Virus record (IMG/VR): IMGVR_UViG_3300010366_000043
Location: 1 to 30,368 of that record
Source: a virus
Lineage: Duplodnaviria > Caudoviricetes
Direction: 5' to 3' (one strand)
Length of the DNA stretch: 30,368 nt
Every line of letters begins with the position of its first letter. The stretch's first letter is position 1. This document shows, piece after piece, positions 1 through 30,368 of this stretch. The translations under genes and the position numbers were made by a program. The notes beneath the pieces were generated by a model that had not been told where the DNA came from, made no database searches, and was given only the letters and a program-made list of their open reading frames with translations.

Positions 1-382
1 CCCCTTTACCCCGCCGTAGCTTTACATAAAATAGCAATTTTTACTGCTGCAATTTTATTAGGTACTTGCGGCATTTTTGGCAACGGCATTTGCCGCCACC
101 AGCGATCCGGCCCACCCCCGACATATCTATGAATTTTTTCCAATCCCCGATATAATTGAAATTTTTTCCAATTATTATGTAAATATGAAATTTAGACGTT
201 TATTAAGCTATTTACCCTAACATTTATCCATTTTTTACGATATTTTGACGTTTCTGCCGATGTCCATGCTAAAAAATTATAGCCTTTTGTGCCGCTACGG
301 TAGGCTAGTGCTATAAACCTACCTAAAAACAGGCCAACATTGCTAAACCCCTTATTTTATTAGCCGCTTACAAGCCTAAAGC

Positions 383-420
383 CGCGCCTAGTAGCTTTAC
401 TACCTAAGCTACTAGGCGCG
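383..420 (-). terminator. Perfect 15-bp hairpin ending the leftward operon (probable terminator)
   Basis: CGCGCCTAGTAGCTT (383-397), 8-nt loop, AAGCTACTAGGCGCG (406-420), 7 nt past the stop of ORF 428-724. The U-tail on the - strand is weak (GCTTT). Confidence 0.6.
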
Positions 421-427
421 TACTTTA

Positions 428-724
428 CTATTCCTCCCTTTTCCAGTTAGCCCATCCCCATCCTCTTTGATGCACTAATCCATGACAGCTATCGCATAGA
501 GGATTTACATCTAAAGGTCTTGAGTAATCTTCATGATGATAGAGAGTAGCTTTCCTGCCGCATATCTCGCAGGTAAGATCTGCTACTCTAGGAAGCTCTC
601 CATTCCTCACAGCTTTATTCACTAGATAGTTAGCTCTAACTTTCTCTGGAAATTTATCTATCCTATCCCTATCCCTCTCTCTCTTCCTATCCTTCTTCCT
701 TTTCCTTTTCTCCCATTCTTCCAC
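428..724 (-). CDS. HNH-type/Zn-binding endonuclease-like protein
   Basis: CEICG...HHEDYSRPLDVNPLCDSCHGLVH (CxxC, HH, CxxCH pattern of small phage HNH proteins). The GTG start has a GGAGG RBS and overlaps the upstream stop. Confidence 0.7.
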   Translation of the reverse strand: MEEWEKRKRKKDRKRERDRDRIDKFPEKVRANYLVNKAVRNGELPRVADLTCEICGRKATLYHHEDYSRPLDVNPLCDSCHGLVHQRGWGWANWKREE

Positions 725-1053
725 TACTCTCCTCCCTTCCCTTCCTTCCTGCGGGCTTCCATCCGAGCAAGAGCCATCTCACGCATCCTCTCTGCGTGTT
801 CCTGCCGAGCTCTCTTCTGTTCTGCCGTTGTCACGCGCTTCTTCCTCACAGTGATCTGGTTCTGCGGTACAGAATAGATCCTTCCTCCTCCTGCCGTTGT
901 CCTCACACAAACTAGCTTCATCTTATCAAATCTCCCAATCATAACCGGATCATCGGTGTAGATTTCCCAATTTCCCCCCGCTCCTCTATCTGCTGCCGTT
1001 ATGGAAATGTGCGTTTCACGCTCATCTCCGCTCATATCTGCTATCTTCGCCAT
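724..1053 (-). CDS. Hypothetical phage protein with basic helical C-terminus
   Basis: ORF in operon; GGAGGT RBS before ATG 1053 (the track starts at GTG 1059); coupled to the HNH ORF. Confidence 0.65.
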   Translation of the reverse strand: MAKIADMSGDERETHISITAADRGAGGNWEIYTDDPVMIGRFDKMKLVCVRTTAGGGRIYSVPQNQITVRKKRVTTAEQKRARQEHAERMREMALARMEARRKEGKGGE

Positions 1054-1189
1054 ATCCACCTCCCCTTCCTATCCCCTTCATCCTATTCATCCATATCTAT
1101 CATCCACGCAAGATGATACATCCCTATTGCAAGAAGTCCTCCTCCCGCAAGAAAAAGAAAACAAAATAAGAAAAAGGCTTTCTCATCTG

Positions 1190-1290
1190 CTATCATTCCT
1201 CATCCTTCCTCCTCATTCTTCACTCCTCATCCTTCCTCCTCATCCTTCCTCCTCATTCTTCACTCCTCACTCTTCACTCCTCACTCTTCT
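1190..1290. repeat. G-free pyrimidine-rich tandem repeat tract containing a 33-bp direct repeat
   Basis: TCCTCATCCTTCCTCCTCATTCTTCACTCCTCA at 1197-1229 and 1237-1269. There is no G on the + strand from 1190 to 1290. Confidence 0.85.
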
Positions 1291-1540
1291 GGCCGGAGTC
1301 TTTTTCTGAGTCCTCATCTGCCTCCAACTTCATCCACTTCCCTTCCACTTTCACTTCCACTGTAGGATCTATTCCGTTCACAACCTTCACTACATCTGTC
1401 ATTGCTTCCATAAGCATTCCTCTTACGATTGCCCTCAAATGGCTCTTCCCTGAATACACCGACGCGAAGTCAGATCCCTCTATGATCCTACGTGCTATTT
1501 CCGCCTTAGTCCGCTCAGAAACTACTACTTGGATCGCCAT
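1274..1540 (-). CDS. Hypothetical protein
   Basis: C-terminal part of track ORF 1274-1573. A GAGGAGG RBS precedes ATG 1540 (MAIQVVV...). Confidence 0.6.
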   Translation of the reverse strand: MAIQVVVSERTKAEIARRIIEGSDFASVYSGKSHLRAIVRGMLMEAMTDVVKVVNGIDPTVEVKVEGKWMKLEADEDSEKDSGQKSEE

Positions 1541-1757
1541 ATCCTTCGTCCTCCTCATCATCTTCATCATCATCCCATCCTTCAGGGGCTTCCCAATCTA
1601 CTCCCCTCCCATCCACAACTCCCCTCTCGCGAGGGGAGCTATGAACTTGTTGCCGGAGCCAGATCAAAGTCAACAGTAGAAGCAATCCTATGAAGAAGCA
1701 AAAAGCTAAGATCACATACCAGGGTAGATTTACTATCCTATGACCTTCCTCTATCAT
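1515..1757 (-). CDS. Small single-pass membrane protein with acidic tail
   Basis: Hydrophobic stretch LPWYVILAFCFFIGLLLLLTLIWL followed by a D/E-rich C-terminus; starts 13 nt after the ParB-like stop. Confidence 0.55.
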   Translation of the reverse strand: MIEEGHRIVNLPWYVILAFCFFIGLLLLLTLIWLRQQVHSSPRERGVVDGRGVDWEAPEGWDDDEDDEEDEGYGDPSSSF

Positions 1758-1769
1758 GTCATCTTCCCC

Positions 1770-2450
1770 CTAACGTCCCACATCCCAAATCTTATGTAGG
1801 ACGTTCCCACCTTCAATTGCTTCCTCTAAGATATCGATGGGGATCTCTTCTTCTATTGCGTTCCTCGCCGTGAATGAATTTCCCACTAAAAGAAGCCAGA
1901 GCAGGGTCTTCTTAAGAAACTCTTCATCTTCCATCTTCACATTGACTCCTCTTCCCGCTCCCGTCCCCTTCCCCATGTATTTCAATATCCGTTCTGCCGT
2001 GTCTAAGATCGTAGGGCTGCGTCCCATTTCTACCAATTCCCCAAGTCCATCCGCTCCCAACAAGTTCCGAAGCCTCAGGATCCGCCGTTTCATACTTTCG
2101 GGGAAGCCCTTCGTATCTATGGGTAATCCATGTACTACAGCATCTAACCATTGTGCCGGAGTTAGCGACATGGTTTCTGCGTTGAGCACTACCCACAGAG
2201 CTGGAGCATCTAAGTCGAATTCTCTATGAATTGCCACTGGGACTTCCTCCATATCTAATAGCTTCGCACAAGCTAATCTTCTGTGTCCATCTGCTAAGAT
2301 TAGATCCCTGTTCAGCACCAATGGTTCCAAGATGCCATACTTCTGTATCGACAGTAGCAATCCTGTGAGCGCATTACGATTGGCTCTTCTTGCCGGATTG
2401 AATTCTGCGACTGTGATCTGTGATATCTTCAACGTTGTGAATTCTGGCAT
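1770..2450 (-). CDS. ParB/Srx N-terminal-domain protein
   Basis: FNPARR...SIQKYGILEPLVLNRDLILADGHRRLACAK is the ParB-N signature. An AGGAGG RBS precedes ATG 2450 (the track starts at 2489). Confidence 0.85.
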   Translation of the reverse strand: MPEFTTLKISQITVAEFNPARRANRNALTGLLLSIQKYGILEPLVLNRDLILADGHRRLACAKLLDMEEVPVAIHREFDLDAPALWVVLNAETMSLTPAQWLDAVVHGLPIDTKGFPESMKRRILRLRNLLGADGLGELVEMGRSPTILDTAERILKYMGKGTGAGRGVNVKMEDEEFLKKTLLWLLLVGNSFTARNAIEEEIPIDILEEAIEGGNVLHKIWDVGR

Positions 2451-2501
2451 GACAGTTAGTTCCTCCTGAGAACTAAAAATGGAAAACAAACAATTAGAAA
2501 G

Positions 2502-4409
2502 TTAAATCCTCAAACCACGTTCTGCAAAAAATGTTTCTGGGTCTACACGACCCTTCGGCATGGGGGTTCCTTCGCGGTATGCACCGCCAGCGTCCATGAG
2601 CCTTACTTCTAGATGGAGATGTGGGCCGGTAGCATTTCCCGTCATCCCCATCGACCCAATCATCTGACCTGCTTTCACTACATTTCCCGCTTGAAGACCA
2701 GGCTCAGTAAGATGACAATACATCGTATAGCATCCTAATTCTAGATGCTTGATGCGAACGTAGAAACCATAGCTGGCATCGTGATCTGCATAAGCGACCA
2801 CTCCGTCTGCCACTGAGAGGACATCGGTTCCCTCACTCTTTCCTCCAAGATCCGTGCCATTATGCCCAGGCATACCAAATCTTGCATAATCTTGGGGGTT
2901 TTGATAGAAGTGCTGTGTAATGACGCTACCTGGGAGGGGATGAACAAGTCTACCTTCATAGGTAGGAGGGATAACAGGTGGCTCGATTGGTGGGATTGGA
3001 GGTGTAATAGGAGATCCCTCACTAATAGTCCATGCCCAATCAATCCAGGTGGAAGTATGTATTCCAGGATTTCCGTGCTCGCCCATTCCGATACCTGATG
3101 CCTTATCGGTAGGGTTGCCGTCATCCACCCATATAGAGAATTCATTGAGGGATGCTGACATAGCGTAGTCATAATTATAGTCTGCAATGACTTGATCCTT
3201 TTTACTATAGACTGGTGTATCACCAGTCGGCCAGGTGACGAGGAATTTCACCCCTTCTATTTCCCTGCCGTCACGTTTGATTGTACCCAAGATGTGATGG
3301 TCGGGGCCAACCATATCTGCTTCTTGCTCATTAAGATGTACGGCATTTACAATCTTCCAGTAGCCTGTGCCGCGAGGAGGATAGACATAATCAAAATTCA
3401 CGCCTCGTGCTATCAGCACAGGATCTATGCTACGATCACTGGGTACAACGGGGATGCTAGGTTCTGTGGGATTATCTGGAGGTGTAGGAGTAATTATAAC
3501 TTCCTGCTCTGGTGATTTGTAGCCTCGCTCTACCGCAGCACGGAAATCAGCTTTCACCTGATCCTTTGAAGCAATAGACCACTGATCATCTTTATTAGTG
3601 CGGTAGATGCACAGCGCATGGACTTTCTGAGGTTGATTACCAGAATTCCAGAAATCTATCTCTTCCATTGCTGATTGGATCCATCCCTGATTGATGTTAG
3701 CCCAGGAATTGACTTGATCAGTTTCTGTGATGTAGAAAGGTAATCCCTGATATTTGGGTGGGGTTGCCGTGAGGAAATCTATATAGGCAGGGAAATTGAA
3801 GAAGCGATCATCAAACGGAGGATTCATAGTGGAAGTGTCAGAAATCAGCAATGGATCACTTCCATGTGTATAGGTGTGGATTCCTATAGCGTCAGTTTTA
3901 CGAATGGCGTTCAATACATCTGTGTAGTAGACCACCCAATCCCCGTTTGAGTTACCAGAGTAGGTGGTCGTAGCGTCCCACGGAGCGATAGGTGCTGTGC
4001 AGACTTGCAAAGAGGGAACATTTTTCTTAATTTGATCATAGCATAGATCGAAGCACTTGGCATATTGCGTGGGGATGATTAGTTCACCCCCAGGTCTCTC
4101 ATTAGCATGATTGGGTTCGTTGCCGATAATAGCTACGGAAATTCCAGGTGTAGCTCTTACGAAATTACCGCAACGACGAGAGAAATCATCATAGTAATTG
4201 CTATGTGGGATTGTGCCTGCTGGAGAATAGCCATTGTTCATGCGGCAGATAACACTAAATCCACGTGCTGTCCATTGATGATAGTCCCTGCCGGAATGGT
4301 CATGTGGATCAGAACCGATAGCTTCTGTGATTACGATCCAACCTGGCTTGCCGGACATTAAATCTGCACCGTCAATATCATGAACTCCGTGCAGCCATTG
4401 ATTCATCAT
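2502..4409 (-). CDS. Modular cell-wall hydrolase/endolysin: glycoside-hydrolase-like N-domain + Pro-rich linkers + C-terminal M23 peptidase
   Basis: GH-A clan-like GNEPN (acid/base) and ITET (nucleophile) motifs; M23 motifs HNGTD, YCHL and GPHLHLEVR; two Pro-rich linkers; no signal peptide. Confidence 0.85.
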   Translation of the reverse strand: MMNQWLHGVHDIDGADLMSGKPGWIVITEAIGSDPHDHSGRDYHQWTARGFSVICRMNNGYSPAGTIPHSNYYDDFSRRCGNFVRATPGISVAIIGNEPNHANERPGGELIIPTQYAKCFDLCYDQIKKNVPSLQVCTAPIAPWDATTTYSGNSNGDWVVYYTDVLNAIRKTDAIGIHTYTHGSDPLLISDTSTMNPPFDDRFFNFPAYIDFLTATPPKYQGLPFYITETDQVNSWANINQGWIQSAMEEIDFWNSGNQPQKVHALCIYRTNKDDQWSIASKDQVKADFRAAVERGYKSPEQEVIITPTPPDNPTEPSIPVVPSDRSIDPVLIARGVNFDYVYPPRGTGYWKIVNAVHLNEQEADMVGPDHHILGTIKRDGREIEGVKFLVTWPTGDTPVYSKKDQVIADYNYDYAMSASLNEFSIWVDDGNPTDKASGIGMGEHGNPGIHTSTWIDWAWTISEGSPITPPIPPIEPPVIPPTYEGRLVHPLPGSVITQHFYQNPQDYARFGMPGHNGTDLGGKSEGTDVLSVADGVVAYADHDASYGFYVRIKHLELGCYTMYCHLTEPGLQAGNVVKAGQMIGSMGMTGNATGPHLHLEVRLMDAGGAYREGTPMPKGRVDPETFFAERGLRI

Positions 4410-4620
4410 CTTTAGTTACCTTTCCCATTTTGACTAAGATCGTGGCATAAACTTCCTCATCTGCGAAAACAAAGGCTTTCATTTGTATTTCGCAACTTGC
4501 ATGACGACTGATGCCAGCTTTATGCAAGATTAGCTGGTAGAAGAAATGGAATTCTTCATCTGTCATTTGGCGGACTATTTCCTGATAGTCCAGTATCCTT
4601 GGATATTCTGGTGTTGTCAT
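4378..4620 (-). CDS. Hypothetical protein
   Basis: 80-aa ORF whose start overlaps the primase stop (ATGA) and which fills the operon gap. Confidence 0.6.
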   Translation of the reverse strand: MTTPEYPRILDYQEIVRQMTDEEFHFFYQLILHKAGISRHASCEIQMKAFVFADEEVYATILVKMGKVTKDDESMAARSS

Positions 4621-7226
4621 TCATCTTCCTCTGACCTAGCTAGGTCTATAGTAATCCCATGATTAGGTTCTTCAAAAGATACAATATCTTGTGAGAATCT
4701 ATATTTCTTGGGAGCGTTGTTGGTTGCCGCTATGACTTCCATGCCATAGTTGCGGATGAGATTGCTTTCCAATGCTTGGATATGTTTAGCTAGAGCTTGT
4801 CCGCTTTCCCATATCCATTGATAGTGGAGCTTCATGGCTATAGCCTGGAAGATGCCGTTCAATTCTCCGGCTGTGTGCCATTTCCCGCTTTCTAAGCCAT
4901 GACTTCCCTTTCCTTGCCGTTCGCCAGCGGCACGATCTTCCCGTAGCCATATATCTAATACTACTATCATAGGTGAAGCTTCGTGTAGAAGTACCTTTTG
5001 CCGATTGGTCATTTGCTCCAATCCCTTTATCAAAAGGCTACCATCTAGAATTCCACTAGCTCCATTGGTAAGACCTTGTATGCGACTACAGAATACAGTG
5101 AAGTCTGCAAGACGACTTTCTGTAGGTGCTGGAGCCGTCTTTACCTTACGAAGTTCTGCTACTGTTTGATTGAGCATCCCCATGATTCCCATCCATATAC
5201 CTTCCAAGTTGTGAAGAATAGTGTTCTGCATGGTGTACTCTGGTGTGGGCTTTTTGATGGCAGCAAGCTCTATAGGTAGTAATCTAGTGAAGAGACTTTC
5301 TTCAGCGAATGGTAGGCTCGTTGCTGTGATGATTATAAAGCAATCCGGCAAGATCCTAGTCATCTCGTTGGTAGTGTGTAGCTTGCGAAGTTCTATGTGT
5401 GTTCCTGTACTTACGCGGTTGAGCATATCTACAAGCCATACGCTCTTATTCTTTTCCAGGTTATCTAATACTATGAACTTGTGTGCGCCCATGCTCGCGC
5501 GTAGGCTATCTGGCTTGTCAGCAACAACACCGTTGACGTTGCTGTGTGGCCCTTCTAGTACATATAGGAATCTCCTCGCTGCCGTAGTCTTGCCAGCACC
5601 AGGATCAGCTATGATGGTGAGTAGTGGACGTGTGGGCATAACATCTGGAAAGAAGGTACTGAGAAACCAAGCCTTGATGAGCTCCTTCTGCTGGTGAGGA
5701 CTTACACCTGTAGAACCTATGCCAAAGCTGAGGTCATCGACCAAAAACTTCCAGGGGTTTAATCCTTTAATCCCTTTATCCCTTGCTTGATCTAGATCAA
5801 TGTGTAGCGAGCTATCACGGTTGCGGAAAATTACGTCTTCTTCCCCGTTAAGATGCTTGTTGTCCCATACATAGCTACCATTGTCGTCGCCCGTGAGTAC
5901 ATAGTTATAGGAAGTTCCTAAGTTAAGATATAACTTTTCACCATCCCAATAGCTACGATTGTAAGCCTTTATCTTGTAAGCGTTTTCCCTTGCTGTGTAA
6001 TAGACACCTCTGGATGTAGTGCTACCAAAGGAATCGGCGGTATTGATACCGAAGGTATTATACAGAATACCATCCCAATAGCTATCTTCCATACTATGAA
6101 GATGATGACTGGTTTTATCTAGCCAGTACAATCTTTCTGTACCTATATCTTGCACTATTCTACCCTTTTCCCTGAGGAAGGATATGATAGTGGTAGCAGC
6201 AGACCTACTCTTTAGATAGGTAACTCCCTTGCCTAAACGTATTCTATCTATTAACGTCATGATAGGTGTTACGTTTTGACGAGATATAGCTTCTGCCAGT
6301 TTACGGATTACTGTTCCTGGCAGTCTATCTGTAAGGGCTTGCAAGCCTAATATCTGGAATCCACCTCTGTGCTTTTCATAGGTATCAGATACACATTGTA
6401 GCTGATTTCGTAGCTCTCCCCCTGCTGTTGCATTTAACTTTTCTACAACTTCAGTGGCATCTTCCTCATCCCATCCAGCGGTAGCCAGCCAACCAGATAG
6501 GAAGAGTGCTAAGTCATGTCGCTGCCCTTCTATCCAAAACCCCTCTAGAGTTGTTACGATGGTGTCTATTGGATCTTCGTGGGTATCTAGACAATCTGCA
6601 AAGTTTTCTAGAGTGGTGGTTATTTCTAGACTTTTATGCTCGTCCTGATATACGCCCTCTTCCCAGCCCTCGCTAGGTAATACGAACACGCTGCGCTTGC
6701 CCGTAACTGGATGAACGCCTAACGGTATCTTAACCAAATTACCAAGAGGATTACTGTCACTGAGCTTGTCTTGCTTGGGGAAGATCTCTACGTGGGTATC
6801 CCCAGAAACGCTAGCTCCGATAGCTTCACGCATCTCCTGCGCTAATGCTCGCACGTTTTCTGCAGGAGCTGGCTTGTTGAAGAATATCCAAATATGATAA
6901 CCCTTGTTGCCGGAGAATTCTATACTATGTGGAATACTGGTAAGTAGATTATCTAACTTAATTGTTAGATCTCTTGCTTTCTCTAGATTGCTGCTATCTA
7001 CATCAAAGCACATCCACATGATAGTGTTATCTTGCCGGAGTGTATACGCTCCCATTGCGAACTCTCCAGCAAGATGCTTTTCTATGTCTTCCTCTTTAGG
7101 GGCAGACATAATAGGATTATAGAAGGTTTGACCTTTACCCTCGTCATCTATCCTCTTTCTGCCGATGGCGTAATAATTGTTACCCGTGAAAAACTTCTTT
7201 AGGATAGTAGTTGCGAGGGATGGCAT
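4617..7226 (-). CDS. AEP primase (TOTE-like) + PriCT-like region + P-loop ATPase/helicase fusion
   Basis: AEP motifs CFDVD, SGNKGYHIW, VEIFPKQ and GNLVKIPLG; GQRHDLALFLSGWL (PriCT-like); Walker A ADPGAGKTT and Walker B-like IVLDN. The ATG at 7226 overlaps the polymerase stop (TGATG); the track uses TTG 7229. Confidence 0.85.
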   Translation of the reverse strand: MPSLATTILKKFFTGNNYYAIGRKRIDDEGKGQTFYNPIMSAPKEEDIEKHLAGEFAMGAYTLRQDNTIMWMCFDVDSSNLEKARDLTIKLDNLLTSIPHSIEFSGNKGYHIWIFFNKPAPAENVRALAQEMREAIGASVSGDTHVEIFPKQDKLSDSNPLGNLVKIPLGVHPVTGKRSVFVLPSEGWEEGVYQDEHKSLEITTTLENFADCLDTHEDPIDTIVTTLEGFWIEGQRHDLALFLSGWLATAGWDEEDATEVVEKLNATAGGELRNQLQCVSDTYEKHRGGFQILGLQALTDRLPGTVIRKLAEAISRQNVTPIMTLIDRIRLGKGVTYLKSRSAATTIISFLREKGRIVQDIGTERLYWLDKTSHHLHSMEDSYWDGILYNTFGINTADSFGSTTSRGVYYTARENAYKIKAYNRSYWDGEKLYLNLGTSYNYVLTGDDNGSYVWDNKHLNGEEDVIFRNRDSSLHIDLDQARDKGIKGLNPWKFLVDDLSFGIGSTGVSPHQQKELIKAWFLSTFFPDVMPTRPLLTIIADPGAGKTTAARRFLYVLEGPHSNVNGVVADKPDSLRASMGAHKFIVLDNLEKNKSVWLVDMLNRVSTGTHIELRKLHTTNEMTRILPDCFIIITATSLPFAEESLFTRLLPIELAAIKKPTPEYTMQNTILHNLEGIWMGIMGMLNQTVAELRKVKTAPAPTESRLADFTVFCSRIQGLTNGASGILDGSLLIKGLEQMTNRQKVLLHEASPMIVVLDIWLREDRAAGERQGKGSHGLESGKWHTAGELNGIFQAIAMKLHYQWIWESGQALAKHIQALESNLIRNYGMEVIAATNNAPKKYRFSQDIVSFEEPNHGITIDLARSEEDE

Positions 7227-9256
7227 CAAGCCACCTCTAGAATCTGCTGAACTGGAGATTCAGCGTACATCTTCCAATCTATAGATGCCACATCAAACTT
7301 ATCTTTGATCTTGACCATTGTGCCGTAGCTGTTTCCAACCTTAGCTTCAGCATTAAATGGTAGACCAAAGATATCCTCTACTTCCATAACTCTAAGTAAT
7401 ACTGGGATGGCTTGCTCTACACATTCTTCCCTGATTTCAAAGATAGCTTCATCGTGTACAATGCTTAGAACTCCGCCCCATCCCTGTGCCGTTACGACTT
7501 TATCGGCACGAACGATGGCTACTGACATGATACCCGCTGCTCCTCCCTGAATTTGTGCATTAGCTCCCTTATACATGCGTAGGGGATCATCTTCTTTCCA
7601 GACGCGGCCATCCCAATATCTTATGTATCCCTGCCTGGTTCCTTTCTTGATTACTTCGTTCAGCCAGGGTTGAATACGAGGAAATGTGTGCCAATACTGC
7701 TGCGCGATGCGCTGTGCTTCTTCAGGGGTTTTGTTGAGCTTATATTGCAGAGAGCCTGTGGTCATGCCATAGATAAGACCGAAGCCAATAGCTTTGCTCC
7801 ATTCACGATGTAGGTCATTTTCCTCTGGCCCACAATCCCCCCATACACTAAGAGCTACACGCATGTGGATATCTTCGCGGTTTTTAAGAGCTTCCATCAT
7901 AACTGGCTCTTGAGCTAAGATACCGAACATTCTCATTTCTTGTTGCCTGTGATCAATACTAACAAGGGAGTATCCAGGCTTTGCGATAATAGCTTGGCGT
8001 AGATTGTACTCACCTTGTCGTACTCCTCCCCCGCTAAAAACGCCAGTATCCTCTCTAGCTCTATGCGAGCTGGGGATGTTTTGAAGATTAGGTCTACTTG
8101 AACTGAGTCGTCCGGTTCTAGTCCCAGTAATGTTAAAAGTTCCGTGGATGATATGGTCGTCATCTTCTAACTCCTTGTACTCATCTAAAAAGCCGATGAG
8201 CTTGGCACACTCACGCATCTCAAGGATAAGACCACCTAGAGGGTGGGAACCTTTTTCCATGAGAATAAAACTACTGGTTCTGTACTTGTTATACTTATTA
8301 ACATGAGCCATTCTGGAGCGATCAACGCCATCAGCATCTGCGAAGGGGTTTTCGGGTTTTGATATACCCAAATCGTCATAAATTGCTTTGCTGAGTTGTG
8401 GGCCGGACTTCCAATTGAAAACCTTGCCACATGCTTCATATAGGCTTTGCTCCAAGATTGCAAGGTTGTTGCCGAGGGTTTCTTTGGCATTACGCATGAA
8501 GCTATGGTCAAGCATAAGCCCACGACGTTCCATCTTTTGCAATACCCGCATATACTTCATTTGTAAAGTAAGGAGCTTGGTGAGCTTCCACTTTTCCATT
8601 TGCGGCAATAGCACTTGGGATAGCTGCTCTGTAACGATGCAGTCATTTATACAGTAAGCGGCAAGGTTGTCTAGTGTCCAATTCCAGGGTTTTAGCTTGG
8701 CTTCACCCTTGTTAAGTTCTACATGCCCACGCTTGCTTTCTGTGCCTAGAAAATGCTTTTCAGCATTTTCCATGCCCTTTTTCAAGCGGGAATCAAATAG
8801 ATGTATGAGAACAGTTGTGTCTAGTATTTTGCAGGGAAGTTCCCATAACAGCAAATCTAGAAAGTGGGCGTCGAACTTGAGGTTGTGACCGATGAGAGTA
8901 GTGTTTGGATCATTAGCCATGTAGAGAACAGCGGCTTTAGCTTCGGCAACCAAGTCTTCATCTGGTACTGCTGTAATCCGCCGCTTGTGCTGAACTACCC
9001 ATTCCATAACCTTACGACCCGCGCTGCTCTTACTATAATCTCGCTTACCCAACCACATCTTCCTCTTGACAGGGTTGCCGTATGCGATATTGTGATAGGT
9101 GCAAGTTGGAAAATAACCTGCAATATCAAGATCAGGGCAATAAATTCCTACACCTATGATCATATCCTTCCACCACTCTAATCCTGTGGTTTCCGTGTCG
9201 ATCACTAGTGTATGACCTTTGCATGACCGTATTTCGTCTAGCGTCATGAATTCCAT
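7226..9256 (-). CDS. polA: Family A DNA polymerase with 3'-5' exonuclease (no 5'-3' exonuclease)
   Basis: Exo I DTETTGL, Exo II GHNLKFD, Exo III YCINDC; TRTGRLSSSRPNLQNIP; motif A SIDHRQQEMR, motif B REWSKAIGFGLIYG, motif C IVHDE. Confidence 0.95.
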   Translation of the reverse strand: MEFMTLDEIRSCKGHTLVIDTETTGLEWWKDMIIGVGIYCPDLDIAGYFPTCTYHNIAYGNPVKRKMWLGKRDYSKSSAGRKVMEWVVQHKRRITAVPDEDLVAEAKAAVLYMANDPNTTLIGHNLKFDAHFLDLLLWELPCKILDTTVLIHLFDSRLKKGMENAEKHFLGTESKRGHVELNKGEAKLKPWNWTLDNLAAYCINDCIVTEQLSQVLLPQMEKWKLTKLLTLQMKYMRVLQKMERRGLMLDHSFMRNAKETLGNNLAILEQSLYEACGKVFNWKSGPQLSKAIYDDLGISKPENPFADADGVDRSRMAHVNKYNKYRTSSFILMEKGSHPLGGLILEMRECAKLIGFLDEYKELEDDDHIIHGTFNITGTRTGRLSSSRPNLQNIPSSHRAREDTGVFSGGGVRQGEYNLRQAIIAKPGYSLVSIDHRQQEMRMFGILAQEPVMMEALKNREDIHMRVALSVWGDCGPEENDLHREWSKAIGFGLIYGMTTGSLQYKLNKTPEEAQRIAQQYWHTFPRIQPWLNEVIKKGTRQGYIRYWDGRVWKEDDPLRMYKGANAQIQGGAAGIMSVAIVRADKVVTAQGWGGVLSIVHDEAIFEIREECVEQAIPVLLRVMEVEDIFGLPFNAEAKVGNSYGTMVKIKDKFDVASIDWKMYAESPVQQILEVA

Positions 9257-9258
9257 AG

Positions 9259-9528
9259 TTAGTTCCTTGATGGCCCCATGTGGAGAAGGTCATTCTCCGT
9301 AGATATATAGGTAAGATCTTCAAGTGATATCTCCAATGCTATAGAAGGATCTACGCAAGATAGCCGATGCGCCGCTAGGATGAAGGAATTTCCAACTTCC
9401 ACCTGTTCTAACGGTAAGGTAGCCTTCTTACGATTGTGTCGTAAGATGAACAGGACTTCTTTGGCAATATCTTCTATTTCCCTACTGGACATCACTTGGA
9501 TATCCAGTAGGAACTTCAGGTCTCTCAT
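9259..9528 (-). CDS. Hypothetical protein
   Basis: 89-aa ORF translationally coupled between the ThyX-like gene and polA. Confidence 0.6.
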   Translation of the reverse strand: MRDLKFLLDIQVMSSREIEDIAKEVLFILRHNRKKATLPLEQVEVGNSFILAAHRLSCVDPSIALEISLEDLTYISTENDLLHMGPSRN

Positions 9529-10331
9529 CGATCCACTCTTGTGCTTTTGAATGTGCGGTTCTCTTCCAAAGCCCAGGGGAAGTCACACTGATCTTCCACT
9601 TTTTCCCATCCTTGATAAGTGCATTTGTGACCATGAATAGGATCAAAGGTCTTCTCGCAACTTATCTTAATATGGGGTGAAAGCCAGGGACATTTCTCGA
9701 TGAGTCGTACACCCATAAGTCGGAAGAGAGCTACCGTCTCTGGGTAGAACATGCTGCACGCGCGATAAGCATACGTGTTAAGGAACTCACTTAGGGGATA
9801 TTCGCAAATGATGTAGGTTTCAGTGGCAATAGGACATACGGTGCGAGCATCTTGCATGGGAATACCCATATCGGCAAGATCTTTGTAGGCTTGCCGAGCT
9901 GTCCAAATTGCTACTTCCCAAACAGAACGTGCATCTTCGTTATCAGCAATTTCTTGCGGCATACGCACATTAAAATTTCCCATATCCGCATATCGCATCG
10001 ATTGCTGTGCGAAGCTGGCCTTCCGTGTGCGTACTAATTGATGTGTAACGCCTCTGCTAACGCCACTACATTCAAACGCTACGGTGAACCATTCCAGAGC
10101 TTGATTCAATCCTCCTTTGAACATATCAGCTACCATTGCTTCATCTACTTCATCGTCAGCAATAATACTTCCTCTTACTGCAACGCTGGCTTTGCTCAGA
10201 ACTTTAGCCATTGTTTCTTGTTCAGGCCACAAAATACACTTGACTTCAAGGTTCTCGTAGCCAATGTCCGTTCGTCCCGTTTGACCAGGAGCAACGTTGA
10301 AATCATTGCTCCCCCGACGTGACATGTTCAT
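9525..10331 (-). CDS. thyX: ThyX-like flavin-dependent thymidylate synthase homolog (non-canonical motifs)
   Basis: GVSRGVTHQLVRTRKASFAQQSMRY (ThyX RHRx7SxR motif with H->T) and QDARTVCP. The usual GHxSxxEH reads GLNQALEW. Confidence 0.85.
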   Translation of the reverse strand: MNMSRRGSNDFNVAPGQTGRTDIGYENLEVKCILWPEQETMAKVLSKASVAVRGSIIADDEVDEAMVADMFKGGLNQALEWFTVAFECSGVSRGVTHQLVRTRKASFAQQSMRYADMGNFNVRMPQEIADNEDARSVWEVAIWTARQAYKDLADMGIPMQDARTVCPIATETYIICEYPLSEFLNTYAYRACSMFYPETVALFRLMGVRLIEKCPWLSPHIKISCEKTFDPIHGHKCTYQGWEKVEDQCDFPWALEENRTFKSTRVDR

Positions 10332-10332
10332 G

Positions 10333-10692
10333 TTATTTACCTCGGTAGTTGTTATCGTCTAGCACGAAGATTGATATAACTGCTTGATTGATAATATCTA
10401 GGAGCTTATCCCTGATATTATCTCTATACTGTTGTCCGTAGTCATCACTATCGTAAATCATGAATTTTAGGCGGAACACGTCCCCGATAAGTGTAGATAC
10501 TGTGCCGATAAGCCCTAGAACTACGAACGCATCTTTGTACATCTTGTTGCGTTCTATGAAAGTTTCTTTGGCTTGCTTGATTACTTCGTCGTATTGATGG
10601 CTTCTATCTTTCTTTGGGGAGATAAAGACGATGCCAGAATTACTAGAAGTTTCATTCCACTGTTCCTTGAGCTCTCTGTCTCTGTTTGCCAT
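10333..10692 (-). CDS. Nucleotide modification-associated domain 1 (Nmad1/DUF1599)-like all-alpha protein
   Basis: Pattern FIERNKMYKDAF..LG..G...LIGDVFRL...IRDKLLDIINQAVI resembles DUF1599 (KNxDYG...DKxxRL...DTLxDLxNY). The neighbouring genes fit this call. Confidence 0.6.
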   Translation of the reverse strand: MANRDRELKEQWNETSSNSGIVFISPKKDRSHQYDEVIKQAKETFIERNKMYKDAFVVLGLIGTVSTLIGDVFRLKFMIYDSDDYGQQYRDNIRDKLLDIINQAVISIFVLDDNNYRGK

Positions 10693-11653
10693 AAGTCTTT
10701 TCCGATTGATCGTGGATAGCCCCTGATATATCCCAATGAGTGTAATTGGGATCTAACAGGAAGATATTATTGGCGGTAAAGGATATAGATGTGTTGTAGG
10801 GTTGTGGATATACAAATACAGGAATCCCACAACCCGCATAGCGTTTGATGAGAACAGGGTCATCTTCAATAGCTATGACCATATTGTTCTCTTGGAGCTT
10901 GCTGGCCGCAACGATACGTTCATCGTAACCAAAGTGTAACTCATCTGGAAATATATCGTGGACTTTTAGCCATGTCCACGTATCTCCCCAGATTCGTTTG
11001 TAGGTGGTGTATGGACGTGCGGTATGCACAATGATGTACCAACCTATGCTCTTTAGCGTATTCATCGCCATTTTAACAGCTTTGATGCTGGGAAGAGTCG
11101 TATAGCCCCCATCTCGCTCAAATTCAATTTTGGCTTGATTATACGCCCGATAGTTCCAATTGTGGTTGATGTCCATGTGTAGACCGATCTCTTCCTCTTT
11201 GATATGAAGAGTATCAGCCCATTTGGTCTCGGCAACCCAGGACATGAAGCCTTGTCGGAAGTCAGCCACAACGCCATCTAAGTCTAGCATAACGATACGG
11301 CGGCGTATCACAGGACTTTGGATTTCTTGCCGGAGTAGTTGAGCTAGGATTTCACCTTTTAGCTCCATAGCATCTAGCATATCTTGTTCTGTGAATCCCA
11401 TGATTTGCCACATGCTAAAGATGTATTTGGTAAGATCAGCAAGTTCTTCCTTGATGTTGGGGCCAAAGTCCTCTACCGATTTCACATGATGCTTACGCCA
11501 TCCAGCTTGCTCAATGAGCTGACCTAGTTGTGCGGTCATACCGTGAACGTAGTTTTCCATCCAGTCAGAGCTTGACATGAAACGTTGCTTGAACATTTCA
11601 TCATTGTACTCTTCTTGTTTGTCCCAAACTTCGGATAAGGTTGGTGAACTCAT
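10652..11653 (-). CDS. All-alpha NTP pyrophosphatase (MazG/dimeric dUTPase-like) fused to HAD 5'-nucleotidase-like domain
   Basis: N-terminal GWRKHH...NIKEELADLTKY (EExxD); C-terminal HAD motif I DLDGVVADF, motif II HTAR, motif IV IEDD. Confidence 0.8.
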   Translation of the reverse strand: MSSPTLSEVWDKQEEYNDEMFKQRFMSSSDWMENYVHGMTAQLGQLIEQAGWRKHHVKSVEDFGPNIKEELADLTKYIFSMWQIMGFTEQDMLDAMELKGEILAQLLRQEIQSPVIRRRIVMLDLDGVVADFRQGFMSWVAETKWADTLHIKEEEIGLHMDINHNWNYRAYNQAKIEFERDGGYTTLPSIKAVKMAMNTLKSIGWYIIVHTARPYTTYKRIWGDTWTWLKVHDIFPDELHFGYDERIVAASKLQENNMVIAIEDDPVLIKRYAGCGIPVFVYPQPYNTSISFTANNIFLLDPNYTHWDISGAIHDQSEKTYGKQRQRAQGTVE

Positions 11654-12480
11654 AGATTCTTTAGAAACCTCGTAGTTTCTTGACGTGCCATGTGGCTAAG
11701 ATAGCCAGGGGAGAAAGCGGCGAAACGACCAACACGGAATAGATTACCTTCCACTCGTTCACCCCATTCTAGATCTGGGCAATCTGGGTGTAGATCTGGA
11801 GTTAGTCGTACATTTCCATCTTTACTGTCACGTTGCGCTTCGTAAGACATAATAAAGGTGGGATCTGTAATGCGGGAAGGATATTCCGTGTAAGACATTC
11901 CTTGGCTGATAGTTTGCCGTATCCAGGGAATATGCTCAAAACCGTTGTAGTAGACAACATGCTTATCAGAGTTGATAGTGTTGACATAGATGGGAATCTG
12001 GATAGCCCAGTTCTTTTGCATGTATTCTCTCTTGCGCTCTTGATTTGAGAATGTTGCGATTACAGCAACACGGTTTCTTTTCAAGTCATCTATGTACTCA
12101 TTACTTAACATCTGAGATTCTCTCTTGCGAGGAATCAAGCTCCAGAGGATAGTTTTCATTTCCTCATAGAGATAAAGCTGCTCTGAAACTGCCGGAGCTT
12201 GTTGAAATCTTTTGTGCGCGCTAGTCTTACGCTTTTGCGCCCACTGGTTAATCGCATATTGATCAGGTGTTCCAATTAACACGCTGACGACATGGGTAGG
12301 AGGCCAGGGGATTGGAGTTTCATACATGAACACCGCACCAATAGGATTGGCGCGACTTGTGTAGATAATTTCTATTTCCTCTGGCTGATAGTTGGCGTCT
12401 AGGCAACCCCAGAAAGCAAAGATAGAACTAAGACCGCCACCGATAATACTAATCTTGGGGTTAAGGTCAGTAGGACTCAT
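11650..12480 (-). CDS. FAD/NAD-binding Rossmann oxidoreductase-like protein
   Basis: N-terminal ISIIGGGLSS dinucleotide-binding motif. The C-terminal NLFRVGRFAAF resembles the end motif of UDP-galactopyranose mutase/amine oxidase-type flavoproteins. Confidence 0.7.
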   Translation of the reverse strand: MSPTDLNPKISIIGGGLSSIFAFWGCLDANYQPEEIEIIYTSRANPIGAVFMYETPIPWPPTHVVSVLIGTPDQYAINQWAQKRKTSAHKRFQQAPAVSEQLYLYEEMKTILWSLIPRKRESQMLSNEYIDDLKRNRVAVIATFSNQERKREYMQKNWAIQIPIYVNTINSDKHVVYYNGFEHIPWIRQTISQGMSYTEYPSRITDPTFIMSYEAQRDSKDGNVRLTPDLHPDCPDLEWGERVEGNLFRVGRFAAFSPGYLSHMARQETTRFLKNL

Positions 12481-12869
12481 TTCTTAGATTGCTCCATGTT
12501 GTATCTTACCCTTGCCATATCTGCCGCATCTCGCATGTGCGCTCCATCTATAACGGTGCGTTCTACTAGGTTTTTCCATTGACCAGGGTTAAGATGTTCA
12601 ACGGTTAGTCCCGCAATCCGATACATGCGAGTGAGGAGATCAAAGATGTGGTACTGGTCTTTATTATAGAAATGGGTTTGTGTGGGAGGCTGCTCAATGA
12701 CGATTGTGGTAGGCTTTGTCATCTTCACAATACCCATGATAAAATCTTCATAGTCAAAACATTCAGGACGGCAGGTCATTCCCCATACGAATCTACCATC
12801 TTCTACGTAGCTAATGCCTGTCATTTCGCCAGGATCGATAGCTAAAATTCTAGACCTTTCTTGCGGCAT
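12477..12869 (-). CDS. RuvC-like Holliday junction resolvase
   Basis: ILAIDPG, IVIEQP, PGQWK and HMRDAA match RNase H-fold resolvase motifs. An AGGAGG RBS precedes ATG 12869 (the track starts at 12896). Confidence 0.75.
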   Translation of the reverse strand: MPQERSRILAIDPGEMTGISYVEDGRFVWGMTCRPECFDYEDFIMGIVKMTKPTTIVIEQPPTQTHFYNKDQYHIFDLLTRMYRIAGLTVEHLNPGQWKNLVERTVIDGAHMRDAADMARVRYNMEQSKK

Positions 12870-12885
12870 GGTTCCTCCTGAAAGG

Positions 12886-12909
12886 TGAGGGGGCATTTCT
12901 GCCCCCTCA
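12886..12909 (-). terminator. GC-rich GAAA-tetraloop hairpin downstream of SSB gene
   Basis: - strand TGAGGGGGCA-GAAA-TGCCCCCTCA then CCTTT. The 10-bp stem is perfect and the U-tract short, so it may be a leaky terminator or a stability hairpin. Confidence 0.6.
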
Positions 12910-12927
12910 TGGCTTGGACGGCCCTAG

Positions 12928-13440
12928 TTAGAACTTAGTATCTTCCATTTCCTCAGGAAGGGTTGCCGTGGAATCTTCATCATCGTTGTCCCACGATTCT
13001 ACGTCATCGTCGTGAAACCCGTTGCTTGGGGTTTCCTCGTCGGCGGACATGTTGAAAACATTGTGGATGCTATCGGCATCTTTCTTAGCCTGCTCAGGTG
13101 TAAGAGGAGATTTGATAACATTCTTCGTGCGCCCTTGATAGGTGTCTTTGCCAACTTGCGCCCAGAAGGTTTTACCCTTGAGTGCGCGTGAGCTAATACT
13201 TCCCGTAGTGGGTGCGCCTACTGCATCCAAGAATTGTCCAACCATCGGCATGGACTTCTTGGTCATGGTGAGGGTGTGCCAAATCTGTACGCCAGTCTCC
13301 TGACCGCGCTCGTCCAGTACGGAGCAGGTAAGATTGACATACGGATTGCCGTTGGTGCTAGTTCGGTCTTCGGTTTCTGTAACGCGGATCTTGTAAATAC
13401 CGTCATCCAAAAGTCCAACACGTTCTAATGGGATGTTCAT
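12928..13440 (-). CDS. Single-stranded DNA-binding protein (DUF669-like OB fold)
   Basis: LLDDGIYKIRVTETEDRTSTNGNPYVNLTCSV is typical of DUF669; acidic tail ending in F; directly downstream of a Sak4-like ATPase. Confidence 0.75.
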   Translation of the reverse strand: MNIPLERVGLLDDGIYKIRVTETEDRTSTNGNPYVNLTCSVLDERGQETGVQIWHTLTMTKKSMPMVGQFLDAVGAPTTGSISSRALKGKTFWAQVGKDTYQGRTKNVIKSPLTPEQAKKDADSIHNVFNMSADEETPSNGFHDDDVESWDNDDEDSTATLPEEMEDTKF

Positions 13441-14240
13441 GGTGTAACTTCCTTTCCTCTGTTGACGACTGCCATCATTGCTTCGTAGGTATTGGGAATT
13501 GGTCTTCCCAGCTTGCCCGTCCGGTCTTTGGCTATAAAAGACGGATTATCCGCAAAAGATATTACATGATCAGCCGTCTCTTTACCGTCATCTTTTGACG
13601 ACTTCTTCGTGTAACAATAGCCAACTTGCTCTATGATACGCCGCACATCGGGGCCAGTCTTCTTGCCCAAGAACAGCGGCAAGATCTTGTCTTCAGCGTA
13701 TTCACGTTCCTTAGCACCTGCGAGGAATACAATGTTGAAGGGGAGCTTGATAAACAAGCGCACCATCGTTTGCATGTCTCTGGCGAGCTTGCCATAATCC
13801 CCTTGCGTTGGTTGATCATCGTAGATGCGTTGGGCTGACGTGGTTTTGATAGAGTTTTCAAGCACCAGAATTTGCAGCTCGTTAAGACTGTCTATTACTA
13901 CAGTCTTGAATGGTGCTGTTTCTGGCTTGTACCGCTTCAACAATTGGTAGAATTCCTTCACCTCACTAAGCTCAGTTATCTGCTTATTGGGGTTTGCCGG
14001 ATACCGTTTGATGTTGCGTTTTAATGGAAGCAAAGAACGCATACCATCTTCAAGATCAAGGAAGAGTGGATCTGGGAAAGTTCCGGCAAAGTAGGTCTTG
14101 CCGCTTCCGCTGTCCCCATAAACTAGGATCTTCCAACCTTTATCTTGGACTGTATTTTCTGACCAGTCCCCGAAGTTTACGTCTTTTGATAGTGAAGTGT
14201 TTGGCGTTGCGATCCGCTCTTTGGAATCTGCATTTGCCAT
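13437..14240 (-). CDS. Sak4-like/AAA_24 phage recombination ATPase
   Basis: ILVYGDSGSGKT (Walker A), FLDLEDG, VVIDSL (Walker B), AKDR. An AAGGAG RBS precedes ATG 14240 (the track starts at 14264). Confidence 0.85.
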   Translation of the reverse strand: MANADSKERIATPNTSLSKDVNFGDWSENTVQDKGWKILVYGDSGSGKTYFAGTFPDPLFLDLEDGMRSLLPLKRNIKRYPANPNKQITELSEVKEFYQLLKRYKPETAPFKTVVIDSLNELQILVLENSIKTTSAQRIYDDQPTQGDYGKLARDMQTMVRLFIKLPFNIVFLAGAKEREYAEDKILPLFLGKKTGPDVRRIIEQVGYCYTKKSSKDDGKETADHVISFADNPSFIAKDRTGKLGRPIPNTYEAMMAVVNRGKEVTP

Positions 14241-14322
14241 AGTTTGTCTCCTTAGATGCTGCACGAAAGCGGGACTTCCCAGGACTGTTGGCCGGAGGTG
14301 CTCGAATCCTTCTCATAGCGCA

Positions 14323-14721
14323 TTAACTCCATAAGCTAAGAACCTGACTTGGGTAGAAACGGTAGAAATCATAATCTTCAGGGATTACCGTTCTGTTGAA
14401 CTTAGTAAGTTCTTTCCTGAAGAATGCAACGGCAATGGAACTACCAGGATGCTTGTTGGCGATGTAATATCCAATGAGTATGTTTACGATGCCCGTACCC
14501 GTAGGAACAAGAACATCGGCATCAGGATCATAATCATTGAAGGCTTCGCTAATTTGTGCAGCAAGATCAGCTACATCTGTAACAAAGCCATCTGTAGCAA
14601 ATTCAATCTTGTTGCAATAAGGTTTTAGAGCTGAATATCTAAATCCTGGCTTCGCGCAAATAGCTTTGCGGAAGATGGGGTTTTCTAGTCTTTTTACTTC
14701 TGCTGCTTGGGTCTGGTTCAC
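14323..14721 (-). CDS. Hypothetical alpha/beta protein
   Basis: 132-aa ORF; the GTG start overlaps the helicase stop; contains YDPDADVLVPTG. Confidence 0.65.
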   Translation of the reverse strand: MNQTQAAEVKRLENPIFRKAICAKPGFRYSALKPYCNKIEFATDGFVTDVADLAAQISEAFNDYDPDADVLVPTGTGIVNILIGYYIANKHPGSSIAVAFFRKELTKFNRTVIPEDYDFYRFYPSQVLSLWS

Positions 14722-16409
14722 TGTAGTATTTCCTTTAACATTCCAGTTGTCAGCTCTTTAACCATGCCAACACGATAATCCAGTAGGCTATGGACGAGAT
14801 GATCAATCGTAGGGCGACCATCTTGATACACGGATCTAAAATGTACGACATTAGGAGATTCCACAGTACCAATCCTACGTATACGGTAAAGGCTTTGGAA
14901 ATAATTACTATCATAGTTTCTTTCCGGATAGAAGGCTGTTCTGGCCGCTGTGAGGGTATGACCAAAGCTACCAGTCTGCATATTTAAGATAAGGATCTTA
15001 TTGTAGCCTTCCTGGAAATCTTTGATCATCTTGTTGCGTAGTTCAATGGGCGTATCTCCAATAATTTTACCGATGCGTTGGTCTACCATTCTACCTAGAA
15101 ATTCTTCTAAGAAATATGCTGTGCGAGTGAAGCTAGTCCATACGAGCCAGGGGCCAGGATAGATCTCCATAAGTTCTGGTAAGGATGTCCATTTGTTGCT
15201 TTCGTTTTCCCCGCCAAGTAACATGGGATTGCTACTTACTTGAATAAGACGTACAACCTTTGCTAGATGGTTGGTAACTGTGATGACGGTGCGATCTCCT
15301 GTTTTTCCATCTAGAAGAACGGTTCGTAGCTGGTCGCTGAGTTCTTTGTACGCCTTTTCTTGCTTGGGCGTCATGGGTACATCTATTTCCTCAAACAGCC
15401 ATTCTGGTATGTCTAACACCTCGCTTTGACTACGAGCAAAGTAAACATCCCTGAAGCGTTCCTTGATTTTTTGCTCTGCATCTTTCTTATTGGCTATGAC
15501 CTGATTGCCCCAGGTTGTAGGATTCACCATACAATACTCTTGAGCAAAACGCCAATAGGAAGAATAGGCTTTGGGTTTAAGGATATTAAACTGGCTCCAC
15601 ATATCGTCTAGCATACGATTGGCCGGAGTTCCAGTTAATTCCCAAACTCTGGATATTCCCTTAGCTAGATTTCCAATTGCTCTTGTGCGTTTGGAATCTC
15701 TAGTTTTATAGAGGATACTTTCATCCAGTATAAGTAAGTCAAATTTCTTACTTACTAAGGTAGGAACACTACGGGTTGCAACTTCTGGATTAGTAATCAC
15801 CCACAATATCTGGTCTTTGCGTTGTGGGGTCATTTCATCTATTGTAGCTTTCTTGCCGCGATGTATAATAATGTGATGATCGTGAAGGGAACCTGTCCAC
15901 TTCTCGATTTCACCTTTCCACATATACAGTAAGGATAACGGAGCTACAACTAAGATGCGCTGAACTTGCGGCCACAACTGTTCTGCTGCTGTGATGCTCG
16001 TTAAGGTCTTGCCGAGACCTGGGCTAAGAGATAGCATACTGCGAGGACGTTGCATGAGGAATCCAGCACCTTCGCGCTGAAATTCAAAGAGGGGTAGGTT
16101 GGGGATTACTGGGAGCGGGATTACTGTACTTATTTCCTTGCGCCATTTATTAACTTCTGGCGCAAGCATCAATTGACCTAGATTATCGCGAAGCCAGTGA
16201 ATTGCTTCAAGGCTGGCTGATGCACGATAAATGGTTCCTAATTTTTCATTGAAGATCTTAAACCACATGCTACTTTCTAGTAGCTTGAGATTTGGGGAAG
16301 TTTTCTTCGGTATAAAAAATAGGAAATCCTGCTTTGTTTCAGGCAGGAAGACGATGCGTCCAACATCTTGAGGAGCTGTTGGGATTACTGCGGCACGCTT
16401 TTCTAGCAT
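14718..16409 (-). CDS. SNF2-family (SF2) helicase/translocase
   Basis: PGLGKT (I), VVAPLS (Ia), LILDES (II), LTGTP (III), GHTLTAA (V), QSLYRIRRIG (VI). Confidence 0.9.
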   Translation of the reverse strand: MLEKRAAVIPTAPQDVGRIVFLPETKQDFLFFIPKKTSPNLKLLESSMWFKIFNEKLGTIYRASASLEAIHWLRDNLGQLMLAPEVNKWRKEISTVIPLPVIPNLPLFEFQREGAGFLMQRPRSMLSLSPGLGKTLTSITAAEQLWPQVQRILVVAPLSLLYMWKGEIEKWTGSLHDHHIIIHRGKKATIDEMTPQRKDQILWVITNPEVATRSVPTLVSKKFDLLILDESILYKTRDSKRTRAIGNLAKGISRVWELTGTPANRMLDDMWSQFNILKPKAYSSYWRFAQEYCMVNPTTWGNQVIANKKDAEQKIKERFRDVYFARSQSEVLDIPEWLFEEIDVPMTPKQEKAYKELSDQLRTVLLDGKTGDRTVITVTNHLAKVVRLIQVSSNPMLLGGENESNKWTSLPELMEIYPGPWLVWTSFTRTAYFLEEFLGRMVDQRIGKIIGDTPIELRNKMIKDFQEGYNKILILNMQTGSFGHTLTAARTAFYPERNYDSNYFQSLYRIRRIGTVESPNVVHFRSVYQDGRPTIDHLVHSLLDYRVGMVKELTTGMLKEILQ

Positions 16410-16456
16410 TGTCTAGCCTTTCATGGCGTTATAGTTTTTGTGTAGGGGTAAAGTTA

Positions 16457-16485
16457 ATTGTACCACAGGTGCGCTGTAGGGGCAA
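16457..16485 (-). promoter_or_regulatory. Sigma70-like promoter for the replication arm
   Basis: - strand TTGCCC-N17-TACAAT with extended -10 (TGTGG-TACAAT), about 50 nt upstream of the helicase start. Confidence 0.7.
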
Positions 16486-16541
16486 ATTTGCTGTAGGTAT
16501 ATAAAGGTATACCGCCAATACTATATTTTGCGTATTGCCGC

Positions 16542-16570
16542 TTTACAAGCACCATATTTTGTGGTAAGCT
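16542..16570 (+). promoter_or_regulatory. Sigma70-like promoter for the packaging/structural arm
   Basis: TTTACA-N17-TAAGCT with extended -10 (TGTGG-TAAGCT), about 45 nt upstream of terS. Confidence 0.65.
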
Positions 16571-16613
16571 GTACATAAGCAATCTTTTAGAGCTTTAGGA
16601 AGGGACGTAGATT

Positions 16614-17096
16614 GTGGTTCCTCAGTCAGAGTACCTCGAAGAAAATCTTGTGGTTTTAGCTCTTAGAAGTCAGTCTGGTAATGTAGCTCTAGCAGCTATG
16701 GAATTAGGCTTGAGTCGAGGCGAGCTATATACCTACATCATTAATCATCCAGATGTGGCAGAAGCTAAAAGGCAAATCAAAGAATCCGTGAAGGATATGG
16801 CTGAAGATTTGCTTGTATCTGGTATGAAGACAGATAACACTTTGCTGATGTTCTTCCTTAGAACTCAAGCTAAGGATAGAGGATACGGCACAGACAATAG
16901 ATCTACGATTAACAATAAGGTTGAAGTTAATGTAGATGCTCGCTCCTTGATTGCCGCCATGCAAAAAGGAACTAAGCTCATCGATGCCAAAGATGAAAAC
17001 GAAAATGATGAATCTGAGGAAGGCGGAATTTTCCCCATCACAGAATTTTTCGCTGACCGAGATGGAAGCGGAAGAACTGGGGAAGTGCTACCGTAG
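16614..17096 (+). CDS. terS: Terminase small subunit (HTH)
   Basis: GNVALAAMELGLSRGELYTY (HTH) and MFFLRTQAKDRGY; lies immediately upstream of terL. Confidence 0.75.
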   Translation: MVPQSEYLEENLVVLALRSQSGNVALAAMELGLSRGELYTYIINHPDVAEAKRQIKESVKDMAEDLLVSGMKTDNTLLMFFLRTQAKDRGYGTDNRSTINNKVEVNVDARSLIAAMQKGTKLIDAKDENENDESEEGGIFPITEFFADRDGSGRTGEVLP

Positions 17097-18612
17097 TCCG
17101 CAGTATTTCATCCAGAAGTATTGTTACATCTATGATAACACAGAAGGGGGATGGGTTCGGTTTGAACTCTGGCCCGCTCAGTCAACTGCTCTCGATGTAA
17201 TCCATAACAATCAGCTCAGTGTTGTGTTGAAGGCACGACAAATTGGTCTGACCTGGCTAGTCTTAGCGTATGGATTATGGTGTATGATATTTAGACCGAT
17301 TGCATCTATCCTCATCTTTTCTAAGAGAGATATAGATGCAATTTATTTGCTATCTGAAGATCGCCTTCGTGGTATGTATGATAGGTTGCCGGAATGGATG
17401 AAGGCATCTCATACCATCTTCACTGATAATGCCCATGAGTGGAGCATGGAAAATGAGAGTACAGCTCGATCTTTTCCTACGTCTGCTGGTGACAGCTATA
17501 CTGCTACTCTGGCTATTGTGGACGAGGCCGACCTCTCTCCAGATCTCAACTCCCTCCTCAGAGCCGTCAAACCTACCATCTCCAACGGTGGCAAGATGGT
17601 CTTACTGAGCAGAGCTGATAAAGATAAGCCCATTAGCGATTTCAAAAGAATTTATATGGATGCTAAAGCTGGGAAGACACCCTGGGCTTATATCTTCTTG
17701 CCCTGGTATGTGCATCCTCGTAGAACGCAGGAGTGGTATGAAAAAGAGAAAGCAGATATAGAAAGCAGAACTGGAAGCCTTGATGACCTATATGAACAGT
17801 ATCCAGCCACAGATACAGAAGCCCTAAAGCCTAGAAGTATGGATAAGCGCATCCCTTATGAGTGGCTTGAGATGTGCTATGTAGAAGAGGAGGGTGATGA
17901 TGCCGTAGGTCTTACAGGACTAATTGTATTTAGAAAACCAGAAGATAATCATCTGTATGTAATTGGGGCTGATCCGGCTGAGGGCAATCCAAATTCTGAT
18001 GAGAGCTCCGCAACAGTTTTGGATGTTGCTTCGGGGGAGGAAGTGGCCGTCCTCGCTGGACAGCTCCAGCCTAATACATTTGCAGATTATATGGAGAAAC
18101 TCGCAGGATATTATAATAATGCGAGCGTGATGGTAGAACGTAACAATCATGGTCATGCGGTGCTGCTGAAGTTAGCTGAAGATGGCTTTGAAGGTACTAT
18201 GAATGGATTTGACGGCCGTCCTGGTTGGCATACGACGACAAAGGGTAAAGCAATCTTGTATACACATTGTACAAAGGTTATACAAGAAAAGGACGTTATT
18301 ATTCATGACTTTGTAACTAATCAACAGCTTGCTTCTATTGTTGGCAGTACCTTGAAAGCACCAGAGGAAGAGCATGATGATCGGGCTACTAGCTTCGCAT
18401 TAGCTGTGTGTGGCCGGATAATTTTAATGGGTGGTGAAGTAGCTATGGTTTCTGCCGCTGTTGAAGGGCGGAAGCAAGATCCAATGCCTGAGCAAGATTT
18501 ACTTCCTGGCCCAATCACCATTGCAGGTCGTAATCAATCTAAATTTGTTAGAACTGCTAAAGTCGTAAGAACTTCTACAAGGTATGTAAATGAAAACCCC
18601 TCAATTCGTTGA
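16951..18612 (+). CDS. terL: Terminase large subunit
   Basis: LKARQIGLT (Walker A), AIVDEA (Walker B), nuclease IGADPAEG...VERNNHG...HDD. The true start is uncertain (in-frame ATGs at 16984-17062). Confidence 0.92.
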   Translation: MPPCKKELSSSMPKMKTKMMNLRKAEFSPSQNFSLTEMEAEELGKCYRSPQYFIQKYCYIYDNTEGGWVRFELWPAQSTALDVIHNNQLSVVLKARQIGLTWLVLAYGLWCMIFRPIASILIFSKRDIDAIYLLSEDRLRGMYDRLPEWMKASHTIFTDNAHEWSMENESTARSFPTSAGDSYTATLAIVDEADLSPDLNSLLRAVKPTISNGGKMVLLSRADKDKPISDFKRIYMDAKAGKTPWAYIFLPWYVHPRRTQEWYEKEKADIESRTGSLDDLYEQYPATDTEALKPRSMDKRIPYEWLEMCYVEEEGDDAVGLTGLIVFRKPEDNHLYVIGADPAEGNPNSDESSATVLDVASGEEVAVLAGQLQPNTFADYMEKLAGYYNNASVMVERNNHGHAVLLKLAEDGFEGTMNGFDGRPGWHTTTKGKAILYTHCTKVIQEKDVIIHDFVTNQQLASIVGSTLKAPEEEHDDRATSFALAVCGRIILMGGEVAMVSAAVEGRKQDPMPEQDLLPGPITIAGRNQSKFVRTAKVVRTSTRYVNENPSIR

Positions 18613-20149
18613 TAGAATTTTAGAGATATTTTACGATGTCTCTAGAGATCTAGGTAGAAGCCTTTCAGCTATAACACGTAGATCCTCCAGGACTTGGCGT
18701 ACTCCAACTTATAGTTGGGGTAGGTCAGATTATGGTTTTTGGGATCGCGCTTATTGCTGTAAGGTTGTCGGACTTGAGGTATCTGGTCTTTTCATCCGGC
18801 CCATCGTGCATAAGATTCCAGCATGGGTGCTAGGTAGCTTGCCGGAGTTCAAACTCACGGGTAAGAGAGCTCAGAAGCGACTAGATGAATGGTTTGCTTC
18901 CCATCATGAGGACTTACTTCGTGTTTATGAAGGTAGCCTTAAACACGGAGATGCCTTCTTCGTCATCAATAGTGATCTATCTATTACCTTAGTTCCTCCT
19001 GATACGGTAGATCCTATTGTTGACGAGAATGATTACGGCAACAGAATAGGCTGGAGAATAAGACAAGTCTTTACTCACCCAGATGATAGCTCATTGAAGC
19101 AAATTGTTACAGATGAATACTATCCTGATAGACGTGTTCATACTGTAGAAAATTCATCTGGTAAAACTTCCAAAAAAGTTTATCCTAATTTAATTGGAAT
19201 CATACCTGTTGTGCATGTTGCCAATCATCCAGGTGAGGGGGAAGAGTTCGGCCACCCTGAAGCCGAGGCTTTGGTAGATCTTCTGCACCGTTACGGACAG
19301 ATCTTAGAAGCCTCGGTGGAAGGAAATATCTTACAAGGTCGTCCAACACCTGTTATCTCCTTTAACACGGTACAAGATTTGAATGCTTTCTGGCGAAGAT
19401 ACGGCTCGAAGCAAATTACGAACCTGCCAGATGGCACTACTAAAATGACAGAATCCATAACATTGGATATGACGGATGTTCTTACAGTATCCGGCGCAAC
19501 TTTTGATTACAAAAGTCCTGGAAGCTTTTCTGCTGATGCTGTTGCTATTTTGGGATTGCTTTTCTATCTCATTATAGAACATCTTGAAGTCCCTGAGTTT
19601 GTTTTCGGTAATGCAATCGAAGGAAGCAAAGCATCTGCCGAGACCCAGATGCCTGTCTTTGAGGTCTTCATTACCGCGAGGCAAAAGGCTTGCACTCCTT
19701 GGATGGTGCTTACATCTAAGATAGTGCAAGCCTATCAGGGAATTATAAATGTTGCAGATATGAAAGAAGATCCTATGTTGCAATGGAAGAAGATGACGCA
19801 GAACGGCAGACTGGTTTTGGATTCTGTGAATTGGGCTTTCACAGAAAATCTGATAGACGAGAAGACAGCTTTACAACTTCTTCCAGTAGATATTGAAGAT
19901 CCTGAAGGTGTATTGAAGCAAGCTAAGAAGGATGCTGAGAAGAGATCAGCGTTATCTCTTCAAAATGCACAAGCAACTCTGCAAATGCAGAATGAAAATA
20001 TGCCTCCCGTTCCTCCAGGAAATAATAATAATAATAATAACAAGCAAAATCAAACAGCGGGTAATGCGAAGCGTAATGCTTCTACGCAAAATGAAATGGA
20101 TCCCGATTTAGAATCAGCTATTCAAGAAGTTTTAGAAGGAGAATTGTAA
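18590..20149 (+). CDS. Portal protein
   Basis: 519 aa directly after terL; GDAFFVI and IPVVHVAN portal-like segments; low-complexity poly-Asn tail. Confidence 0.8.
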   Translation: MKTPQFVDRILEIFYDVSRDLGRSLSAITRRSSRTWRTPTYSWGRSDYGFWDRAYCCKVVGLEVSGLFIRPIVHKIPAWVLGSLPEFKLTGKRAQKRLDEWFASHHEDLLRVYEGSLKHGDAFFVINSDLSITLVPPDTVDPIVDENDYGNRIGWRIRQVFTHPDDSSLKQIVTDEYYPDRRVHTVENSSGKTSKKVYPNLIGIIPVVHVANHPGEGEEFGHPEAEALVDLLHRYGQILEASVEGNILQGRPTPVISFNTVQDLNAFWRRYGSKQITNLPDGTTKMTESITLDMTDVLTVSGATFDYKSPGSFSADAVAILGLLFYLIIEHLEVPEFVFGNAIEGSKASAETQMPVFEVFITARQKACTPWMVLTSKIVQAYQGIINVADMKEDPMLQWKKMTQNGRLVLDSVNWAFTENLIDEKTALQLLPVDIEDPEGVLKQAKKDAEKRSALSLQNAQATLQMQNENMPPVPPGNNNNNNNKQNQTAGNAKRNASTQNEMDPDLESAIQEVLEGEL

Positions 20150-20580
20150 TGCCTACAATAGAAGAACTTCAAGCTCAGATTGATGATCTCAAGACCAAAC
20201 TTGCTGCTGCTGGAACTCCAGTTCCGCCAGAAGAGCCGGATACAATTGCTTCCACTAGTCCTGCTCCTGTTGTTGCCGCACCTATTTTCGGGTCTACAGG
20301 TGCGCCCATAGAATTTAAGAGGACATCTGAACTTTCAGCAGATGAGAAGAAGCAAATCGATGATCAAGCAAAAGAGCAGAAAATACATGCTCAGGCTCAA
20401 TCGATTTCGCCAGTGGTATCGGCGGTGGAATCATTGCAAGCCCAAAAGGACGCCATCGCCGCAAGTGCAGCGGACGTAGCGGCAACAACACCAGATTCAA
20501 CTACACCTGCTGCAACGACCAGCTCAACTACGACAACAGCTCCAAAGACTACGACCACAACTGCTCCTAAGCCAGCATAG
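20149..20580 (+). CDS. Pro/Thr/Ala-rich low-complexity protein (putative virion-associated)
   Basis: Coupled to the portal stop (TAATG) with a GAAGGAG RBS; N-terminal coiled coil and mucin-like Thr-rich C-terminus. Confidence 0.7.
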   Translation: MPTIEELQAQIDDLKTKLAAAGTPVPPEEPDTIASTSPAPVVAAPIFGSTGAPIEFKRTSELSADEKKQIDDQAKEQKIHAQAQSISPVVSAVESLQAQKDAIAASAADVAATTPDSTTPAATTSSTTTTAPKTTTTTAPKPA

Positions 20581-20588
20581 GAGGTAAC

Positions 20589-21761
20589 ATGGGCGCAGAT
20601 GCACCCGATACCACAACATCTAGCACAATTACCCTGAATAATAATAGTGGAATTGATCTAGAAATCCACGAGACATTGACTGGTCACTTTGAAGATTCCA
20701 TTCTTATTACGGAATTGTCGCAGAAATATCCTGATGTTCCTATCTTCCCTGATGTCAACGTGAGGGAACTGACTGGAGGAGAATCCAATCCAGTTTTCCT
20801 CACGCTGCCGATTGGACAGGCAAATGTAGTATCTGGCAATAAGAGATTCTACGGTGAGGATTTCCTTACTGTTATGGAACAGCAAGTACGAGCTAATAAA
20901 CCTGTTGGTTTGATGGGTCATCTTGCTAAGGAAGATCGTGCAACTGCTTTTCCGTTGGAAGCTGTTCATTGGGTTGGATGTCAACGCTTCGGGGAATTGC
21001 TGCTCGGCAAGGGTTATCTTCCTGAAGGCGAAGCTCGTACTCGTCTTCAGCGTTATAGAGCAACTAACAAGAAGATTGCCACGAGCATTGATGCCACAGG
21101 GGATTTTGTGTGGGATGAGCAGTTAAAGGCCAGCAAACTCATTGCTGAAACTTTTCAGCTTGGGCAGATTGATATTGCACCAGCAGATCGCGCTGGTGTA
21201 AGATCACTTGCTGCCGTCCCCGTTTTAACGCAGGAAATGGCCGATACCAATTTTGGATCTTATGTAGTTAAAGAGGAGAGAGACATGGGAAAAGATGAAG
21301 TGATTCGGGAACTCACCGCAGAAGACGCTAGTGCTTTGCCGCAATCTGTTAAGGATGAGCTTCAAAAGAGGTATCTGGCGGAGATGCGGAAAAGTTTGGG
21401 TCTTGGGGAAAGCGATGATGTGGTTGCTATCGTCAAGACCTTGCAAAGCGGTGCGGCAATCAACGAGCAAACGGCCATCAACAATCGTATTACGGAATTG
21501 GTATCAGACGAGAAGACTGGTATCAAATCTAAGTCTGTGCGAGCGATGGTTACTGAGCTCGTGAAGAAGAGCAATCCGAAGGATATCGCAGAAGCCGAAA
21601 AGATTTATGAAATTACGGTGGAGAGCGATATGGTGAAGGAAGCTCTGCAAGAATTTATGCAAGATACGATGGGGCCGCCTCAACGTACTGCAACACAACC
21701 GAGAACGGAATCAAGTAAGGGCAAGTTCTTTATCATTCCGGAAATTCCAGAGGAGGACTAA
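20589..21761 (+). CDS. Capsid maturation protease/scaffold protein
   Basis: Lies between portal and capsid genes; SGNKRFY...GLMGH...ATSIDA resembles herpes/HK97-type prohead protease motifs; helical C-terminal half. Confidence 0.65.
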   Translation: MGADAPDTTTSSTITLNNNSGIDLEIHETLTGHFEDSILITELSQKYPDVPIFPDVNVRELTGGESNPVFLTLPIGQANVVSGNKRFYGEDFLTVMEQQVRANKPVGLMGHLAKEDRATAFPLEAVHWVGCQRFGELLLGKGYLPEGEARTRLQRYRATNKKIATSIDATGDFVWDEQLKASKLIAETFQLGQIDIAPADRAGVRSLAAVPVLTQEMADTNFGSYVVKEERDMGKDEVIRELTAEDASALPQSVKDELQKRYLAEMRKSLGLGESDDVVAIVKTLQSGAAINEQTAINNRITELVSDEKTGIKSKSVRAMVTELVKKSNPKDIAEAEKIYEITVESDMVKEALQEFMQDTMGPPQRTATQPRTESSKGKFFIIPEIPEED

Positions 21762-22144
21762 TGGCTGCTGGCGATCAGACTTACTTTGAATCAGATGGGA
21801 AAGCTGTAAATGTTACCCTCACAGCAACGGTGAAGGCAAATCAACTCATTGCGGCTGATGGATGGGTTGGTATTGCTGGAAGTGATGGTATCTCCGGTCA
21901 GGTGATTGCCATCACGGTTGACAATCGCGAATATCAGCTCACGGTTCCTGCCGCTCTTTCCGTTGCGAAGGGTGCGATCATTTACATCAATCCGGCCACC
22001 GTTTCAGGACATACCCTTCAGGATGCTGCTTATGCGACCGCACCTGGAGCAGGACTTGTTGCCGCCTTCAAAGCTACGGCAGCGAAAGATGCGAATAATG
22101 TTGTAACGGCATTGATGTTAGCTTCAATTGCACTTGCATCTTAA
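21761..22144 (+). CDS. Head decoration/cement protein (DUF2190-like)
   Basis: 127 aa, Ala/Gly/Val-rich beta-type sequence (SDGKAVNVT...GWVGIA...GAIIY); lies just before the MCP gene. Confidence 0.7.
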   Translation: MAAGDQTYFESDGKAVNVTLTATVKANQLIAADGWVGIAGSDGISGQVIAITVDNREYQLTVPAALSVAKGAIIYINPATVSGHTLQDAAYATAPGAGLVAAFKATAAKDANNVVTALMLASIALAS

Positions 22145-22197
22145 TCTACTAACATCAATTCACTAGAAAAATTCAGGGGGGATGAGGGAGATATCAC

Positions 22198-23208
22198 ATG
22201 ACTATTCCAGTTTATATGCCAGTGGCTCGGAAGAATCCAATTCCGTATGCTAAGATGGCTCCTGGGTTTGATTTGGCTAAGAACGTTCGGGAGGTTCACG
22301 GCAATCCAAATGTCATCTATGAGTTTATTGGTACAGATGAGTTTGGGCCGGAATGGTATGAGCGCATTCGTTTCGAGGTTAATGCAGGTCGCTTGGAAAC
22401 ACCCATCCTCTATACGCCAATCTATGATGAAGTTGTTGATGCCAGCTTGCCGGAAGTTCAAACTATTAAGAACTGGGGATCCAGCGGCGTCATCTTCGAT
22501 GAAGTTTTCGAAGGTGGTGAAGTTAAATTTATCGGGATTACTACGGCGACAGCCAGTGTTTCTCAGCGTCAGTTCGGCGTTGGGCTTGAATATGATAAGA
22601 AGTTAATCATGTTCAATCAGCTTTGGCAGCTCGCTCGTATGGAACGTGAGGTTGGGCGAGCGTATAATGCGCTTCAGAATCATCTGCATCTTTCACCGAT
22701 CTTGACTTATGCTTTCGCTGCTGCCAATCAAACTCCGGCCAACACGACAGGAGCAACGGCAACTGAGAAGCTATTTGCTACCATTGAAGCGGGTATCGTT
22801 CATGCTCAGACAGATACCACTAATCCTCGTATGGGGCCGTATGTTCTTTTGGTGCATCCTTCCAAAGCCTTTGCCGTTCAGCGTGCTTTGACGCGTGTTC
22901 CGCAAGTTACCTTTGCTCAGGATAGCGATATTGGGTCTTATATATCAGCTATTGTGGGCTATGCAGGTTGGTCGGGAACTCGCGGTAAGAAGGCTGTGAC
23001 CTATGCGGGTTGTTCAACAACTAAGGGCTATCTCATCAATACGGTTTATCGCGGTGAGGATTTCCTTAGCTTGGTGAAGCAACCACTGGAATCGGCGCAG
23101 GGTAATGCTGATGTCACACGTTTCATCCAGAATCAAATCGTATGGGATGTGTGGTTAGGTGTCTATGCTAATGTTCTACGCTCGACTGAGGAATTAACCC
23201 TGCCGTAA
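22198..23208 (+). CDS. Major capsid protein (HK97 fold, Mu gpT-like)
   Basis: 336 aa with strong RBS; EVFEGGEVKF...FGVGLEYDKKLIMFNQL E-loop/backbone pattern; LLVHP P-domain motif; synteny. Confidence 0.8.
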   Translation: MTIPVYMPVARKNPIPYAKMAPGFDLAKNVREVHGNPNVIYEFIGTDEFGPEWYERIRFEVNAGRLETPILYTPIYDEVVDASLPEVQTIKNWGSSGVIFDEVFEGGEVKFIGITTATASVSQRQFGVGLEYDKKLIMFNQLWQLARMEREVGRAYNALQNHLHLSPILTYAFAAANQTPANTTGATATEKLFATIEAGIVHAQTDTTNPRMGPYVLLVHPSKAFAVQRALTRVPQVTFAQDSDIGSYISAIVGYAGWSGTRGKKAVTYAGCSTTKGYLINTVYRGEDFLSLVKQPLESAQGNADVTRFIQNQIVWDVWLGVYANVLRSTEELTLP

Positions 23209-23221
23209 GATTGAGGTTGTT

Positions 23222-23632
23222 ATGGCTACCGACTCAGAACGACAACGTTTACGAATGGATCTGGGTTTTGCTCCCACAGATATAGTGTCCTTGCCGGATG
23301 CTGTCATTGATGACATTTTCCTGGAAGCTGGGGAGTATTACTCAGATCCAACCGTTATTGCGGCTACGGCGAGAGTCATATCTCTGCGAAGACTCATCAT
23401 GCAAGCTGCCAACGAAGTAGATTACACAAAGAATAATACTTCTGAGAAGGCTTCGCAAAGATATGACCATCTCACCAAAGAACTGGCAAGATGGGAAGGT
23501 ATTCAGGAAGGCGTACTGGCTCTGACGGGTGAGGGAAGTGGGGCCGTCAGAGGTGGGAATTCAACTACACTTCCTCCTAGAATACAAGAATATCCATACG
23601 GTATTTATAAATCTAATGATACCTTTATCTAA
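23222..23632 (+). CDS. Head-tail connector/adaptor protein
   Basis: Helical 136-aa protein (RLRMDLG...LPDAVIDDIF) right after the MCP gene; synteny. Confidence 0.6.
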   Translation: MATDSERQRLRMDLGFAPTDIVSLPDAVIDDIFLEAGEYYSDPTVIAATARVISLRRLIMQAANEVDYTKNNTSEKASQRYDHLTKELARWEGIQEGVLALTGEGSGAVRGGNSTTLPPRIQEYPYGIYKSNDTFI

Positions 23633-23999
23633 TTGGATTTCTGGTATTATAAAGGGTTCCCAAGACTTGCTAACGAAAGAGCAAGTCTATGCGGCAGAAT
23701 CGTGGCGTAGAATATGCGAACGTCCTACTTCTGTTGTTTTTATTACACCTAACGGCACGAAACTCCCCGCACAGACGGTAAGAATTGAGAGTGATAATAG
23801 ATCTGCAAGTTTTACCAGCGTCCCAGGAACTGCTCCGGCCAGACAGCTTATTATCTATGGAATTATCAATCATCTTTCCCTGCCGGACACGGTTATGAAG
23901 GAAGGATATACCTTCGTTTATAACAAAGATAAATATCTTTGCAAAGATGTTATCGAGACGATGGGTGAAATCCAAGGAATTTGGGAGGCAACAGGTTAA
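23616..23999 (+). CDS. Head closure/stopper-like protein
   Basis: Beta-rich, with an EGYTFVYNKDKYLC pattern. The likely start is ATG 23616 (the track starts at 23529). Call rests on synteny. Confidence 0.55.
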   Translation: MIPLSNWISGIIKGSQDLLTKEQVYAAESWRRICERPTSVVFITPNGTKLPAQTVRIESDNRSASFTSVPGTAPARQLIIYGIINHLSLPDTVMKEGYTFVYNKDKYLCKDVIETMGEIQGIWEATG

Positions 24000-24196
24000 T
24001 GGATAGCAATGCGATGAGTCAGCATAACTCGGCAAGTGAGAGAGCTATCTTTGAAGAAATTCGCATCAATAGAGATATTGATCTCGTAAAGACGCAGATC
24101 AAAGAGAAATATGGCTTTGATGCGCCGGACGCCTATGTCAAAGATCTTATCGCCTTTGTCTTGGCTTTAGTTCCTGGAGATCTGCCTCAACAGTGA
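23999..24196 (+). CDS. Small hypothetical protein
   Basis: The ATG overlaps the upstream TAA and has a GGGAGG RBS; the stop overlaps the next GTG. Confidence 0.55.
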   Translation: MDSNAMSQHNSASERAIFEEIRINRDIDLVKTQIKEKYGFDAPDAYVKDLIAFVLALVPGDLPQQ

Positions 24197-24657
24197 CTCC
24201 AATAGCTCTTGAGAATTTGATTGTTACCTATTTGAAGACAGATACTACCCTCACGGCAGATGCTCCTGGTGGGATCTATTGTTATACAGAGCTTGGACTA
24301 GTGGGCATCACACGTGAAGAAATGCCAGCATGTTTCGATTCTGATGGTCTCGTCCTGCCGTTGGTCGTGGTAAAAGCAAGAGCTCCTACAAATATCAATA
24401 CCATCGCATCCGAGAAAGAGCGCATCACAGGATTCGTACAATTTGTAGAATGTTGGATGTATCAGTACGTTGGATATGATCTTATTGAAATTATTGATAA
24501 TGATCTTCATAGAATTTTACATGAATATAAGTTTGATGGCTATACGGCTATCAAGTGGAACTATTGTACTGGCCCGACTGTAGATAATGGTGCGTTGAAC
24601 GGTGCTTCAGCTTTTATGAGAGATTTTATCATTCGAGGTGTTAAGAAACCTGTATGA
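24193..24657 (+). CDS. Tail terminator/tail completion-like protein
   Basis: LIVTYLKTDTTL...LPLVVV...FVECWMY pattern typical of SPP1 gp17/lambda gpU-like proteins; synteny. Confidence 0.55.
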   Translation: MTPIALENLIVTYLKTDTTLTADAPGGIYCYTELGLVGITREEMPACFDSDGLVLPLVVVKARAPTNINTIASEKERITGFVQFVECWMYQYVGYDLIEIIDNDLHRILHEYKFDGYTAIKWNYCTGPTVDNGALNGASAFMRDFIIRGVKKPV

Positions 24658-25820
24658 TTGATCGTCTTAATTGGATTGGCTACTATGCTGAAAATGGTGG
24701 CTATGGGAAGATGGCTTCCCGCTTTGTCAAAGCCCTCAAGACTTGGGGTATTGATGTAGCTCATATTACGGGCTGCGATCTGGAGAGACCGCAATGGATG
24801 CTTGATGAAATGGGTGTCAGTTGGGATAATCTGACTATCCTTAACAATGAGCCTCGTCGTATAGAGCATACTCCAGGAAGAAGATGGCTCTTCACGATGT
24901 GTGAGGGGGAAGTCTTATCGTCTTATGTGATCAGGAAAATCAATCGAGGAAATATAGATAGGATTGTCGTGCCGTGTCAATTTTGCGTAGATGTATTTCG
25001 CAAGAGCGGAATCAAGCATCCCATGTCTATCGTTTCTCTAGGAACTGATCCGGCAGAACATCTGCCTCGCAATACACCACGACCTGATCGTCCTTACACT
25101 TTCTTAACGATTGCTGATCGAGGAGATCGTAAAGGTTGGACTGAAGCCTTTGATGCTTTCTATAAAGCATTTGGTGGAAAAACGACCGGAGATAGAGATG
25201 TTGCTTTAATTGTAAAATCATTAGGTTTTGGAAATAATCTGGCTAAATTAATCTTAAAGCATAGTGGTGATGATATGGATAAGCGAGTATCTTGGGATAT
25301 TAGCTTCTATCCAAATATGGCTGATCTATATTCTAAAGTAGATTGCGTTGTCTTGCCGAGTCGTTCTGAGGGATGGGGGATGCCTCATCGAGAAGCGGCG
25401 ATGCAAGGTCTTCCAGTTATCTTGCAGAAATATGCTGGATTGGATGATGGGCATACGGGAGAATGGGCTATCTGCGTAGACGGCGGCAGGATGCAGGAAG
25501 TTCCTAAAAAGGGACAGCTCGGAGGCGGTGGAAATTGGCTCGTAGCAGATTCCTATAAAGTTGCAGAAGCTATGCGCTGGTGCTATGAAAATCAGGGAGC
25601 TGCTTCTGCCTTTGGTTATTCTGCTCATCACTGGTTGGCCGCACATCAAACTTGGATGGATGCTGCTGCCGAACTGATTAATTTGATGCACGATGAACTA
25701 GGATGGGAACATGCCTCTAACCTTCAATATACCTCCCATGCGAATGATGGAGTCAGTAGCTCAAGAATTTCTCTATACGACCTTGCAGTCGGGCAAGAAC
25801 GCGGCGCATCAGCAAGCTAG
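24654..25820 (+). CDS. GT-B fold glycosyltransferase (GT4 family)
   Basis: GGYG, RKGW and VLPSRSEGWGMPHREAAMQGLPVI (ExxGxxxxE motif). Confidence 0.9.
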   Translation: MIDRLNWIGYYAENGGYGKMASRFVKALKTWGIDVAHITGCDLERPQWMLDEMGVSWDNLTILNNEPRRIEHTPGRRWLFTMCEGEVLSSYVIRKINRGNIDRIVVPCQFCVDVFRKSGIKHPMSIVSLGTDPAEHLPRNTPRPDRPYTFLTIADRGDRKGWTEAFDAFYKAFGGKTTGDRDVALIVKSLGFGNNLAKLILKHSGDDMDKRVSWDISFYPNMADLYSKVDCVVLPSRSEGWGMPHREAAMQGLPVILQKYAGLDDGHTGEWAICVDGGRMQEVPKKGQLGGGGNWLVADSYKVAEAMRWCYENQGAASAFGYSAHHWLAAHQTWMDAAAELINLMHDELGWEHASNLQYTSHANDGVSSSRISLYDLAVGQERGASAS

Positions 25821-26112
25821 AGAAATAGATGAGTGGCTTCCTCGACATGCTCCCTGGCGTGATCGTACGGGAAGGGCAAGAAGAGGACTTGCAGCTTGGG
25901 TAGATGAGACGACTGGGCCGATAGGCACTATCATAATAGCCCATTCTCAAGAGCTAGATTATGTAATCTGGCTTGAGATTGCCAATCAAGGTAGGTATTC
26001 TATCATTCGTCCAGCTCTTGATTATTGGGCTCCTAGAACTCAGGAGACATTGCAAAGGTTAGCGAACTTAGGTATCATTACAATGGGTAAGAAAACGAGG
26101 AGAAGAAGATAA
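25711..26112 (+). CDS. HK97 gp10-like neck/tail component
   Basis: APWRDRTGRARRGL...YVIWLE...IIRPALD is the typical gp10-like pattern. Confidence 0.75.
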   Translation: MPLTFNIPPMRMMESVAQEFLYTTLQSGKNAAHQQAREIDEWLPRHAPWRDRTGRARRGLAAWVDETTGPIGTIIIAHSQELDYVIWLEIANQGRYSIIRPALDYWAPRTQETLQRLANLGIITMGKKTRRRR

Positions 26113-26696
26113 TGCCATTTGATCCTGGTAGTCCGCAATTTGGTATTAACGATGGGAAAATCGCAACTTGGGTTGCTCCAGTCGCTGCCGGAAGTCCAAC
26201 GTACAATCCAGTAGCTGGAACAGATATTATGTCTATCCAGATGGGCCAAGTCACGATGGAGCTTATCAGCGCAATTTTAACAGGCGATGATAAGCAGACA
26301 GCTATCTCAGCCAGCGCAATCGGCGGTACAATTCAAATGAGATGGGGTGGCTTGAATCTCAGCTCCCTTGCCGTTCTCACAGGTACAACTATCGCGTCCC
26401 TATCGTCTAGTGCAAAGCAAGTACAGATTACGGGTGGAACGAAGATGCCGTATGTCGGCGTCATTCTCAAAGCTCTATCGGCTGAGATCGGGGATACCTG
26501 GCTCTGGCTTCCTAAATGCAAGATCATGTCTAACTTTACATTGGCACAGATGGAGTATGGTGCGTTCACCATTCCTGAAGTGACTATGCAGATCGTAGAT
26601 GACGCTGCTTGGGGAGCTATCAATATCCTTACGCATGTTGTGGATACTCCTATCCTCAATTTCCCGCCAGCGAACTTGCTTCCAGCTCTGCCATAA
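26112..26696 (+). CDS. Major tail (tube) protein
   Basis: 194 aa, beta-rich, with an LTGDD motif; precedes the chaperones and tape measure gene. Confidence 0.75.
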   Translation: MPFDPGSPQFGINDGKIATWVAPVAAGSPTYNPVAGTDIMSIQMGQVTMELISAILTGDDKQTAISASAIGGTIQMRWGGLNLSSLAVLTGTTIASLSSSAKQVQITGGTKMPYVGVILKALSAEIGDTWLWLPKCKIMSNFTLAQMEYGAFTIPEVTMQIVDDAAWGAINILTHVVDTPILNFPPANLLPALP

Positions 26697-26711
26697 GCTA
26701 GAAAGATCACT

Positions 26712-27239
26712 ATGGAACAGCTACCTCCCACCAGTGGACTTGAATGGCGACGCAATCGCGAAGAGGGGGAGCTCATTCAGCTCCCCTATAGCGGCAAGTT
26801 TGTAAAGATTAGGACAGTACGACCTGATCAAATGCTTCGTCTTGGATCTATCCCCAATCCGCTTGCCGCTATGATGGTTAATATGATATACGGCAACCAT
26901 GATAGTGATAAGATGGAAGCTTTCTTATCCACCGCAGAAAGTGTTGAAGCGGCAAACGAGATGCTGGAAAGCCTTCGGATTGTCTGTACCGCTGCTTTCG
27001 TTAATCCAAAGATCGTAGCAAATCCAATAAAAGACGACGAGATTTCTATAGATGACATTGAATTGAGCGATCGTAGCTACATTTTCCGGCTGAGCTTTGT
27101 CCCAGCCGAAGCATTGAAAACCTTTCGTTACGGATCGCCATCAGATGTGGAGGTTATCTCAAATGGCGCGGGAGACCCACAGCCGTCCCTCGCTCCTAGT
27201 GGGAATGACGGATCCGCTGGAGTCGTATCTATTAGATAG
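26712..27239 (+). CDS. Tail assembly chaperone (gpG-like)
   Basis: Lies between tail tube and TMP; IQLPYSG...AAFVNPKIV...DDIELSDR. Confidence 0.75.
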   Translation: MEQLPPTSGLEWRRNREEGELIQLPYSGKFVKIRTVRPDQMLRLGSIPNPLAAMMVNMIYGNHDSDKMEAFLSTAESVEAANEMLESLRIVCTAAFVNPKIVANPIKDDEISIDDIELSDRSYIFRLSFVPAEALKTFRYGSPSDVEVISNGAGDPQPSLAPSGNDGSAGVVSIR

Positions 27240-27537
27240 CTGCGTCGTAACTTTTGGTATCATCATGGAAAATGCGCTCAATGAGCGCGAGCAAGTCGGG
27301 CCTCCAGACAAGCATGATTGGAAGCCAAAATATACTCTATCACAATTATTAGATAGTAAGTTTTATCTCCCTGATCCTTCCAGACCTGCCATAACGAGCA
27401 GGTTTATGAAGGAATCTGATCTTCCGCCTTTTCAGGGTGGTGTTCTTCAAATTCTTGCTCTGGCTGCCGATAATACCAATAAAGGTATTAAGACCTGGCG
27501 TTATGTTCATCCCGAAAACGATGGTGAAGCTGCATGA
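27124..27537 (+). CDS. Tail assembly chaperone C-terminal frameshift extension (gpT-like)
   Basis: The +1 frame relative to 26712 is open from 27118 to the TGA at 27535-27537 and is joined by ACC-TTT-CGT at 27120-27128. The track ORF starts at ATG 27145. Confidence 0.65.
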   Translation, partial: FVTDRHQMWRLSQMARETHSRPSLLVGMTDPLESYLLDSCVVTFGIIMENALNEREQVGPPDKHDWKPKYTLSQLLDSKFYLPDPSRPAITSRFMKESDLPPFQGGVLQILALAADNTNKGIKTWRYVHPENDGEAA

Positions 27538-30368
27538 GCGACAATATCTCGATTGCAAAAATTGACGTAGATGCTAGTGGCGTCATCAAAGCGGCAAAAG
27601 ATATAGTAGATGCTGGAGCTACTGCACAGAAGGCTTTTCAGACCTTAGCTTCTGGCGTTAAGACCATTGAAAATAATTCTAAAGCAGCGGCAGATGCAGC
27701 TAAAGCAGAACTTGTTACAGTTCAGCAGACTGAAGCTCGCAAGACGATGTCTCGGCAAGCCAGTTCCAAAGCGAAGATTGCGCTGGCCGAGAGTGAATCT
27801 AAAGTTGCGGTCAATAATTCCAAGCAAGAGCTAGAGCAAGTTGAGCAAGCTGAAAAACGTAAGACGCAGCTTGCTAAGACAAGAGCTGATCAGCGTCTTG
27901 TTAATACAAAATCTGCTGCCAAGCAAGAAGAGTCAATCTTAAATGCTTCTCTAAGAGCCAAGCAATCTGCAATGGATCAGGAAGAAGCTAAAGAGCTTTT
28001 GATGCTCAAGGCTTCTATTCGCGCTACGCAAGATGCGGAAAAAGCCAAGCAAACGGCACAGAAGCAAACATTTGATCTTTATATGGCTCGTATGAGTCAG
28101 GTCAATGCGGCTTCTGCTAGAGGCGGTATTAAGACAGGTCAAACTCTGGGTGGATTGGGCGGCGGAGCTACGGGAGGTGGAGGTGGTGGGATTACGCCCC
28201 CAAGTCCTCCCGGTCCTCCATCTGGTGGTGGGCCGAGTCAGGTCGGTGGATTCTTTCAAGGAGCTCAACAGGTCGGAGCTGGTCTTGGCGGTAATATCGC
28301 GCTGGCTACAGGTCTTGCCGCTTCGATCGCTACGCTTAACATTCCTGGTGTTATTGTCAATCTAGGGCTTTTAGGAAAAGCCTTCGTTGATACAGGAAAG
28401 GACATCTTTCAAGCTGGCATTGCTGCAGAAAAGACGGCTGTCGCCTATCAACGCCAGATTGTAGCGGCAAGCAATCTTGCTGGAAGTCAGCGAAATCTTG
28501 CCAAGATCATGGATGCTTATGTTGAAGCATCTGGCGGTGCAGTAGATACGACGGAAGCTTTGACTAGTGTAATCCAGCTTCAAGCTCTCGGTTTCGCTAA
28601 GAGCGCAGAATCTACTAAAGAATTTGTCACCGCTGCTAGAGGTATTTCTCTGGCAATGGGCAAGACAGTTACAGATGTAGCAAATGAAATTACGCTTGCC
28701 GTTGGGAACTTGAGTACTCGCCGCTTGGATCAATTAGGTTTGAGCATCCAAGAGGTTACAGATAGAACAAATGAGCTGCAAAAAGCGCACGTTGGAATGT
28801 CTCGACAGATGGCTTTTGAGCAAGCTATCTTAGAAGCTGCGGATAAAAAATTCGGTGATTTGGCAAAGTCTGCAGAAGGCCAGAAGTCACCCGTTGAGCG
28901 CATGGAAGCAGATTGGAATAATTTTTATCTGACGATGGCTAATCTAGTAGCTCCTGCCGTCGATAAAGTAGCAGATGCTTTGGATAAGCTCATTAAAAAA
29001 GCTACAGATAAAGGTCTTCAGCAAGGCTTAGAAAATATAGCCAATACGACACTGATAAGAGTAAATCAAAGCCCTGAGCAAGCTAGGCAATATGGAACTG
29101 AAACGTTAACGACCGAAGCTACGAAAGCGATGGTGGATAGGCTTACACAGCAGATTGCTGAACTGAAGAGAATTCAAGCTCTTCCTCCGGCTCAACGAGA
29201 TCAGTATCCAGATTTTGCGGGCGGCAAAACTCCGCCTGTTCTAGCTGAACTTGAAAAAGAATTGGAGATGTTCTCCAATGATATGGCACGTCTCAATGCT
29301 CGTAATATGCTAGCTCAGAGTAAAATTCCTGGAGGACCTCAACTTCCCTATACGGAAGATCCAGCAAGACCTAGTGGAGCTGGCGGTGAAACTGCTCTTC
29401 AGAGATTTGAGCGTGAAAATCAAGATATGATTATAGAGCATCATGATAGAGAGCTATCTATCAATCGTGATGCTTACAATGATCAATTAGCCGCTGACGC
29501 TGACTATCATCAAGCTGTAGAAAAATCTAATAAAGCCTTTAATCAACAGCAGGAAGAACAGCTTGAAGATCATAACAAGCAAATGGCTAAGATGGAAAAG
29601 GATTATCAAGATGAAATAAAGAAAGTCAAGCGTGATGCGGCAGAGCAAGCTAAGAAAATGGAGCGTGATCTAAACACGCAAATCGATAAAGAAAGACGGG
29701 ATGCTGCTGCCGAGCAGAAGCGTTGGCTCCGTGATTATAATGATACTGTCTTCCGCAATAATAGAGATGAGAAAGCGGCAGAAGCTCGCGTCAATCGGGA
29801 TTACGGCGAGCAAGTCGCGAAAGAAAATACAGATTATAACAATAAAGTAAAAGATATAAATGATAAGTTCAAAGAGGATCAATTAAAAAGAACGAAGGAT
29901 CATAACGAGACGCTGATGGAAGCGGCTGGCCGTCTAGATGCGGTTGCCGTCTATGCAGAACAGCGTAGGTTCTTAAAGGAACAAGCTGAAGCTAAAAAAG
30001 CGCGTGATAAAGATCTGGCTGATGAAAAGAAGCATCATGAAGATACGGTAGCTGAAAATGAACGTGAACATAAAGAGCAAATCAAAGATATGCAAGACGC
30101 TAATAATCAGCGCAATATCGATGAGAAAGCTGCTTATGATCAGCGTGTGTCAGATGCACAAACGGCACTCAATCAGCAAATAGAAGATCAGAAAACTGCG
30201 CTGGCTACGCAATTAGACGATGCGAAGAAGGCAGATGATCAGCGTCTTTCTGACATGAAGACAGCGCATGATAATCAGAAGACTGAGATGGATACAGCTT
30301 TCAATGATCAAATCACGCGTCAGCAGAAGCACCATAATGATGAGTTGACAGAGCTGGATACGCAGCAC
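27534..30368 (+). CDS. Tape measure protein (partial, runs off window end; absent from ORF track)
   Basis: ATG 27534 overlaps the chaperone stop (ATGA). It reads MSDNISIAKIDVDASG..., is Ala/Lys/Gln/Glu-rich and helical, and is still open at the end (...ELDTQH). The frame was spot-checked, not fully translated. Confidence 0.88.
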   Translation, partial: MSDNISIAKIDVDASGVIKAAKDIVDAGATAQKAFQTLASGVKTIENNSKAAADAAKAELVTVQQTEARKTMSRQASSKAKIALAESESKVAVNNSKQELEQVEQAEKRKTQLAKTRADQRLVNTKSAAKQEESILNASLRAKQSAMDQEEAKELLMLKASIRATQDAEKAKQTAQKQTFDLYMARMSQVNAASARGGIKTGQTLGGLGGGATGGGGGGITPPSPPGPPSGGGPSQVGGFFQGAQQVGAGLGGNIALATGLAASIATLNIPGVIVNLGLLGKAFVDTGKDIFQAGIAAEKTAVAYQRQIVAASNLAGSQRNLAKIMDAYVEASGGAVDTTEALTSVIQLQALGFAKSAESTKEFVTAARGISLAMGKTVTDVANEITLAVGNLSTRRLDQLGLSIQEVTDRTNELQKAHVGMSRQMAFEQAILEAADKKFGDLAKSAEGQKSPVERMEADWNNFYLTMANLVAPAVDKVADALDKLIKKATDKGLQQGLENIANTTLIRVNQSPEQARQYGTETLTTEATKAMVDRLTQQIAELKRIQALPPAQRDQYPDFAGGKTPPVLAELEKELEMFSNDMARLNARNMLAQSKIPGGPQLPYTEDPARPSGAGGETALQRFERENQDMIIEHHDRELSINRDAYNDQLAADADYHQAVEKSNKAFNQQQEEQLEDHNKQMAKMEKDYQDEIKKVKRDAAEQAKKMERDLNTQIDKERRDAAAEQKRWLRDYNDTVFRNNRDEKAAEARVNRDYGEQVAKENTDYNNKVKDINDKFKEDQLKRTKDHNETLMEAAGRLDAVAVYAEQRRFLKEQAEAKKARDKDLADEKKHHEDTVAENEREHKEQIKDMQDANNQRNIDEKAAYDQRVSDAQTALNQQIEDQKTALATQLDDAKKADDQRLSDMKTAHDNQKTEMDTAFNDQITRQQKHHNDELTELDTQH

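Follow-up and report, generated by a model that had tools for sequence, protein, structure and literature searches.

A conserved GA/TC-free promoter island and gene block in a tailed phage and its relatives, possibly linked to thymidine modification at TC

The divergent promoter region and the other purged intervals

The window, by which we mean the whole analysed stretch of 30,368 nt, represents a 30-kb piece of a tailed phage genome that was detected in sequencing runs of soil metagenomes. Its leftward replication/nucleotide operon and its rightward virion operon both start from a single intergenic interval, between a helicase gene and the probable gene of the terminase small subunit, terS (Table 1). 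A dinucleotide scan of the window showed that GA and TC are both absent from exactly 162 nt of this interval (16422-16583), as the preliminary description had reported. From the base composition of the interval itself 18.9 occurrences are expected, and the minimum in 20,000 shuffles was 5. The longest GA/TC-free run in 100 order-3 Markov genomes was 69 nt (mean 50), and outside the three islands of the window the next-longest run is 32 nt. The preliminary description had also recognized that long runs lacking other dinucleotide pairs, if common, would speak against its reading; an all-pair run scan found no other pair with an expected count below 0.01 anywhere in the window. CA and TG occur in the island at a normal level (10 and 13). 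The shuffles, the Markov genomes and the scan of other pairs exclude chance or base composition as the cause.

Table 1. Features of the window discussed in the text
Feature	Position	Strand	Basis
Edge of large GA/TC-free block, cut by contig end	1..104	.	scan, shared motif
A/T-tract spacer, normal GA/TC (16 observed, 18 expected)	105..263	.	counts
Second GA/TC-free island, directly downstream of leftward operon	264..432	.	scan
Divergent ThyX-like flavoprotein, predicted dUMP-modifying enzyme	9525..10331	-	family match, motifs
Conserved helical protein without family match	10333..10692	-	family scans
N-terminal helical domain fused to HAD/NT5C phosphatase	10652..11653	-	NT5C and phrog_415 matches
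FAD-binding protein, UDP-galactopyranose-mutase-like by low-confidence model	11650..12480	-	model, homology
SNF2-type helicase, first gene of leftward operon	14718..16409	-	family matches
GA/TC-free island over two back-to-back sigma70-type promoters	16422..16583	.	scan, simulation, relatives
Predicted promoter of replication/nucleotide operon, TTGCCC-17-TG-extended TACAAT	16457..16485	-	promoter scanner
Predicted promoter of terminase/structural operon, TTTACA-17-TAAGCT	16542..16570	+	read from sequence; not in scanner list
TC closing the island, about 6-7 nt after inferred start	16583..16584	+	sequence and relatives
Probable terminase small subunit, first gene of rightward operon	16614..17096	+	precedes terL; weak HTH_8 match
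GT4 glycosyltransferase among head-tail genes	24654..25820	+	family match

The island was described at first as covering both promoters and as ending at the flanking ribosome-binding sites (RBSs). The leftward promoter is indeed listed by the scanner, whereas the rightward one was recognized by eye and by its conservation. As for the ends, the description fits the helicase side, where the predicted 5' leader of the leftward operon is purged up to about the RBS, but not the terS side, where the island stops just past the inferred start, about 14 nt before the RBS.

Among the related contigs spanning the helicase-terS interval, 11 are distinct, and in 10 of these the island is uninterrupted, with a length of 142-172 nt. 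Several of the 11 form near-identical pairs, so that the independent lineages are fewer than this count. The exception is G011 (L043), with three GA/TC inside the promoter island. In the nine relatives aligned, identity to the window across the island is only 50-66%. The two back-to-back promoter-like sites are conserved among relatives: the geometry of the leftward promoter is common to 10 sequences including the window, and the rightward one keeps its -35 hexamer and spacing. Counting from the start of the -35 hexamer, GA/TC first reappears on the terS side at a distance of 39-42 nt, about 5-7 nt past the inferred start, in all nine intact cases including the window (in G001 this distance was anchored by hand).

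The promoter island is not unique in the window, since 264-432 (169 nt) and 1-104 are also GA/TC-free. The former holds a 14-bp perfect hairpin at 384-419, and its counterparts in the relatives, of 166-172 nt, hold hairpins of different sequence, all recognized by eye. A third island, of 178-179 nt, precedes another gene in G003, G004, G007 and L050; the corresponding interval shows no purge in G005 and only a partial depletion in G001 and L056. The other intergenic gaps keep the step: 47 GA/TC were counted at 1060-1273, 16 at 105-263, 10 at 14265-14322 and 10 at 22145-22197. The interval 1060-1273, purine/pyrimidine-skewed and repeat-rich, is in this respect the opposite of the islands, and reads belonging to other organisms accumulate around 1240-1290. 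The spacer at 105-263 is a candidate genome-end or packaging signal. Beside it, at the near edge of the block described below, a conserved G-rich motif ending in GGATC (window 95-130, with equivalents in G001, G002, G004 and G005) is a candidate cos/pac signal. GC-rich GA/TC-free runs of 57-125 nt also occur in the tape-measure gene (G003 25526-25582, G004 22358-22438, G007 13202-13326), where they probably reflect Gly/Pro-rich coding.

In the window, TC holds 25% of T. The core genes show no avoidance of TC/GA, with 165 TTC against 148 TTT codons and, at codon junctions, 578 GA against 584 expected and 709 TC against 632 expected; the purge is therefore due to local selection. A genome-wide mutational loss of TC/GA, with the step retained only by coding need, was considered and rejected, as synonymous sites are undepleted and other gaps keep the step.

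A GA/TC-free gene block in the relatives

Because a 16-nt motif (window 59-74, minus strand) marks the same block edge in G001, G002, G004 and G005, positions 1-104 are the start of a large block. This block has zero GA/TC over 4721 nt in G001 and 4783 nt in G002, and spans 4624 nt with three GA/TC breaks in G005. A search of metagenomes with a protein of the block retrieved nine new loci, some of them strains of the same virus, and all nine lie inside GA/TC-free blocks, which reach 599+4765 nt. Compared as DNA, the G001, G002 and G005 blocks show almost no alignable sequence, and their other biases are not the same; their ORFs encode conserved proteins with AAGG-type RBSs, one family showing 51-73% identity across four genomes. 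Being free of TC/GA, the block encodes proteins without aspartate or glutamate: six ORFs with 879 codons contain no Asp/Glu, TCN, TTC or ATC codon. One family demonstrates that this constraint follows DNA position and not protein need, because it keeps both residues outside the block and loses them inside: the member at G001 30092-30580, outside the block, has ordinary Asp/Glu, while its homolog among the G002 block ORFs (32% identity, E 8e-7) and the in-block member of G003 (E 8e-4) have none. The feature is real, conserved and larger than first seen.

Past the block the purge fades with distance. Over the first 1.3 kb, TC on the coding strand reaches 0.46-0.70 of its expected count in all four genomes, and optional GA 0.35-0.55 in three of the four and 0.93 in G001; both are back near 1 by 3 kb, the downstream small genes grading to normal. 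The block of G011 is relaxed, with 10-16 GA/TC per 500 nt against about 60; there (L107 1-2500) about 20% of the normal GA/TC remains, most of it within repeatedly used words like GTCG, CTCT and CTCC. The block amounts to about 8% of a genome of about 57 kb, as estimated from G004 plus the block length, and its position ahead of small early-type genes suggests that it is read first. A promoter regex found no promoter inside four blocks, no known RNA family reached gathering score in the blocks of four sources, and the block proteins gave no informative match; a model of one of them (pLDDT 59, best Z 5.9) resembles a generic helical hairpin and is likewise uninformative. Directly past the far edge lie arrays of 3-5 short repeats containing TC/GA, of the CCAGATCRGA or AAAACAAATCTCG types (G001 28874-29060; G003 2168-2330; L056 3207-3450). 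Outside the block, between early-type genes of G005, a Twister-P5 ribozyme match was observed at L025 16716-16788 (47.9 bits, E 1e-6). A literature search, with most subscription journals and supplements outside its coverage, found no account of motif-purged promoters or of Asp/Glu-free gene blocks.

Candidate modification genes and comparison with other phages

Four neighbouring minus-strand genes form the candidate modification cluster. Canonical ThyX thymidylate synthases carry an RHRX7S motif and the His of an SxxEH motif, both with roles in the enzyme. The ThyX-like protein carries RTR and QALEW in place of the RHR and SVLEH of M. tuberculosis ThyX and lacks the His of the SxxEH motif; it thus departs from canonical ThyX in both motifs, and its score against TIGR02170 (72 bits) is below the cut-off of 87.9. 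The N-terminal helical domain of the phosphatase looks pyrophosphatase-like by eye only. With the FAD protein, the top 10 Foldseek matches are all mutases (E 2e-5 to 9e-4) for a weak model (pLDDT 50, TM 0.24-0.28); it has 276 aa against about 365 aa for mutases and no sequence match in the PDB. Its homologs include an actinophage 'oxidoreductase' family (E 8e-13; 126 records). The GT4 gene is present in every relative covering its region, and its product may have virion proteins or DNA as substrate.

Other routes to modification were looked for. In the window no ThyA-type hydroxymethylase was detected, the only match being to Thy1/ThyX. A 5-hmdU DNA kinase and aGPT-PPlase gave no family match in these incomplete genomes, where a crude P-loop regex picked only Sak4 and the endolysin. 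A variable slot (window 1770-2489; L025 5604-6626) is occupied by a ParB-like gene in the window and in G002 and by a PAPS-reductase-domain gene in G005, neither being detected in G001. Neither gene was retained as the cause, since they are not common to all relatives (G001 has no ParB match), and the ParB/5mYOX pathway (PMC13229309) was set aside, no 5mYOX family match being seen.

The nearest measured case with an RTR-type ThyX is that of Pbunavirus. In the virion DNA of F8 and 14-1, about a quarter of T is reported to be replaced by a sugar-type derivative (in F8 a sugar-alcohol derivative) in a TG motif (PMC12191111, whose section 8 assigns no genes to the pathway). The ThyX of F8 has the same THQLVRTR motif as the ThyX-like protein of the window (27% identity, E 3e-14), and F8 also encodes a HAD protein, a FAD protein and MazG. 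Both phages share an RTR-type ThyX with neighbouring HAD, FAD and pyrophosphatase-type genes, and in each the dinucleotide concerned starts with T and accounts for about a quarter of T. A HAD phosphatase stands beside ThyX in both, with a weak link to F8 gp57 (E 0.004), and the product of 10333-10692 shows a faint, non-significant likeness to the C-terminus of the same gp57 (E 0.008). The FAD protein matches F8 gp65 directly but weakly, at E 5e-4 over the C-terminal 23 columns, and indirectly via the actinophage family at E 8e-13 and 2e-5. The differences are also clear: by an indirect test of context, the purged step here is TC/GA and not TG, F8 has no purged region (its longest CA/TG-free run, of 88 nt, lies in a stretch with one A), its virion is unrelated, and this phage has PolA instead of a DnaE-like polymerase.

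Among 12 cultured phages with related genes (RHph_Y65 being left out of the count) none has GA/TC islands and 10, F8 included, show no clear purged region, so that modification-type genes do not entail islands. The remaining two, which both carry FAD and ThyX homologs, show regions depleted of one T-first step, in their case CA/TG. In Wifcevirus ECO71P1 (OP172789, 64.5-66.5 kb, L109), about 2 kb of small divergent genes have 11-18 CA/TG per 500 nt against about 72 elsewhere; repeated promoter-like blocks were observed in the same region. Vibrio phage PVA7 (PQ582223; 39883-40280, 20832-20941) has CA/TG-free runs of 148, 120 and 110 nt, in a record whose stops inside ThyX and split genes are possibly sequencing errors. 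The ECO71P1 region differs from that of our phage in concerning TG instead of TC and in being depleted only partially (about 80%) over about 2 kb. Wifcevirus isolates are reported to resist the tested RM systems without known mechanism (PMC11990801). The BASEL collection includes Wifcevirus genomes (Bas98-101), of which Bas100 carries a FAD homolog.

The nearest ThyX proteins are those of actinophage clusters AE, BN, D, DV, DG and EF (Onyinye, with 49% identity, Yara, Troll4, Yikes, Anakin and others), which also share the homologous oxidoreductase (E 8e-13) and the phosphatase. GA/TC islands are absent in all seven of these actinophages (longest run 44-79 nt); four have a single CA/TG-free run of 98-130 nt. 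In Wollypog (NC_070760 22232-24500) we observed that one long run of 842 nt lacks TCA/TGA and another, of 731 nt, lacks AAG/CTT, and that GA/TC-free runs of 48-76 nt are clustered. For M6, ViI, phiW-14 and PaMx11, whose hypermodification is based on 5-hmdU, a TG/TC preference was inferred from restriction (PMC6449724, PMC8989533). The M6/ViI-type pathway uses a ThyA-type hydroxymethylase, DNA kinase and aGPT-PPlase, none of them detected here. In PMC6449724 the effect on promoters and the reading of hypermodified DNA by host RNA polymerase as infection begins are left for future study.

Which base may be marked, and why the step is purged

We consider it probable that T is hypermodified at TC and that the DNA which host RNA polymerase must read is kept unmarked by purging TC/GA, with a chemistry that we infer from the genes. 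The thymine of every TC step would carry a bulky, probably sugar-type group. Since the modifying enzyme would spare no single sites, TC/GA would have been removed wherever the DNA likely has to be free of the mark, namely from the promoters and from the 4.7-kb block, whose genes are predicted to be expressed first. In such a scheme dTTP would be swapped for a 5-substituted dUTP by the ThyX-like enzyme together with the HAD phosphatase and its helical domain, and a TC-preferring enzyme, for which the FAD protein or GT4 is a candidate, would add the bulky group. Host RNA polymerase would be unable to start on marked DNA and at first poor at passing through it. The block would be read first and its products would lift the barrier for the other genes, which the gradient would record, and promoters would remain purged because initiation stays sensitive to the mark. 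If this chemistry holds, the system is a variant of context-specific thymidine hypermodification.

The preliminary description had read the island as the footprint of a modification purged where host RNA polymerase binds. This idea gains from the retention of the island in diverged relatives, from the absence of avoidance in core genes and from the TG/CA-purged regions of two cultured phages, which match the Pbunavirus TG context. It is insufficient on one point: promoter binding alone does not explain a 4.7-kb gene block purged on both strands. The description had proposed testing whether islands coincide with promoters and occur together with the ThyX-like cluster or dpdA: the promoter island is intact in 10 of 11 related contigs, dpdA was not detected, and the 12 cultured phages with related genes lack GA/TC islands. 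Several observations count against the reading proposed here. An obstacle to elongation would be expected to act chiefly when it sits on the template strand, while the purge affects both; the long TC-dense operons must still be transcribed; no regex promoter was found in four blocks; and G011 combines a relaxed block with three GA/TC in its promoter island.

What fits a pure polymerase reading least is that genes are purged on both strands, and we therefore keep open another reading, compatible with it and rather unlikely in our estimate. Here the T modification would be the same, and lack of TC/GA would protect the large block from a host nuclease cutting modified DNA; the block would enter first and express inhibitors, and the rest would follow. 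In T5, the DNA of the first-step transfer makes up about 8% of the genome and has repeats at the far edge; it carries early genes and enters the cell first, and T5 DNA is unmodified. The present block is similar in its early-type position, its share of the genome, its constrained sequence and the short repeat arrays at its distal edge; it differs from the T5 case in the modification proposed. A nuclease would also account for a purge that affects both strands and decays with distance from the block, and END nucleases target hypermodified Pbunavirus DNA (PMC12191111). It leaves unexplained why promoter islands occur internally and why their edge keeps a constant distance from the start site. 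Moreover, G001, G002 and G005 assemble straight through the spacer, the contigs have no common ends, terminase matches at about 25% identity are uninformative on whether the block is an end of the virion DNA, and the block proteins gave no informative match to any known protein.

The evidence points to the T of TC and not to the G of GA. A guanine modification of the 7-deazaguanine type, made by a gene outside the window, is very unlikely. GA is its measured motif in CAjan and iggy (PMC7544227, PMC10484667), and in iggy runs of 152-171 nt lack GA/TC, a mild effect (E 2e-4 to 1e-3); two GA/TC-free runs (152 and 95 nt) lie at the end of its record within 738 nt lacking CGA/TCG (MN029011 59889-60626). 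However, CAjan, with the same dinucleotide pair, has no island (longest run 81 nt), and PF01702, the TGT/DpdA family, whose sensitivity to phage DpdA is unproven, was found in none of five relatives, all fragmentary records, one of 52.5 kb. FolE, QueD, QueE and QueC gave no match among the 66 proteins scanned (36 of the window and 30 from a subset of the relatives' ORFs). The preliminary statement that the window has no dpdA/que genes agrees with the scan of its 36 proteins, and the analogy drawn there with 7-deazaguanine is not supported. That the marked base is the C of TC, for instance a hydroxy- or hydroxymethyl-cytosine glycosylated by GT4 with the mutase-like protein supplying a furanose sugar, is improbable as well. 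The conservation of GT4 in the phage family and the use of a UDP-galactopyranose mutase with GT-B-like glycosyltransferases in the glycosylated hydroxycytosine pathway of phage RL38J1 (PMC13326640) would agree with it. The available part of that paper mentions no ThyX, GT4 sits here among virion genes and has no match in F8, and F8, with the same ThyX motif, modifies T (PMC12191111). We give only a very slight chance to unmodified DNA on which a host factor binding or damaging TC/GA steps (a deaminase, an ADP-ribosyltransferase or a silencer) acts until early genes neutralise it. Such a factor fits the both-strand purge, the gradient and the related clusters of 10 phages without islands, but accounts neither for the divergent ThyX cluster nor for the parallel of TG type seen in ECO71P1 and PVA7, has no known host, and finds no TT/AA excess in the promoter island or in the G001 block (O/E 1.09; 1.4 in G002 and 1.8 in G005).

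Returning to hypermodification of T at TC, selection would mark the DNA that must avoid TC/GA: the promoters as far as about +6, and the 4.7-kb block, from whose proteins both acidic residues have disappeared. The block proteins would then be candidate factors letting polymerase use marked DNA or blocking modification-dependent nucleases. More speculatively, and we offer it as a tentative picture, the block of about 5 kb may be an unmarked 'boot sector', read first, whose Asp/Glu-free proteins enable host use of a genome sugar-marked at every TC; promoters would be purged likewise, and the TC retained just past the late start would work as a switch responding to modification. From sequence alone, dinucleotide deserts would then tell in which context an undescribed modification sits. 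The TG/CA-depleted Wifcevirus region is a cultured test case and, if the reading is true, a cultured TG version of the system, and it points to candidate genes for the Pbunavirus modification. Among minor observations, the Atlas annotation of 14323-14721 as Pam3 gp32-like (at 0.89) is a lead only, and two overlapping tail-assembly-chaperone ORFs at window 26712-27537 show the usual frameshift arrangement.
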